56,544 bases of DNA from a virus. Its lineage: Duplodnaviria; Caudoviricetes. Where the stretch lies: positions 1 to 56,544 of the IMG/VR virus record IMGVR_UViG_3300050132_000119. One strand, 5' to 3'. Positions within the stretch are counted from its first letter, which is position 1. Every line of letters starts with the position of its first letter. Shown here in pieces: positions 1 to 56,544 of the stretch. The notes below the pieces were generated by a model. The model was not told the origin of the DNA, made no database searches, and worked only from the letters and a program-made list of their open reading frames with translations. A program made the translations under genes and the position numbers.

Positions 1-480
1 CGTGGCGCGGACCTGCGTGGCGCGGACCTGCGTGGCGCGGACCTGCGTGGCGCGGACCTGGGTGACGCGAACCTGTATGGCGCGTACCTGCGTGGCGCGG
101 ACCTGGGTGACGCGGACCTGGGTGACGCGAACCTGTATGGCGCGGACCTGCGTGGCGCGGACCTGCGTGGCGCGGACCTGCGTGGCGCGGACCTGCGTGG
201 CGCGGACCTGGGTGACGCGAACCTGTATGGCGCGAACCTGCGTGGCGCGGACCTGGGTGACGCGGACCTGGGTGACGCGAACCTGTATGGCGCGGACCTG
301 TATGGCGCGGACCTGCGTGGCGCGGACCTGCGTGGCGCGAACCTGGGTGACGCGAACCTGTATGGCGCGGACCTGTATGGCGCGGACCTGGGTGACGCGA
401 ACCTGCGTGGCGCGGACCTGCGTGACGCGAACCTGTATGGCGCGGACCTGCGTGGCGCGAACCTGGGTGGCGCGAACCTG
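1..480 (+). repeat. 15-bp tandem repeat array (32 units) encoding pentapeptide repeats
   Basis: Units cgtggcgcggacctg / ggtgacgcgaacctg / tatggcgcggacctg. Confidence 0.95.
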
Positions 481-741
481 GGTGATAAAGGAAAACTCGT
501 CGGTGACCGACCCTACTTATCCATTGGACCAATTGGTTCACGCTCCGACTACCTAACTCTGTGGCTCACGGACAAGGATTGCTATGTCAAGGCGGGATGC
601 TTCTTTGATACCTTGGACAAGTTCGCTGAAGCCGTGGAGAAGACTCATGGTGACAGTGACCACGGTAAAGAGTATCAGATGGCGATACTGATGATGGAGA
701 GTCATGTTGCGATCTGGACGCCGAAGGGAGAGCGGAAATGA
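1..741 (+). CDS. Pentapeptide-repeat protein (5'-truncated) with DUF5758-like C-terminal domain
   Basis: Frame +1 (absent from the ORF track) reads RGADL/GDANL/YGADL repeats to ~480, then ...SIGPIGSRSDYLT...VKAGCFFDTLDKFAEAVEKTHGDSDHGKEY...; TGA at 739-741 overlaps the next ATG. Confidence 0.85.
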   Translation, partial: RGADLRGADLRGADLRGADLGDANLYGAYLRGADLGDADLGDANLYGADLRGADLRGADLRGADLRGADLGDANLYGANLRGADLGDADLGDANLYGADLYGADLRGADLRGANLGDANLYGADLYGADLGDANLRGADLRDANLYGADLRGANLGGANLGDKGKLVGDRPYLSIGPIGSRSDYLTLWLTDKDCYVKAGCFFDTLDKFAEAVEKTHGDSDHGKEYQMAILMMESHVAIWTPKGERK

Positions 742-950
742 AACTACCTGAACTACCGAAACCAGACTTCATGGAAGGTGGTAGAGACTGGCCCCTACGC
801 GGAGCGTGGATAGAGTGTCAGATGCAAGCCTACGGAGAAGCCTGCTACCGGGCTGCGATTGGGGATGCTGCTAAGGCGGCAGATGAGGAACAAGGTCCAA
901 CTAACGGAATATACACTGTGCATCACCGTAACTCAAAAGGACTGCAATGA
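738..950 (+). CDS. Hypothetical protein, 3' end possibly chimeric
   Basis: ATGA coupling at both ends; tail runs through the 912-952 repeat. Confidence 0.55.
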   Translation: MKLPELPKPDFMEGGRDWPLRGAWIECQMQAYGEACYRAAIGDAAKAADEEQGPTNGIYTVHHRNSKGLQ

Positions 951-952
951 AA
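912..952 (+). repeat. 41-bp repeat copy 1 (TACACT -10-like element + RBS + ATGAAA)
   Basis: Matches 14590-14630 with 2 mismatches. Confidence 0.9.
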
Positions 953-1549
953 TACGAATTTGTTCCAGGCGATGAGATAACCATCGCACCAGGCCGAACA
1001 GTGAAGCGGATTCGCGCACTTGTCGCTATTACCTCGATGTGCGTTGCTCCTGGCGACCTTGGTGGATATGTTGAGTCGGAGAAAAATCTCGCACGGATTT
1101 CCGGCAACGCATGGATTTATGACAACGCACAGATTTCCGGCAACGCATGGATTTCCGGCAACGCACGGATTTCCGGCAACGCATGGATTTCCGGCAACGC
1201 ACAGATTTACGGCAACGCACGGATTTCCGGCAACGCATGGATTTACGGCGACGCACAGATTTACGGCAACGCATGGATTTCCGGCAACGCACAGATTTAC
1301 GGCAACGCACAGATTTACGGCAGAGGTCTTATCTTTTGGGCTTCACAAGTCGGTACAGAAAATGGGACGCTGACGGTCTACAACACAAAAGACAACACGC
1401 TAGAGGTAACTCGTGGTTGCTTTCGCGGAACCATTGACGAGTTCATTTCTGCATCTGAAAAGAAACATGACGATGAAACTCATCTTGAGTACCGAATGCT
1501 GATTGAAGTTGCACATTCGCGCATTACACGATCACGGACGAAATCATGA
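947..1549 (+). CDS. Hexapeptide-repeat (beta-helix) phage protein
   Basis: GDLGGYVESEKNL, then (I[SY]GNA[WQR])n 18-bp repeats; C-terminal VTRGCFRGTIDEF...KKH...EY. Confidence 0.85.
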   Translation: MKYEFVPGDEITIAPGRTVKRIRALVAITSMCVAPGDLGGYVESEKNLARISGNAWIYDNAQISGNAWISGNARISGNAWISGNAQIYGNARISGNAWIYGDAQIYGNAWISGNAQIYGNAQIYGRGLIFWASQVGTENGTLTVYNTKDNTLEVTRGCFRGTIDEFISASEKKHDDETHLEYRMLIEVAHSRITRSRTKS

Positions 1550-1659
1550 AACCTCTCCACTATTACTCAATCCGGGTGACCACTCCAACCGGGAACTGCT
1601 CAGAGATGGGACTACGGAAACTTGCCCGTGCGATACTCGATGAGGTAGAAGCATTATGA
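1546..1659 (+). CDS. 37-aa peptide MKPLHYYSIRVTTPTGNCSEMGLRKLARAILDEVEAL
   Basis: ATGA overlaps at both ends; first 19 aa identical to ORF 14625. Confidence 0.6.
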   Translation: MKPLHYYSIRVTTPTGNCSEMGLRKLARAILDEVEAL

Positions 1660-1823
1660 GTAACGAAATCTGTGAGTTCCGGGACTGTGAAGAAGTAGCC
1701 ACTACATATGACGAAGCAATGCATTCGTGGCTGTGTGAGCGCCACGAAAACGGCCTGGATAATCCAACTGGTTATTGCTCCCGTGACTGCCAGCTTGGTT
1801 ACGGATGCGATGGATCATGTTAA
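1656..1823 (+). CDS. 55-aa Cys-rich (putative Zn-binding) protein
   Basis: MSNEICEFRDC...WLCERH...YCSRDCQLGYGCDGSC; translated by hand, ATGA-coupled. Confidence 0.6.
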   Translation: MSNEICEFRDCEEVATTYDEAMHSWLCERHENGLDNPTGYCSRDCQLGYGCDGSC

Positions 1824-1833
1824 GGTTAGACAT

Positions 1834-2052
1834 ATGAACCTCCTAATCCCCGGATACATCCCCGAAGGCTGGACCCGAGGCACTGCACTCACCATCTGGA
1901 AAGCGAGACCTGGCTATCGTGGTGCGGTGTTTCAGAACTTCACCAACTACTCACCAGACGCCGTGATACCGGCAATCGCAGCCATAGAGTTCCACTACGA
2001 TGACCACCCTGAAGTTGAAGAGTGGTTAAAGTGGTGGCAGTCTAAGACTTAA
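1834..2052 (+). CDS. Hypothetical protein
   Basis: Likely start MNLLIPG after aaggt; converges on the primase stop. Confidence 0.55.
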   Translation: MNLLIPGYIPEGWTRGTALTIWKARPGYRGAVFQNFTNYSPDAVIPAIAAIEFHYDDHPEVEEWLKWWQSKT

Positions 2053-2053
2053 C

Positions 2054-4525
2054 CTACCCACCCACATACCCATGCACCGCAGGTGCTGGGTTCGGTGAAT
2101 CCCGGTATATGAAGTTCACCCGCCGCTGCTTGGCATTGATCACCCTCATCCGATGCTCTGCGAACCCATTAGCCAGAGCCGGATTGAGTGCCCACTGAGC
2201 CTGATGCTTGCTCTCCCCGGACTTGTCATCCAGACGCAAGACCCATTTGTCCCGCTCCAGCGGAATCATGGCTGAGTAGACCGCCTGATCCTGTTGCCAT
2301 ACCCCCAGCTTCCCGATTCTGTTACGAGCAGCATGTTTGAATGTTGGCAGATCCACAACCCCGTCATCACAGTGCTGAATGACCCACTCTGCCGCCCACT
2401 CATCAAATGATCCACCTTCAGCGCTATCCAGAGCGTACCTTAGTGCGGGAATCACGTAACCTTTGATGATCTCGCAAACCCGGTCCACGGTAGCCGCTGA
2501 TACCTGAGGATTGAATGGAGACTCCAGCATATGGAACATGAGCGACAGTCGGCCACACAACCCCTCCATCTTGCCGAACGCAGTCATGAACGTATCGTCG
2601 GACTGCAGCAACCTCTCATCATCCCGTTGCCTGAGATACCAGTCCTGGAACTGGTCATAAACCTTGAACGCTTCCGGCGTCATGGTGTAGGTCATGGCTG
2701 GCATCGCATAGATGATGCGGATCGTCTGTTCCCAGACGCCAGTATTCTGGAGGAACTCGGGAATCGGTTTGGGTTTGCGTGTCATGTCGCCATTGAGTAC
2801 ACAAGGTATGAACCGCTGAATCATGCCGTCAGCGCTCAGGGAGTGCAGATGCTCTTGAAACACTCGTGGCTGGATATTCCCGTAAATCGATACAGCCATG
2901 TTCTCGGCCCGGATGCTCCCTGAGCCCACACGGTCCATTTCATAGGGTGCTGACTCGTACGATTTGGTCCAGCAGGATCTGTCCTCACCGGACTGCTTAT
3001 CCGTCATCTTGCGAACCCATGAGTTCATCTCGTCTAGGGCGCACAGCAGACCACGAGGTCTGTCGGCGCACATCCTTGCCAGCTTCTGTGAGGTCACATC
3101 GTCCACGGTCAAGCGCAGAGGCACGGGCTGAGGGTCCAAGTCCGGGACAGAGGGAGCCTGACCCCCGAGCATAGCCTCTGGGGATGCTCGGAACTCAAGA
3201 AACGCTTTTTTTGACGATGCGTAAGCCGCCTCCTTTCCTTCCCAGTCCAGCAGATCCTTGGCGAACCGAATCCGATCCTCTTCCTCAATCAGGCGAAGCG
3301 GGGCGAACATGGGAGTGGACCCCGGAGTCTTTTTGTCGGCGGGTGCACCGATGGTCATGAGCCACAGGACCGGAGGAACCTTGAAGCCGGGGAGAATCTC
3401 AAGCCGGGACCGGGCATCTACGGCACCGCAGGCCGTAGCGAGTCCTGCGAATAAGGGGACCAGGGGGTCACAGCCTACAGTCTCACCAATTTCGGTGGCC
3501 CTGCGCGCCAGCACTGTGGGCCAGAGCGATATGTCCATCACTGGTGGCTTTGGGCGCATGTCATTCAGCATGGACTCCGGTGTCGCTGGGGCTGCGGTAC
3601 CCATTGCGGTAAAGAGTCCTGCTACGTCGATAGGGGGGCGAGTCCACCCATGTTCTTTGGCGATTTTGAACAGGGAGCCGAGTTTCACCCCAGTCGCTTT
3701 ATCCGGTTTAAACGAGTTCCATTGCGCCAATATCTCGCGCTCACCAGGAAACTTGGTTTCTGCGGTCTTGGACCATTGCATCCAGAGATGCAGGCCTTGT
3801 TCGAGATTGCTGATCTGGGTACTGGCCCAGTGGAGCGCCATTCCGCATACCACCCAGTCCTCACGGGAGCAGTCTGCTGGAATACTCTCAAGGGCAGACT
3901 CTATTTCACTCCAGTCTGCGGTCATGGCACCTGCGGGTGCCATGATGCTGGGTTCTGTGAGCATTCCTTGCCATAGATCAAGGAGAGCTTTGGGGATATG
4001 TGGTAACCGGGTCCAATGACCTTTCCCGGCCCACTGATATGGCTGCAGGGTTATCGGGTGGATCGATGGGGGCAGGACATCTTGTGTTGTCAGACCGTTA
4101 GAGGTGGCGCACCGTAGCTCATAAACAACAGTTCCGTCAATGGAAATTCGCTTGGATGGGAGCGGGGTATCAAGTTTGTAAAGCAGCTTGCCGTGTCCTG
4201 CCCTGCCCGAGTCCACGATAACGGCATCATTGGCGTCATAGAGCGCTTGGAGGTCAATACCCTGGAGTGCCAGCATCCCGACTGCTGTGGACCATGAATC
4301 TATATCAATTGCACAGGTTCCGCTATAAGCATGAGCCAAGCCAATGCCATATCCGTGAGGCAGATCGGACTGGCTCCTGAGTGCGTTTTCCTTGAGGTTC
4401 CAGCCAGCGGTGCGTGGACCTTTTGTTCCTTGGGGGATGGGGACTAATGAAAATCCGTGGCGGATATACGCATCGACTGATGCAGGGTGCTGTGCTACGT
4501 GGGTTACTTGGGAGACTGCGCTCAT
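2054..4525 (-). CDS. Primase-polymerase / PriCT-2 / DUF3987 helicase fusion
   Basis: SLVPIPQGTKGP..GW, AIDID, VLPPSIHP (Prim-Pol); W..CGMALH..W..WS (PriCT-2); LWLMTIGAP..KKT, DVT, DEM, DGMIQRF (DUF3987). Confidence 0.9.
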   Translation of the reverse strand: MSAVSQVTHVAQHPASVDAYIRHGFSLVPIPQGTKGPRTAGWNLKENALRSQSDLPHGYGIGLAHAYSGTCAIDIDSWSTAVGMLALQGIDLQALYDANDAVIVDSGRAGHGKLLYKLDTPLPSKRISIDGTVVYELRCATSNGLTTQDVLPPSIHPITLQPYQWAGKGHWTRLPHIPKALLDLWQGMLTEPSIMAPAGAMTADWSEIESALESIPADCSREDWVVCGMALHWASTQISNLEQGLHLWMQWSKTAETKFPGEREILAQWNSFKPDKATGVKLGSLFKIAKEHGWTRPPIDVAGLFTAMGTAAPATPESMLNDMRPKPPVMDISLWPTVLARRATEIGETVGCDPLVPLFAGLATACGAVDARSRLEILPGFKVPPVLWLMTIGAPADKKTPGSTPMFAPLRLIEEEDRIRFAKDLLDWEGKEAAYASSKKAFLEFRASPEAMLGGQAPSVPDLDPQPVPLRLTVDDVTSQKLARMCADRPRGLLCALDEMNSWVRKMTDKQSGEDRSCWTKSYESAPYEMDRVGSGSIRAENMAVSIYGNIQPRVFQEHLHSLSADGMIQRFIPCVLNGDMTRKPKPIPEFLQNTGVWEQTIRIIYAMPAMTYTMTPEAFKVYDQFQDWYLRQRDDERLLQSDDTFMTAFGKMEGLCGRLSLMFHMLESPFNPQVSAATVDRVCEIIKGYVIPALRYALDSAEGGSFDEWAAEWVIQHCDDGVVDLPTFKHAARNRIGKLGVWQQDQAVYSAMIPLERDKWVLRLDDKSGESKHQAQWALNPALANGFAEHRMRVINAKQRRVNFIYRDSPNPAPAVHGYVGG

Positions 4526-4673
4526 ACTGTTACACCACTATGTGCGCCAACCAACAGAAGTGCCATTGACTCAGGGGTCATACTTGAGACGGGCGTATGG
4601 GTGGTCATGCTGCTGCTCTCGCTTGGAGCCAGTCTATGGGAGTGGTCTGCTTTGACATTTCGCAACTTTCTAG

Positions 4674-4702
4674 AATTTATTTTTGTGGAACGATGTTGAC
4701 AA
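4674..4702 (-). promoter_or_regulatory. Leftward sigma70-like promoter for the primase
   Basis: TTGTCA-17 bp-TAAATT on the minus strand. Confidence 0.5.
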
Positions 4703-4725
4703 GTGTAAACGTCATCGGGTAGAAT
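4696..4725 (+). promoter_or_regulatory. Rightward sigma70-like promoter for the replication operon
   Basis: TTGACA-18 bp-TAGAAT. Confidence 0.65.
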
Positions 4726-4753
4726 CGCAACAACGAAATCGAGAAAGTTTGAA

Positions 4754-4951
4754 ATGAAGCGAAAACTCCTAACCGCCTTCCTCAGTGTTCGACTGACACC
4801 TGAGAGGCACACAGCGTTCTATCGCAAGGCTGATCAGTACGGGAGACCGTCTGACCTCTTGCGAGAACTGGTAGAAGCGTTCATCGATGACCGCCTGACC
4901 ATCAAACCTCCGTCAACCGTAAAGAAAGACCTATATGTCAATCTCAAATGA
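4754..4951 (+). CDS. Small ribbon-helix-helix-like DNA-binding protein
   Basis: LSVRLTPE...F..KA...SDLLRELVEAFI pattern; first gene after the promoter. Confidence 0.65.
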   Translation: MKRKLLTAFLSVRLTPERHTAFYRKADQYGRPSDLLRELVEAFIDDRLTIKPPSTVKKDLYVNLK

Positions 4952-5417
4952 AGCCATCATCGCAATCGCCACCGCTGTAACCGCTAATGCCACGGTCCTC
5001 CAGACCCTGGTTAACTCGCTTCCCCGTGAAGCTCAGGCCAAGGTTACTCACATCGCAATGGCACCAACAGCCATCCATATTACTCCAACCCCTGCTCCCG
5101 CGCCAGCACCAATCGCAACAGTTACACCTATCCAGGCTGCTGTAATCCCCGTAGCCGCTCCCGTGGCTCAGGTTGCTGCAATGCCCCCACCCCCCTCGTT
5201 CCAGGCTCCTGTAGCGGCTCCTGCTGCCACTGGCGCACCGTTTACTGATGCCAAGGGTCTGCTGGAATGGGTGATGAAAAGTTACAAAGAAATGGGATCT
5301 GAAAAGGGTGCTGGGATTCAGGGGGTTCTGGTGAGTCTCGGGTACAACAATATCAATGATGTAAATCCTATGCACTATGCGGCGCTGTATCAAGGCGTAG
5401 AATCCCTTAAAGGCTGA
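4935..5417 (+). CDS. Pro/Ala-linker protein of the replication module
   Basis: N-terminal helix, PAPA linker, small helical C-domain; precedes DUF2800. Confidence 0.7.
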   Translation: MSISNEAIIAIATAVTANATVLQTLVNSLPREAQAKVTHIAMAPTAIHITPTPAPAPAPIATVTPIQAAVIPVAAPVAQVAAMPPPPSFQAPVAAPAATGAPFTDAKGLLEWVMKSYKEMGSEKGAGIQGVLVSLGYNNINDVNPMHYAALYQGVESLKG

Positions 5418-5419
5418 CC

Positions 5420-5647
5420 ATGAAGAAACTCTTAATTCTCGTCATGACCCTTATCCTTCTTTCGGGATGCGCTAGTCGCACCGAGTTCGGTGAATGCATT
5501 GGTGTCACCAAGGAGGATGAAAAACCTGACCTTGTTTATAAACTGAGTGTCAGAAATGTGGTACTTGCTGCCGTGTTCTTTCAAACTCTCTTCACACCGA
5601 TTGTTGTTCTGGTGAACGAAACCTATTGTCCGGTAGGCCGAAAATGA
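5420..5647 (+). CDS. Small lipoprotein
   Basis: MKK + hydrophobic stretch + lipobox LSG-C; second hydrophobic segment. Confidence 0.75.
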   Translation: MKKLLILVMTLILLSGCASRTEFGECIGVTKEDEKPDLVYKLSVRNVVLAAVFFQTLFTPIVVLVNETYCPVGRK

Positions 5648-6963
5648 CCACTCACGCCAAACTTTCCCCCAGCAAACGGGCTCAGTGGTCCCGGTGCCCC
5701 GGCTCCGTCCGGGAGCAGGCAAGGTACCCCGATTTCTCTGGTCCTTCTGCCATAGATGGTACCCACTCGCATCGGTTGCTCGAAATCTGCCTCAAGGGCG
5801 GTAACAATGCCGCTGAGTTCCTTGGAAAAGAACTTGAGAGTCATGAGGGTAAATTCATCGTAGACCGTGACCGTGCTGCTCGGGTGCAGATTGCTCTGGA
5901 TTACGTGGACAAGCGGGTAAATGACGCCACGGGTGGGTGCAGGGTGCTTGCAGAATCCAAGGTTGACCCAGAACATCTGATTGGTCGTGACGATATGTCA
6001 GGCACCACAGATATCCGGCTGTACTACGATGATATTATGGAGGTCTGCGATTACAAAGATGGGTTCGGTGACGTGGATGTGGTGAACAACGAACAGCTTG
6101 AACAATATGCTCTTGGGGCACTGGCTGAGTTGAAGTTACCCATCAATGCCGTGTATCCCTTCAAATGGGTCCGCATGACCATTATCCAGCCCAAGTTGGC
6201 CCTCAAGGGTTTACCCGTAATCACATCGCACATTTTGTCGGTAGCGGATATCCTGGGTATGATTGGTCGCATGGTGGTGGAAGCCAAGGCAACCGATGAC
6301 CCAGAGGCTCCTTTGATTGCCGGTGACAAGCAATGCAAGTTCTGCCGGGTTCCTGCGTGTACGGCAAAAGCGGCAAAAGTAATGGAGGATATCGGTGTCA
6401 TGTTTCAACCAACTAACCAATTCGTTATCCCGATTGCTGTTGCGCCGGATACGCAAATCCTTGAAATTGCGCACCAGGCCGCTGGTAAAGATCCTGCTGT
6501 CATGGACAACAGCCAACTGCGTCAGATTCTGGAAGCGGCACCGCTGATGCGCCAGCTTCTGGATGATGTGGATACCGAGGTGCTGAAGCGATTCAAAGCG
6601 GGTGTCTCGATCCCCGGATTGAAGGCTGTCAATGGTCGCGGCTCAAGGAACTGGAATCTTCCTGAAGACCAGATCGCGGACAAGCTGATCAAGATGGGTA
6701 TTCCCAAGGGTTCGGTCTACGAGACAAAATTGGTGTCCCCAGCCAAGGTGGAAAAGCTGTCCTGGGAAAAGACTAAGGCGGGCGAGAAGATTCAAGCTCA
6801 ACTGAGTGAGCGTCAACTCAAGACCCTTGAAACTGAATATGTGACAAAACTCGGCGGTAAGCTGACTATTGTTCCCGAATCCGATCCACGGCCTGCTGTG
6901 ATCTTGGATGCGTCTCCGATGTTCCAGCCAACTACGGAGTTGCTTCCATCATGGCTAACTTAA
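5644..6963 (+). CDS. DUF2800 Cas4-like PD-(D/E)xK exonuclease
   Basis: HAKLSPS...W..CPGS, GT..H, GTTD, DYKDG, QL..YALGA, C.FC. Confidence 0.85.
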   Translation: MTTHAKLSPSKRAQWSRCPGSVREQARYPDFSGPSAIDGTHSHRLLEICLKGGNNAAEFLGKELESHEGKFIVDRDRAARVQIALDYVDKRVNDATGGCRVLAESKVDPEHLIGRDDMSGTTDIRLYYDDIMEVCDYKDGFGDVDVVNNEQLEQYALGALAELKLPINAVYPFKWVRMTIIQPKLALKGLPVITSHILSVADILGMIGRMVVEAKATDDPEAPLIAGDKQCKFCRVPACTAKAAKVMEDIGVMFQPTNQFVIPIAVAPDTQILEIAHQAAGKDPAVMDNSQLRQILEAAPLMRQLLDDVDTEVLKRFKAGVSIPGLKAVNGRGSRNWNLPEDQIADKLIKMGIPKGSVYETKLVSPAKVEKLSWEKTKAGEKIQAQLSERQLKTLETEYVTKLGGKLTIVPESDPRPAVILDASPMFQPTTELLPSWLT

Positions 6964-7025
6964 TTACTCAAGATGAGTTAAAAGAACGGCTCTGCGGATT
7001 AACGTGTGGAAAGCATGAGGAATAA
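6951..7025 (+). pseudogene. Orphaned 5' end of an HNH homing endonuclease
   Basis: MANLITQDELKERL resembles typical HNH starts (cf. MKPLTQETI at 10777), then stops. Confidence 0.55.
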
Positions 7026-7706
7026 ATGTATGAGTTGGCTCTTTTCGCGGGTGCTGGTGGTGGATTGCTTGGAACACAGCAACTCGGTTTCAAAACACTC
7101 TGTGCTGTGGAATTGGACTGGCACCGCCGATGTCTTCTTGCACAGCGACAAAATGAGCGACTCCTACGAGATTCATTCCCGATTTGGGATGACGTTCGTA
7201 CCTTTGACGGTAGAGCGTGGCGCGGCAGAGTTGATATGGTCTCTGGGGGATTTCCTTGCCAAGCGTTCAGCACAGCGGCAAGAGGGCGCAATACTGCCGA
7301 TGACCTTTGGGGGGAAATGCGAAGAGTCGTGGCAGATGTCTCTCCCCGGTACGTCTTCGCCGAAAACGTCAGCACCAAAGCCATTGAAGCCGCTGGGAAC
7401 GAACTGTCCTCGATGGGTTTCAAAGCCGAAATGCTTTCCCTATCTGCGTCAGACTTGGGCGCAGACCACATACGGGAACGGCATTGGCTACTTGCATACA
7501 CCGACGACAAAAGCCAATTACGCAGCCAAATCAATGCAAAAGTGGCCGAGTGCAAGGGCGTTTGTGGAAGTGTTTGGAGTGGTGAACCCGGAAAATCAGG
7601 AATGGCTGATGGGATTTCCACCCGGATGGAGCGATATGAAGCCACTGGAAACGGGCAAGTTCCAGTTGTGGCAGCAGCAGCTTTGTGGACACTTGCAAAC
7701 TCTTGA
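7026..7706 (+). CDS. DNA (cytosine-5) methyltransferase, alpha chain
   Basis: Motifs I FAGAGG, IV GGFPCQ, VI ENV, VIII RER, X GNG; no motif IX in this frame. Confidence 0.9.
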   Translation: MYELALFAGAGGGLLGTQQLGFKTLCAVELDWHRRCLLAQRQNERLLRDSFPIWDDVRTFDGRAWRGRVDMVSGGFPCQAFSTAARGRNTADDLWGEMRRVVADVSPRYVFAENVSTKAIEAAGNELSSMGFKAEMLSLSASDLGADHIRERHWLLAYTDDKSQLRSQINAKVAECKGVCGSVWSGEPGKSGMADGISTRMERYEATGNGQVPVVAAAALWTLANS

Positions 7707-7740
7707 TGCCCGACAATTGCTAGATGACAGACATCCTTGA
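7153..7740 (+). CDS. Putative C5-MTase beta chain in an overlapping frame (start uncertain; frame open from 7006)
   Basis: LHTPT...NPENQEWLMGFPPGW (motif IX-like). Confidence 0.65.
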   Translation: MSDSYEIHSRFGMTFVPLTVERGAAELIWSLGDFLAKRSAQRQEGAILPMTFGGKCEESWQMSLPGTSSPKTSAPKPLKPLGTNCPRWVSKPKCFPYLRQTWAQTTYGNGIGYLHTPTTKANYAAKSMQKWPSARAFVEVFGVVNPENQEWLMGFPPGWSDMKPLETGKFQLWQQQLCGHLQTLDARQLLDDRHP

Positions 7741-7789
7741 CCTTCAGGACTGGACCGTGGTTTCCCAGCACCAAGAAGATGGCGTTTGA

Positions 7790-8200
7790 CAGATCATAGG
7801 GAGACCTCTGGGTGGTCAAACAAAGTTGGGATATTTGCAATGCAGACTTAACGGGAATACCCATATGATGCACCGTCTTGCTTGGTTGTATGTTTATGGT
7901 CAATTTCCCTCCGATGAGATAGACCATATCAATGGAATTAGAACGGATAATAGAATCGGTAATCTTCGTGATACACCTCATAAACGAAATCAGGAAAATC
8001 AGAAACTGAATGTTCGTAATTCTAGTGGGTGTCGTGGGGCAACCTGGTGTCCTCATGCGAATAAGTGGAAGGCTTGTATATGCCATCATGAGAAGCGACA
8101 GCGCCTTGGTTATTTCACTTCAGTAGAGGAAGCAGCAGCCGCGGCAAAGGAGGCAAGAGACAGACTATTTACACACCATCACACATCAAACTCGTCGTAA
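7790..8200 (+). pseudogene. HNH (+AP2-like) endonuclease, N-terminally truncated
   Basis: GY...HRLAWLY..G...IDHING..DNRI.NLR; in-frame TGA at 7787-7789; no RBS-led ATG at the 5' end. Confidence 0.7.
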
Positions 8201-8226
8201 CAGTTAATTTTCAAAAAGGTAATATT

Positions 8227-8892
8227 ATGGATATCATTTATTTCTCAAATGTCCGCCTCTCTTTTCCCCACCTCGTGACTCCCCAGGAGCAGGTGAATGA
8301 GTTGACCGGAGTCAAGCGCATCAGCTACAACGGTGAGTTGATCATGCCGCAGGACCATGCTGGGTTCACCCAGTTCATGGCGAAGTATGGTCAATTGGCC
8401 CTGACTGCATGGAAGGAGAACGCACCCGCTGTCATGCAAATGATTCTGCAGGATCGCAAGTCCCGCTGCTTCGGTCGTGGTGAGGAAAAGGTCAACAAAA
8501 AGACCTTCAAACCTTACGATGGGTATCCGGGCATGGTCTACGTCACCATCGGTCGGGACACACCACCACAGATGATCCAAGAGAACGGTCAAGCGATTGA
8601 TCCCAATAACTCCATGGCTTATCAGCAGCTTGCCCGCAAGATGTATGGTGGCTGTCGTGTCAATGCTGCCGTGAAGCCCTGGATTCAGCAGAACAAGCAT
8701 GGTAACGGAATTCGCTGTGACCTGATTGCTCTGCAGTTCGCAGGTGACGATACGGCCTTCGGTGAGGGTGCCACTGACGCATCGGACATGTTCGGTGCCG
8801 TGATCGGTTCAGCACCCAGCTTCATGCAGCCTGCCGCTGCTCCGATGCCTGCTGCACCGTTTGGGATGCCCTCGTTTCTGGGTGGTCATTAA
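8227..8892 (+). CDS. DUF2815-family ssDNA-binding protein
   Basis: NVRLSFPHL...YGGCRVNA...GIRCDLIALQF..D..FG; RBS aaggt. Confidence 0.85.
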   Translation: MDIIYFSNVRLSFPHLVTPQEQVNELTGVKRISYNGELIMPQDHAGFTQFMAKYGQLALTAWKENAPAVMQMILQDRKSRCFGRGEEKVNKKTFKPYDGYPGMVYVTIGRDTPPQMIQENGQAIDPNNSMAYQQLARKMYGGCRVNAAVKPWIQQNKHGNGIRCDLIALQFAGDDTAFGEGATDASDMFGAVIGSAPSFMQPAAAPMPAAPFGMPSFLGGH

Positions 8893-8905
8893 TTAGGTAG
8901 GTTTT

Positions 8906-8980
8906 GGGGTGCGGTTTCTGCACAGGGGCGTGGTTAGGTTCACGTTCCTGCGGGCTTTCTCCGAGTCAGAGCCGCACCTC
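8906..8980 (+). ncRNA. Candidate three-way-junction structured RNA
   Basis: Outer stem ggtgcggtttctg/cagagccgcacc; inner stems caggggcgtg/cacgttcctg and ggct/agtc with G-U pairs. Confidence 0.45.
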
Positions 8981-9002
8981 ATCTTTTCGTAAAAGGTAAC
9001 CT

Positions 9003-9368
9003 GTGATGAAAATTAAAACGAATCGTGTGGATAACAAGCTCGGCGATTTCCCACTTACACCTTCTCACACAATTGACGGGAAGCTATTATTCTCAGGTCG
9101 TACACTCTTTGAACTGAGATCGACACACGGGCTCCCTCTTGATTTTGCACTCTCTCGGGTAATTACTGGCCTAGGGATGGCGGTGGACTGGGTAGGATTC
9201 ATTGAGACTGCTAGGCGTAATAATTGGTGGGACTATCAGACCTACGAGGTGATATGTCACGGAATGGAAGATGCTGGGTTGCCGAAAGAGATGCAGAGTG
9301 CAATCCGCACAAGATTCCAAAAGTACGTTCTTCTTCATCAACACCCAAAGATGTCGGGTGCTGAATGA
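9003..9368 (+). CDS. Protein with alanyl-tRNA-synthetase-like helical motif
   Basis: SGRTLFELRSTHGLPLDF resembles the AlaRS G..AF.LYDTYGFP.DL motif. Confidence 0.6.
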   Translation: MMKIKTNRVDNKLGDFPLTPSHTIDGKLLFSGRTLFELRSTHGLPLDFALSRVITGLGMAVDWVGFIETARRNNWWDYQTYEVICHGMEDAGLPKEMQSAIRTRFQKYVLLHQHPKMSGAE

Positions 9369-10780
9369 GTAACGATTATGTGTTCGATTTAGAAACCTAC
9401 CCCAACGTATTCACCATGGCAGTGGAGCACTGTGATTACCCTCTCACCTGGGCATTTGAAATCTCCCCTTGGCGCAATGACTCCAGAGCCATTATTGACT
9501 TTGTGATGTGGCTCAAGAGTCAGGGCGCTCGGATGGTCTCCTTCAACGGCCTCGGATTCGATTATCCAATTCTCCACATGCTCATGAAGATGGGTAACGG
9601 CGATGCGCAGACCCTGTACGGCAAGGCCATGGCAATTATCAATTCACAGGATGACGATGATAAGTGGGCTCACTCTGTTAACCCGAGTGACCGAATCGTG
9701 ACTCAGCTAGATTTGTACAAGATCAGACATTTTGACAACAAGTCCCGCCGCACTGGACTCAAGAGTCTCGAATTCAATATGAGGATGGATAATATCCAGG
9801 ACTTACCGTTCAAGGTGGGCAGTTCACTGACTCAGGACCAGTTGCCTGTACTCAAGCAGTACAACGCACACGATGTCCGCGCAACCAAGGAGTTCTACTT
9901 CAAGAATCTGGACAAGATCAAATTCCGGGAAGAATTGACTCTGAAGTATCAGCGAGATTTTATGAATCACAACGATACCAAGATCGGCAAGGACTACTTC
10001 ATCATGAAGCTGGAGGAAGCCGGGATTCCCTGCTACGAGTTTGGTCCTATGGGTCGTACCCCTCGGCAAACCAAGCGCCCTCAGATTGCGTTGCGTGATG
10101 CGATTCTTCCCTGGATCAAATTTGAACAGCCCGAGTTCACCCGGATTCTGAACTGGTTCAAGGAACAGACCATCACTGAAACCAAGGGTGTCTTTGAGGA
10201 TATCGTTGCTCGGGTCAACGGATTTGATTTCGTATTCGGGCTCGGTGGTATCCATGGGTCTGTTGAGAACCAGATTCTGGTGTCGGATGACGAGTTCGTT
10301 ATTGTGGATATCGATGTGGCATCCATGTACCCGAATCTGGCAATTGCCAATGGGTTCTACCCTGAGCATCTGGGGCCGATGTTCGTCAATATCTACAAGC
10401 ACCTGTACGAACAGCGTAAGTCGTATGGAAAGAACACCGCAGAGAATGCGATGCTGAAGCTCTCATTGAATGGTGTTTACGGGGACAGCAATAACAGATT
10501 CAGTGTGTTCTTTGATCCGCTGTTCACCATGAAAATTACACTGAATGGGCAGCTTCAGATTTGCATGTTGGCAGAGAAGCTGATGCAGATTCATCAGTTG
10601 ACTCTGATCCAGTGCAACACAGATGGTGTGACCATGAGGGTTCCCAAGAATCTCAAGTACCGGGTATCTGAAGTCTGCGCTGAATGGGAGAAGCTGACCA
10701 AGTTGCAGCTTGAGGAAGCCATCTATTCAAGGATGTTTATACGGGATGTGAACAACTACATTGCGGAGTACATAGAATGA
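9365..10780 (+). CDS. Family B DNA polymerase, N-terminal fragment (exonuclease + palm/fingers)
   Basis: ExoI FDLE, ExoII FNG..FD, ExoIII YN.HDV; motifs DVASMYP, KLSLNGVYG, NTDG. Confidence 0.9.
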   Translation: MSNDYVFDLETYPNVFTMAVEHCDYPLTWAFEISPWRNDSRAIIDFVMWLKSQGARMVSFNGLGFDYPILHMLMKMGNGDAQTLYGKAMAIINSQDDDDKWAHSVNPSDRIVTQLDLYKIRHFDNKSRRTGLKSLEFNMRMDNIQDLPFKVGSSLTQDQLPVLKQYNAHDVRATKEFYFKNLDKIKFREELTLKYQRDFMNHNDTKIGKDYFIMKLEEAGIPCYEFGPMGRTPRQTKRPQIALRDAILPWIKFEQPEFTRILNWFKEQTITETKGVFEDIVARVNGFDFVFGLGGIHGSVENQILVSDDEFVIVDIDVASMYPNLAIANGFYPEHLGPMFVNIYKHLYEQRKSYGKNTAENAMLKLSLNGVYGDSNNRFSVFFDPLFTMKITLNGQLQICMLAEKLMQIHQLTLIQCNTDGVTMRVPKNLKYRVSEVCAEWEKLTKLQLEEAIYSRMFIRDVNNYIAEYIE

Positions 10781-11301
10781 AACCTCTGACTCAGGAGACG
10801 ATATGCAATGTGTTCAATTACGACCCTGCAACTGGTGAGTTCTGGAGAATTCTCACAGGTCATAATAAATCAAAAACAGGCACCATCTCAGTCAGACGCC
10901 AGATTCGTGCTGCTAGTCGAGGGTATCTTCAGGTTGGATTTTCTGGAAAAGTCTATTATGTTCATAGACTCGTTTGGGTGTGGATGACTGGTCAAATTCC
11001 TACGTTTATAGATCATATTGATGGAAATAAGAAGAATAATGAGTGGGCAAACCTACGACAAGTTCTGCGGGATGATAATTATCTGAATCTAGGTGTCGGC
11101 ACCCGGAATAATTCTGGTGTTACTGGTGTCTACTGGCACCCCGCTGTGAATAAATATGCAGTGCAGATAACTAAAAACGGTAAGCAGAAGTATCTAGGCT
11201 GCTTTGATAGTATCGAAGAGGCAACTGCTGTCAGAAAAGAAGCTGAGTCATTACTTGGTTTCCATCCTAATCACGGAGAACGACTATCATGGCGCGAGTG
11301 A
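10777..11301 (+). mobile_element. HNH-AP2 homing endonuclease inserted in the polymerase gene
   Basis: YDPATGEF, HRLVW, IDHIDGNKKNN..ANLR, SGVTGV..KYLG.F; AT-richer than flanks. Confidence 0.9.
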
Positions 11302-11714
11302 AAAGAAAAGGTGCGTATGAGTGGGATGTGGAATGGCATCAGAATCACTCAGCGCTCATTGTTCCAAAAGTAACTGAGATGGTATTACTCGATGGGGCAC
11401 CAATCAGAGAGACTGTGGAATCATGGACAGATATGTATGATTTCTTCATTCGTACCAAAGTACCCCGTTCCAGCTACCTCCAGTGGGGTGAGGCTCAGGC
11501 CCAAAACGTGTCCCGCTACTATGTGGCAAAGGGTGGCAAGCCTCTGTTCAAGCATATGCCGCCACTGGCGAAGAAGCCTAATGAGTGGCGCAAGTTTGCA
11601 GTAGAGAGTGGTTGGAATGTGCAGATTTGCAATGACATTCGGGATGCTACTTTGCCTGTGGATTTCGATTATTATGTGAATGAAATTGAAAAGCTCGTAT
11701 TAGGATTGTCATGA
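11289..11714 (+). CDS. Family B DNA polymerase, C-terminal (thumb) fragment
   Basis: VKRKGAYE...WHQNHS...RYYV...DFDYYVNEIEKL; own GGAG RBS. Confidence 0.85.
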   Translation: MARVKRKGAYEWDVEWHQNHSALIVPKVTEMVLLDGAPIRETVESWTDMYDFFIRTKVPRSSYLQWGEAQAQNVSRYYVAKGGKPLFKHMPPLAKKPNEWRKFAVESGWNVQICNDIRDATLPVDFDYYVNEIEKLVLGLS

Positions 11715-11872
11715 ATCTTGAAGAATTTTACGAATGGTTGAAAGACTCACTGCACTACTTCGGTCTACGCTGGTCCGATAAGCACTTGGTCGAAGTAAGC
11801 ATCAGCAAGGGACAAATTTGTCTGTCTTATGGTGGCATGGAAGTCAGAAGAACCACTCCGATGAAAGACTGA
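11711..11872 (+). CDS. 53-aa hypothetical protein
   Basis: MNLEEFYEWLKDSLHYFGL...; ATGA-coupled, fills the gap. Confidence 0.6.
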   Translation: MNLEEFYEWLKDSLHYFGLRWSDKHLVEVSISKGQICLSYGGMEVRRTTPMKD

Positions 11873-11873
11873 C

Positions 11874-12161
11874 ATGAATCAATCTGAATGTACTCGATAT
11901 AACAATCATCATCCTCAAATGAGTATTGATGAATGGCGGCGCAAGTATCTTAACGAGGGGTTTCCTCAAACCAACACCACCAAAACCGTAGCCATAGACC
12001 ACGATTACCACTGGCGCAAGATCGACCGAGACACTCCCTTGGGTGTCAAGGTCCAACTGATCAGCCGAGGGCGCTCAGGAGTCGCGTCATATGGCATCCT
12101 GGGTTCTGCGAATACTTGGTTCACTCACTGGGCTCCGTTGCCCACTTTTAAGAAAGACTGA
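11874..12161 (+). CDS. Hypothetical phage protein
   Basis: W..I...TP.G.KVQL...THWAPLP motif common in phage proteins. Confidence 0.7.
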   Translation: MNQSECTRYNNHHPQMSIDEWRRKYLNEGFPQTNTTKTVAIDHDYHWRKIDRDTPLGVKVQLISRGRSGVASYGILGSANTWFTHWAPLPTFKKD

Positions 12162-12163
12162 TT

Positions 12164-12619
12164 ATGGGAACAAAACCTGAGTGCTTTGGGCAAAGAAAGC
12201 CATACATCGTAGAGATATGCAGAACATGTTCGTTCCGAGAGGATTGTGGTGTAGCGGATTGCGGCCCCTCGGCATCAAAATTGAATGAAGTGGCGAAGGA
12301 GACTCTTCGCGCTATTTCAGAGCGGCGCATGAACGAACGAGATGAGATATGTGTTGCTATGATGAATAGCGCATTCGAACCCAATTACACCAAAGCCAGC
12401 ACCCGCCAAGTCGGAGGAACCCATTACAAGGATATGGGTATCCAGACCTGGGATGTTGTGGATACGTGGCCCCGAGAACAACGCATCGGGTATTACCGTG
12501 GCGGGGCTCTCAAGTACCTCATGCGCATGGGGTCAAAGGATGAGAATGCTCAGGAGATTGCCAAGGGGCAGCACTACCTTGAGAAACTTTTGGAAGTTCT
12601 AACGGAGATATCGAAATGA
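12164..12619 (+). CDS. DUF3310 (SaV-like) protein
   Basis: QVGGTHYK...Q.WD...KYL.R.G.K...KG.HYLEKL. Confidence 0.8.
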   Translation: MGTKPECFGQRKPYIVEICRTCSFREDCGVADCGPSASKLNEVAKETLRAISERRMNERDEICVAMMNSAFEPNYTKASTRQVGGTHYKDMGIQTWDVVDTWPREQRIGYYRGGALKYLMRMGSKDENAQEIAKGQHYLEKLLEVLTEISK

Positions 12620-12855
12620 AAGAACATGAGACCTACAACGAATTCGCGGAGCATCATGAGATATCAGGTTGGTCACCCGAGTCTTACTACGCAGAGTTAG
12701 CGTGGAATGCCTCAGTCGCCCGTATTACGCACTTACTGGAGGGTGCCAAGTTTTCAGGAATCAAAGATTGGTACGAAACACTTCATATGGAATTAGATGA
12801 AATGAATACTGGTTTCAAAGGAGATGAAGATGCCGACACCAAAAAAACCTCTTGA
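12616..12855 (+). CDS. Hypothetical protein
   Basis: GGAG RBS, ATGA coupling. Confidence 0.6.
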   Translation: MKEHETYNEFAEHHEISGWSPESYYAELAWNASVARITHLLEGAKFSGIKDWYETLHMELDEMNTGFKGDEDADTKKTS

Positions 12856-13132
12856 GAAAAGCATCGAGGCTGCTGTGTGCCTCTATGCGCGGAGTAAGGG
12901 ATGCCTTGCTTTCAAGTTCTCCAGTCCTGCACGGGCTGCGGTACCCGATAGGTTGATGATTGCTCCTGGTGGGCGAGTCTGGTTCTGCGAACTCAAGCGC
13001 ACCGGAGCCAAGGCAACCCCGGCTCAATTGCGTGAGCACGAGTTGTTGCGGGCTCAGGGTGCCACGGTGTTCCTGATTGACAATGTGCCTGATGGCAAGG
13101 CTATGGTGGATCTGATGGTGATGGGATGCTGA
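12824..13132 (+). CDS. VRR-NUC domain nuclease
   Basis: EKSIE...PDR...FCELK...TPAQ. Confidence 0.9.
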   Translation: MKMPTPKKPLEKSIEAAVCLYARSKGCLAFKFSSPARAAVPDRLMIAPGGRVWFCELKRTGAKATPAQLREHELLRAQGATVFLIDNVPDGKAMVDLMVMGC

Positions 13133-14538
13133 CCCCTGACCTGCTCCATGAGTATCAAAAGAAAGCCGTCAATTTCCAATGTACTCACCCTGAGTCCATG
13201 CTTTGGTTGGACATGGGCTTGGGGAAGACTGTTATCACCCTCACCAGCATTTCACATTTGCTGAATACCGGATTCCTGAAGGGTGTGGTCATCGTTGCCC
13301 CGATTCGAGTTATTCGACTGGTCTGGAGGCAAGAAGCGCTCAAGTGGTCAAATACACAATACCTGAAGTTCAGTATGGTCACCGGAACCAAGGACCAGAG
13401 AACCCGAGCCATCCTGCGACCCGCTGATGTGTACCTGATCAATTACGAAAACCTCGGCTGGATGGCTGAGGTTTTACAGACCTACTTCATCAAGAAGAAC
13501 CTCGAACTCCCGTTCAATGGTCTTGTGTGGGACGAGGTGTCAAAGATGAAGAACAGTATGACCATCCGAGTCAGTTCCGTGAAGAAGATTCTTGATAAGT
13601 TCAAGTGGAGAACGGGACTTACAGGTACGCCAGCATCTAACGGCTACAAAGATTTGCATGGTCAGTTTCTCGTAGTAGATGAGGGTCGCAGGCTCGGTAC
13701 CAGTAAGACCAAGTTCGTGCATGAGTGGTATCGAAAGGTGGCTCAGGAGTCACGCAAGACCATTGCATACAAGGATACCGAAGACCGGATCAAGCAACTC
13801 ATTGGGGATATGACCCTTGAGATGAGTGCCGCAGATTACAACCCGCTACCTGACCTAATTGTCAATGATGTGGTAGTCGAGATGCCCTTGGAACTCCGGG
13901 CCATGTATGACATGCTGGAAAAGGACTTCTTCATCCAACTTGATTCGGGTTCCACTGTTGAGGTGTTCAATCAGGCGTCTCTGACAAATAAATGTCTCCA
14001 ATTTTCGAACGGCTCAGTCTATCCGGTTGCAGGAATGCCGTTATGGGAGCCCATTCACCAATTGAAGCTAGATGCCCTAGAGGACATACTCGATGAGGCT
14101 CAGGGGAACCCTGTACTGTGTTCATATGCTTATCGGAGTGATGCTGCGCGAATCATGGAACGATTCAAGGATCTGCGACCCATCAATCTCACGGAGTGCA
14201 AGTCCGAAGCCTCACTGGTGGAGGCCATGAGGCGCTGGACTACGGGAGACTGTGCTCTGATGATTGGTCATCCCGCCAGCATGGGCCACGGGATCGACGG
14301 ACTCCAGAAGATGGGTCACATCGTGGTTTGGTTTGGACTCACTTGGAGTCTTGATCTCCTAGACCAAATGAATGCCCGTATCAGACGCCAGGGTCAAGGT
14401 GCCCCAGTAATCTGTCACCGAATCCTGATGCTCGATACCCTGGACCAGGCACAGGCTCTGGCTCTGGACTCCAAGGCCGTGACCCAGGCGAGTCTGAGAA
14501 ACTCAATCAAGGAATACCGAAAATCCCGGAATCTGTGA
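13126..14538 (+). CDS. SNF2-like SF2 helicase
   Basis: DMGLGKT, DEVS, LTGTP, GHGIDGLQ, Q.NARI.RQGQ. Confidence 0.9.
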   Translation: MLTPDLLHEYQKKAVNFQCTHPESMLWLDMGLGKTVITLTSISHLLNTGFLKGVVIVAPIRVIRLVWRQEALKWSNTQYLKFSMVTGTKDQRTRAILRPADVYLINYENLGWMAEVLQTYFIKKNLELPFNGLVWDEVSKMKNSMTIRVSSVKKILDKFKWRTGLTGTPASNGYKDLHGQFLVVDEGRRLGTSKTKFVHEWYRKVAQESRKTIAYKDTEDRIKQLIGDMTLEMSAADYNPLPDLIVNDVVVEMPLELRAMYDMLEKDFFIQLDSGSTVEVFNQASLTNKCLQFSNGSVYPVAGMPLWEPIHQLKLDALEDILDEAQGNPVLCSYAYRSDAARIMERFKDLRPINLTECKSEASLVEAMRRWTTGDCALMIGHPASMGHGIDGLQKMGHIVVWFGLTWSLDLLDQMNARIRRQGQGAPVICHRILMLDTLDQAQALALDSKAVTQASLRNSIKEYRKSRNL

Positions 14539-14586
14539 CTGTTACAAATTATTTTTGTAAAGTTGTGGAAAATTGGAAAACAGGTG

Positions 14587-14630
14587 TGCTACACTGCGCA
14601 TCACCGTAACTCAAAAGGACTGTAATGAAA
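14587..14630 (+). promoter_or_regulatory. Extended -10 promoter/RBS unit (repeat copy 2)
   Basis: TGcTACACT after an AT-rich tract; repeat of 912-952. Confidence 0.55.
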
Positions 14631-14996
14631 CCCCTTCACTATTACTCAATCCGGGTCACCACCCCAACAGGAAACTGTTCACGCAGGATCGCCCAGATCC
14701 CTGACACTGAGGCTCCGAACACCGAAGCATACCGCTTGGCTGGACCCGATGACAAAGTGGAGTACAAATACCTGGGTGCGGGTAAACCATTACATAAAGC
14801 CTTTGGTCCTATGGGTCAGGCATTCCATACTGCCGAGCAACGGATCAGTTATGAGAAGGGACTCCAGGGTCATTGTACCTATGGTGGTGGATCACTCGGT
14901 ATGACCGCGAGTAACTTGGATGATTTCAGTTATCTCGGTCAAGCAGATGCCGAGATTGTCTGGGACTTGCAATCTGGTCAGGAGTGTGAGCAATGA
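14625..14996 (+). CDS. Hypothetical early protein
   Basis: AAGGA RBS; N-terminus shared with ORF 1546. Confidence 0.75.
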   Translation: MKPLHYYSIRVTTPTGNCSRRIAQIPDTEAPNTEAYRLAGPDDKVEYKYLGAGKPLHKAFGPMGQAFHTAEQRISYEKGLQGHCTYGGGSLGMTASNLDDFSYLGQADAEIVWDLQSGQECEQ

Positions 14997-15379
14997 GCGC
15001 ATCACTTGCACTGAGTTCAATGGCGCTTGCTAATTCCAGTATCGCACTGGCTGAAGCAAGTCACGCGGCAGATGTTGCATGTCAGGCACTGGTTGGCACA
15101 TACAACGCAACTGGGGCTACCAGAGAGGCTGCGAGAGCCTACGCGGAGTGTGTCATGCGAATTTACCCAGACACTGGTGGCGGTAATTATACACTGATCA
15201 TCAAGACGCTGATTGTCATGGGTCTACTGGGAATACCGGTTGGTATGTGGGTAGCAGTCCGAGAGTTTGATGATTGGACCTCTTATGTTCTAGGAGGACT
15301 CTTTGGTGCAGTCGGTATTCCATGTATCGGAATGATACTTGGTGGTATCGTCTACTGTGTGATGTTTCTGTTCTCATAG
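14993..15379 (+). CDS. Membrane protein
   Basis: Two hydrophobic C-terminal segments; AGGAG RBS. Confidence 0.7.
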   Translation: MSASLALSSMALANSSIALAEASHAADVACQALVGTYNATGATREAARAYAECVMRIYPDTGGGNYTLIIKTLIVMGLLGIPVGMWVAVREFDDWTSYVLGGLFGAVGIPCIGMILGGIVYCVMFLFS

Positions 15380-15387
15380 GATTCAAA

Positions 15388-15558
15388 ATGATTACCTTTA
15401 TTGACAGCGATGAAGCCGAGTGGGAGATGAACGATCTGCGGGCTCAGGTTCAGGCAGAGCGCAGATACGCTCGGGCACTTGCTGCTAATCCCGACTGCCG
15501 TGATCCGGATCACCCTGGTTGCGATTCCTGTAACGAAACTAAGGAGAGTGAGGAATGA
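15388..15558 (+). CDS. Small protein with C-terminal HPGCxxC
   Basis: MITFIDSD...PDCRDPDHPGCDSC. Confidence 0.65.
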   Translation: MITFIDSDEAEWEMNDLRAQVQAERRYARALAANPDCRDPDHPGCDSCNETKESEE

Positions 15559-15770
15559 ATAATCTAAAACTGACTGAGTGGTTCCCTGCAACAGTCAAAC
15601 CTGTTCATGAGGGTGTGTATGAAATCCGCATCGACTATTTTGGTACCAGTTACGCTACTTGGTCTAAGGGTTTATGGACAGTGAGTGCACTCTCCAGGTC
15701 TTCAGCGGGGCATCAACAGCGCCCGTCATTCCAGCAAAACAAGACTTGGCGCGGAGTGTCCAAGGAATGA
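15555..15770 (+). CDS. Tandem paralog A
   Basis: MNNLKLTEWFPATVKPVHEGVY...WRGV. Confidence 0.8.
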   Translation: MNNLKLTEWFPATVKPVHEGVYEIRIDYFGTSYATWSKGLWTVSALSRSSAGHQQRPSFQQNKTWRGVSKE

Positions 15771-15976
15771 ATAATCTAAAACTGACTGAGTGGTTCCCTG
15801 CAACAGTCAAACCTGTTCATGAGGGTGTGTATCAGGTTTATATATCTTCATGCTTTGAAGAATACGCAATGTGGAAGAATGGTGAGTGGTCCTTGTCCAG
15901 ATTAACGAAAGATGGTGATTTCCGATTCGTTGCTGGTCGGTACCAGAATAAAGACTGGCGCGGAGTCCAGAAATGA
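15767..15976 (+). CDS. Tandem paralog B
   Basis: First 22 aa identical to paralog A; also ends WRGV. Confidence 0.8.
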   Translation: MNNLKLTEWFPATVKPVHEGVYQVYISSCFEEYAMWKNGEWSLSRLTKDGDFRFVAGRYQNKDWRGVQK

Positions 15977-16164
15977 AATCCTTCACTCCCAAATGGTGGC
16001 CCAAGGCACCCACCCCTCTCGAAGTCGCAGCCTCAGAACTGGTGCAAGCAGAACACGCGAAGCTGAGAGCGCAGACTCAGGCTGAGTGGTTTGACGCAGA
16101 AGTGATTTTCAATACTCAGCGTATCGAGAGACTCAAAATTTATATTCAGGAGATGACTAAATGA
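15973..16164 (+). CDS. Hypothetical protein
   Basis: ATGA coupling; helical. Confidence 0.65.
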   Translation: MKSFTPKWWPKAPTPLEVAASELVQAEHAKLRAQTQAEWFDAEVIFNTQRIERLKIYIQEMTK

Positions 16165-16415
16165 GCAAGGTTCACATCGTAATCGGTAAGCGGGCAAAAC
16201 ACTTGGTCCGGCCAAAAGAGGATCTGGCACCCAAGCGCATGAGGGACAACAGCGCCAAATATGTGGCGCGGGTCCGGGAGGCGAATGAGGCCCACCCGAA
16301 TCAGAAGAATATCTGGTCCGAGGGGCACTACGATGGGGCTGAACTGAAACCGTTTGAGGGGCGTCCAGGAAGCATGGATGCGTTTTATCTACCTAGTCTG
16401 GGGGTGGCGACATGA
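16161..16415 (+). CDS. Hypothetical protein
   Basis: AGGAG RBS; YDGAEL...RPGSMDAF.LPS. Confidence 0.7.
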   Translation: MSKVHIVIGKRAKHLVRPKEDLAPKRMRDNSAKYVARVREANEAHPNQKNIWSEGHYDGAELKPFEGRPGSMDAFYLPSLGVAT

Positions 16416-16720
16416 CCAACTGCAGCCAAACCTGCAACCAGGGTCGCACATGTGAATGTGAATGTGAGATGCGGGCAGTTCGTAATATCAACGATCTCAC
16501 TGACGTTGAGTTGGCGCGATATGCTGAGTATGTGGGCCTACGGGAACCCGAAGACTACTGGTACGCGGTTACCTGGAAAGAGGTTGCATCAGACCTAGGT
16601 GTCGCTATCTGTGCGGTGCTTGTGGCTGGACTCACTCTAGGCGTGTATAGTGGTCTGTTTGCCCGTGCCGATGTGGTGTGGCCGGGGCACTGGATGATTC
16701 ACTTTTTGGGGGGATTGTGA
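16412..16720 (+). CDS. Membrane protein with N-terminal Cys cluster
   Basis: CSQTCNQGRTCEC plus TM segment. Confidence 0.65.
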   Translation: MTNCSQTCNQGRTCECECEMRAVRNINDLTDVELARYAEYVGLREPEDYWYAVTWKEVASDLGVAICAVLVAGLTLGVYSGLFARADVVWPGHWMIHFLGGL

Positions 16721-16968
16721 TGAACTACAAACCCAGCACCCGGACCCCGCAGAAGCGCAAGACCTTGGCCGACCTAAGACCCGCACTGAAGGAAGTGGAA
16801 CCCAGCAATGCAGGGATGGTGCACACCAAGAAACAGCAGCTTGCAGAGATCTTGCTGAAGCGGCTCAAGTATCTGGATAACCTACTGAATAGTCCCAACG
16901 TGCACCTGGAGTCGATCCGGGAAGCGCAGCGGGAGAAGACTCAGATTTATGATGGTATTGCGGATTAA
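16720..16968 (+). CDS. Hypothetical protein
   Basis: TGATG coupling. Confidence 0.6.
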   Translation: MNYKPSTRTPQKRKTLADLRPALKEVEPSNAGMVHTKKQQLAEILLKRLKYLDNLLNSPNVHLESIREAQREKTQIYDGIAD

Positions 16969-16978
16969 GGAACATGAA

Positions 16979-17557
16979 ATGACAACACCAAAAACCCGCG
17001 TCGTCGAAGGCGTGACGTATGAGCAAGAGTCGGAGTCTGAACACTACGGCAGGCGGTGTGATGAATGCGTAGCGGCACCGTTCCTATCGCCCTTGTGTGA
17101 CACTCTTGCGCCTAGATTTTGTCACGCAATCTGGCAAGTCGCAAAGCCAGCCGCAACCCCTGCGCTGAGTGTCGGAGAGTACGCCATTCAGGTGGAGTAT
17201 CTGCGAGGAAACAGGATGAACTCGTTCGCAGACACGATCGAGTCTCTTGTTGCCAAGGTTGCGGAGTTGAGCAGTCAATACGGGGACGAAGTATCCCGAA
17301 CCGCACAGTTACTTGAAGAGTGCGACGCCCTGCAACTGAAGTTCGAGGGTGCGGAGAAGGATGCTGTTCGATTGGATTACGTTCTACGTAAGTTGGCATT
17401 CATAGAAGCGTCTGACACTGACGCTGGAGGAACAGCGTTTCAACTACTCACGCAAGACGAGGATGAGAACTTCATCCTACTGTCTGGTGACGGGTTCTAC
17501 CCAACACATCGCGCAGCAATCGACGCCGCACATGGCATTACTAAGGAGCCGACATGA
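16979..17557 (+). CDS. Hypothetical mosaic protein
   Basis: AAGGA RBS; Cys domain + coiled coil + DA.RLD...R.AIDAA module. Confidence 0.7.
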   Translation: MTTPKTRVVEGVTYEQESESEHYGRRCDECVAAPFLSPLCDTLAPRFCHAIWQVAKPAATPALSVGEYAIQVEYLRGNRMNSFADTIESLVAKVAELSSQYGDEVSRTAQLLEECDALQLKFEGAEKDAVRLDYVLRKLAFIEASDTDAGGTAFQLLTQDEDENFILLSGDGFYPTHRAAIDAAHGITKEPT

Positions 17558-17727
17558 ACCACGGACACGTCGCCCGCACAGCCGGGCTGGTAATCACAAC
17601 TGCCATCGCATCAGCAGCTATTCAGCACATGCCCGCAGATGGCCTTAGCCTGGTCCTCTTGACCATAATGATCGTGACCATCGGAGCGGGGCTTGCAGCG
17701 ATAGCTGCTTCTGAGGAGCCGATATGA
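17554..17727 (+). CDS. 57-aa hydrophobic protein
   Basis: MNHGHVARTAGLVITTAIAS...LSLVLLTIMIVTIGAGL; bounded by 20-bp junction repeats. Confidence 0.6.
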   Translation: MNHGHVARTAGLVITTAIASAAIQHMPADGLSLVLLTIMIVTIGAGLAAIAASEEPI

Positions 17728-18161
17728 ACCACGACAAACTGAGAGCGCTGGTGCAGGCTGCAACACCGGGGCCGTGGTCTGCATATCGCGCAGACGGTAA
17801 GTGTGAATCTACAGGGGACTGGTCGGCGCAGAGTGAATGCATTGGATGCACGCAGTATCAAGCGGTAGTTGAGAAGACATCAGGCACCGTTCTTTTACTG
17901 GTCGTTTCGGAGTCCAGCGACCACGGTGCCGAGTTGAACACCGACTCCAACGCCGCCTACATCGTCGCAGCCTGTAACGCTGTGCCTGCTCTGCTGGACG
18001 AGAACAAGGCGCTGCGGGAGGCGTTGGTTGCTACACGACATGTGCTTGAGGCGGCGAACACCCAACCTGACGGACCTATTTGCGACACGATCTGGTATAG
18101 CGGGTGCGAGACGCTGTTCGACTTCATCGACGTAGCACTCACGAAAGGGCAACCATCATGA
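17724..18161 (+). CDS. Ead/Ea22-like protein
   Basis: LRALVQAATPGPW...NAAYIVAACNAVPALLDE. Confidence 0.7.
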   Translation: MNHDKLRALVQAATPGPWSAYRADGKCESTGDWSAQSECIGCTQYQAVVEKTSGTVLLLVVSESSDHGAELNTDSNAAYIVAACNAVPALLDENKALREALVATRHVLEAANTQPDGPICDTIWYSGCETLFDFIDVALTKGQPS

Positions 18162-18361
18162 TAAACGTACCTGATGAGGCGTCCAGAATCGTAAGAAACA
18201 TGACGCAAATGGCTGAGTATCACGGAACAACATCAGTGGATGTGGTTGATGAAATTCTCAGTCGTTTTTCAAATCCGATCTTTTGCTGGGGGCAAGCCCG
18301 GAATATGGTGTTCACCCCGATAACCACGAGACATATGGCATTCAAAACGGAGGCCGCATGA
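18158..18361 (+). CDS. Hypothetical protein
   Basis: ATGA-coupled at both ends. Confidence 0.55.
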   Translation: MINVPDEASRIVRNMTQMAEYHGTTSVDVVDEILSRFSNPIFCWGQARNMVFTPITTRHMAFKTEAA

Positions 18362-18714
18362 AAGCATTAGACGCGCTAACCAGCGTACTCTGTGATCCTG
18401 ACGGAATAGTCTGCATTGCTGGGTCACCAGAGGATAGGAGACTGGCACAGGCTGCGCTGGACGAACTCCGCCGCACCCTAGGTCACACCGAAACCCTACT
18501 CGGCACCGCAGAGCAACAACTGCGCGACAGGGATGCCATCATCTATGGGCTGCGGGAGAAGCTCAAGGAGATTGAGGGGTCCGCTGACTCAATCTTGCGT
18601 GATATGTGCGAATCAGAGCCGCCAGCCCCGAATGAACCTAACTCAGTTTGCATCCACACGGACGACGTAAGAATCATCCTCGGCAAGTACCTCGCAGCAG
18701 GAGCAAAACCATGA
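18358..18714 (+). CDS. Hypothetical protein
   Basis: GGAGG RBS; ends LAAGAKP. Confidence 0.65.
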   Translation: MKALDALTSVLCDPDGIVCIAGSPEDRRLAQAALDELRRTLGHTETLLGTAEQQLRDRDAIIYGLREKLKEIEGSADSILRDMCESEPPAPNEPNSVCIHTDDVRIILGKYLAAGAKP

Positions 18715-18983
18715 AAGACCGTGAACTACTGGAACTGGCGGCTAAGGCGTGCGGGTGGGTGGGTGTACCTGACAAATGGAGAAACATTTGTTCCAGTGGT
18801 AGGAACACAGAGTGGAACCCTCTCACCGATGATGGTGACGCGCTGCGGCTGGCGGTGAAATTGGGGTTGGCGTTAAGCATCGAAAACTTTGACGGTGTTA
18901 TGGACAAGACCATTGCAGACGGGGCTCTACATGAATGGTGCTGTGTGGCAATCACCGCTCTTGGGAAAGGACGAACATCATGA
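18711..18983 (+). CDS. Hypothetical phage protein
   Basis: DRELLELAAKA...WNPLTDDGDALRLAVKL, a recurrent phage motif. Confidence 0.75.
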   Translation: MKDRELLELAAKACGWVGVPDKWRNICSSGRNTEWNPLTDDGDALRLAVKLGLALSIENFDGVMDKTIADGALHEWCCVAITALGKGRTS

Positions 18984-19333
18984 GCAATATCAAAACGTGG
19001 CAGGAGCGCATGAAAGAGGCGCACTCAAGCTCCGGTAACGAGGTTTACTTTGCCTGCCAGGAAATCGACGAACTCCGAGCGGCCCTGACCGCTACCGAAG
19101 CGAGGCTCAAGGAGGTTAAGCCCGATGTTTCAAAGATGGTGGACAGGTTTCTTGGATGGAAACTACCTGCGGGTTTTTATCCGGACTGTGGAATCACGTT
19201 CAAGCGTGAAAGCGACTATGCCCACCCAATGTATGGGCGGACCAAGCATGAGCCCACAGGAACGAATCTATTCGACTACGAACAGGCGAAGGCGATGTTT
19301 TTGTATTGCCTCGCAGCAGGAGTAAAAGCATGA
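18980..19333 (+). CDS. Hypothetical phage protein
   Basis: MVDRFLGWKLP..F.PDCGI...PTGTNL...QAKAM; ends LAAGVKA. Confidence 0.7.
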   Translation: MSNIKTWQERMKEAHSSSGNEVYFACQEIDELRAALTATEARLKEVKPDVSKMVDRFLGWKLPAGFYPDCGITFKRESDYAHPMYGRTKHEPTGTNLFDYEQAKAMFLYCLAAGVKA

Positions 19334-19839
19334 GCGACTTTAATAAACTTGATCTCTACGCCAAGTTAACTCTGGGCCAGGAGAGGATGTCCCAGGAGAA
19401 GTTGGCCCAACGTCGGCGGGCTATGGGAGTGGTTGATAGCATACCGCTCGCCGCACTCGCTGCCAGTCCTGCTGCGCCTCAAGCTGACACCTGGGAGCAT
19501 GCAAAGTTTGTGCAGCGCGTACTTGGGTCAGATCATCCGACAGACCAAGATCGGGAAGATTCTCTGGCGCGGGTGAAAGAGTTTCGCCAGCAAGTATGGG
19601 AGAGCGGTCGCATTGCGGAGCTTGAAGCCGAACGCATAACCGCAGCAGGTTTGTATGTGACCGTGCTGGAGGAACTCGCGGCGCTGAAGAATCAGGGACC
19701 GGTTACTTGGGGCGTCGATTGGGGGAGACACGGCGACCTTACCTGCGTCAGCATCGTCAAAAAACACCCCAACGGCCAGATAGAAGTTGTTGCCACCGAG
19801 TACGAGCCAGAAGCCGGGGCACAGGAGAAACCAGAATGA
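19330..19839 (+). CDS. Hypothetical mosaic protein
   Basis: AGGAG RBS, ATGA coupling. Confidence 0.65.
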   Translation: MSDFNKLDLYAKLTLGQERMSQEKLAQRRRAMGVVDSIPLAALAASPAAPQADTWEHAKFVQRVLGSDHPTDQDREDSLARVKEFRQQVWESGRIAELEAERITAAGLYVTVLEELAALKNQGPVTWGVDWGRHGDLTCVSIVKKHPNGQIEVVATEYEPEAGAQEKPE

Positions 19840-20222
19840 CTGACAAGCAAACACCAATTGACGGTGAATTCATCCTCGGACCCACATCACTCTGGGCGAC
19901 TCTGCCTAGTGAGATCATGAATATAAGAGGCAACCCCATATCGAATGACTTCATCGTTCCGATCAATGGGGTTGAGATTCTCAAACTGACGCCGGAAGGG
20001 ATGATCTACAAGGGAAAGTTGATCGAGGACGCCGGGGAAGCCCACTCTGCCTGGATGCAGGTTATGGGTGCGATGGGTTACAAAGCACCACTCACTGATG
20101 ATGAGATCAAGACTCTAGCGGAAAGCAATCTGCATTGCGATGATCCTCACTACACCTTCGGGAATGATGGGATCATTGGGTGGCTTGATTTCGCTCGGGC
20201 TGTGCTGAAGGGGCGGACATGA
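19836..20222 (+). CDS. Hypothetical protein
   Basis: AGGAG RBS; ends PLTDDEI...FARAV. Confidence 0.65.
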   Translation: MTDKQTPIDGEFILGPTSLWATLPSEIMNIRGNPISNDFIVPINGVEILKLTPEGMIYKGKLIEDAGEAHSAWMQVMGAMGYKAPLTDDEIKTLAESNLHCDDPHYTFGNDGIIGWLDFARAVLKGRT

Positions 20223-20509
20223 CCCGAGACGAACTGAGTCAGACACTTGACGTACTCCAAGCGTCAAAGATACTCCTCAACTCTGATGGAGTGATGAACC
20301 ATGATACATTGGACCAGTGTATCCAGTTCATCAAGCGCGCCCTAGCAGCCAAGTCCAAGGGTCGCACGCAGCGCCGGGCACTGAGTGACCATCGAACCGC
20401 TGTAGCCTCACAGATGCGGACTAATGGGTACACTTACAAATACATATCCGAGCATCTCGGGGTCAGTTTAACTACAGCGTTCAGGGCTGTGAATGGGAGT
20501 ACAGAATGA
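20219..20509 (+). CDS. Helix-turn-helix protein
   Basis: GYTYKYISEHLGVSLTTAFRAV. Confidence 0.7.
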   Translation: MTRDELSQTLDVLQASKILLNSDGVMNHDTLDQCIQFIKRALAAKSKGRTQRRALSDHRTAVASQMRTNGYTYKYISEHLGVSLTTAFRAVNGSTE

Positions 20510-20686
20510 GTACGGCGAGTGCCGTAAAAGTCTCAACCGAATTGAGACCTTCAGACGGTGCACGGAATGTCGGCATGAATGGGGACACGCAGAGGAAGCG
20601 AACGACACTCGCAAGCCAATGCTGGATGATGATGGCCGCGACACGCCTAATCGTGTAAGCGCCTTGTTGTTGCAGCAAAAGAAGGC

Positions 20687-20714
20687 TTGACAGCGTTTAT
20701 ACAAACGCTACAAT
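20687..20714 (+). promoter_or_regulatory. Sigma70 promoter with operator-like inverted repeat
   Basis: TTGACA-16 bp-TACAAT; AGCGTTT-n4-AAACGCT spans the spacer. Confidence 0.7.
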
Positions 20715-20743
20715 AGAGCCAAGAAACAACAGAGGAATCCACC

Positions 20744-21178
20744 GTGAATCGCGACACACTATGGTCAATTGCCCGCGAGCGAGCCGTCATGGATCGTGAG
20801 AGCTTTATTGATGCATGGGGCAATACTGGTGATGACCAAGTGATTGCTGATACCACTTCGGAAATTGCGCGTTTCCGCACCCTTAAGGGCAAGACATTCA
20901 AGGAGTCGGTGTCGGCAGACCGCGAAGGCGTGCGCCTGGCGCTATTGGCTGCTGAGTGCTGGTATTCGGGAAGTGAATCAGCTCAGGTTGGTCGTGAAAA
21001 GCGTCATGCCGCTGCGATGTATAAGCGAGTCCATCAGTTGCGATCTAAATTATTCGGATCAACCTTGATTGAGGTGACGCTCAAAAACGCCGTCAGCATA
21101 CCAACTCACAAAGTTAGCGAAATGATCAAAAGCGGCCTTACACCGACTGAATTTCTGGCTTCTCTGAATAACCGATAA
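20744..21178 (+). CDS. Moron-like hypothetical protein
   Basis: Own promoter, GAGGA RBS, GTG start. Confidence 0.7.
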   Translation: MNRDTLWSIARERAVMDRESFIDAWGNTGDDQVIADTTSEIARFRTLKGKTFKESVSADREGVRLALLAAECWYSGSESAQVGREKRHAAAMYKRVHQLRSKLFGSTLIEVTLKNAVSIPTHKVSEMIKSGLTPTEFLASLNNR

Positions 21179-21366
21179 GACGAAGGAAAACACAGAAGGC
21201 CCACAGACGAGAAGAAGTTCTTAGATAACTTTGACGCCATATTCAGGAAGCCTGAGCCTATGGATCTGAGTCAAGAGTCTTTGGAGAAAGTGGTAGCTGA
21301 TATCCAGGATATTGGCGAAGTCATTACACTGAAGCCGACTAAAGTGTTCTTCTTGGGGGAACCCAA

Positions 21367-21588
21367 ATGAATTGGTTCCCTAAAGAGGCGATACCCGATG
21401 CGCCTGTTCTCCCGCTAACAGGTCCACCATGTCAGAGATGCAATCACTGGAATCCTCAACCTACCTACTTCCATACCCCTCGGGGATTTGTAGTAGACCA
21501 TATCCAACTTTGTCATGCTGAGATGATGCACTTCGACTTCGGTTGCTTTGACGCTAAGACTCTTGCGAGTTCGATTAAGGATTCTTGA
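21367..21588 (+). CDS. Small Cys-containing protein, last + strand gene
   Basis: CQRCNHW...LCH...GCF. Confidence 0.6.
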   Translation: MNWFPKEAIPDAPVLPLTGPPCQRCNHWNPQPTYFHTPRGFVVDHIQLCHAEMMHFDFGCFDAKTLASSIKDS

Positions 21589-23326
21589 GCAGCCCACTCG
21601 ACAAGAGCGACTGAGACAGTGCTCCCCGCTGTTCTGGAGTCAGTTGGATGGACCAGTTGGATGTATCCGATGGATTGGCGAAGTTCTTCTGGTACCAGTC
21701 ACTCAGGAGCATATGACGAGCCGGTACACGAAGGGCTGGGGTAGCGCCAAGCAGAGCACCCTTCAACCCTCCCGCTAGATATCCACCACCAACCCCCGCA
21801 GCGATAGCAGCCGCGTTCCCTGTCGAAGTCAGCGGTGCTTGAGTATTGACGTTGGGCTTGTTGTATTCCGGATACATGGCTCCAAACTTCCCAAGGAGCA
21901 GTTGATCCCCCTCAAGTGGGAGTTCATTCTTGTATCGATCCACGAAGGGCTTCGCGTTCACATCACCTGAGTCAGGATTTGCGAGTGCCTTGTCAACCGT
22001 GTAGTTCTGGGCGATATCCTTACGTGCCTGCAGCAAGTTTGGGACTATGTTACTCGGACCCTGATCCATCAGATGCTCGTTTACCAGATTTTCAAGTGCC
22101 TTCGATATATCAATACGGGCTTCCCCGACTGGCACATCATTGACATTGCCGCCATATTTCGTATTTGCTTGCCGATTTCCTATAGTCCGTTGCTGCTGGA
22201 TTGCGGTGTTGATTTGATCACCCGTCAGGGTAGGAACCGCGTATGCGCTAGTTGCCTGCGCAACAGTATCGTTCTGCAAAGTTGGGTCCATGCTCTGAGA
22301 CATCCCACGATCCCGATTTATCTTATCCAGAGCCAATTGGAAATTGGACGGTTGAACTACCTCTCCAGGTCTCAGAACTGTCATCGTATTGACACCAGTT
22401 GGGATATCACCGAGATTGCTGATGGGTGCGTAACCCTGAGCACCGCGTTGCGCACGTAACGTAGCCAGTGCGTCTGCGGTAACGGGAGTCCCAGCTGGAA
22501 CCCCGACACTCTCACCCGCAACCGTAGCCCGAGTGTGAGCATTCCTATAATTAGCATCCTGTTTCAGTTGACTATTGCCAGCAAGTGTCTCAAGGAGGCT
22601 GTTCGTCCAACTCGTATTTCCCGCAGCACTTGGCGGAACCACAAACCCCTTGGCTTGGGCATCGGCAAGTACCTGACTCCGAGGGGTCACGGGTGCGGAG
22701 GTGGTCTGTCTCCCCGCAGCACCCGGAGCCAAGGATGCTGCAATAGCGAGAGGCTCACTCCCTGTCAGATCGTAGGCACCCTTACCCGCAAGGGAACTCA
22801 GTACCCCACGAGTGGCCTGACCCGCTGCAGCAGAGACACTGGCTGGATTCATGATCCCTGCCAACCCAGCACCAGCGGCCTGGAGATAGCCACCCTCATA
22901 TCGCGGGTCAGACGGGTTCACCAGGGCACTGGACACGGGGTTCTTTGCGGCCTGTGCCAGGAGCCACTCGGCAGAACCCGGAGTCTGTGCCCGGTTCTGG
23001 ACCTGGAGCCAATCAGGGGGTGTTTTCCCTGTGATTGCCCGATACGGTGCTCCGATAGCCGCCTTGCCCAAGTCGTTGATATTCGCAAGAACGTCAGCTG
23101 GGTTGAAGGTGCGGACCAGGCCCCGGCCTAGACCTGTACTTACGGCGTTGGCGGCATCCAGTAGACTCCGACCGATACTCTTATCCGCAGGCGGCGCTGG
23201 GATAGTGTTGCCCGGAATGCTCTGCGCATCCAGCATCATCTGATCCACTGTGCTGGGTGCTGGACTAGCGGGTGCAGGAGAACCTCCCGCATCCAGCATC
23301 ATCTGAGTGAAGGTGTCATTTGCCAT
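21575..23326 (-). CDS. Putative DNA ejection / internal virion protein
   Basis: End of the virion operon; Ala/Gly-rich, helical. Confidence 0.65.
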   Translation of the reverse strand: MANDTFTQMMLDAGGSPAPASPAPSTVDQMMLDAQSIPGNTIPAPPADKSIGRSLLDAANAVSTGLGRGLVRTFNPADVLANINDLGKAAIGAPYRAITGKTPPDWLQVQNRAQTPGSAEWLLAQAAKNPVSSALVNPSDPRYEGGYLQAAGAGLAGIMNPASVSAAAGQATRGVLSSLAGKGAYDLTGSEPLAIAASLAPGAAGRQTTSAPVTPRSQVLADAQAKGFVVPPSAAGNTSWTNSLLETLAGNSQLKQDANYRNAHTRATVAGESVGVPAGTPVTADALATLRAQRGAQGYAPISNLGDIPTGVNTMTVLRPGEVVQPSNFQLALDKINRDRGMSQSMDPTLQNDTVAQATSAYAVPTLTGDQINTAIQQQRTIGNRQANTKYGGNVNDVPVGEARIDISKALENLVNEHLMDQGPSNIVPNLLQARKDIAQNYTVDKALANPDSGDVNAKPFVDRYKNELPLEGDQLLLGKFGAMYPEYNKPNVNTQAPLTSTGNAAAIAAGVGGGYLAGGLKGALLGATPALRVPARHMLLSDWYQKNFANPSDTSNWSIQLTPEQRGALSQSLLSSGLLKNP

Positions 23327-25257
23327 CAGAACGCTCCGATTGCTTTCAGATTCTGGACTCTGTTAAGGAACGTGGGGTCTTGCGCGGTGACAGAACCCAG
23401 ATATGCCTTGGCTGCGGGAGAGCCTGGGACCATGTGCTGATAAGTCGAGTACCGCTCGAAAAGGGTCGGATCAGCATTCTTATTGAATACCGACTCATTT
23501 TGACTATACGTTACCGGACTCAGTGCGTTAGCATGAGGTGCCAACACCGAATTCTTGGCAATGATCATATCATTCGCACCGATCAGATTCTGTGAGGTCT
23601 TATCGATCGCGTCGATTGTCATACCGGAGTTCGGATACGCAGCCTGCAGAAGTGTCTGCGCCTGGTCAGTACCTAGACCACCTGTTCTCATACGAGCAAT
23701 AATCTGTGACTCATTCTTCTTCATGACTTCGTAAGCAGTCGCCATATCGGTGGACGCCGGAAGTCCAGCCTGCGCCAACAGGTTATTCGCATAGTTCAGT
23801 TTGTCAGAGGCGGGACCAATGATCGCCTTCTTCGCCTGGTCTGCAATGCCCTTGAGGTAAGAGTTCTGAGTCTGAGCTTGCGCCACCTGAGTAGTCAGAT
23901 CCCCGAACTTGTCAATCATCTGCTTCTGGGTTCCGGTAGCGGCGCTCTCGATGCCGGGCGCAAGAGCCGGGCTCACGGGTCCGGTGGATGTCGCCATGGG
24001 GGAACCCGCTGGTGGGGGAACACCTTGAGCAGCAGCAGCTTGTAGCGCAGCGGTTGACTGAATCGGGGTTGTCCCAGAAGGACCACCGTACACCGTGGTT
24101 GGGTGGGCTGCGGCAGTACCCATCGCAGTAGCCTTAGCTGCTGTAGTAGTTGCGTCTATCCCACCAGGAATAGGAACCACAGACCAATTATCATTCGCGT
24201 CAACCACGTTCATATGACCAGCAGGTGGTGATGCGGGCGTCGTGTGAATCTTGTTGTCCGACCCGATGTACGGAGCACCCGGACGCAGTGATGTGGGTTG
24301 CAGACGAGTGTCCTTGAGATTCTTAGCTGCCATCTGAGCATTGAACTCTGGACTCCCTTGAACCATGCCACCCTGGATCAATTGCTTGGCAAAGTCGGTC
24401 AGGTCGGCATTCTTTGCATACATTCCGGCAACACCCTTACCACCATTGAACGCAATGTCCAGGCCCACTGCCCGTGGATCTACTCCACCGTTTCCAGCGG
24501 GTTGACCTGTAGGTTGTGCGATGGGTTGAACATGTGATACCTGACCCATGGGTGCTGCACCAGTGATCCCCGGAGCAGTTCCTGCGACTGTGGGTGCTCC
24601 TATTACCGGAGCCTGCGGTGTTGCAGCAGGCTGAGTGTTCGGGTCTTGAGGCACTCCCTGAACGGGTGCTCCCGGTGCAGGAGCTTGCCCATTCACCATT
24701 GCCATCCCAGTACCAAACTTCTGCCGCTCAAATTCCATGTTCTGCTGCGCAATAACCTGCTGCATGATGTGCGGCAGATACTGCATCCGAAGTTGCTCCT
24801 GCTGCTGCTTCTGTTGCTGCATGGCACTGGCTACATTACCAATCTGTTCCCCGAGTCCACCTGTCTTGGTGGCACTCCCGAATCCAGCAGCTAGAGCCAG
24901 ATACTGACCCCGCTGGTCATTCTGCGGGACATACTGGTTCAGTGCTTCCTGTGGGGACAGCATTTTGGGAGGCACCAAACCCAACATCGACTGACTCAAT
25001 GCACCTGTGGGTGCTTGCGCAGCTATCTGTTGTGCAGGAACCTGAACTGCGGCTTGACTCAATGCTCCACCTGAATTGGTATCTGGTGCAGATGTATCCG
25101 CAGGATACACATTCCCCTGCACCGGACTCGAAATACCCAGACTAGCGCTAGGACCAAATCGGAAGGTGGGACGTTCACCATTTCCGTTCTTTTCCTCATA
25201 AGCACGGAGGACATCCTGTACGGCACTAGGGAGTTCTTCAAATGATGCCATAGTCAA
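23326..25257 (-). CDS. Putative DNA ejection protein
   Basis: Gln/Ala/Pro-rich; position after the nozzle. Confidence 0.65.
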   Translation of the reverse strand: MTMASFEELPSAVQDVLRAYEEKNGNGERPTFRFGPSASLGISSPVQGNVYPADTSAPDTNSGGALSQAAVQVPAQQIAAQAPTGALSQSMLGLVPPKMLSPQEALNQYVPQNDQRGQYLALAAGFGSATKTGGLGEQIGNVASAMQQQKQQQEQLRMQYLPHIMQQVIAQQNMEFERQKFGTGMAMVNGQAPAPGAPVQGVPQDPNTQPAATPQAPVIGAPTVAGTAPGITGAAPMGQVSHVQPIAQPTGQPAGNGGVDPRAVGLDIAFNGGKGVAGMYAKNADLTDFAKQLIQGGMVQGSPEFNAQMAAKNLKDTRLQPTSLRPGAPYIGSDNKIHTTPASPPAGHMNVVDANDNWSVVPIPGGIDATTTAAKATAMGTAAAHPTTVYGGPSGTTPIQSTAALQAAAAQGVPPPAGSPMATSTGPVSPALAPGIESAATGTQKQMIDKFGDLTTQVAQAQTQNSYLKGIADQAKKAIIGPASDKLNYANNLLAQAGLPASTDMATAYEVMKKNESQIIARMRTGGLGTDQAQTLLQAAYPNSGMTIDAIDKTSQNLIGANDMIIAKNSVLAPHANALSPVTYSQNESVFNKNADPTLFERYSTYQHMVPGSPAAKAYLGSVTAQDPTFLNRVQNLKAIGAF

Positions 25258-25260
25258 TCC

Positions 25261-26292
25261 TTATTGAGGCTGAGTGCCAGGAGCCGGGGTCGTACCATTC
25301 GAGTTTAACCCTTGAGCCAGATAGTAGGCAGCAGCCGCGCTACTGAGAGCCCCTGGACCATAGGCACTTGCGGGACCGTTACTCGTACTCGTGACAGCAT
25401 TGGGCAACTGCATCCCGCTTGTCAGACTCGCCTCGTTCTGCAACTGGGTCCAGGGCTGCGTGAGCGCTGTATTCGCATTGGACAGGTCAGTGTCGTAGCC
25501 TTTTTGTTGGAGTGCCTGCTGCTGGTTACCCGTAGCCAGCAGATTCGCATTGTCCGTGTTACCCAGAGCCTGTGCAGTCTGAGTCAGCGCGCCCGTCTGA
25601 CTTGCGCCGGTACTCAGGGCACTCGTGGTATCGTTTGCGCCCGTGAGAGCCGCAGTCGCCTGGATCTGACCCTGTTGCTGTGTTCTGTTGGCATCTGCGG
25701 CAAATGCGTTTTGAGCCTGACCATATCCGGCCTGAAGGGCACTGCTCTGTTGACCCGTGATATCGTTGGATGCCTGTACTGCCGCCTGACCCAGTACATC
25801 GGCATTCCGGGTGGACCCGAACTGACCAGAACCGATCATGGAGGCATTGACTCCCGGCATGATGGTTTCATTCCAGTTCCGAGCACCCAGTCGTGCGATG
25901 TTGTCAGTCACCGCAGAGGTATACGGACTCATGTACTTGGCCGCAGTACCCGCGTCCCAGGTCTGTGCGGGTCCAGCAACAGCATCCTGAGCCGAGTTGA
26001 CCAGACTTGTGGCAGCGGGAGCAATCTGATTCGTCAGACCCTGAGCCGCAGACATTCCCGGTTGCCACGTACCCTGCATATCCGCAGTCTGCTGGAACGC
26101 CTGAGTCTGAGTCGGATTGAACCCCGCAACGCTGGCCTGGGGGAGAGGCTGCTGCAGATTATTCTGTGCGAGTTGAGAACCCTGATCCGCAAGGTTCTTC
26201 GTATACTGTTGGTACCAGGCAGGCAGATCCTTGTTTGTGGCGGAGCTTGTGTCAATGGCCGCGCCGGGCGATCCTGTAGTCAGATTAGCCAT
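25261..26292 (-). CDS. Putative DNA ejection (pilot-like) protein
   Basis: VAGFNPTQ, YMSPYT, GQFGSTR; Gln/Ala-rich. Confidence 0.7.
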   Translation of the reverse strand: MANLTTGSPGAAIDTSSATNKDLPAWYQQYTKNLADQGSQLAQNNLQQPLPQASVAGFNPTQTQAFQQTADMQGTWQPGMSAAQGLTNQIAPAATSLVNSAQDAVAGPAQTWDAGTAAKYMSPYTSAVTDNIARLGARNWNETIMPGVNASMIGSGQFGSTRNADVLGQAAVQASNDITGQQSSALQAGYGQAQNAFAADANRTQQQGQIQATAALTGANDTTSALSTGASQTGALTQTAQALGNTDNANLLATGNQQQALQQKGYDTDLSNANTALTQPWTQLQNEASLTSGMQLPNAVTSTSNGPASAYGPGALSSAAAAYYLAQGLNSNGTTPAPGTQPQ

Positions 26293-27190
26293 TTAGACCA
26301 CCTTTCATGTAGCTGAGGGCACCCTGAGCAGGTGGAGCAATTTCACCATTCGGGGCAGCGCGTTTCTGAGCCCGGAGTTCTTCGCGTAATTGGTCGAGTT
26401 TTGCAGCACCTGCTGAATTGTTCCCATCACCCAACATCGCCACAGACTCTGCATCCATGACGTATTCGCCACCGGAGAGCTTGGCGTCAATCAAATCAGC
26501 CTGACCCCCGCTGTCATCGGAGACGTAACCTACAAAGGGTTGAGCTTGGGTCAGAGGTCCATTGCCAGGTACTTCACCCCCCTCGGCGAACTTCTTCGGA
26601 GGAACCACGATGGGGTTGGACACCGCAGAGTTGAACTGATACGGCTGCACAGCACGAGGAGCCTGAGTCAGGGCACCCACACCAGGTGTGACGCTGGACG
26701 GCATAGCTGCTGCACTGGTCCGCTGAATCTGGTTACCCGACCGGATCGGGGTCTGCATGGCGGACATCTGAGCCTGAGTGAAGGCACCGGGGGTGTTACT
26801 CGGTTGCTGCGATAGAAGCTGAGTAGCGGATTTGGGGTTGTAGGCTGGGGAACTCAGGGAACCGTATAAGCTCATCGCACCCAGACCTAGCCCTGCGAGT
26901 TGAGATCCAGTCAGGCTCAGGCCAGTCAGAGAGTTGAACCCCTTGACCAGATCGGTTGACCATGGTGTCCCACTGGACGCGGCACCCGCAAAGTTCGAGG
27001 GATTGGTAGCATAGTTCGGGAGCCCTGTGGCAGTATCGATTGCCATGGGATCAACTGTGGGATTCGCAGCCCCTCCAGTCGTGGATGTATTATTTGTAAT
27101 CGATGGGTCTAAGTAACCTGCGGGGGCCGTGCTTCCACCCGATCCGTCATCGTACAGATAATTACCTTCAGTGTCGTAGATAGCTGCCAT
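26285..27190 (-). CDS. Virion protein with FAxGG / LS.GEYV module
   Basis: FAEGG...D.IDAKLSGGEYVMDAESV..LGDG...AGA..L. Confidence 0.7.
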   Translation of the reverse strand: MAAIYDTEGNYLYDDGSGGSTAPAGYLDPSITNNTSTTGGAANPTVDPMAIDTATGLPNYATNPSNFAGAASSGTPWSTDLVKGFNSLTGLSLTGSQLAGLGLGAMSLYGSLSSPAYNPKSATQLLSQQPSNTPGAFTQAQMSAMQTPIRSGNQIQRTSAAAMPSSVTPGVGALTQAPRAVQPYQFNSAVSNPIVVPPKKFAEGGEVPGNGPLTQAQPFVGYVSDDSGGQADLIDAKLSGGEYVMDAESVAMLGDGNNSAGAAKLDQLREELRAQKRAAPNGEIAPPAQGALSYMKGGLNG

Positions 27191-27194
27191 AGTA

Positions 27195-27437
27195 TTACCT
27201 CACTGCGCCAATAAATTGCTCTGCCCAGCGCTCCCAATCGTCAAAGTTCTCGGCAGAAGGAATATTCATTGCCACGAGTTCTGGCACATGAAACAGCGCA
27301 CATACCCATGTCTTCCATGAATCGTCATTATACGGGGCTGCGACCCCATATTTCGCCAATTGTTCTGCAACAACTGCGCCCCATTCGCTGAATTTTAATC
27401 CTTTTGGTTCAGGAAGGAAGGAAGTTGTGGTTTTCAT
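27195..27437 (-). CDS. Small Trp-rich tail-associated protein
   Basis: Coupled to the nozzle gene; FDDWERWA. Confidence 0.7.
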   Translation of the reverse strand: MKTTTSFLPEPKGLKFSEWGAVVAEQLAKYGVAAPYNDDSWKTWVCALFHVPELVAMNIPSAENFDDWERWAEQFIGAVR

Positions 27438-29395
27438 TCAGTGGATCTTTCATCGCCAAGGGATAGTTTTGTCATGATTTGACCCTGTTCAAAGAATCCC
27501 CCAAGGGTATTTGATACGAATTGCAGTTTCAGAATCCGGGCCTGGTCCACAGTATCCTGGAATGAATTACTCGGACTCAGATTGTAAGAATTCAGCACAA
27601 GATTATCATCCTGAGCAAAAGAGCGACCCAGGACATTGAGAGTAATATCCCCGACCTGATTCAGATCGGGCTCTACCCGCTCCACCCGAGTCATGATGTC
27701 CACGGTCTTGGGCACATCGTCGTAAGGTGAGCCAATTGCAAACCCGATGTTACAGGATGTAAACGAACTCTCGATGGTCGTAGTTTCCTGACCCACGGTC
27801 TTGTCGTATCCATATTCATGCTGATACTGGCATACGAGAGTCTGTGCGACGGGGGTAGATTGGATATTCGCTGTGGCACCCGCGATTCCGGTAATCGTCT
27901 CTCCGCTGACAAATATACCCGTGACGCTCTTGACGCTGATGCTGTTGGTCAGCACCCGAGCGGCAATGCCCGTGGCAGCAGAGGTTCCCCCGGTTACCGT
28001 GTAACCATCCGCAAATGCCGTGGTCATGCTGGTGAAGGACAATACCGCACCTGACGCCACTCCTGTGGTATTGGCGCTCAGAGTGACCGTGGTCCCCGTA
28101 TGGGAGGATACCGTGGTCCCGTTGGGGATACCAGTTGACCCACTAGCCACCATCCCATTCACCACTCCCGTAGTATCGATGAAGGTCAGTACCGCAGAAC
28201 CCGTGAGCGTGGCAGCAGAAGTCGTGAGTCGCAGTCCTGTAGTCAGGAGCATCGTGTCGATGGGGTCTTCATGACCAGCCCATACCGGGAAGCTGAACAC
28301 GCCAGTCGGGGCACCCGCTGTCCGCTTCTTCACGGCATCGTACCAAGTGTTTTCTCGGTAGTTGTAGATGATCGCGTTACCGCACTCGGTGTCCGTTCCC
28401 GCAGGATAGAACCACCAAATCTCGCCCCATCGAGCCACCTTGGTACCCCACACCTTATTCTGGTGAGCATAGTTCAGATTGTCGAAGAAGTAGTTCTGAT
28501 TCATCTGGTTCGGAACCTCTTGAACCACACCCGTATAACACAGGAACCGGTCGGTGCCGGGCCAGTAGAACCTGCCGTCATGCTCCACGACTGCCTTCTT
28601 GCTCAGTATCGTGGTGGGGGAGGCCAGAGTGTCATACTGCCAGATACCAGTACCTCCAATGAAGGACACGCGAATGAGGGAGTCCAGTGCCCAGAACAGA
28701 CCTGCGGGAGCCTGAGCACCCCCTCGAAGGGGGGCACCATAGATAATCTTGGTCCCGGCTACGTTGTTCGATGAGGCGTAGTTTCCCCCGCCTGCAGTCC
28801 AACCGGATGCGGTAGAGAAGTCGTTGGCGTTGGTATTTCGGATGAGTCCATTGGAGCCGTACACGAACAGGAAGGGCTGCAGGACACAGAGCCCACCACT
28901 GACGGAAATGGGTCCAGAACCGTCACTAACTTGAACAAGTGGGTCATTTGAGGCAATATTCCCCGCGTAAATGCCTCCACCACTGTCATTAGAAATATTC
29001 ATCACATCGGGAGTGGATGCCGCAATGATCGCAGAATACGCGCCTCCGGTGCTGGAGTACATCGCAGCATGGGACCAGTTCAGGGTTGGATCGGTCGTGA
29101 ATCCTGAAGGGGTCCGGTCCTCGATATTCCCGGATGCCCCGGTACTGTCAAACTGGATTCGCTGGATACCCCATTGGCTGAACAGATGGGTCGAGTTGAT
29201 CCCGGAACGTGAGTCCAGCATCACGGAGCGCACGGGAGCATTGGCGTACCGCGTCATGGCTCGGTAACCACCCATCTTGCGAACCCTACCTCGGTTCCAG
29301 CGCACCCACTCCCCATCCGAGAAGTAGGAGGTGTCCAGGTCCGTACCATCGCGGCGGACACCGGGTTGACTCTTGAACTCGTATAGATCGTCCAT
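27434..29395 (-). CDS. Tail nozzle (P22 gp10 / tubular protein B-like)
   Basis: PGVRRDGT...DGEWVRW..G.VRKMGG; EIWWFYP...YNY.E..W. Confidence 0.75.
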   Translation of the reverse strand: MDDLYEFKSQPGVRRDGTDLDTSYFSDGEWVRWNRGRVRKMGGYRAMTRYANAPVRSVMLDSRSGINSTHLFSQWGIQRIQFDSTGASGNIEDRTPSGFTTDPTLNWSHAAMYSSTGGAYSAIIAASTPDVMNISNDSGGGIYAGNIASNDPLVQVSDGSGPISVSGGLCVLQPFLFVYGSNGLIRNTNANDFSTASGWTAGGGNYASSNNVAGTKIIYGAPLRGGAQAPAGLFWALDSLIRVSFIGGTGIWQYDTLASPTTILSKKAVVEHDGRFYWPGTDRFLCYTGVVQEVPNQMNQNYFFDNLNYAHQNKVWGTKVARWGEIWWFYPAGTDTECGNAIIYNYRENTWYDAVKKRTAGAPTGVFSFPVWAGHEDPIDTMLLTTGLRLTTSAATLTGSAVLTFIDTTGVVNGMVASGSTGIPNGTTVSSHTGTTVTLSANTTGVASGAVLSFTSMTTAFADGYTVTGGTSAATGIAARVLTNSISVKSVTGIFVSGETITGIAGATANIQSTPVAQTLVCQYQHEYGYDKTVGQETTTIESSFTSCNIGFAIGSPYDDVPKTVDIMTRVERVEPDLNQVGDITLNVLGRSFAQDDNLVLNSYNLSPSNSFQDTVDQARILKLQFVSNTLGGFFEQGQIMTKLSLGDERSTE

Positions 29396-30024
29396 TAGGG
29401 CCTTGTGAATACGGTGGTGCGGTCTGCCATGCGCTCAGAGTTCTCGGTCTTGAGGCCACCTGTGGCGGACTGATAAGCATCCTCCCAGGTGGACTGGCGA
29501 GTAGCATTCTTGGTGAACCGACACGCCTCCACCATGCAGGCGGCAAAGAGAGCCTGTGGTGCGTTCAGGGTCAGCCAGTTGCTGTCATTCGCGGCACTCA
29601 GAGGCTGGAGTCGGGCGTAGTAGACCAACTCGAATGTGAATGCTGTAACGGGTGTAGGACCGAACAGGAAGTGCGTGGCGTTGTAGTCCGCATAGAACCT
29701 GGGGTTATCGGACAGGGTGGGGTTGGGCCAGTAGTTTCTCACGTACTCCAGGGGGCGCAGGAACAGAGGTGTACTGGCTCCTGCTGCATTGGTGTAATTG
29801 AAGCTGATCGTCTCTTTCCAGAAGGCGGGTTTCGCCATGCTACTCGATGTGGGCAGAGTCCCGGTCACCACAGACTGGAACCCCTGCTGCTTCATTTCCG
29901 TGGCTAGGCGGTTCTCAGCCAGAGAAATGAATGTGGGTATCTGCGCTGCGAATGCGGTGTCGGTTCTCTCGTTCCACTGCGGTAGGAGAGTCAGAAGCTG
30001 TGTGTAGCTGAAGTCCTGCATCAT
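29395..30024 (-). CDS. Head-tail adaptor (tubular protein A-like)
   Basis: IPTFISLAENRL...PTP....ELVYY...NWLT.NAP. Confidence 0.75.
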   Translation of the reverse strand: MMQDFSYTQLLTLLPQWNERTDTAFAAQIPTFISLAENRLATEMKQQGFQSVVTGTLPTSSSMAKPAFWKETISFNYTNAAGASTPLFLRPLEYVRNYWPNPTLSDNPRFYADYNATHFLFGPTPVTAFTFELVYYARLQPLSAANDSNWLTLNAPQALFAACMVEACRFTKNATRQSTWEDAYQSATGGLKTENSERMADRTTVFTRP

Positions 30025-30524
30025 TCTCTCATTTTGTAGGAGTCTGCCCTACAGGAGATGTAGGCATCGTTAACCCTGTCGGCTTCGCTGGTGAGCTTAA
30101 GGAGTAGCTCAGAAGCTGGTTCTGAAAATACCCCACCGGCTTGGGTGGCGTCTGCTCCACCAGTTTGGGGACCGCTGGCAATTTGACCTTGGGCGCTTCC
30201 ACCACTGCACCCGGTTGCGTTGGGGTCGCGCAGCACCCGAGAAGCATGGAGCTTGTCAGCAAGAATACCGATAGCAGTTTCATTGGTTGCGTCATTTTCA
30301 TTCCTAGTGGTGTTGAAATCGTCCAGTTCCTTCTGCTTGATCTTGATCTCTGCGGTGAGTTTGGCGAGTTTCTCAGCGGCAGCATCATTGTTTTTCTTGA
30401 TCATTGCGATATAGGGTTCTGCGCCCAGGTTGCGCTCATGCTTGGCCCACAACTCGTAACCCAGGGCGCTGGACCCAAGGAGTCCGAGTGCCAGTAGCCA
30501 GGTCCAGGGGTTTAGGAAGCTCAT
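30021..30524 (-). CDS. i-spanin (Rz-like)
   Basis: N-terminal TM, coiled coil, C-terminal Cys; follows the endolysin. Confidence 0.8.
   Translation of the reverse strand: MSFLNPWTWLLALGLLGSSALGYELWAKHERNLGAEPYIAMIKKNNDAAAEKLAKLTAEIKIKQKELDDFNTTRNENDATNETAIGILADKLHASRVLRDPNATGCSGGSAQGQIASGPQTGGADATQAGGVFSEPASELLLKLTSEADRVNDAYISCRADSYKMRE
30029..30283 (-). CDS. o-spanin (Rz1-like) embedded in Rz
   Basis: MKLLSVFLLTSSMLLG-C lipobox, Pro-rich, alternate frame. Confidence 0.75.
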   Translation of the reverse strand: MKLLSVFLLTSSMLLGCCATPTQPGAVVEAPKVKLPAVPKLVEQTPPKPVGYFQNQLLSYSLSSPAKPTGLTMPTSPVGQTPTK

Positions 30525-31048
30525 GACAGCACCTTGATTGCAGCAGCCCACAGCGCAAGACGGTCATCCTGCCCATTCAAGCCACCGTTTATCTTTCTGG
30601 TGATGAACGCAAACGCGCCATCATCGGCCAGGTCGTTGAGTCCGTGACTCTGCCAGAATTGCATAGCTGAACGTACCGCTAAGTCTGGTTCACCCAGGCG
30701 CTCAGGGTTTGCGATGAGGTCCACAGCCAGAGCAGTGGACATAGATTGATAGTTGGCTCGTCCCGTGATCTGGATGAGCCCCCGACCCCGGAACTTACAC
30801 CCGTCCCCGAACTCGGTATTCCCCAGGTCTGCACGACCCTCATATCCGGCTTGTGCGGAAGTCGGTCCCCAGATTTCCACCAGCCAGTGAAGCCCACCAC
30901 TCTCATGACCCACCTGTGCCAGGAACGCAGCCAGGCGTCCGGGCGTGTTGATCTCGAAGTCCGGTGCGTACTGGTCAATGATCGGCTGGAACGTGGTAGC
31001 CCGGTCAATCCGTGCGCCGGTACAGGTCGCCAGTTCCTGCGGTGTCAT
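30521..31048 (-). CDS. GH19 endolysin
   Basis: AAFLAQVGHES, FRGRGLIQITGRANY, ITRKINGGLNG. Confidence 0.95.
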   Translation of the reverse strand: MTPQELATCTGARIDRATTFQPIIDQYAPDFEINTPGRLAAFLAQVGHESGGLHWLVEIWGPTSAQAGYEGRADLGNTEFGDGCKFRGRGLIQITGRANYQSMSTALAVDLIANPERLGEPDLAVRSAMQFWQSHGLNDLADDGAFAFITRKINGGLNGQDDRLALWAAAIKVLS

Positions 31049-31272
31049 GATGGGTCTTTCGGCTTGTCGTCTTGCTGCACGAACTTACCCACCAGACCCA
31101 GGAACAGAATAGCAACCGTGATCTTAGCCACCCACTCACCGACGCTCTTGGGTAGATCGGCCTTAATCTCATCGGGCAGCGTCACCCAGGCACCCTGAGT
31201 CGCGCCTGCGGTGGACAGTGCGATAGTGGAGTAGTGACGCCAGCAGCTTTTGGCATTCTCAACAATCTTCAT
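31045..31272 (-). CDS. Putative holin
   Basis: 75 aa, hydrophobic segments, adjacent to the endolysin. Confidence 0.7.
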   Translation of the reverse strand: MKIVENAKSCWRHYSTIALSTAGATQGAWVTLPDEIKADLPKSVGEWVAKITVAILFLGLVGKFVQQDDKPKDPS

Positions 31273-31556
31273 TTGTGCGCTCCCCTATTCGTGAAGTCCC
31301 GCATGTCCGAGCGAATCTCTTTTAGCATCGCAGTCACCGCTTCAATCTGAGCCTCCTGTTTCGCCATACGCTCGGGCAACAGGTCCACAGCCTTTTGGCG
31401 CACTTCAAGGTTGTCGAGTTTGCTGACAGTCTGTGCCTGGAAACTTGACATCCACCACGTACCCACCAGTGTCTGCACACCAATGGCAACAACCAATGCC
31501 AGAGGTATGGTGGGGTCAATGCGCCAGCGTGCAGTGGTGTCTGCATGGGTCGCCAT
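31269..31556 (-). CDS. TM + coiled-coil lysis-region protein
   Basis: AGGAG RBS before MATHAD; one TM. Confidence 0.65.
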   Translation of the reverse strand: MATHADTTARWRIDPTIPLALVVAIGVQTLVGTWWMSSFQAQTVSKLDNLEVRQKAVDLLPERMAKQEAQIEAVTAMLKEIRSDMRDFTNRGAHK

Positions 31557-31557
31557 A

Positions 31558-31803
31558 TCATTGTTCTCCTGTATAAATCTGTTTCTGACCCAGCCACGAC
31601 TTGTGGCAGTGATTGTCATCCCCGAGTCTGCGGGCAACCCCGTCAATAAGGGATACTGCGACTCTACCGCGCCGTTTACCATTGCGCTTCAAGTCCCATG
31701 CGGCTGAAGATGCACATTCACCGCGCTTCACCTTGCCAAGACAAATGAGTGCGAAGATGAATACATCTGCGGCAATCAGGATCATGAGGGTGCGGGTTTT
31801 CAT
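31558..31803 (-). CDS. Hypothetical protein
   Basis: Coupled to the fibre gene; D...E..SS.A...ID...NHC. Confidence 0.65.
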   Translation of the reverse strand: MKTRTLMILIAADVFIFALICLGKVKRGECASSAAWDLKRNGKRRGRVAVSLIDGVARRLGDDNHCHKSWLGQKQIYTGEQ

Positions 31804-34502
31804 TTGGATTCCAGAGCAGCCAAGCGGCGGCGCAGGTCTTGAAGCTCAGCCACCAAATTAGCAATGACTTCGGCGGAAGATGCCTGCATCGATTGATACT
31901 TCGGAACTGAACGAGTACCCATGACTGCTGGAACTGCTTCAGTCGTATCAGTCGCCGGAACTGCTGGAGTTACCTCGTACTCCCGATCCTCCATCTCATC
32001 CTTGACGCCATTCACGGCATTAGGACAAACCTCTTGGAACTCATGTGCCAGGAAACCTGCATCCTTGCGACCGTCTCTGGTCCATTCCCAAGTGGTAGGT
32101 TTCAGGGCATCGATGAATGCACCAGAACCGGTTAGCGGCTGCTGATTAGCCTTGAGGCGATAGTCCGATGTGGTGTTGTATAGGACCGCTGTGGTGCCGG
32201 ATTGGGTGATGGAGCCGATGCTGCTGCCGTTGTAAAAGTATGTTGCATATTGCGTCCCTGAAGCAGTCCCTGAAGCGTGGCTCACCTGCGCCACCCCGCC
32301 CGCATAAAGAAAATGACCATTGGCATTGGCACCTGCGGCAGTTTGAGCAACTAGCAAATTCCCATTCGCATCCAGCGTCATCGCCTGCGTGAATGTTATC
32401 GGGTTGCCTGCGGTGCCAGAAGGTGCGGTGTTCCAAGTGTGGGTGCCTGCTGTCTGGTTGTAATACGAGGCGCCTGCTGTTACTTTGTAAATAAAGCCTA
32501 TGCCGTTGTTGTAGGCGTTGCCAAGCACAACCGAGTTATTTCCTGAAATAGTAGCCGCAAAGGATGACCCGTTTGCTAGTTCGGTAGCTTTCCAGTTTGA
32601 CCCCCAACCGCTAGGCACCACCCCAAGCCCGAGGTTGCCTGAAGTGTCCACTATTACTTGGTCAGTTGTTCCATTGCTTAGTACAAAATTCGACCCCATC
32701 AACTTCAATGCACGATAAGCATTCATTGCTTGGTTCAAACTTTGAACGAATCCGTAGTTTACGTCTACGTAGGCTTTCATATTGCCGTTCGTTCCATCAC
32801 TCGCACTCAGCGTCGTGAATGCTCCGGCTGCGGGGGTTGTAGCTCCGATGGCGCCAGGAGCTGGGAACACCGTAGCCTGCAGCCACGCCAGAATCGTGGC
32901 CTTCAGGTTAGCCCAGGTCAGCTTCTTCAGCCCAAAGGACGCTGCGCTGTCGGTGATCGGTAGCTCGTCCGCATCTACTGGAGTGGCTTTGGTTGTGGCG
33001 GCGTGAGTCTGCGGTGCAATCGTATTCGTTACATTAGTCGCATCAAGTACCGGAGGCTGCGCGAAACTCACAACCTGAGTAGCCCGATTCACCGTAAACG
33101 CAGTACCCAGAAGAGCCCCAGCATCTGAATACGCATTCAGCGCGAAGTTCGACCCCGCATTAGACCCACCTTCAGCAGTTGCCGATACCTCTTCGGCCCA
33201 TCTGTCCACCCCGGCTGTGCGCCAGCGGGTACTTCCCACATTACCCGCAGGCCGGTCTGCTACCAGCCCCGCAGTACCTCCAGATGAGATAGCCTGTAGC
33301 GCCACAGCACCTGCAGCCGCAGCCTGGTATCCACCTGCGGTGAACTTGCCTGCATAGACTCCGTTATTCGTTACCCCGATCTCATTTGATCCAGTAACAT
33401 AGAACCCTGTGGTCGAAGTACCGAAAGCCGCAGAAGGAGTTGTAACAGATCCGTTACCGAATACGATAGACGAGATACCCCCGGACAAGGAAGTGTTCGC
33501 ATTGATGATGTTCGTGCCGTCACAGAACAGGATAGCCGCTTGACCCTGCACCACCGCCACCGTGGTCCCACCCCCCACGCACCCGAAGGTCAAGGTGTAG
33601 GCACCTGTGGTGGCATTCGATACATAGTAGACCTGAACCACGGCAGGCTGATTCACAATCTGGTTGGAGGTCAGTGTACCCGAGTACTTCTGCACCACGT
33701 TGGATGCTTCCGTCAGGGTCAGGGAAACCGTGCCCCCGGTGACAGTCTTGTTCAGTTGCGTGAAGTTGAACTGTACATTCCGACCCCGGCCCACGGTGTA
33801 CCAGTCAGTGGCACCCATATGGATGAAGCAGGACTCGTTAATCGAGAGTGCAATGGTACCGGAACCATCAATCAGAGATCCACCGGTGGGGGTGACAGTC
33901 AGAATCCCGGAGCCCTGGTTATGCACCTCGATACCGAAGTCCGAGGTGCTTCCTGTCGTGCTCAGTAGAGTCAGGGTTCCTGTTCCCCCGGTCCACACGA
34001 ATACCTTGGACCTGTCGGCCATGGTGACCGTGGTGTTACCGGAGATATTCACCACCACGGCAGCGGTGCTGATCGTGTTGGCTAGAGCCTTGACACCGTA
34101 ACCAGCTAGGGATGCGGCGTCGAGAGTGGAACTGCCGACACCGAATATCGTGGTTCTCCATGTCCCGGCTTGGGTGGAATTGTCGCTCAGGTACAGGTAC
34201 TTAACCTGACCCGCTGCTACTGTGGCGACCACGTTACCTGCGAAGTCAAGAACCGTGAAGCTGTAGGAACTGGGGTTGTCGAATAGAGTGTCCTGACCCG
34301 CAGAGGTCAGAGTGGCATCGGGTAGAGAAACACTGAATCCCCCAGCAGTCGGGGTCACTTTCATGATCCGGGCACACTGGTTGCCCGATGTAGCAAATGC
34401 AGGCCACACGGTCACCAGATTCGCGGACAGGGCTACCGCACGGAATTGCACCTCGGACGGCTGGACCGTAGATCCTCCAAAAACATCTGCGTATCCTGAC
34501 AT
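31800..34502 (-). CDS. Tail fibre with C-terminal peptidase S74 chaperone
   Basis: Gly/Thr-rich beta body; TSDYRLKAN...GFLAHEFQEV.P.AV; terminal coiled coil. Confidence 0.85.
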   Translation of the reverse strand: MSGYADVFGGSTVQPSEVQFRAVALSANLVTVWPAFATSGNQCARIMKVTPTAGGFSVSLPDATLTSAGQDTLFDNPSSYSFTVLDFAGNVVATVAAGQVKYLYLSDNSTQAGTWRTTIFGVGSSTLDAASLAGYGVKALANTISTAAVVVNISGNTTVTMADRSKVFVWTGGTGTLTLLSTTGSTSDFGIEVHNQGSGILTVTPTGGSLIDGSGTIALSINESCFIHMGATDWYTVGRGRNVQFNFTQLNKTVTGGTVSLTLTEASNVVQKYSGTLTSNQIVNQPAVVQVYYVSNATTGAYTLTFGCVGGGTTVAVVQGQAAILFCDGTNIINANTSLSGGISSIVFGNGSVTTPSAAFGTSTTGFYVTGSNEIGVTNNGVYAGKFTAGGYQAAAAGAVALQAISSGGTAGLVADRPAGNVGSTRWRTAGVDRWAEEVSATAEGGSNAGSNFALNAYSDAGALLGTAFTVNRATQVVSFAQPPVLDATNVTNTIAPQTHAATTKATPVDADELPITDSAASFGLKKLTWANLKATILAWLQATVFPAPGAIGATTPAAGAFTTLSASDGTNGNMKAYVDVNYGFVQSLNQAMNAYRALKLMGSNFVLSNGTTDQVIVDTSGNLGLGVVPSGWGSNWKATELANGSSFAATISGNNSVVLGNAYNNGIGFIYKVTAGASYYNQTAGTHTWNTAPSGTAGNPITFTQAMTLDANGNLLVAQTAAGANANGHFLYAGGVAQVSHASGTASGTQYATYFYNGSSIGSITQSGTTAVLYNTTSDYRLKANQQPLTGSGAFIDALKPTTWEWTRDGRKDAGFLAHEFQEVCPNAVNGVKDEMEDREYEVTPAVPATDTTEAVPAVMGTRSVPKYQSMQASSAEVIANLVAELQDLRRRLAALESK

Positions 34503-34525
34503 TTGTAATCCTTCCGATTGCGTGA

Positions 34526-34750
34526 TTATATTAGCGGTTCGTCCGGTCGTGGGTATCTCAGAGTAATATTCTCACTCGCCCTTGCAGGTAATCTCCAAGG
34601 ATCAAGGTCATCCGCGCATTCCGGGCACACCCGTAACCCTGGAGCATTCCGATCTGCAACCAATTTACTATAAGGCTGCTTTGTCTTGCACCTATCGCAT
34701 ACCGCTATGGCCCGAGATGCAAAACTTGAGGTGTCAAGGTAAAGGCTCAT
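34526..34750 (-). CDS. Zn-finger virion-region protein
   Basis: CDRC...CPEC.D.LDP...PRPD. Confidence 0.8.
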   Translation of the reverse strand: MSLYLDTSSFASRAIAVCDRCKTKQPYSKLVADRNAPGLRVCPECADDLDPWRLPARASENITLRYPRPDEPLI

Positions 34751-35757
34751 CGGGTATATCCCGAAATATTCGGACTTATACGAATTGGAGCACCGTCAGA
34801 TTCACTGTCCTCAGCCTGACTCAGATGCTCAGCGGCCTTGGATTCCAGATATTCTAGTCGCCCATCAGGTAATTCACCCGCAGGTAATTCGACTGCGCAG
34901 CGGCAAGCCAGGGTCAGGATAATAGATTCCATCCAGCGTTGAGGAATATCCAGAGTATTCGTCAGAGCCCCCACATCCTGAATATGTCGCTGGGACCAGA
35001 TGACAATCTGATCCGTGGAAACCTGTGATGCAGGCCAGATCCAGATTCTGGGTGCCGTCTGCTTGTCAAACCAGTATTGCAGGCTCTTGGACCCCGCTGG
35101 CACCGAGAATGTCTTATTCGGGAGACTGGCGTAGTCATCATTCGACAACTTAGCCATTGGAATCTCGTAGGGACTGACACTGAAGGTCAGGGCACTCACC
35201 GACGCCAGGGTTCCCGAGGTGTCCCGGACTCGCCAGTATCGGGCAGCAGTCGAGTTATCGGCATCTGTGGATAACCAGCATCCCGCAGCCTTGGCAGTTG
35301 CGAAACTGAATGCCTGAGCCTGGACCCAGAGAATCGAGTCGAGGGAATACTCCATGACTAATGTGGCACTCGTCGCTACGGAAAACTGAATTGCGGTGTT
35401 GTAGACTGCTGCGGTAACCCCCACACCCAGGTCCAGACCCTGCCACCCGGCACCCGAGATGGTGGTGCCCGTCAGGTCCGTCTTTGTCCGGTACAGCGCG
35501 TTCATGATGTCCACGGTACCCTGACGCAGAGGAAATTGGATCTGGTTGGGGTTGATCCCCAGAACCTGTTTCTCCACGCACCAGAGAGACAAACCCCGGT
35601 TCGCCAGATCACTGAGCAGGAAAAACAGATTCTCCCTAGCGGATAACTGCAATTCAGAGGAAATCGTGGAGGCCAGCTTCCCACACCGTCGATATGCGTG
35701 CTCGATAATATTTGTCACATCTGCGACATTATTCCCAACGGTGCCTGAAGTAGCCAT
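34747..35757 (-). CDS. Head-tail connector protein with inserted discoidin-like domain
   Basis: MATSGT...IEHAYRRCG...NRGL.LW; insert EYS.D...W...ARYWRVR. Confidence 0.7.
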   Translation of the reverse strand: MATSGTVGNNVADVTNIIEHAYRRCGKLASTISSELQLSARENLFFLLSDLANRGLSLWCVEKQVLGINPNQIQFPLRQGTVDIMNALYRTKTDLTGTTISGAGWQGLDLGVGVTAAVYNTAIQFSVATSATLVMEYSLDSILWVQAQAFSFATAKAAGCWLSTDADNSTAARYWRVRDTSGTLASVSALTFSVSPYEIPMAKLSNDDYASLPNKTFSVPAGSKSLQYWFDKQTAPRIWIWPASQVSTDQIVIWSQRHIQDVGALTNTLDIPQRWMESIILTLACRCAVELPAGELPDGRLEYLESKAAEHLSQAEDSESDGAPIRISPNISGYTR

Positions 35758-35762
35758 TTAGA

Positions 35763-36407
35763 TTATCCTGTGATCTGCGTTGGCTGAATCACACGCCATG
35801 TCACTGCTGCGCCATTGGTGACCGAGTTGAACAGCAACCGGGCGGCATTGGCACCCACCATTCCAGCAGCGCCTACCGTTGCGGTCTTACCACTGAACGC
35901 TGAGGTGTAGCTACTCCAATCCAGCGTCTCTGGTCGGGTGTTGTAGACATTCTCGAAGGACTCCTGCAACGTGAAGTTGATGGTTCCCGACACATCCACA
36001 TCGTGCGTTGCTGCGACAATCGAGCGCCACTCCAGCGGGAGAGTCTGCGTGAGTGACGGTGCTGCGATACCCACGGATACCACCAGCGCACCCATCGTCG
36101 CTGACGGTTGAATCGTGGTAATGGTTTTGAAGTATCCGGTGCTGGTAACCGTGGCATTGGATGCTGGACCCGTGATACCCGTTTCAGTCTTCGCGTTGCC
36201 ATCGGAGTCCGTACCGACGATGGTGAAGGTGACGCCCGCCAACGTAGCCTGAACCGGGGAGGTGAGCGTCACCTGGTGGGCTAGCAAGTCAGTGGTCGCG
36301 GGAGTCGTTACAGCAGTGGCAGCACCCGTTGAGTTGAAGGTCTGCGCATTGAACGCCGTGGTCAGCGCCGTGACGGGGGAAAATGGGCCAAGTTTGATCG
36401 GACGCAT
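35763..36407 (-). CDS. Virion structural protein
   Basis: Thr-rich beta; FTIVGTD..G...TE.ITGP...FKTIT. Confidence 0.7.
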   Translation of the reverse strand: MRPIKLGPFSPVTALTTAFNAQTFNSTGAATAVTTPATTDLLAHQVTLTSPVQATLAGVTFTIVGTDSDGNAKTETGITGPASNATVTSTGYFKTITTIQPSATMGALVVSVGIAAPSLTQTLPLEWRSIVAATHDVDVSGTINFTLQESFENVYNTRPETLDWSSYTSAFSGKTATVGAAGMVGANAARLLFNSVTNGAAVTWRVIQPTQITG

Positions 36408-36426
36408 TTGATTCTCTCCTTATGTT

Positions 36427-36451
36427 AAAAAGACGCCCCCGAAGGGGCATC
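36427..36451 (-). terminator. Rho-independent terminator
   Basis: GATGCCCC-TTCG-GGGGCGTC-TTTTT. Confidence 0.85.
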
Positions 36452-36458
36452 AGGAGAC

Positions 36459-37193
36459 TCAGATTTGCGTCACACCCGCAGCGCCCGTGCGAGTGGCATT
36501 GGGACCACAAGCAATACCCGGCACTGCAATCGTGAGCACCAGACGCTTGGTGCCGTCAGAGGCACCCGTCGAAGGGGTGAAACAGCCGCGAACGTCCGTG
36601 GTGGACGTAGTTGCCGTAGCCGTGGTGTCAGCCGCAACAAAGGTACCGGCATCATCAGCCAGAGCACCATTCCAGGCAGCATGAACAATATAACCAGCAT
36701 CCGTCACACGGATCGGCAGGCCGAACTTGTCATTGAAGCCGCAGCTAATGTTGGAGCCAGCAGTGGCGGAAGCTGCGATTCGGGTAACCGATTTGAATGC
36801 CTTGGTCGTAGCCACGGTACTTGAACTGGGGGCCGCGACAGCCGAGGACATAGGTTGACCATACTGGTCGTAACCATAGACGATGAAAGTGGCGGTATTG
36901 GCACCGACAGCAGTCACAGTCACGCAGCGCGGGGTATCTAGGACGTAGCGGTTAGCACCCGTGGCGTCTTGGACCAGGGTGACGCCGGTTCCGGCAGTCA
37001 GAGCCAGATCCACAGCGCCCGTGCTTGCAGCGGCGGCGCGTAGACCAGCGACTTGCAGGGTCAGGGGAACAACGTCATGGACATAGATTCGACCCAGAGG
37101 GCCGACACCCATGGGCATCAGGGAAGGATTGGTTGCGTCTGCGCTAGGCAGGACGGCTGTACCGAGATAGAGATCATCGGAAAAATGAGACAT
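36459..37193 (-). CDS. Capsid-associated structural protein
   Basis: FSDDLYLG...GVGPLGRIY; shares G.D..G...FK.VT.I module with 35763. Confidence 0.7.
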   Translation of the reverse strand: MSHFSDDLYLGTAVLPSADATNPSLMPMGVGPLGRIYVHDVVPLTLQVAGLRAAAASTGAVDLALTAGTGVTLVQDATGANRYVLDTPRCVTVTAVGANTATFIVYGYDQYGQPMSSAVAAPSSSTVATTKAFKSVTRIAASATAGSNISCGFNDKFGLPIRVTDAGYIVHAAWNGALADDAGTFVAADTTATATTSTTDVRGCFTPSTGASDGTKRLVLTIAVPGIACGPNATRTGAAGVTQI

Positions 37194-37222
37194 GGTGCTG
37201 CTCCTTGAAAAGTTTGCACGGT

Positions 37223-37909
37223 TTATGAACTACTCTTCTTCAAATACTCTATAGCGCTGAGTAAGGTCGCTATATTATCGCCGAAAAAACCAAGACCACG
37301 GTTGCAATTCGAACACAGGAGTCCTCTGACTTTCTTGCTATCGTGACAATGGTCCACTGCTAAACTGAAAGGTTTTCCATTACTTTGTATTGACCCTTCG
37401 TTACCTTTACATATCGCACAACTATGATCCTGACTATCTAAGATTCTCTCGTAATCGCCCATGGTTATCCCATAGTACCGTTTCATGTCAGCAGACTTCA
37501 CAGAGCGAATGTTATCCGCACGCCATTCCCTTTGATACTTAGCCGCCGATTCTCGATCCACCGGTGTCCCTTTAATCACTTGCCAACACATGTTCTGCTT
37601 GGAATAAGGACCAGTCTTACTGATTCTGACTAATCTTGCACCGGTTTGTCGTTCGATCACATCTTCAACGAATACCCAGAAATCATTCTTCCATTCATCG
37701 CATAAATCCTTCCAATGAAACCTTCGAAGTCCCGACCACGTTGAGTAAAGAGGATGTTTCTCCTTAGAACCCCAATCGGACGGTCTCTTAGTTATAGACG
37801 GATCGCCATATCTCTGCCATCTCTTGTAATGTCTAGCACAAAGATTCTGGGCTACAGATAGCTCACCACAACTCATAACGGAACAAGGGGAACCACTTGG
37901 TAATGACAT
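37223..37909 (-). mobile_element. Free-standing endonuclease VII-type homing endonuclease
   Basis: CAIC...LAVDHCH...VRGLLCSNCNRGLG; N-terminal CxxxxC..C..HY; AT-rich. Confidence 0.9.
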
Positions 37910-37979
37910 ATAGACTCCTTTGAAAAGTCCATCATATCATCATGGTTCCCCCTGTGTCCAGTTATTTACAAGGATGTGT

Positions 37980-38900
37980 CTAGGCACCCGGCGTTCCGAA
38001 CAGGCATCGGGGGTCCGTCCAGCCTTCGATATAACGCTCGGTTGCCTTATATTTCACGCTGTCACTTTCAAAATCTCCTTCCATGGACTTGGTCAGTTTC
38101 CGGCGAACAATCAACTTAGCACCTTCTGGGGCATCAGTGGAAACCCACCATGCCGTAGCCGAGGTCAGGCGCGACAGGACAGCTGGATCAGAGTCAACCG
38201 TATTACTGGTGGACTTGATAGGGTTGATGTCGTTGTTGGCCGTACCCGCACGCAGAACCGACTTCAACAGAACCTCGCCCTGGAACACGTTGTCAGGAGA
38301 GATAACCAGCTTCTTGCCCTGGAGACGAATCTTCTTTCCGTTATTGTCCGTAGCCTTGCGAACCTGAATCAGCATCTGTTCCAGCGACGTTTGCGACAGG
38401 GCCGCAGCGGTAGAAAGGACGTTGCTGAACGTGCCGCCGATGATCGGGTGCGATGCACTCGACAAGCAGATACCATCACCACCGAGGTAGGACGAGTTGA
38501 AAGCACGGTTCAGGACATTGGCGCAGCGCAGTTCCTTGGTTTCAATCAGAGACTGAGCCAGGTGCTTGCTGAACGTGGAGCCGATGCTGATATGGTCACC
38601 GTCTTCGACCAGAATCTTGGTCAGGGCGAAGGCCAAACCGAACACCTTGTAGGTGTAGCGCTTGTTGAACAGCACACCACCTTGTTGGTAGGTGACTGGC
38701 ATACCGTCAGGCAACTCAGGAGCAGCACCGAATCCATAACCCACAGGCTCCTCAAAGTACGCACGCTCAATCGTAGCCTTGACTTCACGGAACACCTGCT
38801 TCCATTCGTCCTTACGCTGATCGTAGACGCCATCGAAGAACTGGTTCAGAATGGGTTCGACAATCGGACGGAAGTCCGTGGAGCGCATAGGCGCAGTCAT
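37980..38900 (-). CDS. Major capsid protein (core start MTAPMRS; frame open further upstream)
   Basis: 306 aa; GFGAAP...LAF.LT....EDG...L..S...TKE...ANVLN.AF...GDFE....YKA.ERY..GW.DPR. Confidence 0.85.
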   Translation of the reverse strand: MTAPMRSTDFRPIVEPILNQFFDGVYDQRKDEWKQVFREVKATIERAYFEEPVGYGFGAAPELPDGMPVTYQQGGVLFNKRYTYKVFGLAFALTKILVEDGDHISIGSTFSKHLAQSLIETKELRCANVLNRAFNSSYLGGDGICLSSASHPIIGGTFSNVLSTAAALSQTSLEQMLIQVRKATDNNGKKIRLQGKKLVISPDNVFQGEVLLKSVLRAGTANNDINPIKSTSNTVDSDPAVLSRLTSATAWWVSTDAPEGAKLIVRRKLTKSMEGDFESDSVKYKATERYIEGWTDPRCLFGTPGA

Positions 38901-39052
38901 ACCACCGAAAGCGAGCAACCCTGCGGTTTCCGAGCTTCCTGTAACATGGAACACCAGCAGCGCAAGGGCTGCGACGATGAGTGCTTGGACGGCAAGCGAC
39001 CAGTCGGTAAAACCAACCACGAATTGTTTGAAGTTTTCATGTTTGGTTCTCC

Positions 39053-39637
39053 TTAGACGGCAGTGGTGGGTGCGGAGTATTGGGTATTAGCCAAGGTCAC
39101 GCGCACAATGGGGTAGAGGTCGGTAGCAGCGTTGTCAGGAGCCAGGCCGAACCCGATGATGCGGAACTGCTTCTGGGAACCAGCGCCAGCCAGAGTCGTA
39201 TTCAGCGAACAAGCAGACAGACCCGTGGAGGTGGAACCAGCGGTGTAGATAATGTCAGCTTCGTCACCGATTGCTGTCATGGCGGTTGCCAGAGTCGCAC
39301 TCAGTTGACCAGACATCTGAATCTCGTAAACGATTTCCTTGTCCGTGTACACCCAGGCCGTGATGACCGAACCGGACATGACAGACTGAGACGCCGGGTA
39401 AAAGTTGGAATAGGTGGGCTTGCCGGTGGCATCCACATACTCACAACCTGCGAACGACCCCAGTAACGTGGCAGCAGCGGTACCCACAGTGACGGTACCG
39501 TTGGTGTTCAGAATCACCGGATCACCTTTGAAGATGGCGGTGTTGTAGGTGGGATTGATGGTGTACGCCTGGGCACGATCCGTACCAGACGGGTGGTATA
39601 CGGGGATAAGACCGTAGGGAGAAGCTGTTGCGCTCAT
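39053..39637 (-). CDS. Capsid decoration/cement-like protein
   Basis: PYGL.P...IFKGDPV...G.F.GCEY.D; AAGGAGG RBS; directly upstream of MCP. Confidence 0.7.
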   Translation of the reverse strand: MSATASPYGLIPVYHPSGTDRAQAYTINPTYNTAIFKGDPVILNTNGTVTVGTAAATLLGSFAGCEYVDATGKPTYSNFYPASQSVMSGSVITAWVYTDKEIVYEIQMSGQLSATLATAMTAIGDEADIIYTAGSTSTGLSACSLNTTLAGAGSQKQFRIIGFGLAPDNAATDLYPIVRVTLANTQYSAPTTAV

Positions 39638-39809
39638 GTAGAGCCTCCTTATGTAAATGATGAAGAATCACATTGACCTTTCGGTCCTTGCGGGTCAACA
39701 AATCAACACTGGGAGGCGCGAAGCTCTCAACCTTGCAATTTTCAGACTCGGGAGGGAATACCTAAATAATACTTGACAGCAATGATTCAAGTATTCCCTG
39801 CCTAACACA

Positions 39810-39837
39810 ATTATAGGGTATTTCCGCACCCTGTCAA
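39810..39837 (-). promoter_or_regulatory. Consensus sigma70 promoter for capsid genes
   Basis: TTGACA-16 bp-TATAAT; AGGGT/ACCCT inverted repeat in the spacer. Confidence 0.8.
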
Positions 39838-39841
39838 ACAA

Positions 39842-40393
39842 TCAAGAAAAACTAGGCATCTTTCGGCGTTGGATTGCTGCTTCTCGCTCCATTGCATCCA
39901 CACCATCGTCACGATCATTGAGTCGCTGACCCTGGTCATTGAATTTACCCACAACGCCCTCTTCCTCTTCCAAGGGTTTCCTGTGATGATAGAAACCCAT
40001 AATCTTTTGGTAGCGTTCCTCAGCAATCTTGAACAATACCATTTCATTGCAGGTGACATGACCATCGTATCCCGCAAGGGATTGACCATTGGATGCATCG
40101 AACCCCGGCATCTCGGATTGTCGAACCGGGGTGTAACCCAGGCGCTGACGTTTCTGGATGCTGTCATACTGACTCGTTGTAGTCAGCCAAACGAGGTGAT
40201 AGCCTCGCAGCGCCGGGGGGTTTGGGAGTGCGGTTTGCGTGAACTCGGCCTCCATGAACTTTTCAAAGTCGTCATCCGAGGTGAGGCCAGAGGTTTCACG
40301 CTCAGTATCCTCTGCACCTCGGTCACCGCGAATATCCAGAGCCCCGCCGATTTTGGTGCGCTCATCCTCATTACTTGCTTGTCGTGTTGCCAT
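39842..40393 (-). CDS. Conserved head-region protein
   Basis: LP.PP...GYH..WL.T...R.RLGY.PV...NEM.LFK. Confidence 0.75.
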   Translation of the reverse strand: MATRQASNEDERTKIGGALDIRGDRGAEDTERETSGLTSDDDFEKFMEAEFTQTALPNPPALRGYHLVWLTTTSQYDSIQKRQRLGYTPVRQSEMPGFDASNGQSLAGYDGHVTCNEMVLFKIAEERYQKIMGFYHHRKPLEEEEGVVGKFNDQGQRLNDRDDGVDAMEREAAIQRRKMPSFS

Positions 40394-40794
40394 TATTTCT
40401 CTCCGTAGGTGTTGGTTGCATGAATATTGCTGCGGAGTTCATACCCCATCAGCGGCCAAATCTTCTGCACAGCGTTAGCACGAGCGATCTTGCGACCGAT
40501 CTCGGCATCGAAGTTCTCTGGACTGGCGCAGGCTGACTCACCCGTGACAGTGAATCCGTTGCGCAAGACCAGGACGCAGAACGTAAGCAGTCCAAAGGAC
40601 TCATGCACCGGAGCAAACCCAGCGTCAGGAGTTCCGCGTACGCCACGGACTCCATCTTCGGCTGTGAAGTATTGTTCGATAGCAATGTTCCCCTCGATGT
40701 CTCCCGGCATGATTCGCGGAGCGGTCAAGCCTTTGGCCTTGATCTCGGACTCAATTGCCGAATCGTCACTCCGTGGTGAAGAAATATTATTCAT
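40393..40794 (-). CDS. Gp49/gp66-family (Acb4-like) protein
   Basis: LTAPRI...LTFCVLVLRNGFTVTGESACASPENFDAEIGRKIA...IWPLMGYEL. Confidence 0.85.
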   Translation of the reverse strand: MNNISSPRSDDSAIESEIKAKGLTAPRIMPGDIEGNIAIEQYFTAEDGVRGVRGTPDAGFAPVHESFGLLTFCVLVLRNGFTVTGESACASPENFDAEIGRKIARANAVQKIWPLMGYELRSNIHATNTYGEK

Positions 40795-41720
40795 TATTTC
40801 ACTCCATTCTGTTTGTCGTAATCCCGATAACTCTTGATCATCTTCTGCCGTGCAGCAGCGTCATCCCACATCCCCGCAGACTTGATGACTGCGACACGCT
40901 CGGGGGACAGCTTGAAAACCGAACCCCCACCCGCCTGGGACTGCTGTGAACCACCCGGAACCGGGTTTCCCGGACGCTTGGGTGCGGGGGCAGCACCCTG
41001 AATCCGATGAGGCAGATACTTCTGAGCCCGTTTTTCAAGCTCCTGCCAGTACCCGTCAGTCGTGGCATCCCAGCCTTCTGCGGTCAAGGAGTTGTCCAGA
41101 GCCGTGAGCACCTTAGAGTCGGGATCTGCACTCGTAGGGCCACCGTACCAGGTGTTCTTACCCAGGAACTGCTGACTCTTGGTGACGAGTCGGGTATCCA
41201 GGGGCTTGGGGGCATTCATGGCCCGTGCAGCGTTATCCTTGAACGTCTTGAGTTCCTGAGCCCGAGTTCTGGCGGCAATCATGTACTCAGTGGCTTCCGC
41301 CAGAGTCTTGCCGTCATTGGCCGTAGCAGCAGTGGCGATGACACCCTTGAAGTGTTCAGCGGCCTGGTTCGCCTGATTTATGGCGGCATCGACCTGGGCG
41401 AGTTGGGAACCGGCGTTGACATCATTGATTGAACTGACCTGCTGTTGCAGAGTCCGGTTCTGGTCAGTGAGGGCTTGCAGGTTACGTTCCAGAGCTTCCA
41501 CTCGTTCGCGGTTACGCTGACCACGCGACTTGCGTTCGTTGCGACGGCGCGCCCGGATTTCTTCTTTGGCTTCATCGGTTTCCGCATCTTCAAGCTCCGA
41601 GTCAACCTTGGCAGTCTTCTCGTCTTCCTCACTTTCAAGGTTTTCTACAGGATCATCATCTTCGCCCCCATGGGCTAGTTTCAGTTCCTCGTCCTCAATA
41701 ATCTCGTTTTCAGTGCTCAT
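40794..41720 (-). CDS. Putative scaffolding protein
   Basis: Acidic N-terminus, coiled coil, N.WY, C-terminal helix. Confidence 0.65.
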   Translation of the reverse strand: MSTENEIIEDEELKLAHGGEDDDPVENLESEEDEKTAKVDSELEDAETDEAKEEIRARRRNERKSRGQRNRERVEALERNLQALTDQNRTLQQQVSSINDVNAGSQLAQVDAAINQANQAAEHFKGVIATAATANDGKTLAEATEYMIAARTRAQELKTFKDNAARAMNAPKPLDTRLVTKSQQFLGKNTWYGGPTSADPDSKVLTALDNSLTAEGWDATTDGYWQELEKRAQKYLPHRIQGAAPAPKRPGNPVPGGSQQSQAGGGSVFKLSPERVAVIKSAGMWDDAAARQKMIKSYRDYDKQNGVK

Positions 41721-42027
41721 ATTTTCCTCCGAACATCAGTTTCTCGGCCTGACCATAGGCCAGGTATCCCGCAATCTTGTTTTCAGCATCCTCTTGGGCA
41801 TACTTCTGTCCAAGGTTCAGATCGAACTTGGTGGGATCAGCACAGGAGGATTCACCAATCACAGTGAATCCATTGGTCAGGGTGACACAGCAGACCATGT
41901 GACTGGTGCCCCGGAATAGGTGAAACTCGAATCCCTTGATGGAATTCTGGATCTGTTTTTCCGTGATTGACAGACAGATAGGTTCCGGGGTTTCGGTGAA
42001 TTCATCGGTGACGAGTTTGATGCTCAT
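41710..42027 (-). CDS. Second Gp49/gp66-family (Acb4-like) protein
   Basis: VCCVTLTNGFTVIGESSCADPTKFDLNLGQKYA...I..YLAY. Confidence 0.8.
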   Translation of the reverse strand: MSIKLVTDEFTETPEPICLSITEKQIQNSIKGFEFHLFRGTSHMVCCVTLTNGFTVIGESSCADPTKFDLNLGQKYAQEDAENKIAGYLAYGQAEKLMFGGKYEH

Positions 42028-42470
42028 GTCAGATGACTCCGCACTTGAGTCACATCACCCGTGTAAGCGCCAATCAGATCAGCGTCACTCAGGATTGCCA
42101 GCATCACGGGTTCCAGACCATCTTTCAGGTCCACGGTCCAGCGGTCGCCACCCCATCGAGGGACTTTCACGTAGTCCCCGACTTTGGCCCAAACCCCCTC
42201 GGGCCACTCTTCACCCGTTGTACGCTTCTTGAAGGAAAGCGGACCCACTGAGATCAGTTTGGCGACTTGACCGTTGTAGGATTCCTCATCTTTCGTACCC
42301 GTGGACAAAATGATTCCGCTGGACGTTTTCGCCACGACCCTGCGGATCTGGACCACGACCCTATGCCCGAAGGGGGTGAATTCGGGGTCGATGTAAGGGA
42401 ACATCTCGTCGATGCTCTTGTCCGAAACATCGAGTCCGCGCCCGTGTGGGTTGATGACTTCGCCTGCCAT
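42024..42470 (-). CDS. GroES-like co-chaperonin
   Basis: PFGHRVVV...KTSSGIIL...VGP...KVGDYV...D.DLIG. Confidence 0.85.
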   Translation of the reverse strand: MAGEVINPHGRGLDVSDKSIDEMFPYIDPEFTPFGHRVVVQIRRVVAKTSSGIILSTGTKDEESYNGQVAKLISVGPLSFKKRTTGEEWPEGVWAKVGDYVKVPRWGGDRWTVDLKDGLEPVMLAILSDADLIGAYTGDVTQVRSHLT

Positions 42471-42646
42471 TAGATTGCTCCTTCCGTTGATGTTGAGATG
42501 CCTTGCTGAGCGTAAGCCCGCAAAGCGCGATTCAGTTTCTTGTATTGCCGAATACCCATGTACGCCACTTCCTTGCGGCGCTGTTGGCGTTCAGGGGTTG
42601 CAGTGTGTTGGTTGTGCCAAGCCGCAGATTTGGGTTTCTTGCTCAT
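42470..42646 (-). CDS. 58-aa basic protein
   Basis: MSKKPKS...RQQRRK; ATGA-coupled to the Tad2-like gene. Confidence 0.55.
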   Translation of the reverse strand: MSKKPKSAAWHNQHTATPERQQRRKEVAYMGIRQYKKLNRALRAYAQQGISTSTEGAI

Positions 42647-43119
42647 ACCAGTACCCAGTCTTCGGAGAGTACATCCGTCTGAGACGCAAGCCATGGGACA
42701 AACTTGCAGTCAGCGGTACGCATTCCGATCCACGGCAGAGTCAGCAATGAGTCATCATCCATTCCGGGTACATCTTCCGAAACTTGCCACTGCGCAGCCT
42801 GAATCAGGGACAACCACATCCCTTTACCGTTCCAACCAGCACGAGCAACCTTGTTACCCATCTTCAGGGATTCAATCGCAAGACCAAATGACATACCAGT
42901 CGTGGACCTGTACGCAGCATCAAACTGTTCCTTCGGACTCCAGCTAATATAACCGCTGTGGCGCGAGTCATTACCCTTACCGCCATCAGTATATTCAACC
43001 AGATAACCATCGTCCGAACCATCCTCATCGAGAGGCAGGGTCCAGTTTCGATAGTTGTTGTAGTCCAATCGGGTCATGGGCGTAGCCTCAACGACCTTTG
43101 TACCAATGTACCGTTTCAT
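42643..43119 (-). CDS. DUF2829/Tad2-like protein with extra N-terminal domain
   Basis: MSFGLAIESLK.G.KVAR.GWNGKGM...PWLASQTDVLSEDW; N-domain YIGTK...GYLVEY...SWSPKEQF. Confidence 0.85.
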   Translation of the reverse strand: MKRYIGTKVVEATPMTRLDYNNYRNWTLPLDEDGSDDGYLVEYTDGGKGNDSRHSGYISWSPKEQFDAAYRSTTGMSFGLAIESLKMGNKVARAGWNGKGMWLSLIQAAQWQVSEDVPGMDDDSLLTLPWIGMRTADCKFVPWLASQTDVLSEDWVLV

Positions 43120-43178
43120 CAAAAGTTCTCCTACAGAACCACCCCAATATGACCGTGGGGCACTCGGCATTGAACGAA

Positions 43179-43358
43179 CTACTCGTCCTTTTCCTGTCCA
43201 GACATTGCATTTTTCACAATATCGATTAAATACGCTAACTCCACATAACCGCCCAGGCGTTTCTGAAACGCAGCATAGTCTTGCGGAGGACTATCGAAAA
43301 CCTCAAGCGCCATTTGTGCACGGCGCTCAATAAGTTCCCGATATAACTTTTCTAGCAC
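43179..43358 (-). CDS. 59-aa helical protein
   Basis: GTG start, VLEKLYREL...PQDYAAFQKRLGGY; translated by hand. Confidence 0.6.
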   Translation of the reverse strand: MLEKLYRELIERRAQMALEVFDSPPQDYAAFQKRLGGYVELAYLIDIVKNAMSGQEKDE

Positions 43359-43552
43359 TTCCCACCCTTCTTGAACCCCGGAACCCCATTAGCCATTTTC
43401 GCCTTGGTCAGGGGATTCATGGGAACCGCGACTCGGGGGCGCATGGGTAGAGAGGGCATTGCAGCGGGGACCGCGCCACCATTGGCGAATCCAACCTTCT
43501 TACCCATGGCCATTTGCTTGTGTTGTCCGATTGCAGAATTCGAGAGAGCCAT
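43352..43552 (-). CDS. Small basic protein with two F.xGG motifs
   Basis: FANGGAV, FKKGGKC. Confidence 0.65.
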   Translation of the reverse strand: MALSNSAIGQHKQMAMGKKVGFANGGAVPAAMPSLPMRPRVAVPMNPLTKAKMANGVPGFKKGGKC

Positions 43553-43563
43553 TCAGATACTCC

Positions 43564-44544
43564 TTACAAAACCATTGCGAAAAGCAGCAATTCATCATTT
43601 TCCTGACGAATGCGGTTTTGGTACTGTTCCGCTACAGCGATGAAATCAACCTCTGCGGCAATGTGTTTCTTTGCCTGCGAAATCAAATTATAGGTGAATT
43701 CTCGTGCCGCGTCAGAATCTTTGATTCCCTGAGTCAGAATCTGTAAATCATTTTCTGCCTTAGCGACCAGATTCTCGATTGCCTCTTCTTGAGCAATCTC
43801 AGCAGCCTGGATTGCTTTCTTCCGGGCGGCAGCGGTCTTGAGTTTGATGATTCCCTGAGAATCGGGTAATTTGTCCTTTTTGGCAAAGGCTTCAGTGTAG
43901 TAATCAATCAACCATTGGCGAGAAGCACCCGATTTGCTGGCGCTGAGTGCTGCGGCAACAGTCATCAAACCCTGCTGGACTTCGATAGACTGACCCGTGA
44001 GCGCCACGGTTACATCTGCACCAGATACAGTCATCGAACCCTGACCCACGGGCACACTTTGTCCGGCCAGTCCGACTGTTATGGCGGGATTAACGGAACC
44101 TTGAGCCAATGCAATGGACTGACCCGTGAGGAATGCAGACAGGCTCGGGGTTACGACACCTTGGGCTGCGGTAGAAGATTGCCCGGTGACGGGTATCGAG
44201 ATGGCTGGGGATATGGTACCTTGTGCCAGTGCGACAGGTTGACCAGTGAGAGATACTGATACCGCTGGGACTACAGTACCTTGGGCGGCAGTAACCGATT
44301 GCCCGGTGACAGATACCGATGTGGATGGGCTCAGTGTACCCTGAGCCGTGATAACCGACTGACCGATGAGTGCAACGGTGACGTTCTGACTACCTACCGA
44401 CAGTGTACCTTGCGCAGCAGTAACACTCTGACCCGTCAGTGCGATGGTGATACTGGGGCTGACTGAGCCCTGTGCGGCAGTGGTACTCTGTCCCGTAAGA
44501 GTTATCCCACCACCACTCGCCCCCGCCAATAGACGCGAGATCAT
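43564..44544 (-). CDS. Repeat-containing fibre-like protein
   Basis: About 9 copies of ~19-aa LTGQS.TAAQG.V.P; helical C-terminus ending DELLLF. Confidence 0.75.
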   Translation of the reverse strand: MISRLLAGASGGGITLTGQSTTAAQGSVSPSITIALTGQSVTAAQGTLSVGSQNVTVALIGQSVITAQGTLSPSTSVSVTGQSVTAAQGTVVPAVSVSLTGQPVALAQGTISPAISIPVTGQSSTAAQGVVTPSLSAFLTGQSIALAQGSVNPAITVGLAGQSVPVGQGSMTVSGADVTVALTGQSIEVQQGLMTVAAALSASKSGASRQWLIDYYTEAFAKKDKLPDSQGIIKLKTAAARKKAIQAAEIAQEEAIENLVAKAENDLQILTQGIKDSDAAREFTYNLISQAKKHIAAEVDFIAVAEQYQNRIRQENDELLLFAMVL

Positions 44545-45257
44545 ACAAGCCTAGGGGCAAAGATTTGCCAGGGGTTGGCGTTGAACGCAGCGTGTTCTGC
44601 TGCTGTCAATACCCGATCCCAGATCACAGCCAGAGACTGTGATCCAGGGAAGTTGTGCGATGCCGTGTTCGGATCGCCATTCAGAGTTACGTCCGGTGAT
44701 GGGGTTGCGTCAAAAGACCCATTTCCCGCTCCCTGAATCCCAAGAGCTTTTCCGTTCATCCACGCAACACAAGATGATCCGAGGGTCCCTCCCGATGGTG
44801 GAGTTGATATCGAGGCTATATTCCATTCCCCATTCACCGCCCCGGTTGAGAACGTGGCAAACCCGGTTGCGCTATACCAGATAGTTGGGTAGTTAGTCCC
44901 GTTCGTAAAGCTGAAAATATGGTCAGTTGTGGTCCCACGCTCGATCAAAAAATACGGGGTGGACGAACCGATTGTTTGAAATACCGACCCATAAGTGGCT
45001 TCGGTAAATACGGCTGGAGCACCATTAGCAAACGTCAGTGCATTTACCGATCCACCAGCGGCGGTAGTAAAGGACGTTCCTTGTTTTCCTACCGTGGTGG
45101 ACACCGCCCCCGTGGGTGCTCCCCGCGCCTGGTTCACCAGATTGAACGGGTTACCCCCGATAGCGGCGAAGCTGAGCTTTCTAGTTAGAGGATTCGCCCA
45201 ATCAATCCCGGTAGCGAACTGCGGCTGGGAGGTCCATTTCTGTTTACCGAACAGCAT
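44541..45257 (-). CDS. LamG/concanavalin-like protein
   Basis: W......MNG...IWDRVLTAAE...NPWQIF. Confidence 0.65.
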   Translation of the reverse strand: MLFGKQKWTSQPQFATGIDWANPLTRKLSFAAIGGNPFNLVNQARGAPTGAVSTTVGKQGTSFTTAAGGSVNALTFANGAPAVFTEATYGSVFQTIGSSTPYFLIERGTTTDHIFSFTNGTNYPTIWYSATGFATFSTGAVNGEWNIASISTPPSGGTLGSSCVAWMNGKALGIQGAGNGSFDATPSPDVTLNGDPNTASHNFPGSQSLAVIWDRVLTAAEHAAFNANPWQIFAPRLV

Positions 45258-45706
45258 TATGCACTCGTAGCTAAGATTTCAGACGTATAGACCGCTCCGC
45301 TAGTCAGGGCTACGCCAAGGTCATTCTTCAGGATGACCTTGAAGGCGTAGGGACAGTAGCCTAGAGCCTGGGCGACCGAGAATGTACCGATTTCAGTCGT
45401 GCTGGCGCTGTTCATTGGGACCGTGCCAAGGAATCGCAGGTTCGGCTCATCGGTCGTTGTCGTGCCGGATGTGGGGCCGCTGCGGAAGCTCGTGCCGTCA
45501 AGTGACTCTTGAACGAAGACCACAACCTGTTTATTACCAGACGCGGTGTTTGTCGTAGCAGCATCCACCTCGACGATCACATCAAGTGGTTGATTCGTAT
45601 TGGCGGTGTACGCTGCCGATGCCACATAGGTGGCAGATGCAAGTGTTCCGAATCCGGTAACGGTCAAGGCATTGCGGGCACCGACGACTTGTTTTAAAAC
45701 CGTCAT
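45257..45706 (-). CDS. Beta-sandwich virion protein
   Basis: V.VQESLDG..F...LGTV...FKV...N. Confidence 0.65.
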   Translation of the reverse strand: MTVLKQVVGARNALTVTGFGTLASATYVASAAYTANTNQPLDVIVEVDAATTNTASGNKQVVVFVQESLDGTSFRSGPTSGTTTTDEPNLRFLGTVPMNSASTTEIGTFSVAQALGYCPYAFKVILKNDLGVALTSGAVYTSEILATSA

Positions 45707-46107
45707 GGTGCCCACCCTTCAAGTGCCTTTGACACACCCTGTGGCGAGACGGTATCAGGCACGACGCCCAGCGCCAGCAAAGCCCGCACAGCAGGCGCAA
45801 TCGTAGGGTTGGCCTCAGCAATAGCCGTAGCCTTGTCCCGAGTGGCTTGCATCCCAACGTCAAGCGTCCCCGCCTTGATAAGCTCCATCGTCCAATAGAC
45901 GCTACGATCGGCAGCACCCATGGCGACAAGGCCGTCAAGGAACGCTCCACCGGCATCACCGAGCGTAGCCAGGATGGTCCCGATTCCGATCATACGGGAT
46001 TGAATCTTCGTGCGCCCAACACTGAGCGCGGCAGCAATCGCACCGTCGTCCCGAGTCTCAGGCGTGAGGCCAGGGAAAGCGGCTCGGATTTCTTCGAGTA
46101 GCGTCAT
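45703..46107 (-). CDS. Hypothetical protein
   Basis: RDDGAIAAALSVGRT motif. Confidence 0.7.
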   Translation of the reverse strand: MTLLEEIRAAFPGLTPETRDDGAIAAALSVGRTKIQSRMIGIGTILATLGDAGGAFLDGLVAMGAADRSVYWTMELIKAGTLDVGMQATRDKATAIAEANPTIAPAVRALLALGVVPDTVSPQGVSKALEGWAP

Positions 46108-46110
46108 AGT

Positions 46111-46572
46111 TTACACCAACTGAATCAGAGCATTGCCCGTAGTATTAGCAGGCATCGTCAGCGTGAAAGTCCCGGCCACAATGGTCTGAGATCCAAACGT
46201 GGACACAGACACCGCATTCTTACCAGCAGCGGTCGCGTTGTACATCAAAATCGTGTCAAACGCAGTACCTGAGAATCCCGCACCCGTGGTCCAGGAGGCA
46301 CTCGGGGTAAAGATTGCCCCGGTACCACTGGCAGCAGGTGCCGTAGCCGTGGTAAACGCGATACCGCCTGCCGTATAACTGCCGCTGTTCGGCACCTCAC
46401 CCGTAGCCGAGTATGCCGTGGTAGCGGCATTCAGTGTGGCTGTTGCCAGATACAGGGCACCGTTAAAGGTATCCTTGGTAGTGGCAGCACGTACGACACT
46501 GGCACCGAAGGCGTGGATGCCATTCAGCAGGTCAGTTTTGAAACTGGTTGCAATACTTTGAGTGTTACTCAT
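46111..46572 (-). CDS. Structural protein
   Basis: SFK.DLL.G.H.F...ALY...TTAYS..GEV..YTAGG. Confidence 0.75.
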   Translation of the reverse strand: MSNTQSIATSFKTDLLNGIHAFGASVVRAATTKDTFNGALYLATATLNAATTAYSATGEVPNSGSYTAGGIAFTTATAPAASGTGAIFTPSASWTTGAGFSGTAFDTILMYNATAAGKNAVSVSTFGSQTIVAGTFTLTMPANTTGNALIQLV

Positions 46573-46581
46573 GACAATCTC

Positions 46582-46785
46582 CTAATTAAACGAACCCATC
46601 GTCTGCTCAAGGCTGAGACCTTGCTTCAGATGCACATGAGCCGAGCGGTGCACCAGTTCACCATTGAATCGATACTCGGTGGCTTCCGTGTACTCAACCT
46701 CGTTATCGGTAACCTGGACCTGTTTTTCTAGCAAAGAATCATCCATGGCACCGAGAACCCCATTGATGAGAACATCGATCAGCAT
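46582..46785 (-). CDS. Hypothetical protein
   Basis: EY..NGELVHRSAHV.LK. Confidence 0.7.
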   Translation of the reverse strand: MLIDVLINGVLGAMDDSLLEKQVQVTDNEVEYTEATEYRFNGELVHRSAHVHLKQGLSLEQTMGSFN

Positions 46786-46793
46786 GACAGTTC

Positions 46794-47024
46794 CTAGGCG
46801 TTGAACAATGCCCGAGCGTGTGCAATAATTGTCGCAAATTCAGCTTGCACACCGTCGTCTAACTTGGCTGCTTCAGCCTCAACCTCCTGCCACAATGACA
46901 GATGAGGCTGCACTGCAGCCAGGGCACTGGCACTCGCAGCAGCTTTTGCCACAACAGCGTCTAGTGCAGCCTGAGCATCGATTACTGCCTGAGCGTCTGC
47001 AGCGGATTGTTCGGTAAGTGTCAT
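46794..47024 (-). CDS. Small helical protein
   Basis: AGGAG RBS, coupled to the portal. Confidence 0.6.
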   Translation of the reverse strand: MTLTEQSAADAQAVIDAQAALDAVVAKAAASASALAAVQPHLSLWQEVEAEAAKLDDGVQAEFATIIAHARALFNA

Positions 47025-49846
47025 TTGGAAATCTCCTGTTTAAGAACTGATTCAACCCCGATATTATTTCCGGCAGCATCCTTGATGTACCGGGCAACCC
47101 TTGGTGCGGAATGCGCGATATGAATGCCCGCAAGTCCTTCACCCAACTGAGATAACATTCTCTCAGTATTACCTTGCATTTGGTCAATTATAGGTTGAAT
47201 TACGCTGGCAATATCAATTGGTTGAGGTACCGCAGCAGCAACCTGTGACTGAAGTGCTGCTTGGAGCACCGCAAGTTGAGAATCATTATCCGCGCGACGT
47301 TGATCTCGTTCCAATTCAGCCCGTGCCGCATCATCTGCCCGCTGCTTCTCCTGCTGTGCCTGGAACATATCCATTCTTTGCTGCATTTGAAGTGCATGAC
47401 TTTCGATTGCCGTTGCCATGGTAGTAGCCCGATCATCTGCGTCTTGCTGAGTGCCAATCTTCCATTGTTCAAACTGCTGCTGCTGCTGCGCCATCTGGAC
47501 CTTGTAGTCACGGTCCCGTTGAGACTCATTGGCCTTGAATGCGAGTTGTGCCTGCTCAGATTGAGCCTTAGCCTGCATCTCCTGAGCATCCGTAGCAGAT
47601 TTAGCCTGACCCTTAGCTGCTTCGATAGCCTGCTGACCGGCGATCTGAGCCTGTACATCGGGGTTAACGGGAGGTTTGGGTGCGAATTGTTTCGCAAGTT
47701 GTTGAGCCTGCGTCATCGCTGGCATGATCATGGGAGCCAGAATCTGAGCCATCATCTGGTCTGCAAATGCCGCTCCCTTGGACTCAGCCTGTGCTCGGGT
47801 CATTTGGGCACCCATACTCGGAGCAATCATCTGCATCGCATCGGCAGCACCGTGGGTATGCTTCTTGTAGAAGCTCATCAAGTGGTCCTTCAGGTGCGGC
47901 ATCAGGGGACCAAAAGCCACAGTCCCCACGAGGGGGTTGGCACCGAAGATGGGACTGACAAGGAAGTGCAGATGCGCTTCTAGGTGGGATACGTCATCCT
48001 GCTCGTCGTAGACCTTCAGGGGTGCGGCATCCTCGGAGCAGACCATATAATTCTCATCCAACGCACTCATGCGCCGGGCATCCTTGGGCAGATTCGCCAG
48101 GTCGTCGGGAGAATTGATCTGAAGGAGGCGCAAGGCACGCTGCAGCAAGCGGTCCGTCTTGAAATACTGCTTCAGGTCCGGGTTTCCGGCCAACTGCATG
48201 ACCGCCTGTAACTGAGCGTAACGCTGGGCTTCGCTGAAGATGTTGGGATCGGACACCGGGATAATGTCCATCGGACCCTGGAAATCCTGCCGACTGACAA
48301 CCAGTTCACCCAGTTCCTCAATCGTTTCCTCGTCCGTCATATTCTCGGCATCCAGACGATGCAGAATCTCAAGCTCCTTCTTCAGGGAAGCATGGCAACG
48401 GGCGTGAATGGCGCTGAAATTGACTGATCCATGCTCAATCAGGGCAAGAGCCGTACCCACCGGCATGTCGTTGGATGAGCCCGAGATTGCCTCAGATGCC
48501 GTGGAAATAACCCCTTCGGCCTGGTTCGTGAGCCATTCAAGCAAGTTGAACAGGACGGGAGAGGGTCCGGCAAACGGGAACGGCATGACCACCTTACGGA
48601 TGTCATCTACACCCGGTGGGCAGTCAATCTCGGCTAATTCTGTCGCATTGACCTGGATACTCTGTCCTGCGGTACGCCCACCCTTGAGCTTCAGGCCACC
48701 GGGGAAGTTGCTGATGTGCGCCGAGTCGAGTAGGGCACGCAGGGCTCCAGTGCCCCCAGCAGATAGGGAGCCGATCAGATGAAATAGGCCAACACCCTGA
48801 GCACCGCGCCATGGGATGAAGTTGTACTCCACCATCCAGTGTTTCTTGGCTTGCTGTTCATCATCTTCCTTCCAGTTCCGGTAGAGCCCGAGCACCTTCT
48901 GTGTATCGTTCTCGATATGCAGGATGTAGGGTGCAGTCTTACCCTCAGTGTGGGAATCTCCTTCAATCGGGAGGTCCACGTAACTCATGTAGATTTCACG
49001 CAAGCCCTCATCATTGTAGGCGGTGTCATCCTCGTCATTACCCTCGATCCGCTCATTCGCCTTGCGGGATTCTGACTGATCGCTGAATCCGGGAGGTGTG
49101 GTGGATGAGTTGACATCCCGGTAAAGACCTGAGTCAATCCGGTTCTCATACTCATCCTTGGCGACATACTGGCGATGAGTGACACGGCGGCAGGTATAGA
49201 AGTCCGTTGCGTCATAGGGCATGAACACATCGTCGATGTAGACCGTCTCGGTGCGGGGGCGATCTAGATGGGCATCCCACCACCAGCGCTTATACTGCGA
49301 ACCACCCAGGGGTAACTGACTCAGCAGGCGCTCAAACTCAGCCCGTTGCTCTTGCACTCGGGTCGTGAGTTGCCAGTTCATGTAGTTCTTTTTACGCTCG
49401 GCCTTGTCCACCTTGACATCGTTGGCTTCACCGATGATCTGTGTCTTGCAGGGTCCGGTAGCAGGGAACAGTTCTTTGATGGCGCGGGATGCAAAGTCCA
49501 CGCAGCCCTTGGCAAGCATGGGGTGAACCGCCTTGCTGGACCCATCGAACCCGGCACCTCCGGGAGCATCAGCCCCCAGACCCGTGCGGCGGATACCCTC
49601 AGCATACTGTTTGTCACGGGCGGCACGACTCTCACGATCCGAATCAATCAGTTCTGCCTGATCGGTACCCAATGAGGCAAGGAATCCTTCGGGTAAATAT
49701 TCTGCCAGATTCTCGCTGAAATCAGCAGATTCGTAGGCTTCGTCATCCTCGGGCAAACTCACCAGAGCTGAACCGTCATCCTGTTCCTCCACGCCAAACT
49801 CGGCGGAATCTTCTTCAGGAGTTTCCAACTCGGGTTGATCGTTCAT
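47021..49846 (-). CDS. Portal protein (P22-like, long C-terminal helical region)
   Basis: HPML...F...A..ELFP..GP, MNWQL, LPLGGSQY, G.GLFHLIG, PVGT.LAL.E.G, PVSDPN. Confidence 0.85.
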   Translation of the reverse strand: MNDQPELETPEEDSAEFGVEEQDDGSALVSLPEDDEAYESADFSENLAEYLPEGFLASLGTDQAELIDSDRESRAARDKQYAEGIRRTGLGADAPGGAGFDGSSKAVHPMLAKGCVDFASRAIKELFPATGPCKTQIIGEANDVKVDKAERKKNYMNWQLTTRVQEQRAEFERLLSQLPLGGSQYKRWWWDAHLDRPRTETVYIDDVFMPYDATDFYTCRRVTHRQYVAKDEYENRIDSGLYRDVNSSTTPPGFSDQSESRKANERIEGNDEDDTAYNDEGLREIYMSYVDLPIEGDSHTEGKTAPYILHIENDTQKVLGLYRNWKEDDEQQAKKHWMVEYNFIPWRGAQGVGLFHLIGSLSAGGTGALRALLDSAHISNFPGGLKLKGGRTAGQSIQVNATELAEIDCPPGVDDIRKVVMPFPFAGPSPVLFNLLEWLTNQAEGVISTASEAISGSSNDMPVGTALALIEHGSVNFSAIHARCHASLKKELEILHRLDAENMTDEETIEELGELVVSRQDFQGPMDIIPVSDPNIFSEAQRYAQLQAVMQLAGNPDLKQYFKTDRLLQRALRLLQINSPDDLANLPKDARRMSALDENYMVCSEDAAPLKVYDEQDDVSHLEAHLHFLVSPIFGANPLVGTVAFGPLMPHLKDHLMSFYKKHTHGAADAMQMIAPSMGAQMTRAQAESKGAAFADQMMAQILAPMIMPAMTQAQQLAKQFAPKPPVNPDVQAQIAGQQAIEAAKGQAKSATDAQEMQAKAQSEQAQLAFKANESQRDRDYKVQMAQQQQQFEQWKIGTQQDADDRATTMATAIESHALQMQQRMDMFQAQQEKQRADDAARAELERDQRRADNDSQLAVLQAALQSQVAAAVPQPIDIASVIQPIIDQMQGNTERMLSQLGEGLAGIHIAHSAPRVARYIKDAAGNNIGVESVLKQEISK

Positions 49847-51792
49847 TTCGTACCCTTGGGTGTATTCTGCTTAACCATTCCAAGAGCCTGGGGAAGGGTA
49901 AGCGTTCCATTGGACTGATCCACTAATGCCTGAGCCATAGGCATTAGTTTATTTTCGTCGATTGTAGCACCAGGATTCAGGAAGCTCAAATCTACAGCAG
50001 GTAAGTGGTTTGCCTGCTGCTGCGGGAGTGGTGCAATTGTCTGAGTTGGAGTTACTGTTGACTTTGGTGTAACGGGTACATTGGGAATTACTGGGGCGTT
50101 CGGTATTGCTCCAGAGGGTGTTTCCACCGGAGGTAATCCGGCTTCCGCAGGGACTTGACCATAGAGAGTACCACTGAGAGGTGCTTCCCCTGGGGTAGTC
50201 TGAGTACCATCCGCCAATCGACCGTCTGTGGGATTCGAGTTATCCTGAGTTCCCGTGACAAATACGGTACTCAGATTAGGAACCCCACCACCCATATCCG
50301 GGCTAGTCTGGGTTCCATTCGCCAAGCGACCATCTGTGGGGTTGGAATTAGGATCTGCGATAGCCTGAGTCAATGCTCCTGGGGCATTCAGTGCAGAATC
50401 AGCAGCGGCATTATTTGCAATCGTAGTCGGATCAAACTGAGCCAAGTAATCAGGACTGCTGATATTATCAGGGAGTGCATAGGCAGCAGGGTTTTGGTTT
50501 GGTCCATCAGTCAGCGACAGCGCGTCTGCAGTAGCCTGAGTGTCGCTGACTGAAGATGAGGGGTCTGACGAGTTGATAGCTTGAGTCAATGCTCCACCAT
50601 ATTTACTTGCAGTGCCGAGCCCCGCACCGATGATGCTTAACGGGTTGCCGCTGTTGATGGCACGAGCATCGTTGTACACCGTATTCATATCCGAGGTCTT
50701 CACCCCACCAATATCTGAGGGTACTTGGCCCGAGGCATTGGCACCACTGATGAATGCATTCAGGTAATCCCCATGGGCGGCGGAGTTGGCGGCATTGATA
50801 CCAGAGGCAACATCGCCATAACCAGCAAGCCCTACAGCACCCGAGAGCGCTCCGATAGGATTACCGTTTGCCAGTGAGTTGGCGATCTGAGCGCCCTGGA
50901 TAAAGGGTTTGGCTGTGGTGTATGCCGACTGGAGGCTGGATAGGGCACCGGTACCACCTGTAGCTGCAGTAGTGCCCCCACCTAGCGCTGACCCAGCGGC
51001 ACCGATGGAGTTTGCCCCAGCACCCGCATCGGCGGCAAGATCCATACCGGATACGGCTGCTCCACCGGCACCTCCTAGGAAAGCCCCGGCAAGCGCACCC
51101 CCAGATACAGCAAGTCCACCAGCCATGGCGATGTCGGCTAGAGGAACTTTGTTCCAGAAGTTATCCACTGAGCCCCAGAAGCCACCTTCTGCTTGAGGTG
51201 CAGCCTGAATCCCTGCATCAGCACCCTTGTTAGTGTAATACTGAGTTGCCCCATTCGGAGCAGCAACCTGGAATGCTGACGGTAACACCTGACCATCTGC
51301 TGCAGTAGATCCCGCCATCTGAGGAATCCACTGGAGTCCGGGAGTATTTGCTATCGCCGCGACACCAGGATTCGCTTTCAGGTAGTCTTGGTACCCTGCT
51401 GCGGTCTGTGCTGCGGTCGGTTGGGTATAAGTAGTGGTATCGGGCGCATACGTGGCTACATCGCCATTCAGACCTGTGTATTCACCGGGAACAGTGGTCG
51501 TGGTCCCTAGCGCCTGATATTCTGGCGTACTACTGAACCAATCTGGTACCGTGACAGGACGATTGTTGTCCGCGGCTGAGGATAAGGTGGGCCTTGCAGT
51601 GAGTGCGCTACTAGATTGAGTCACGACGGGAGCCGAGATAGCCTGAGTCAGGGCACCCTGAGATGACTGCTGACCACCCAGCATCGAATCGACCTGAGCC
51701 TGGCTGTAATCGTTCATCATGTCACCGACACTGGAGTACCCCATCTGGTCAGCCAGTTGGGATGTGGCGAGTTGTGATGCGCTGAGGCTCAT
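49843..51792 (-). CDS. Large low-complexity putative internal virion protein
   Basis: Gly/Ala/Ser/Thr-rich, hydrophobic Gly-zipper segment, repeated GALTQAI. Confidence 0.65.
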   Translation of the reverse strand: MSLSASQLATSQLADQMGYSSVGDMMNDYSQAQVDSMLGGQQSSQGALTQAISAPVVTQSSSALTARPTLSSAADNNRPVTVPDWFSSTPEYQALGTTTTVPGEYTGLNGDVATYAPDTTTYTQPTAAQTAAGYQDYLKANPGVAAIANTPGLQWIPQMAGSTAADGQVLPSAFQVAAPNGATQYYTNKGADAGIQAAPQAEGGFWGSVDNFWNKVPLADIAMAGGLAVSGGALAGAFLGGAGGAAVSGMDLAADAGAGANSIGAAGSALGGGTTAATGGTGALSSLQSAYTTAKPFIQGAQIANSLANGNPIGALSGAVGLAGYGDVASGINAANSAAHGDYLNAFISGANASGQVPSDIGGVKTSDMNTVYNDARAINSGNPLSIIGAGLGTASKYGGALTQAINSSDPSSSVSDTQATADALSLTDGPNQNPAAYALPDNISSPDYLAQFDPTTIANNAAADSALNAPGALTQAIADPNSNPTDGRLANGTQTSPDMGGGVPNLSTVFVTGTQDNSNPTDGRLADGTQTTPGEAPLSGTLYGQVPAEAGLPPVETPSGAIPNAPVIPNVPVTPKSTVTPTQTIAPLPQQQANHLPAVDLSFLNPGATIDENKLMPMAQALVDQSNGTLTLPQALGMVKQNTPKGTK

Positions 51793-53297
51793 GATCCCAC
51801 CCCCGAATCCGCCATCTGACCCATGAACGCATGATCATCCGGGGTCAGCGTCATGGGGTCCGTGTGTTGGAGAATGTGGTGACGGATCATGTGGTCCAGG
51901 AGGACCAGGCCACCTTTGGCGAAGGGTTGGGGTGGGGTGTCTGCTATCATATTTGATGTTTCCGGACCCGTGGGTGCTGTGGTTGCGGAGGGTGGGACGT
52001 TCCCCGTGGGCACACCATTCCGATACAAGATAGTCAGATTCCTTTCTTCTCCGGGGAATACGACATAGTTTGAGGTTCCCGTTCCCGCACCTCGTGAACC
52101 GCCATCCAGATACTTGATTCCAGGGATTCCTTGGTCACTCAGAAACTGAGACGCCGCTGCCCTACTACCGAACTGAGATGCCAAAGTATCGTACGCCTGT
52201 TGTCCCGAGGTGCCTTCAGGTGTTATTGCTCTACTCGCAATTGGCCCAAGTACTGGGTGAGTCAGTCGTGTGGGAAACTGGTCATTAAGGCGTTGCTGGA
52301 TTCCAGCACGTTCCGCAACATCCTGAGTAATGGCGGGATGATTTATCAGTAGTGCCTGTACGTCAGGATGCTGATCACTCAGAGGTTTATCCCAATCAAG
52401 CATCTTGGCGATGTGGGTGTCAGGAGTATCCACCTTGTAGAGTGAGCCAAGGTTATTAAGTGCAGCCTGGGTCCGAGGGTCGATATCGTATTGCGCGGGG
52501 TTGCGAAGGAGTTGCTGAACTGCCTGATGGGGATAATCAAACCCAAAGTTACCTTCACTCTGCACAGAATCAAGTAATTCGCGTTGAGGGGGCGTCAGTG
52601 AGGTGTCTTGAGCAATTAGACGAGATACGTCTGAATAATCATCATCGGGACCATAGATACCCTTAATCTTGCTGATTAGAGCCTTATCGGATAGTGCAGT
52701 CTGATATCCACCCGCAACCACAGGATTCTCAGCCAAGTACAGCCCATGTCCATAAGCCTGAGCCCCCTCACCCGTTCCAATCTTGGAGGCATCGAATGCG
52801 TCAAAGTTGTGTGGGGAACCATGCCAAGTAATTGCACCCCTCTGCGCTGCCAGTGACCCAGACGGAACCATCTTCTCCGCAGCCATAGCGGTAGCGAGTC
52901 CCTTGAGTCCGGGGAGCATCTGCAGCGCAGTACCAATAGGGAATGTCATCGCGGCACCCTGTTTACGGGCATCGTAACCAGGCTCCATGACCGATCCTTC
53001 GAGTTGATCAGGTGCGGTACCCATGAGCCCGGCAAGAGCGCCATAAACGCGGGGGAGGGATTCTCTGAGATTACTATTGTCCACATCACTCGGCAAAACA
53101 TTGGTCTGAGTGAGCAGATTCCGGGATTGGGTCAATGGACCTTGGACAGGGCCACCGGAAGCGAAATTCTTAGCCTTTTTGTCAGCGTTGAAGAATTCCT
53201 GACCCACGGAGACCGGGACTCCTGCCTTTCTCGCAAACCGTGGATCGTGCGCGATAGCGGCCATGAAATCATGCTGCGGTTTACTTTTGCTGGGCAT
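51789..53297 (-). CDS. Polyvalent-type protein with ADP-ribosyltransferase-like domain
   Basis: WHGSPH.FD.FD..KIGTGEGAQAYG.GLY.AE...LY.V...GI.Y.D...NYVVF. Confidence 0.7.
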   Translation of the reverse strand: MPSKSKPQHDFMAAIAHDPRFARKAGVPVSVGQEFFNADKKAKNFASGGPVQGPLTQSRNLLTQTNVLPSDVDNSNLRESLPRVYGALAGLMGTAPDQLEGSVMEPGYDARKQGAAMTFPIGTALQMLPGLKGLATAMAAEKMVPSGSLAAQRGAITWHGSPHNFDAFDASKIGTGEGAQAYGHGLYLAENPVVAGGYQTALSDKALISKIKGIYGPDDDYSDVSRLIAQDTSLTPPQRELLDSVQSEGNFGFDYPHQAVQQLLRNPAQYDIDPRTQAALNNLGSLYKVDTPDTHIAKMLDWDKPLSDQHPDVQALLINHPAITQDVAERAGIQQRLNDQFPTRLTHPVLGPIASRAITPEGTSGQQAYDTLASQFGSRAAASQFLSDQGIPGIKYLDGGSRGAGTGTSNYVVFPGEERNLTILYRNGVPTGNVPPSATTAPTGPETSNMIADTPPQPFAKGGLVLLDHMIRHHILQHTDPMTLTPDDHAFMGQMADSGVGS

Positions 53298-53339
53298 AGG
53301 GGAGTCCCTCGATTATTGAATCATGTGGGGATTCTACAC

Positions 53340-54953
53340 CTAACCGTAAGGATTCACCCGAGCTTCTCGTTTCTTCAACTCGCGCTCATTGTCCACTTCC
53401 ACGTCCTCGGGAGATATTACAGGCATATCCAGTTGCCCAGTATCCCGAGCATAGATAACGAATTGGGTAAAAATATCCACCATTTCATCATGTTCGGCGT
53501 TCGGGAACTGTTCAAGTTGCTCAAAGAATTGATTTACCCAGGTTCTGGGCTTACCTTTATGTTTAGGTGACTCAAGTACCCAGAATATATCATTCTCAAG
53601 GAATGGTGCAGCCAGGTGAGCACGGGCAGTTTTGTCACTTTTTCCAGGGTTATATGCAAATACGGGAATATTACTCATCCGCATATCCTGGATAAGTGAT
53701 TGTCCACTGCCCTTATTTTCAATTAGCATAATATCGGCCCGGCGCGACGGTTTCATCACGTTGTTGCGTTCTCCCGCATACCTGGCCGACCAATCATCCA
53801 CCACACGTTGTTTTAATTGTGGGTAACCAAGATGCTCATTCCAACAATCCAAAAGTAATACGTGCCTTTTCTTCTCATATTCAAATATCCCAAATACACC
53901 ACAACCAGTTGGATCACCACTCGTTTTTTCGGTAAATGCTGTGTCATAACTTTGCGCGCAGAAAACTAGGTCCGGTAGCATTTTGTCATGGGACCACAAT
54001 CTGAAGTTACCAATCTTCAGTATTCCGCCACCCGCAGGAGCAGGTCTCTGTTGTAGTTGACCAGCGGTACCGTAACTCCCCAAAGTAATCTCTAGTTCCC
54101 GTACAGTCTTCTCAGGGAATCTTTCAGGCCAGAGTAATTCACCCTCCACGGTGCGAGGATCTTTGAATCCAATTGACGTAGTCTTCATCCGACTCAATTC
54201 TGCGCGCATCGGCAGCATCAAATGGTCCCAGCCACCAGCTTTCAACACTTCACCTGAAAGATCATTAGCATGGAGGCGCTGCATAATCAAAACTATAGGT
54301 GAAGTCATCGGATTATTCAATCGAGTAATAATACCTTCATTGAATGTAATCAGAGTAGCTTCACGCTCTGCTTCTGAATTAGCACCTTGCCTATCGTGAG
54401 GATCATCAATTAGGACACAATCGCCTCCCGACCCCATTACTCCACCGGTCATGCCAAATGCTTGGCGAAATCCGCCGCAATTGTTCTCGAATTTTTGTTT
54501 TTGGTTTTGATCGCCTGATAATTGGAATCTGTCCCCCCAATGCTTCAGGAACAATGGCGAAGTAATTACTCTTCGCATTTTCAGCGAGTCTCGTACTGCC
54601 AGATTCTCAGCATACGACCCACACAGCCATTGAAATGAAGGAGTCTTGAGCCACACCCAGGCGGGCCAGGCTACGCTGACCAAGGTGCTCTTGGAGGTCC
54701 GGAAGGGTACGTTGACCAGCAACCGGCGAATCTGACCTGCTGAAACGGCCTCTAAATGTTCGGCAATCGCATGCAAGTGCCAATTGTCCACAAAGGGTCT
54801 GTCACCCTCCACAGCGGGCCACACAATGTCTCTGTAGAACGCGAACAGCGACTTCTCGGCATTCACTGCAACACTCGATTTGAGAAGTTCATGGAGCTTG
54901 ACCAACTGGTCCACGCTCATGGCATCCAGGGTTGCGGGGTCAATATCAAACAT
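53340..54953 (-). CDS. terL: Terminase large subunit
   Basis: VPFRTSKS (Walker A), LIDDP (Walker B), MQRLH, SYDTA, IENKGSG, HDEMVD. Confidence 0.95.
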   Translation of the reverse strand: MFDIDPATLDAMSVDQLVKLHELLKSSVAVNAEKSLFAFYRDIVWPAVEGDRPFVDNWHLHAIAEHLEAVSAGQIRRLLVNVPFRTSKSTLVSVAWPAWVWLKTPSFQWLCGSYAENLAVRDSLKMRRVITSPLFLKHWGDRFQLSGDQNQKQKFENNCGGFRQAFGMTGGVMGSGGDCVLIDDPHDRQGANSEAEREATLITFNEGIITRLNNPMTSPIVLIMQRLHANDLSGEVLKAGGWDHLMLPMRAELSRMKTTSIGFKDPRTVEGELLWPERFPEKTVRELEITLGSYGTAGQLQQRPAPAGGGILKIGNFRLWSHDKMLPDLVFCAQSYDTAFTEKTSGDPTGCGVFGIFEYEKKRHVLLLDCWNEHLGYPQLKQRVVDDWSARYAGERNNVMKPSRRADIMLIENKGSGQSLIQDMRMSNIPVFAYNPGKSDKTARAHLAAPFLENDIFWVLESPKHKGKPRTWVNQFFEQLEQFPNAEHDEMVDIFTQFVIYARDTGQLDMPVISPEDVEVDNERELKKREARVNPYG

Positions 54954-55572
54954 CGATCACATCACCCTTCGGTAAATACGCGCCCGAATTGTTAACCTGC
55001 TTGAGCAACCCCAGAATCTCGCTCTTGATATCGGATTCCGACTTCCGGGTCTCCACCACCGCAGTCATATCAATCTTGGTCGATTCCCCATACTTCTTCC
55101 GATTGTGGGCGCTCATGAGCCATTTTCGGGTATCGATTCTCAGCTTGGACCGATTAACGTCCTCCATCGAGTCCGTGGCATCCGATATCCCGATAATCTC
55201 ACCTGCCCATACCTCGGTCCTCAGTTCCTCCGCAGCCTCGTACTGCGCCCTGCGATTCTTATCGGCCTTGATCCACTTCATGAAGTCACTCTGCTCGAAC
55301 TGCCGCAGATCATTGTCCAGAGCCGACTTCATGGTCATCCCGGCAGCGATCTTCTCCAGGACAGTTTCAAACAATATCGGATATTGGACAAGCACGAGAG
55401 CCCGCTTCTCCTTTTCAGGATTGAGGATTAGTGCGGGCACCAGCGGGTCAGGAACCGGGTTAGAGGAAACCGGATTCAACCAATCGGGGACCGCATTATC
55501 TGCGGATTGTGCGATGGGGGTCATACCCCACACTTTATCAGAACTCGCTGTGATACCCAATAGCTGCGCCAC
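54946..55572 (-). CDS. terS: Terminase small subunit (start uncertain)
   Basis: LEKIAAG.T...W...Y..A...ISD...KLRIDTRKWLMS...KKYG; directly upstream of terL. Confidence 0.85.
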   Translation of the reverse strand: MAQLLGITASSDKVWGMTPIAQSADNAVPDWLNPVSSNPVPDPLVPALILNPEKEKRALVLVQYPILFETVLEKIAAGMTMKSALDNDLRQFEQSDFMKWIKADKNRRAQYEAAEELRTEVWAGEIIGISDATDSMEDVNRSKLRIDTRKWLMSAHNRKKYGESTKIDMTAVVETRKSESDIKSEILGLLKQVNNSGAYLPKGDVIDV

Positions 55573-55906
55573 CCTTTATAGGAGCCATGTACCAGTGGGT
55601 AAAGTAGGCACCGGTCAGGCTCCCCACCAGATCGTAGGCCATGGAATAGTATTCACACCGCATCCCAGGCATCTCGATTTTGTAAATCTCCCGACCAGCG
55701 CCCACTGCGAGTCCCGCTCCAACACCGTACCAGAAGTTACCCGTGGTCGCAGTAACCACTGAGGAAACAGCAGCGGTCCCAGCGAAGTGCAGCATCTTAT
55801 TGGTCGAGTAACTGGGTCCAGGAATACACCCGCCACCATCAGCATGTGCGAGTTGGGTGCACAGCAATGAGGATAAAAGAACCAAGGCGTTGATTAGTTT
55901 GCTCAT
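55538..55906 (-). CDS. YfiM-like exported/membrane protein
   Basis: Signal peptide ending AHA; K.LHF...G.G.E..K...S.AYDL. Confidence 0.6.
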   Translation of the reverse strand: MSKLINALVLLSSLLCTQLAHADGGGCIPGPSYSTNKMLHFAGTAAVSSVVTATTGNFWYGVGAGLAVGAGREIYKIEMPGMRCEYYSMAYDLVGSLTGAYFTHWYMAPIKGGAAIGYHSEF

Positions 55907-56544
55907 GGACCGGAATGTAACCAGTTTTTGAAAAATTTGAAAATATATTTTTGGGGATATCGGGTTTACTGTATCCAGGTATCTATTTGGGAGGGTGAAT
56001 TGCTGTGAAAAGGTAGCAATGGTGCCGAGGATATGTGTAACCCATTGTTTCAACTGCGTAGTAGATCAAGTCACCCATTGGGTAAATGATTTTCAAAATT
56101 ATGATTATCTGGTTCGGTACCGGAACCCATTTACCACAGCCCCAAAAACCCCCTCCCCCGGTACCACCCCACCCCGGTTAGCGCTTACTTCGCATCCGGG
56201 AAAACCCTCCCTAGGGTGACCCAGGACCCTCCAGACCTACCGGACAGGTGCGGCAGCGAATCTCGGGGCATCACTGAAGCTCAGACCCTTTGAGCCAGTA
56301 GCTGAGCCTCGATAGGGCGTGCCTATCTGTCACGCAACCCCATGGTTAACATAACGCCACTCAGATCAAGTACTGTAACAAAGGGGTGCATTGGATAGTC
56401 CGGGGCTATGAATTCAGTGTGTCTTGTCCCTGGGGATCAATGGAATACCAGAATACGCGGTGTCTTGTCTCATGGCGTCATATGTGAGCCAGTGGGACCG
56501 GAATTCCTTGATTCTGGGTGAACCCATGGGTTTTCGAGGGGGGG

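Follow-up and report, generated by a model that had tools for sequence, protein, structure and literature searches.

Results

Two polymerase fragments flank an HNH endonuclease gene

The window, that is the whole 56,544-nt stretch of viral DNA that we analysed, carries three consecutive open reading frames, Pol-N, an HNH ORF and Pol-C, which lie in three separate reading frames (Table 1). Pol-N ends in ...RDVNNYIAEYIE* and Pol-C begins with MARVKRKGAYEW. Both overlaps given in a preliminary description of this DNA are borne out by the ORF coordinates and the sequence. Indeed, the HNH start codon (ATG, 10777-10779) and the Pol-N stop codon (TGA, 10778-10780) share an ATGA, and the HNH stop codon (11299-11301) lies 13 nt inside Pol-C, the final 13 nt of the HNH gene overlapping the start of Pol-C, for which the GGAG claimed as its own ribosome-binding site was found as well.

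Pairwise DNA alignment with the closest intact allele (L005/L006), together with the protein junctions of 77 intact IMG/VR loci, delimits an insert of about 533 nt that stands in place of 19 nt encoding ...(A)VYEDSH.... It holds zero non-coding bases, as the 174-aa ORF spans it end to end, and the residues derived from it are the I-E and stop closing Pol-N and the M-A-R opening Pol-C.

Table 1. Features at the split polymerase locus, in window coordinates
Feature	Position	Strand	Description
Pol-N	9365..10780	+	471 aa (ORF list); N-terminal part of a small DNA polymerase of family B, comprising the 3'-5' exonuclease, the palm (motifs A and C) and the fingers (motif B)
HNH ORF	10777..11301	+	174 aa; predicted free-standing HNH_3 homing endonuclease gene, AP2-like domain
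Pol-C	11289..11714	+	141 aa; KRKG(x)Y strand and thumb
GGAG, Shine-Dalgarno-like	10765..10768	+	8 nt upstream of the HNH ATG, within the Pol-N coding sequence (GCGGAGTAC)
GGAG, ribosome-binding site of Pol-C	11275..11278	+	10 nt upstream of the ATG, within the HNH coding sequence
Insert relative to the closest intact allele (L005/L006)	10765..11297	+	Pairwise DNA alignment; protein junctions of 77 intact IMG/VR loci

The split gene encodes a family-B polymerase

Pol-N and Pol-C match one and the same DNA-polymerase profile, phrog_1252 (663 positions), over about 50-508 (E = 2.8e-155) and 512-649 (E = 5.8e-26) respectively, both far beyond chance and separated by only some 3 profile positions. 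Over residues 1-469 of the intact PolB of DSL-LC05 (618 aa), Pol-N shows 68.5% identity, and Pol-C is 66% identical to the C-terminus of that protein. Megablast of 9365-11714 against phages gave zero matches.

The family-B columns D8 and E10, and D317, S320, Y322 and P323 (window numbering), are invariant in 33 sequences, as are K365, N369, G370 and G373, and N418, T419, D420 and G421. We take the polymerase motifs to be among them, namely DxxSxYP (motif A), KxxxNxxYG (motif B) and xTDx (motif C), alongside exonuclease motifs. Motifs A, B and C align weakly to KOD polymerase and E. coli Pol II in a PDB sequence-profile search (E 0.06-0.1; best E 0.058), and Pfam reports DNA_pol_B_exo2 alone, below its cut-off. 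The weakness of the profile search made a fold search necessary, and this was run with an AF2 model of the intact relative L006 rather than of the window's own protein (pLDDT 87.2). With Foldseek, 367 or more PDB chains matched at E <= 0.001, archaeal PolB and Pol alpha ranking first (probability 1.00, TM 0.4-0.55; best E about 1e-15). Judged by its motifs and by the modelled fold of this close relative, the window polymerase is a member of family B. Neither a PolA match nor a second phrog_1252 copy was found in the genome, which CheckV rates 100% complete, and by these searches the split PolB is the sole DNA polymerase found in the phage.

The break lies between palm and thumb

Intact relatives are 610-618 aa long and read straight across the break site. 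Alignment with uninterrupted homologues, which had been proposed as a check, shows that 77 of the 79 assessable IMG/VR loci (example junction NNYIAVYEDSHVKRKG) and DSL-LC05 continue without interruption there. In the L006 model the break falls in the turn between strands 463-468 and 473-476, that is, in the beta-hairpin turn joining the last palm strand to the KRKG strand leading into the thumb. The preliminary description had placed the break after motif C and seen it as detaching the thumb; the motif alignment, the L006 model and the complex model presented below all agree with this, the break preceding the KRKG(x)Y strand and the thumb.

The insert is a predicted free-standing homing endonuclease gene

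In Pfam the middle ORF is assigned to HNH_3 (9.2e-13, above cut-off), with a further match to AP2 (1.7e-4) that at 22.2 bits stays below the cut-off of 33.3; the ORF also matches phrog_99 (4.1e-55). The catalytic motif DH..N..NLR..N is invariant in 16/16 in-polymerase HNH homologues, whose ORFs are all intact, and homologues found elsewhere as free-standing genes are equal in length to the window ORF. By ORFs, Pfam and Rfam the gene is an ORF of its own, outside any intron or intein. The HNH homologue of Vibrio phage D478 sits among head genes, outside the polymerase.

The GCGGAGTA motif of the 5' junction is also present in L055, L113, L116, L127, L130, L131 and L134, and the conserved 3' junction CACGGAG-N10-ATGGCG in L055, L116, L121, L127 and L132. 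A Pol-N tree with 78 rows places an intact allele as the sister of each of the window, L055, L131 and L009 (support 98-100) and requires at least 6 changes between the split and intact states. On these comparisons the insert is a predicted free-standing homing endonuclease gene of the HNH class, with a presence/absence polymorphism at a conserved target among close relatives.

Co-conversion of the flanks was assessed as third-codon identity at identical residues in the proximal 20 codons versus the distal ones. For Pol-C this gave 0.463 vs 0.480 in HNH-bearing pairs and 0.634 vs 0.593 in intact pairs; for Pol-N, 0.515 vs 0.423 and 0.581 vs 0.560, respectively. There is thus at most a slight excess on the Pol-N side, in pairs that are non-independent.

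The record is a metagenome-assembled virus, and an assembly artefact or a chimera of two phages could be suspected behind such an arrangement. We regard this as exceedingly improbable. Run X2, which belongs to a different study but is possibly the source of the window DNA, contains a 2487-nt contig covering 10300-11800 with 2 differences, and each of the two junctions is bridged by short X4 contigs. A stand-alone Pol-C 99% identical to that of the window lies on another contig (P0005), and the same architecture with its 13-nt overlap recurs in 17 of the 28 split loci examined and in isolate genomes. Misassembly, which the preliminary description had listed as a possible refutation, is not indicated by these contigs and loci. 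One X4 DNA contig links 10718 to 11310, skipping 591 nt (one side of 42, matched at 90% likeness); it might stem from a relative whose allele lacks the endonuclease, although this is too weak to be claimed.

The halves are unlikely to be rejoined by splicing or bypassing

Group I introns with HNH ORFs are frequent in phage polymerase genes (for example I-PfoP3I, PMC3428280, and references in PMC10580990), which could suggest that some mechanism reunites Pol-N and Pol-C, be it RNA splicing by a group I or group II intron, protein splicing by an intein or by split inteins, or bypassing or frameshifting by the ribosome. For the window we hold any such rejoining to be very improbable, in line with the earlier ranking of splicing and bypassing below a heterodimer. 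An Infernal-type search for group I introns, suggested beforehand, was run with Rfam over 9000-12500 (E up to 10); it found no intron, the sole match being a chance snoRNA on the minus strand. Together with an insert filled by an ORF of the length of its free-standing homologues, this upholds the claim that no room is left for a group I intron core. The stops and the three frames exclude an intein, as had also been argued, and Pfam detected no Hint or intein domain; split-intein trans-splicing is excluded by termini that carry only 2 (Pol-N) and 3 (Pol-C) extra residues, which are insufficient for split-intein halves. We know of no precedent for a ribosomal bypass of about 520 nt over a translated ORF.

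In the region 8800-12300, promoter-like sites number 9 (5.2 +/- 2.4 expected) and terminator-like sites 1 (2.7 +/- 1.8 expected). The scan of the insert on the plus strand gave no promoter or terminator except a 9/12 match at 10749-10778, so that a separate transcript has no basis. The RNA library run X13 yielded one 151-nt contig, which covers 11337-11454 only and is uninformative on transcription and splicing.

The same split recurs in metagenomes and cultured phages

Among unselected close relatives, the split is present in 2 of the 79 assessable IMG/VR loci. We also scanned metagenomes with a search keyed on the junction pattern; 26/26 loci were split at the same point, a count that says nothing on frequency, as the scan was built to recover split loci. 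Their inserts comprise 15 HNH genes, 5 GIY-YIG genes, 1 DNA methylase (L125) and 2 radical-SAM-like ORFs (L115 and L126), the 3 other loci having too little upstream sequence. A search of IMG/VR with the 3'-junction DNA pattern recovered the L055 contig only. Among the matches listed, 65 of 120 short protein clusters begin at the Pol-C junction, so that stand-alone Pol-C clusters number at least 65.

Four cultured phages that we checked carry the same split: Yersinia fEV-1, Edwardsiella PVN06, and Klebsiella RCIP0030 and KpTRp1. Their records make no remark on it. The C-terminal halves of fEV-1, PVN06, RCIP0030 and similar matches are annotated 'hypothetical protein', and in KpTRp1 the name DNA polymerase is given to the C-terminal half only. 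Literature searches, supplements not covered, found no published description of the split in this polymerase group, and no split polymerase appears in the papers on a Rheinheimera phage (PMC6715854) and on CB5 (PMC6115819). Compared across these sequences, the insertion point is a recurrent hot spot.

Both halves appear to be maintained and to fit together

Both halves are kept as ORFs, each with its own translation signals. The window retains 206 of the 212 residues invariant in 28 intact enzymes (158/163 in Pol-N and 48/49 in Pol-C), and the terminal branch of its Pol-N is no longer than that of the intact sister (0.081 vs 0.11). However, the insertion looks recent in the window, its sister alleles L005 and L006 being intact, so that a high residue retention alone is no proof of selection after the split. 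This, and the minority position of split alleles among close relatives (2/79), would fit a gene killed by the insertion, with Pol-N and Pol-C decaying, or with Pol-N working alone, and replication left to a host polymerase.

Several observations make such a loss of function unlikely. The Pol-N of other split loci is only 43-69% identical to that of the window, yet both halves are still open reading frames; all complete Pol-C are open, and those 60-74% identical to the window's retain 33 invariant positions. The split survives replacement of the endonuclease by a DNA methylase (L125) and is carried by the four cultured phages, which are lytic. Moreover, the conserved ribosome-binding site and ATG of Pol-C would be purposeless were Pol-C dead.

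A model of Pol-N with Pol-C gave an ipSAE of 0.85 (runs 0.85, 0.80 and 0.87) vs 0.00 for the best control. The mark used for ipSAE is reached by 58/80 solved complexes and 2/110 mismatched pairs, counts that hold only roughly here, as the complex was modelled from our own alignments. The runs have at least 88% of contacts in common, with a partner pLDDT of at least 88, and in the model Pol-N 463-471 runs antiparallel to Pol-C 2-10. That the complex passes may be due to the model's familiarity with family-B polymerases as single chains, and the result shows likeness rather than binding. Taken with the comparative evidence, it supports the heterodimeric PolB put forward in the preliminary description. 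The locus very probably encodes a non-covalent two-subunit PolB produced by a free-standing homing endonuclease, endonuclease-split two-subunit enzymes being already a known kind.

Discussion

Our analysis suggests the following course of events. An HNH_3 (AP2-like) homing endonuclease gene would have inserted into the only polymerase gene of the phage, at the hairpin turn of the palm/thumb boundary, supplying the stop of Pol-N through the ATGA overlap as well as, within its own 3' end, the GGAG and ATG of Pol-C. A single transcript would then presumably give three proteins through coupled translation and, as far as the sequence allows one to say, neither the RNA nor the proteins would be spliced. 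Pol-N, with the exonuclease, the palm, the fingers and both catalytic motifs, and Pol-C, with the KRKG(x)Y strand and the thumb, would reassemble non-covalently; conservation and the complex model point to a hairpin re-formed between the chains and thus to a two-subunit replicase. Judging from its family and from the presence/absence pattern, the endonuclease would cut the intact alleles of relatives infecting the same cell, and repair by recombination would then spread its gene.

Endonuclease-split genes and split PolBs are both established, the latter by phage 25 and PhiKZ, and no new category is opened here. In the T4-related Aeromonas phages 25 and 44RR, gene 43 is split into gp43A and gp43B, and in phage 25 a seg-type free-standing homing endonuclease gene lies between the two, whose products co-purify and are active (PMC2988022). 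As in the window, a family-B replicative polymerase gene is there divided into two cistrons, with an endonuclease gene between them in phage 25. However, gp43 belongs to the large T4-type lineage and the window enzyme to the phrog_1252 group of PolBs of about 610 aa, and the 44RR spacer is untranslated sequence, whereas the window's HNH ORF overlaps Pol-N and Pol-C alike and provides the signals for their translation.

The precedent named in the preliminary description, the Aeh1 nrdA gene split by mobE into NrdA-a and NrdA-b, is confirmed by the source, in which function is attained by non-covalent assembly with no splicing (PMC3045599). There too, an essential gene, of nucleotide metabolism, is fragmented by a free-standing HNH-type endonuclease gene. 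In Aeh1, the tails made by the insertion are essential for activity, whereas here only I-E and M-A-R are added and the modelled interface consists of the native hairpin and thumb contacts.

The family-B polymerase of the chimallivirus PhiKZ is likewise made from two gene products, DNAP-N and DNAP-C, which form a stable 1:1 complex by cryo-EM (PMC13648687, a preprint). It is split in a palm insertion, with motif A in the N subunit and motif C in the C subunit, whereas in the window both motifs are in Pol-N and the thumb alone is detached. The PhiKZ genes (gp82 and gp50) are moreover distant and described without an endonuclease gene, whereas those of the window are adjacent and flank a mobile gene.

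In other phages, an HNH endonuclease gene interrupts the polymerase gene at a conserved site, as here, but is encoded in a group I intron and removed by RNA splicing (for example I-PfoP3I of Pf-WMP3, and in SPO1-type phages); the window insert has neither a ribozyme core nor non-coding DNA. 'Fractured genes' also have a homing endonuclease gene between two gene halves, but with split-intein halves on both products (PMC2677866), unlike the termini found here, with only 2-3 extra residues.

The polymerase described here would bring the independent lineages of naturally split family-B replicases to three, with the cause of the split still visible in this one, and would pinpoint a single hairpin turn where a replicative polymerase tolerates fission. 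The Pol-C halves of fEV-1, PVN06, RCIP0030 and similar matches, and KpTRp1, could be re-annotated. Among cultured phages, those of Klebsiella and Edwardsiella make a tractable system with HNH- and GIY-YIG-bearing alleles of one site, in which the competition of endonucleases for a target and the survival of fragmented essential enzymes might be studied.

A broader reading, to which we give slightly less than even chances, is that in this small PolB clade the hairpin turn between palm and thumb may act as a general landing pad and as a point where fission is naturally tolerated. Unrelated endonucleases, HNH_3/AP2-like and GIY-YIG/NUMOD, would have colonised the same codon gap, the split polymerase would outlive the endonuclease, and the gap would gather cargo genes such as the DNA methylase and the radical-SAM-like ORFs. 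If this is true, the detachable thumb subunit would be an evolved and lasting form of replicase in several cultured phage genera, and not a transient scar.

Structure of the split and identity of its parts

In the linear record (IMG/VR class; 56,544 bp, 100% complete by CheckV), Pol-N, the HNH ORF and Pol-C follow one another on the plus strand, each in its own frame. The preliminary description had this arrangement right to the base, including the ATGA overlap, in which the HNH start codon overlaps the Pol-N stop, and the GGAG before Pol-C; the HNH stop lies 13 nt into Pol-C. As stops and starts overlap and a terminator scan found no terminator-like sites in the insert, this organization suggests one transcript and coupled translation of the three ORFs. 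Upstream, a 121-aa ORF runs 4 nt into Pol-N; it has no PHROG match at 1e-8 and a chance-level Pfam match only, and at its place the relative DSL-LC05, with an intact PolB, has about 100 nt and no annotated gene.

Coordinates of the split polymerase, its surroundings and related loci
Feature	Location	Strand	Remarks
Pol-N	9365..10780	+	471 aa; ends ...RDVNNYIAEYIE*
HNH ORF	10777..11301	+	174 aa
Pol-C	11289..11714	+	141 aa; begins MARVKRKGAYEW
GGAG motif	10765-10768	+	8 nt 5' of HNH ATG
GGAG motif	11275-11278	+	10 nt 5' of Pol-C ATG
121-aa ORF	9003-9368	+	
Second HNH_3 gene	7826-8200	+	124 aa; AP2-like domain
C5 DNA methyltransferase	7026-7706		neighbour of second HNH_3 gene
Gp2.5/Enc34-type ssDNA-binding protein	8227-8892		neighbour of second HNH_3 gene
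Yersinia phage fEV-1 (L001, LT992259)	4423-5091		GIY-YIG insert, g47c
Edwardsiella phage PVN06 (L135)			HNH insert
Klebsiella phage RCIP0030 (L136)			HNH insert
Klebsiella phage KpTRp1 (L138)			GIY-YIG insert
Methylase locus	L125:1315-3911		flanked by Pol-N (465 aa) and Pol-C (145 aa), in place of an endonuclease
330-aa ORF	L115:384-1373	-	in gap between polymerase halves
HNH homologue	L118:4138-4644		just upstream of Pol-N

The HNH ORF matches Pfam HNH_3 (9.2e-13) and phrog_99 'HNH endonuclease' (4.1e-55), and AP2 under the cut-off (1.7e-4; 22.2 bits against 33.3). Both polymerase halves match one polymerase profile of 663 positions, phrog_1252, Pol-N over 50-508 and Pol-C over 512-649. Pfam gave DNA_pol_B_exo2 under the cut-off (E 0.0022), and motifs A, B and C, from a profile of 33 Pol-N sequences, aligned weakly to KOD polymerase and E. 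coli Pol II (E 0.06-0.1). Membership of family B is settled by a predicted fold, that of the intact protein of L006, the window's closest intact relative (610 aa; AlphaFold2, pLDDT 87.2, pTM 0.81), for which a fold search returned archaeal and eukaryotic family-B polymerases (E about 1e-15, probability 1.00).

Nature and position of the interruption

The closest intact alleles, L005 and L006 (86% identity over Pol-N, 78% over Pol-C), are continuous across the site: homology to the window ends at about 10764 and restarts at about 11298, with about 533 nt in place of 19 nt. The HNH ORF fills this stretch, and an Rfam scan of 9000-12500 (E up to 10) found no group I intron, as the preliminary description had held, but one chance snoRNA match on the opposite strand. 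An intein, likewise discounted there, is ruled out by the differing frames, the intervening stops and the lack of any intein family match in Pfam; the 2 residues added on Pol-N and 3 on Pol-C at the break are too few for split-intein halves. Ribosomal bypassing is rejected together with the intron and the intein.

Both junctions are bridged by contigs of sequencing run X4, and a 2487-nt contig of X2, from another study, covers 10300-11800 with two differences, although X2 may itself be the source of the window DNA. Another contig of X4 links 10718 with 11310, skipping 591 nt (side 42, intervening letters unread, 90% likeness); this could reflect an allele lacking the endonuclease, in a peat metagenome, on a signal too weak to claim. 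RNA-library coverage consists of a single contig, over 11337-11454 only.

Intact enzymes read ...RDVNNYIAVYE-DSH-VKRKGAYEW... at the junction. As first proposed, the break falls after motif C: Pol-N retains the catalytic motifs A and C as well as motif B, and Pol-C opens with the KRKG(x)Y strand, followed by the remaining C-terminus. This remainder we take to be the thumb, from general PolB anatomy and linear motif correspondence to KOD polymerase and Pol II. In the L006 model the break falls in a four-residue turn between beta strands 463-468 and 473-476.

Probable function of the two-part enzyme

We infer that Pol-N and Pol-C are probably functional together. Indeed, of the columns invariant in 28 intact enzymes, the window retains 158 of 163 in Pol-N and 48 of 49 in Pol-C, and 33 invariant positions are kept in stand-alone Pol-C proteins only 60-74% identical to its own. 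No PolA or second PolB was found in the window genome, where one scan covered 36 of the 62 ORFs of at least 90 aa, and the split is tolerated by four cultured lytic phages. Modelled as a complex, the halves gave an ipSAE of 0.85 (runs 0.85, 0.80, 0.87; best control 0.00), a mark that 58 of 80 solved complexes attain, as do 2 of 110 mismatched pairs. The three runs have at least 88% of contacts in common, with partner pLDDT of at least 88; in the predicted complex Pol-N 463-471 runs antiparallel to Pol-C 2-10, and Pol-C also contacts Pol-N 121-151. Since such modelling can accept the two parts of a fold already familiar to it, the model shows that they fit as in a single-chain PolB, a likeness and not binding.

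Distribution and evolution of the split

Among the best 80 Pol-C loci of IMG/VR, 77 are open across the junction, one is ended by the contig end and two are split: L055, whose HNH gene shares 39% identity with that of the window and has its ATGA and 13-nt overlaps too, and L009, with a GIY-YIG gene (Pfam 2.7e-7). A metagenome scan for an ATG three codons before KRKG...WHQ, a pattern biased to split alleles, gave 26 loci. An HNH homologue (35-46% identity) precedes Pol-C in 15 of them (the L129 contig carries only the 3' end of its HNH gene), and five have a GIY-YIG gene in the gap. One, L125, has a DNA methylase (N6_N4_Mtase, 7e-33) starting at a GTGA overlap at the 5' junction; two, L115 and L126, have identical inserts, in which a 330-aa ORF bears CxxxCxxC and matches Radical_SAM weakly (E 0.001, under the cut-off); upstream sequence is too short to classify in three. 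Pol-C matches of 77-247 aa numbered 224 in a collection of 5.8 billion proteins; among the 120 listed, 65 begin at the junction, with M and 1-4 further residues ahead of KRKG, 47 bear a Pol-N tail and are fragments of intact genes, and eight are unclassed (six without KRKG, two with a short extension only).

A Pol-N tree of 78 rows (64 intact, 9 HNH, 4 GIY-YIG, 1 other; quick IQ-TREE, LG+G4) requires at least six changes between split and intact states, with uneven sampling (intact rows from a similarity-ranked list, split rows from the pattern scan) and no power to distinguish gains from losses. The intact L005/L006 are the window's sisters (support 98), and L055 (99), L131 (100) and L009 (100) are also sisters of intact alleles. 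L125 groups with two HNH-bearing loci (support 100), a placement consistent with the endonuclease having been replaced in a gene that remained split. All 16 in-polymerase HNH ORFs are intact (median pairwise identity 41%), with D-H...N...NLR...N invariant, and both junctions show conservation in their DNA: the ATGA overlap occurs in 10 loci, the 13-nt overlap in 17 of 28 split loci inspected.

Related endonuclease genes were also seen elsewhere. The window's second HNH_3 gene, which apparently interrupts no other gene, aligns to the in-polymerase HNH at 38% identity across 99 residues and is without its N-terminal part of about 48 aa. In L118, which holds a GIY-YIG gene within its polymerase, an HNH homologue sharing 37% identity with that of the window stands just ahead of Pol-N; this endonuclease family thus occupies other sites of related genomes as well.

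The same split goes unremarked in the records of four checked cultured genomes, fEV-1, PVN06, RCIP0030 and KpTRp1, a count outside which stand four RCIP0030-like Klebsiella matches and KpTDp1. In fEV-1, g47c should start 31 codons ahead of its annotated position, and read from that upstream ATG the gene encodes a complete GIY-YIG endonuclease (Pfam 1.3e-4, longer reading); the 'hypothetical' g46c is the polymerase C-terminal half, and the fEV-1 paper names Gp48c alone as polymerase (PMC8309999). The endonuclease and both halves are all 'hypothetical protein' in PVN06 and RCIP0030, and the KpTRp1 annotation gives the name DNA polymerase to the C-terminal half alone.

Relation to known split genes

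That free-standing endonucleases split essential phage genes is already established. One such gene is nrdA of Aeh1, interrupted by mobE, where the tails that derive from the insertion are essential (PMC3045599); in Aeromonas phages 25 and 44RR the halves of the split gene 43 co-purify and are active (PMC2988022). PhiKZ has a two-gene family-B polymerase forming a 1:1 complex, with the break inside a palm insertion that separates motif A from motif C (preprint, PMC13648687), the family-A polymerase of OM43 phages is split (PMC10580990), and HNH genes may have split the Vequintavirinae polymerase (review, PMC8472413). Literature searches, which did not cover supplements, found no published description of a split in the phrog_1252-group polymerase.

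In conclusion, the preliminary finding was real and read correctly, and the window's endonuclease-split polymerase belongs to an already known kind of system. To this our study adds that the mobile gene provides translation signals for both its neighbours, Pol-N and Pol-C; that the exact fission point, as modelled, is the turn of a hairpin where palm and thumb meet; that several cultured phages carry the split unannotated; and that one and the same codon gap hosts at least two unrelated families of endonuclease as well as cargo that is not an endonuclease.

Follow-up and report, generated by a model that had tools for sequence, protein, structure and literature searches.

The locus described here raises the question of why a conserved head-assembly operon should carry, at three of its junctions, small accessory genes that resemble sponges for bacterial immune signals. 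The window, i.e. the whole stretch of DNA that was analysed, is a complete phage genome of 56.5 kb (56,544 nucleotides), and its head operon lies on the minus strand. The initial annotation had placed three putative sponge genes in this operon, alternating with GroES and a putative scaffold gene, and Pfam and PHROG searches bear out this arrangement (Table 1). The three genes probably encode nucleotide-signal sponges, with Tad2 directed against Thoeris and the two Acb4 proteins against CBASS, that are made together with the head proteins. Both families have been shown experimentally to be sponges in published work.

Table 1. Features of the head operon, in coordinates of the window
Feature	Coordinates	Strand	Basis or context
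Two small conserved genes of the head module (66 and 59 aa)	43179..43552	-	Bound the Tad2 insertion on its upstream side
Two-domain gene, 158 aa (N-domain + Tad2)	42643..43119	-	PF11195, residues 76-158; AGGAG ribosome site before ATG at 43119
N-terminal 73-aa domain of the Tad2 protein (N-domain)	42901..43119	-	Homologous to RyR Tad N-terminal domain
Tad2 domain, short-insertion type	42646..42900	-	Alignment with HgmTad2
58-aa basic orphan ORF	42470..42646	-	In the insertion that separates the conserved 59-aa gene from Cpn10
Cpn10/GroES-like head-module core gene	42024..42470	-	PF00166; homologues in 65 related loci
Acb4-b, divergent Acb4-family gene, 105 aa	41710..42027	-	PF13876; inserted between Cpn10 and scaffold
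Putative scaffold, core gene	40794..41720	-	Position and charged composition; homologues in 68 related loci
Acb4-a, typical proteobacterial-phage Acb4-family gene, 133 aa	40393..40794	-	PF13876; between scaffold and 183-aa gene
183-aa conserved head-module core gene	39842..40393	-	Homologues in 75 related loci
Sigma-70 consensus promoter-like site, TTGACA-16-TATAAT	39810..39837	-	12/12 match

Operon layout and sponge families

The conserved order of the operon is portal, small genes, Cpn10, scaffold, 183-aa gene, 194-aa gene and capsid. The Cpn10-like gene matches PF00166 (E = 5.7e-07, 29.9 bits against a cut-off of 21.1; Pfam) as well as the PHROG family of GroES co-chaperonins. Neither the putative scaffold, so named from its position and charged composition, nor the 183-aa gene gave a family match in Pfam or PHROG; homologues of the scaffold occupy the same position in MW202545 and in Caulobacter phage RLK. 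The 66-aa and 59-aa genes have homologues in the two closest relatives (L010 and L011), directly upstream of Cpn10 or its inserted cargo. A megablast search of positions 37000-45000 against phage records gave no match. Read from the Tad2 gene towards the 183-aa gene, successive gene-to-gene distances are -4, -1, -4, -11, -1 and -1 nt, with start and stop codons overlapping by 1-11 nt across the sponge and head genes, in keeping with the tight coupling to morphogenesis genes noted initially. GGAG-type ribosome sites precede every gene in the block apart from the 58-aa ORF.

The equation of DUF2829/PF11195 with Tad2 and of PF13876 with Acb4, which the initial annotation had made, is stated by Chang et al. 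(2024; 10.1101/2024.12.30.630793), and the HMM matches to both families lie well above their cut-offs. The C-terminal part of the two-domain protein matches PF11195 with an E value of 1.1e-22 (80.8 bits against a cut-off of 25; Pfam), and solved Tad2 chains match the protein at E values of 3e-14 to 3e-11. Residues W96, N97, S146, T148 and D149 align with W21, N22, S90, T92 and D93 of HgmTad2, the gcADPR-pocket residues mutated by Li et al., so that all five are kept. The dinucleotide-binding insertion of HgmTad2 could not be aligned (∼14 unaligned residues against ∼32 in HgmTad2), with HgmTad2 N85 opposite a gap and F70 paired with T127; this long insertion is an optional feature of Tad2 proteins, and its absence is no argument against membership. 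The Tad2 domain would most likely form a tetramer that sequesters TIR-made ADP-ribose signals of the gcADPR type, blunting Thoeris. Since the best-scoring solved relatives include ModTad2, which is listed in a review as binding His-ADPR and cUMP/cCMP, overall similarity does not settle the signal that is bound.

Acb4-a and Acb4-b match PF13876 with 105.6 bits (E = 1.9e-30) and 60.3 bits (E = 2.6e-16), respectively, against a cut-off of 27 (Pfam). The motif reported as common to the two is real, with 22 of 46 core residues identical (E = 2e-14; BLASTP), but identity falls to 28% across the full alignment and Acb4-a is closer to the Acb4 of phage N4 (40%) than to Acb4-b, which weakens their description as paralogs. 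Because of this low overall identity the genes are unlikely to be recent duplicates, and their sequences make separate acquisition likelier than duplication. Homologues of Acb4-a reach 76% identity in Pseudomonas, Curvibacter and Ralstonia phages, and a counterpart of Acb4-b occupies the same slot in L011 (54% identical, with the same -4/-11 overlaps).

For both genes the PDB gave a single sequence match, Acb4 from SPO1 (PDB code 9e4w), the fold of which consists of three strands flanked by helices. A low-confidence model of Acb4-b (pLDDT 57) has strands at residues 21-28, 43-50 and 55-61 and a helix at 70-99, and its top ten Foldseek rows are all 9e4w chains (E = 1.5e-3, TM 0.54/0.61), with the next entry at E = 0.2. 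At the nine SPO1 pocket positions that could be mapped, Acb4-b has six in common with N4 Acb4 and Acb4-a has four. Both genes deviate from SPO1 Acb4 at several contact residues (E49 to T, Y57 to A, K81 to P or G), so that the ligand of the Acb4 proteins is not readable from sequence. N4 Acb4 is reported to bind c-di-AMP at 111 nM. Chang et al. (2024; 10.1101/2024.12.30.630793) assayed eight homologues and found binding of 3'3'-cGAMP in every case, together with binding of 3'3'-cAA where the host was Gram-negative. The Acb4-family proteins here would most likely be tetramers that sequester cyclic dinucleotides of the 3'3'-cGAMP and c-di-AMP type, thereby blunting CBASS.

The 58-aa ORF overlaps the Tad2 stop (ATGA) and, by 1 nt, the Cpn10 start, and has no clear ribosome-binding site. 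It had been put forward as a guilt-by-association candidate; no homologue emerged from IMG/VR or from a word-based search of 5.8 billion proteins (lengths 31-102 aa), and it did not align with the ORF downstream of the MW202545 Tad2 gene, which leaves its position in the inserted block as the whole case for that candidacy. Its sole Atlas feature match was set aside, with a score of 0.75 that is below the 0.9 threshold for more than a lead. One RNA-library contig, with a sequence identical to that of the window, spans the 5' junction of the ORF.

The N-terminal domain of the Tad2 protein

The initial annotation overlooked the 73-residue domain that precedes Tad2. Searches with this N-domain found no Pfam family and no PDB sequence match at E ≤ 10, and its model resembled the fold of no solved sponge (best Foldseek PDB row E = 3.2; best row of a wide VIA search Z = 3.7, to DUF1653, with chromo/Tudor-like rows near Z = 3), although such missing matches do not show a new fold. 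Assignment to Sequestin (PF21825) was rejected: there is no Pfam match at E ≤ 10, and the model is mixed β/α, in contrast to the helical structure described for Sequestin (Tal et al., 2025; 10.1101/2025.07.12.664507). The domain occurs in 1521 protein-cluster representatives at E ≤ 1e-3. Among the best 150 of these 1521 it mostly aligns from residue 1, and its fusion partners are Tad2 (51), Sequestin (40), Acb4 (14) and the Acb2/Tad1 hairpin (2). By our local classification, three of the 150 have the domain alone and 44 have unassigned partners. In a set picked by N-domain similarity it is more conserved than the Tad2 domain of the same proteins (median identity 59% versus 37%; higher in 399 of 406 pairs).

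The AF2 model of the N-domain is confident (pLDDT 96.8, mixed β/α) and a symmetric homodimer is predicted with an ipSAE of 0.70 against 0.00 for the best control, a score mark that was reached by 20 of 30 solved homodimers and one of 23 solved single chains. The contacts are at least 98% the same across the three runs, the partner pLDDT is at least 89, and in the model residues 1-13 of each copy pair with the other copy in a strand swap. A published crystal structure of a homologue exists, and the dimer score may partly reflect likeness to it: Pectobacterium phage vB_PatP_CB1 gp68 (RyR Tad) has an N-terminal domain homologous to the one here (37% identical over residues 4-64, 25/68, E = 3e-8), which in the crystal forms a β1-strand-swapped dimer (Fedorova et al., 2026 preprint; 10.64898/2026.06.04.730250), in agreement with the strand exchange of our model. 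The partner sponge domain in RyR Tad is RyR-like, whereas here it is Tad2, and part of the conserved DGG...GY loop is missing from gp68. Fedorova et al. term the domain a domain-swapped dimerization element, with function unassigned, and theirs was the only report found to mention it, as a fold without an assigned function. We suggest that the N-domain is at least a strand-swapped dimerization module.

Whether the domain might also bind a ligand, as a sponge module of a third specificity that would make the Tad2 gene product a double sponge comparable to the Acb4-Tad2 and Acb4-Sequestin fusions already published, is a tentative proposition that we consider possible rather than probable. Its range of fusion partners, extended by the sponge domain of RyR Tad, its occurrence alone or with unassigned partners, its higher conservation and its confidently predicted dimer are all in its favour, as is the fusion-partner logic by which Tal et al. 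(2025; 10.1101/2025.07.12.664507) arrived at Sequestin, such partners in their account pointing to new sponge families; their Pfam-based fusion search, as outlined there, could not list the N-domain because the latter has no Pfam model. Against it stand the RyR Tad N-terminal fragment (residues 1-86), which had no apparent activity against type I Thoeris (Fedorova et al., 10.64898/2026.06.04.730250), the net acidic sequence, unlike most sponge pockets, the lack of a fold match to solved sponges and the distribution of conserved positions, 19 of 29 of which are among the 41 predicted interface residues of 73, with no clear enrichment. That fragment assay, against a single defence type, is the one published test of N-domain activity found.

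Expression and timing

The sponge genes would be co-transcribed and translationally coupled with the head genes, and the sponges would then be made when structural proteins, common triggers of these defence systems, appear. Late timing is suggested by operon position; a literature search for sponges in late or structural operons found nothing. Production at capsid-level amounts, as the initial annotation supposed, is doubtful, since the 12/12 sigma-70 promoter is situated beyond the last of the three sponge genes, in the 204-nt gap that leads into the 194-aa and capsid genes, and may boost the capsid gene separately from the sponges. The deepest RNA-library contig examined (39500-39791) ends 19 nt downstream of its -10 hexamer. 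Four wetland metatranscriptome libraries yielded contigs identical to the window that span parts of the Tad2 gene, the 58-aa ORF, Cpn10 and Acb4-a, a weak indication of transcription; such libraries may hold DNA, the contigs show no strand, ends, level or timing, and uncovered parts mean nothing.

It is rather unlikely that the sponge genes are instead expressed early or continuously from promoters of their own inside the head operon, in which case their position would be uninformative on timing. A precedent is offered by Mu-like Pseudomonas phages, whose head operons contain anti-CRISPR loci expressed in this way, and the Tad2 gene here is preceded by a 59-nt untranslated gap and a terminator-like hairpin (43330-43303), with a 10/12 promoter-like site further upstream at 43715..43687. 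However, a consensus scan of the minus strand found no promoter-like site of at least 9/12 between 43170 and 39842, although such a scan cannot exclude promoters inside upstream genes, and, with stop and start codons overlapping, no intergenic space is left beyond the Tad2 start.

Exchangeable junctions and comparison with known systems

Comparison with related head modules supports the anti-defence island proposed in the initial annotation. The median gap is -15 nt both between Cpn10 and scaffold (65 relatives) and between scaffold and the 183-aa gene (68 relatives), and 64 of 65 and 67 of 68 modules, respectively, have no sponge gene there; the only inserts are an Acb4 in L011 at the first and an insert in L010 at the second. 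The two closest relatives fill the same slots with other sponges: in L010, Cpn10 is preceded by a Sequestin (PF21825) and the scaffold gene is followed by an Acb2/Tad1-hairpin protein (PF24729, E = 9.2e-11), and L011 carries the Acb4. In a further relative (L025), a Tad2 gene is situated between the portal gene and Cpn10. In the window's own genome PF24729 had no match; nor had PF21825, a weak blank since its control also gave no signal. The capsid proteins of the three sister genomes are ∼90% identical.

As the junctions are normally closed and other sponge families occupy the same slots, the sponge genes appear to be exchangeable counter-defence cargo and not head parts, and gene-order comparison indicates that the three junctions are exchangeable cargo slots in this phage lineage. 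While coupling to Cpn10, the scaffold and the 183-aa gene, together with the derivation of the Acb4 fold from dsRNA-binding domains described by Chang et al. (2024; 10.1101/2024.12.30.630793), would suit small chaperones or RNA-binding factors that serve head assembly or another phage-internal task and resemble sponges for historical reasons alone, such roles are highly improbable given the absence of the genes from nearly all related modules, their replacement by unrelated sponge families in sister genomes, the presence of the same gene kinds in early operons of MW202545 and N4 and the intact gcADPR pocket. Separately, one contig (run X1) skips 40390-40792, exactly Acb4-a; its short side is 23 letters and it comes from a relative ∼94% alike, giving a hint only of a variant without Acb4-a.

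The sister genomes thus amount to a natural experiment, with four Pfam sponge families (Tad2, Acb4, Sequestin and Acb2/Tad1) and the N-domain in the same three slots. Because these families vary, head-operon junctions may be mined for counter-defence genes beside early-gene islands, and the 58-aa ORF here, a 91-aa ORF in L010 and a ∼70-105 aa ORF in L011 are candidates that share the slots. The N-domain, joined to at least five sponge families and present in the model phage N4, invites a broader and more speculative suggestion, which we regard as conceivable but less than probable: that it is itself a widespread counter-defence module (a sponge for a signal not yet assayed, or a shield from sponge-sensing systems) and that the head-operon junctions of this lineage form a dedicated counter-defence hot spot tying sponges to trigger proteins.

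The putative sponges described here can be set beside several characterized systems. SPO1 Tad2 and HgmTad2 (PDB codes 8sme and 8kbi; Yirmiya et al.; Li et al.) share the GWNGK and SQTD gcADPR-pocket motifs with the phage's Tad2, and the insertion is likewise short in SPO1 Tad2, but both lack the extra N-terminal domain, and the cyclic-dinucleotide site of HgmTad2 (R31, S47, F70, N85) is not conserved. SPO1 Acb4 (PDB code 9e4w; Chang et al., 2024; 10.1101/2024.12.30.630793) belongs to the same Pfam family and its β-β-β-helix core aligns; its F48, F62 and I66 (or L) are kept, whereas E49, Y57, T70 and K81 are replaced in a pattern like that of Acb4 from phages of Gram-negative hosts such as N4, proteins that bind both c-di-AMP and cGAMP, and Acb4-a has a 70-residue N-terminal extension. 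The Acb4-Tad2, Sequestin-Tad2 and Sequestin-Acb4 fusions described by Tal et al. (2025; 10.1101/2025.07.12.664507) similarly equip one phage with several sponge domains against several signals, although they join Tad2 and Acb4 domains that are separate genes here. The closest parallel is phage N4 (EF056009), in which gp48 is an Acb4 (PF13876) and gp49 consists of an N-domain (52% identical) followed by PF11195, so that both kinds of gene, and the two-domain Tad2 architecture, are those found here. Both loci cluster several sponges in one hot spot, the N4 pair being within an anti-signalling hot spot of N4-like phages (Fedorova et al., 2026 preprint; 10.64898/2026.06.04.730250). In MW202545 an Acb4 likewise adjoins an N-domain-Tad2 gene in a plus-strand early operon. 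In N4 and MW202545, however, the pair is side by side at the end of the replication/early operon, whereas in the present phage, which has two Acb4 genes, the sponges are split over three junctions of the head operon.

Sponge genes within the head operon

The virus record is a single complete contig of 56,544 bases, with genes for replication (an exonuclease, a DNA polymerase and a helicase) on the plus strand, up to ∼21 kb, and the terminase, portal, head and tail genes on the minus strand, from ∼56 kb down to 21.5 kb. Near-identical DNA was not found in the phage collection; the closest named relatives by capsid protein (72–73% identity) are the Caulobacter phages RLK, RW, GB2A and KcrB and the uncultured phage MW202545. 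Pfam searches bore out the initial annotation of a Tad2-family gene and two PF13876 genes, Acb4-b and Acb4-a, alternating with a Cpn10-like gene and a putative scaffold gene. Its assignment of Acb4 to PF13876 was also right, according to Chang et al. (10.1101/2024.12.30.630793). No family match was obtained for the gene that separates the two PF13876 genes; its place is conserved in relatives, and we take it as the scaffold gene from its position and composition. Judged by their matches, the three genes are new members of known families of sponges (phage proteins sequestering immune nucleotide signals), in a location that is unusual but recurring.

Coordinates, strands and Pfam matches of the features discussed
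Feature	Window coordinates	Strand	Length	Pfam match	E value
Extra genes between portal and small conserved genes	43564-47024	-	∼3.5 kb		
Tad2 gene	42643-43119	-	158 aa	PF11195 (Tad2-like)	1.1e-22
58-aa ORF	42470-42646		58 aa		
Cpn10-like gene	42024-42470			PF00166	5.7e-07
Acb4-b	41710-42027	-	105 aa	PF13876	2.6e-16
Putative scaffold gene	40794-41720				
Acb4-a	40393-40794	-	133 aa	PF13876	1.9e-30
183-aa gene	39842-40393		183 aa		
Untranslated gap with promoter-like site	39640-39841	-	204 nt		
Capsid frame open upstream	38900-39020	-	40 codons		
HNH-type endonuclease gene	37223-37909	-	228 aa		

Successive genes from the Tad2 gene to the 183-aa gene overlap by 4, 1, 4, 11, 1 and 1 nt, and GGAG-type ribosome sites are present at all of them except the 58-aa ORF, which has no clear site. 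Given this coupling, it is reasonable to infer that the sponge genes are co-expressed late with the head genes. The earlier proposal that they are made in capsid-level amounts is weakened by a perfect σ70 consensus, TTGACA-16-TATAAT, in the untranslated gap downstream of the sponge genes, immediately before the 194-aa gene and the capsid gene; this site argues against assuming such an output. The gap is specific to the sub-lineage, the same junction having a median of 21 nt in 75 relatives (from the best 80 of at least 596 loci). Contigs identical to the window, from four libraries of wetland metatranscriptomes, overlap the Tad2 gene, the 58-aa ORF, Cpn10 and Acb4-a in part and provide weak evidence for transcription of the region, the timing of which cannot be read from them.

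The initial annotation had proposed the 58-aa ORF as a counter-defence candidate by association. In L010 and L011, the two closest relatives, homologues of the 66-aa and 59-aa genes sit immediately upstream of Cpn10 or of its inserted cargo; on this ground the ORF belongs to a block that was inserted after the conserved 59-aa gene and before Cpn10. No homologue was found in any search and it stays an orphan.

The surrounding genes show some features of their own. The capsid frame is open upstream of the start used in relatives; tblastn similarity to MW202545 reaches into this stretch, overlapping the preceding gene there, and the open frame could reflect an alternative start or chance. The HNH-type gene separates the capsid gene from the structural gene that comes next and probably represents an inserted homing endonuclease; a similar ORF lies beside the capsid gene in only one related locus, L038, among the best 80 of at least 596. 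The extra genes downstream of the portal gene gave no PHROG match, and one encodes a 326-aa protein with LTGQSVTAAQGT-like repeats. L010 and L011 have counterparts, of which one contains a laminin-G-like domain; the more distant relatives lack them, their median distance from portal to Cpn10 being 342 nt.

Predicted ligands of the Acb4 and Tad2 proteins

Chang et al. (10.1101/2024.12.30.630793) describe SPO1 Acb4 as a tetrameric 3′3′-cGAMP sponge of family PF13876, with cGAMP bound by all eight homologues tested (8/8) and 3′3′-c-di-AMP bound in addition by those from phages of Gram-negative hosts; for the binding of c-di-AMP by N4 Acb4, a later preprint reports 111 nM. A PDB sequence search returned SPO1 Acb4 (PDB code 9e4w) as the sole match for both genes (E values of 0.0036 and 0.028). 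The Acb4-b monomer model is of low confidence (pLDDT 57); the top ten Foldseek rows obtained with it were all 9e4w chains (E value of 1.5e-3, TM scores of 0.54/0.61), the first other entry appearing at an E value of 0.2. Over the nine SPO1 contact residues that could be mapped, Phe48, Phe62 and Ile66 (or Leu) are retained, whereas Glu49, Tyr57, Thr70 and Lys81 are changed, in a replacement pattern close to that of N4 Acb4.

The two genes had been called paralogs, but duplication is not favoured: they share 28% identity overall, homologues of Acb4-a in Pseudomonas, Curvibacter and Ralstonia phages reach up to 76% identity, and the best match of Acb4-b within the phage collection reaches about 52% at most. 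Independent acquisition of each gene appears the better account. Among phage proteins, the nearest homologue of Acb4-a (H22; BK061477.1, Pseudomonas phage vB_PaeS-D14C; 75.7% identity) is labelled 'Anti-CRISPR protein', probably an annotation by association.

The Tad2 domain (residues 76–158) matches solved Tad2 proteins with E values of 3e-14 to 3e-11. In HgmTad2, gcADPR binding is abolished by W21A/N22A and also by S90A/T92A/D93A, as reported by Li et al. (10.1101/2023.11.15.567273); these residues align with Trp96, Asn97, Ser146, Thr148 and Asp149 here. The domain resembles SPO1 Tad2 in having only a short form of the insertion from which HgmTad2 builds its cyclic-dinucleotide site, and the contact residues of that insertion are not conserved. 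With the gcADPR residues aligned and the insertion short and unconserved, we expect the domain to be a TIR-signal sponge without the dinucleotide site. We infer gcADPR rather than His-ADPR as its ligand from the SQTD motif only, which is common to SPO1 Tad2 and HgmTad2 but not to ModTad2.

The N-terminal domain of the Tad2 protein

The Tad2 protein begins with a separate domain, residues 1–73, that was overlooked in the initial annotation and has no match in Pfam or among PDB sequences at E ≤ 10. An exhaustive search gave 1521 cluster representatives at E ≤ 1e-3. Fusion partners among the best 150 of these (P0121–P0270) were Tad2 (51), Sequestin (40), Acb4 (14), the Acb2/Tad1 hairpin (2) and WDGH (1); a cruder local classification of the same 150 also gave triple fusions and three stand-alone domains. 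In that classification, 44 of the 150 proteins carry a further region of at least 25 residues matching none of four profiled sponge families; additional sponge-like domains might be discovered among these regions. A word-based search gave 496 relatives, of which the 120 listed contain Tad2 alone (106), Sequestin alone (11), Acb4 (1), Tad2 with Sequestin (1) or no domain (1). The domain occurs in 126 phage records, N4 among them. It is better conserved than the Tad2 domain (median identity of 59% versus 37%, higher in 399 of 406 pairs) in a set of 28 two-domain representatives and the window, picked by similarity in the N-terminal domain.

The monomer was modelled with very high confidence (pLDDT 96.8), and Foldseek PDB and VIA structure searches gave no convincing solved analogue. 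A two-copy model, in which residues 1–13 are swapped between the copies, reached an ipSAE of 0.70, whereas the highest-scoring of three controls had 0.00; this mark is attained by 20 of 30 solved homodimers and one of 23 solved single chains. Contact agreement between runs was at least 98%, with a partner pLDDT of at least 89. RyR Tad, the gp68 protein of Pectobacterium phage CB1, has an N-terminal domain 37% identical to this one (E value of 3e-8); according to Fedorova et al. (10.64898/2026.06.04.730250), that domain forms a β1-strand-swapped dimer in the crystal and shows on its own no apparent activity against type I Thoeris; no other description of the domain was found in the literature searched. 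Our dimer model agrees with that crystal dimer, although its score may partly reflect likeness to that structure. Dimerisation is therefore the only role that has support. Since the fusions are broad and the conservation is strong, the domain may also have a ligand-binding or other counter-defence role; being so widespread, it is a point of interest alongside the slot variability of the sister genomes.

Cargo slots in sister genomes

For the head module, the comparison covered two named relatives and, from viral contigs, the 80 best-matching of at least 596 related loci. Among these 80, Cpn10 directly adjoins scaffold in 64 of 65 modules (median gap of -15 nt), and scaffold adjoins the 183-aa gene in 67 of 68; the exceptions with open junctions are L010 and L011 (capsid identity of 90%). 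In L011 an Acb4-b counterpart (54% identity) separates Cpn10 from scaffold, and its overlaps of 4 nt and 11 nt are those seen here. In L010 a gene of the Sequestin family (PF21825) precedes Cpn10, and the scaffold gene is followed by an Acb2/Tad1-hairpin gene (PF24729; E value of 9.2e-11) and a 91-aa ORF without assignment. The more distant L025 has, after portal and before Cpn10, a gene for a plain Tad2 of 86 aa. When 131 non-core head-module ORFs were scanned against Pfam, Tad2, Sequestin, Acb4, Acb2/Tad1, a laminin-G-like domain and a homing-endonuclease motif were each matched once. Small ORFs sharing the slots, L010:8257-8532 (91 aa) and L011:6569-6886 (about 70–105 aa), have no Pfam match and are candidate counter-defence genes; the variability of the slots across sister genomes makes head-operon junctions a search ground for such genes.

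As far as gene order tells, the sponge genes are cargo and not head parts. In MW202545 an Acb4 gene adjoins an N-domain–Tad2 gene in the early operon on the plus strand, and genes of these two kinds are likewise neighbours in phage N4. Taken with the junction comparison, these pairs indicate that the same kinds of sponge gene move between early islands and head-operon junctions; in this sub-lineage the three junctions are variable cargo slots.
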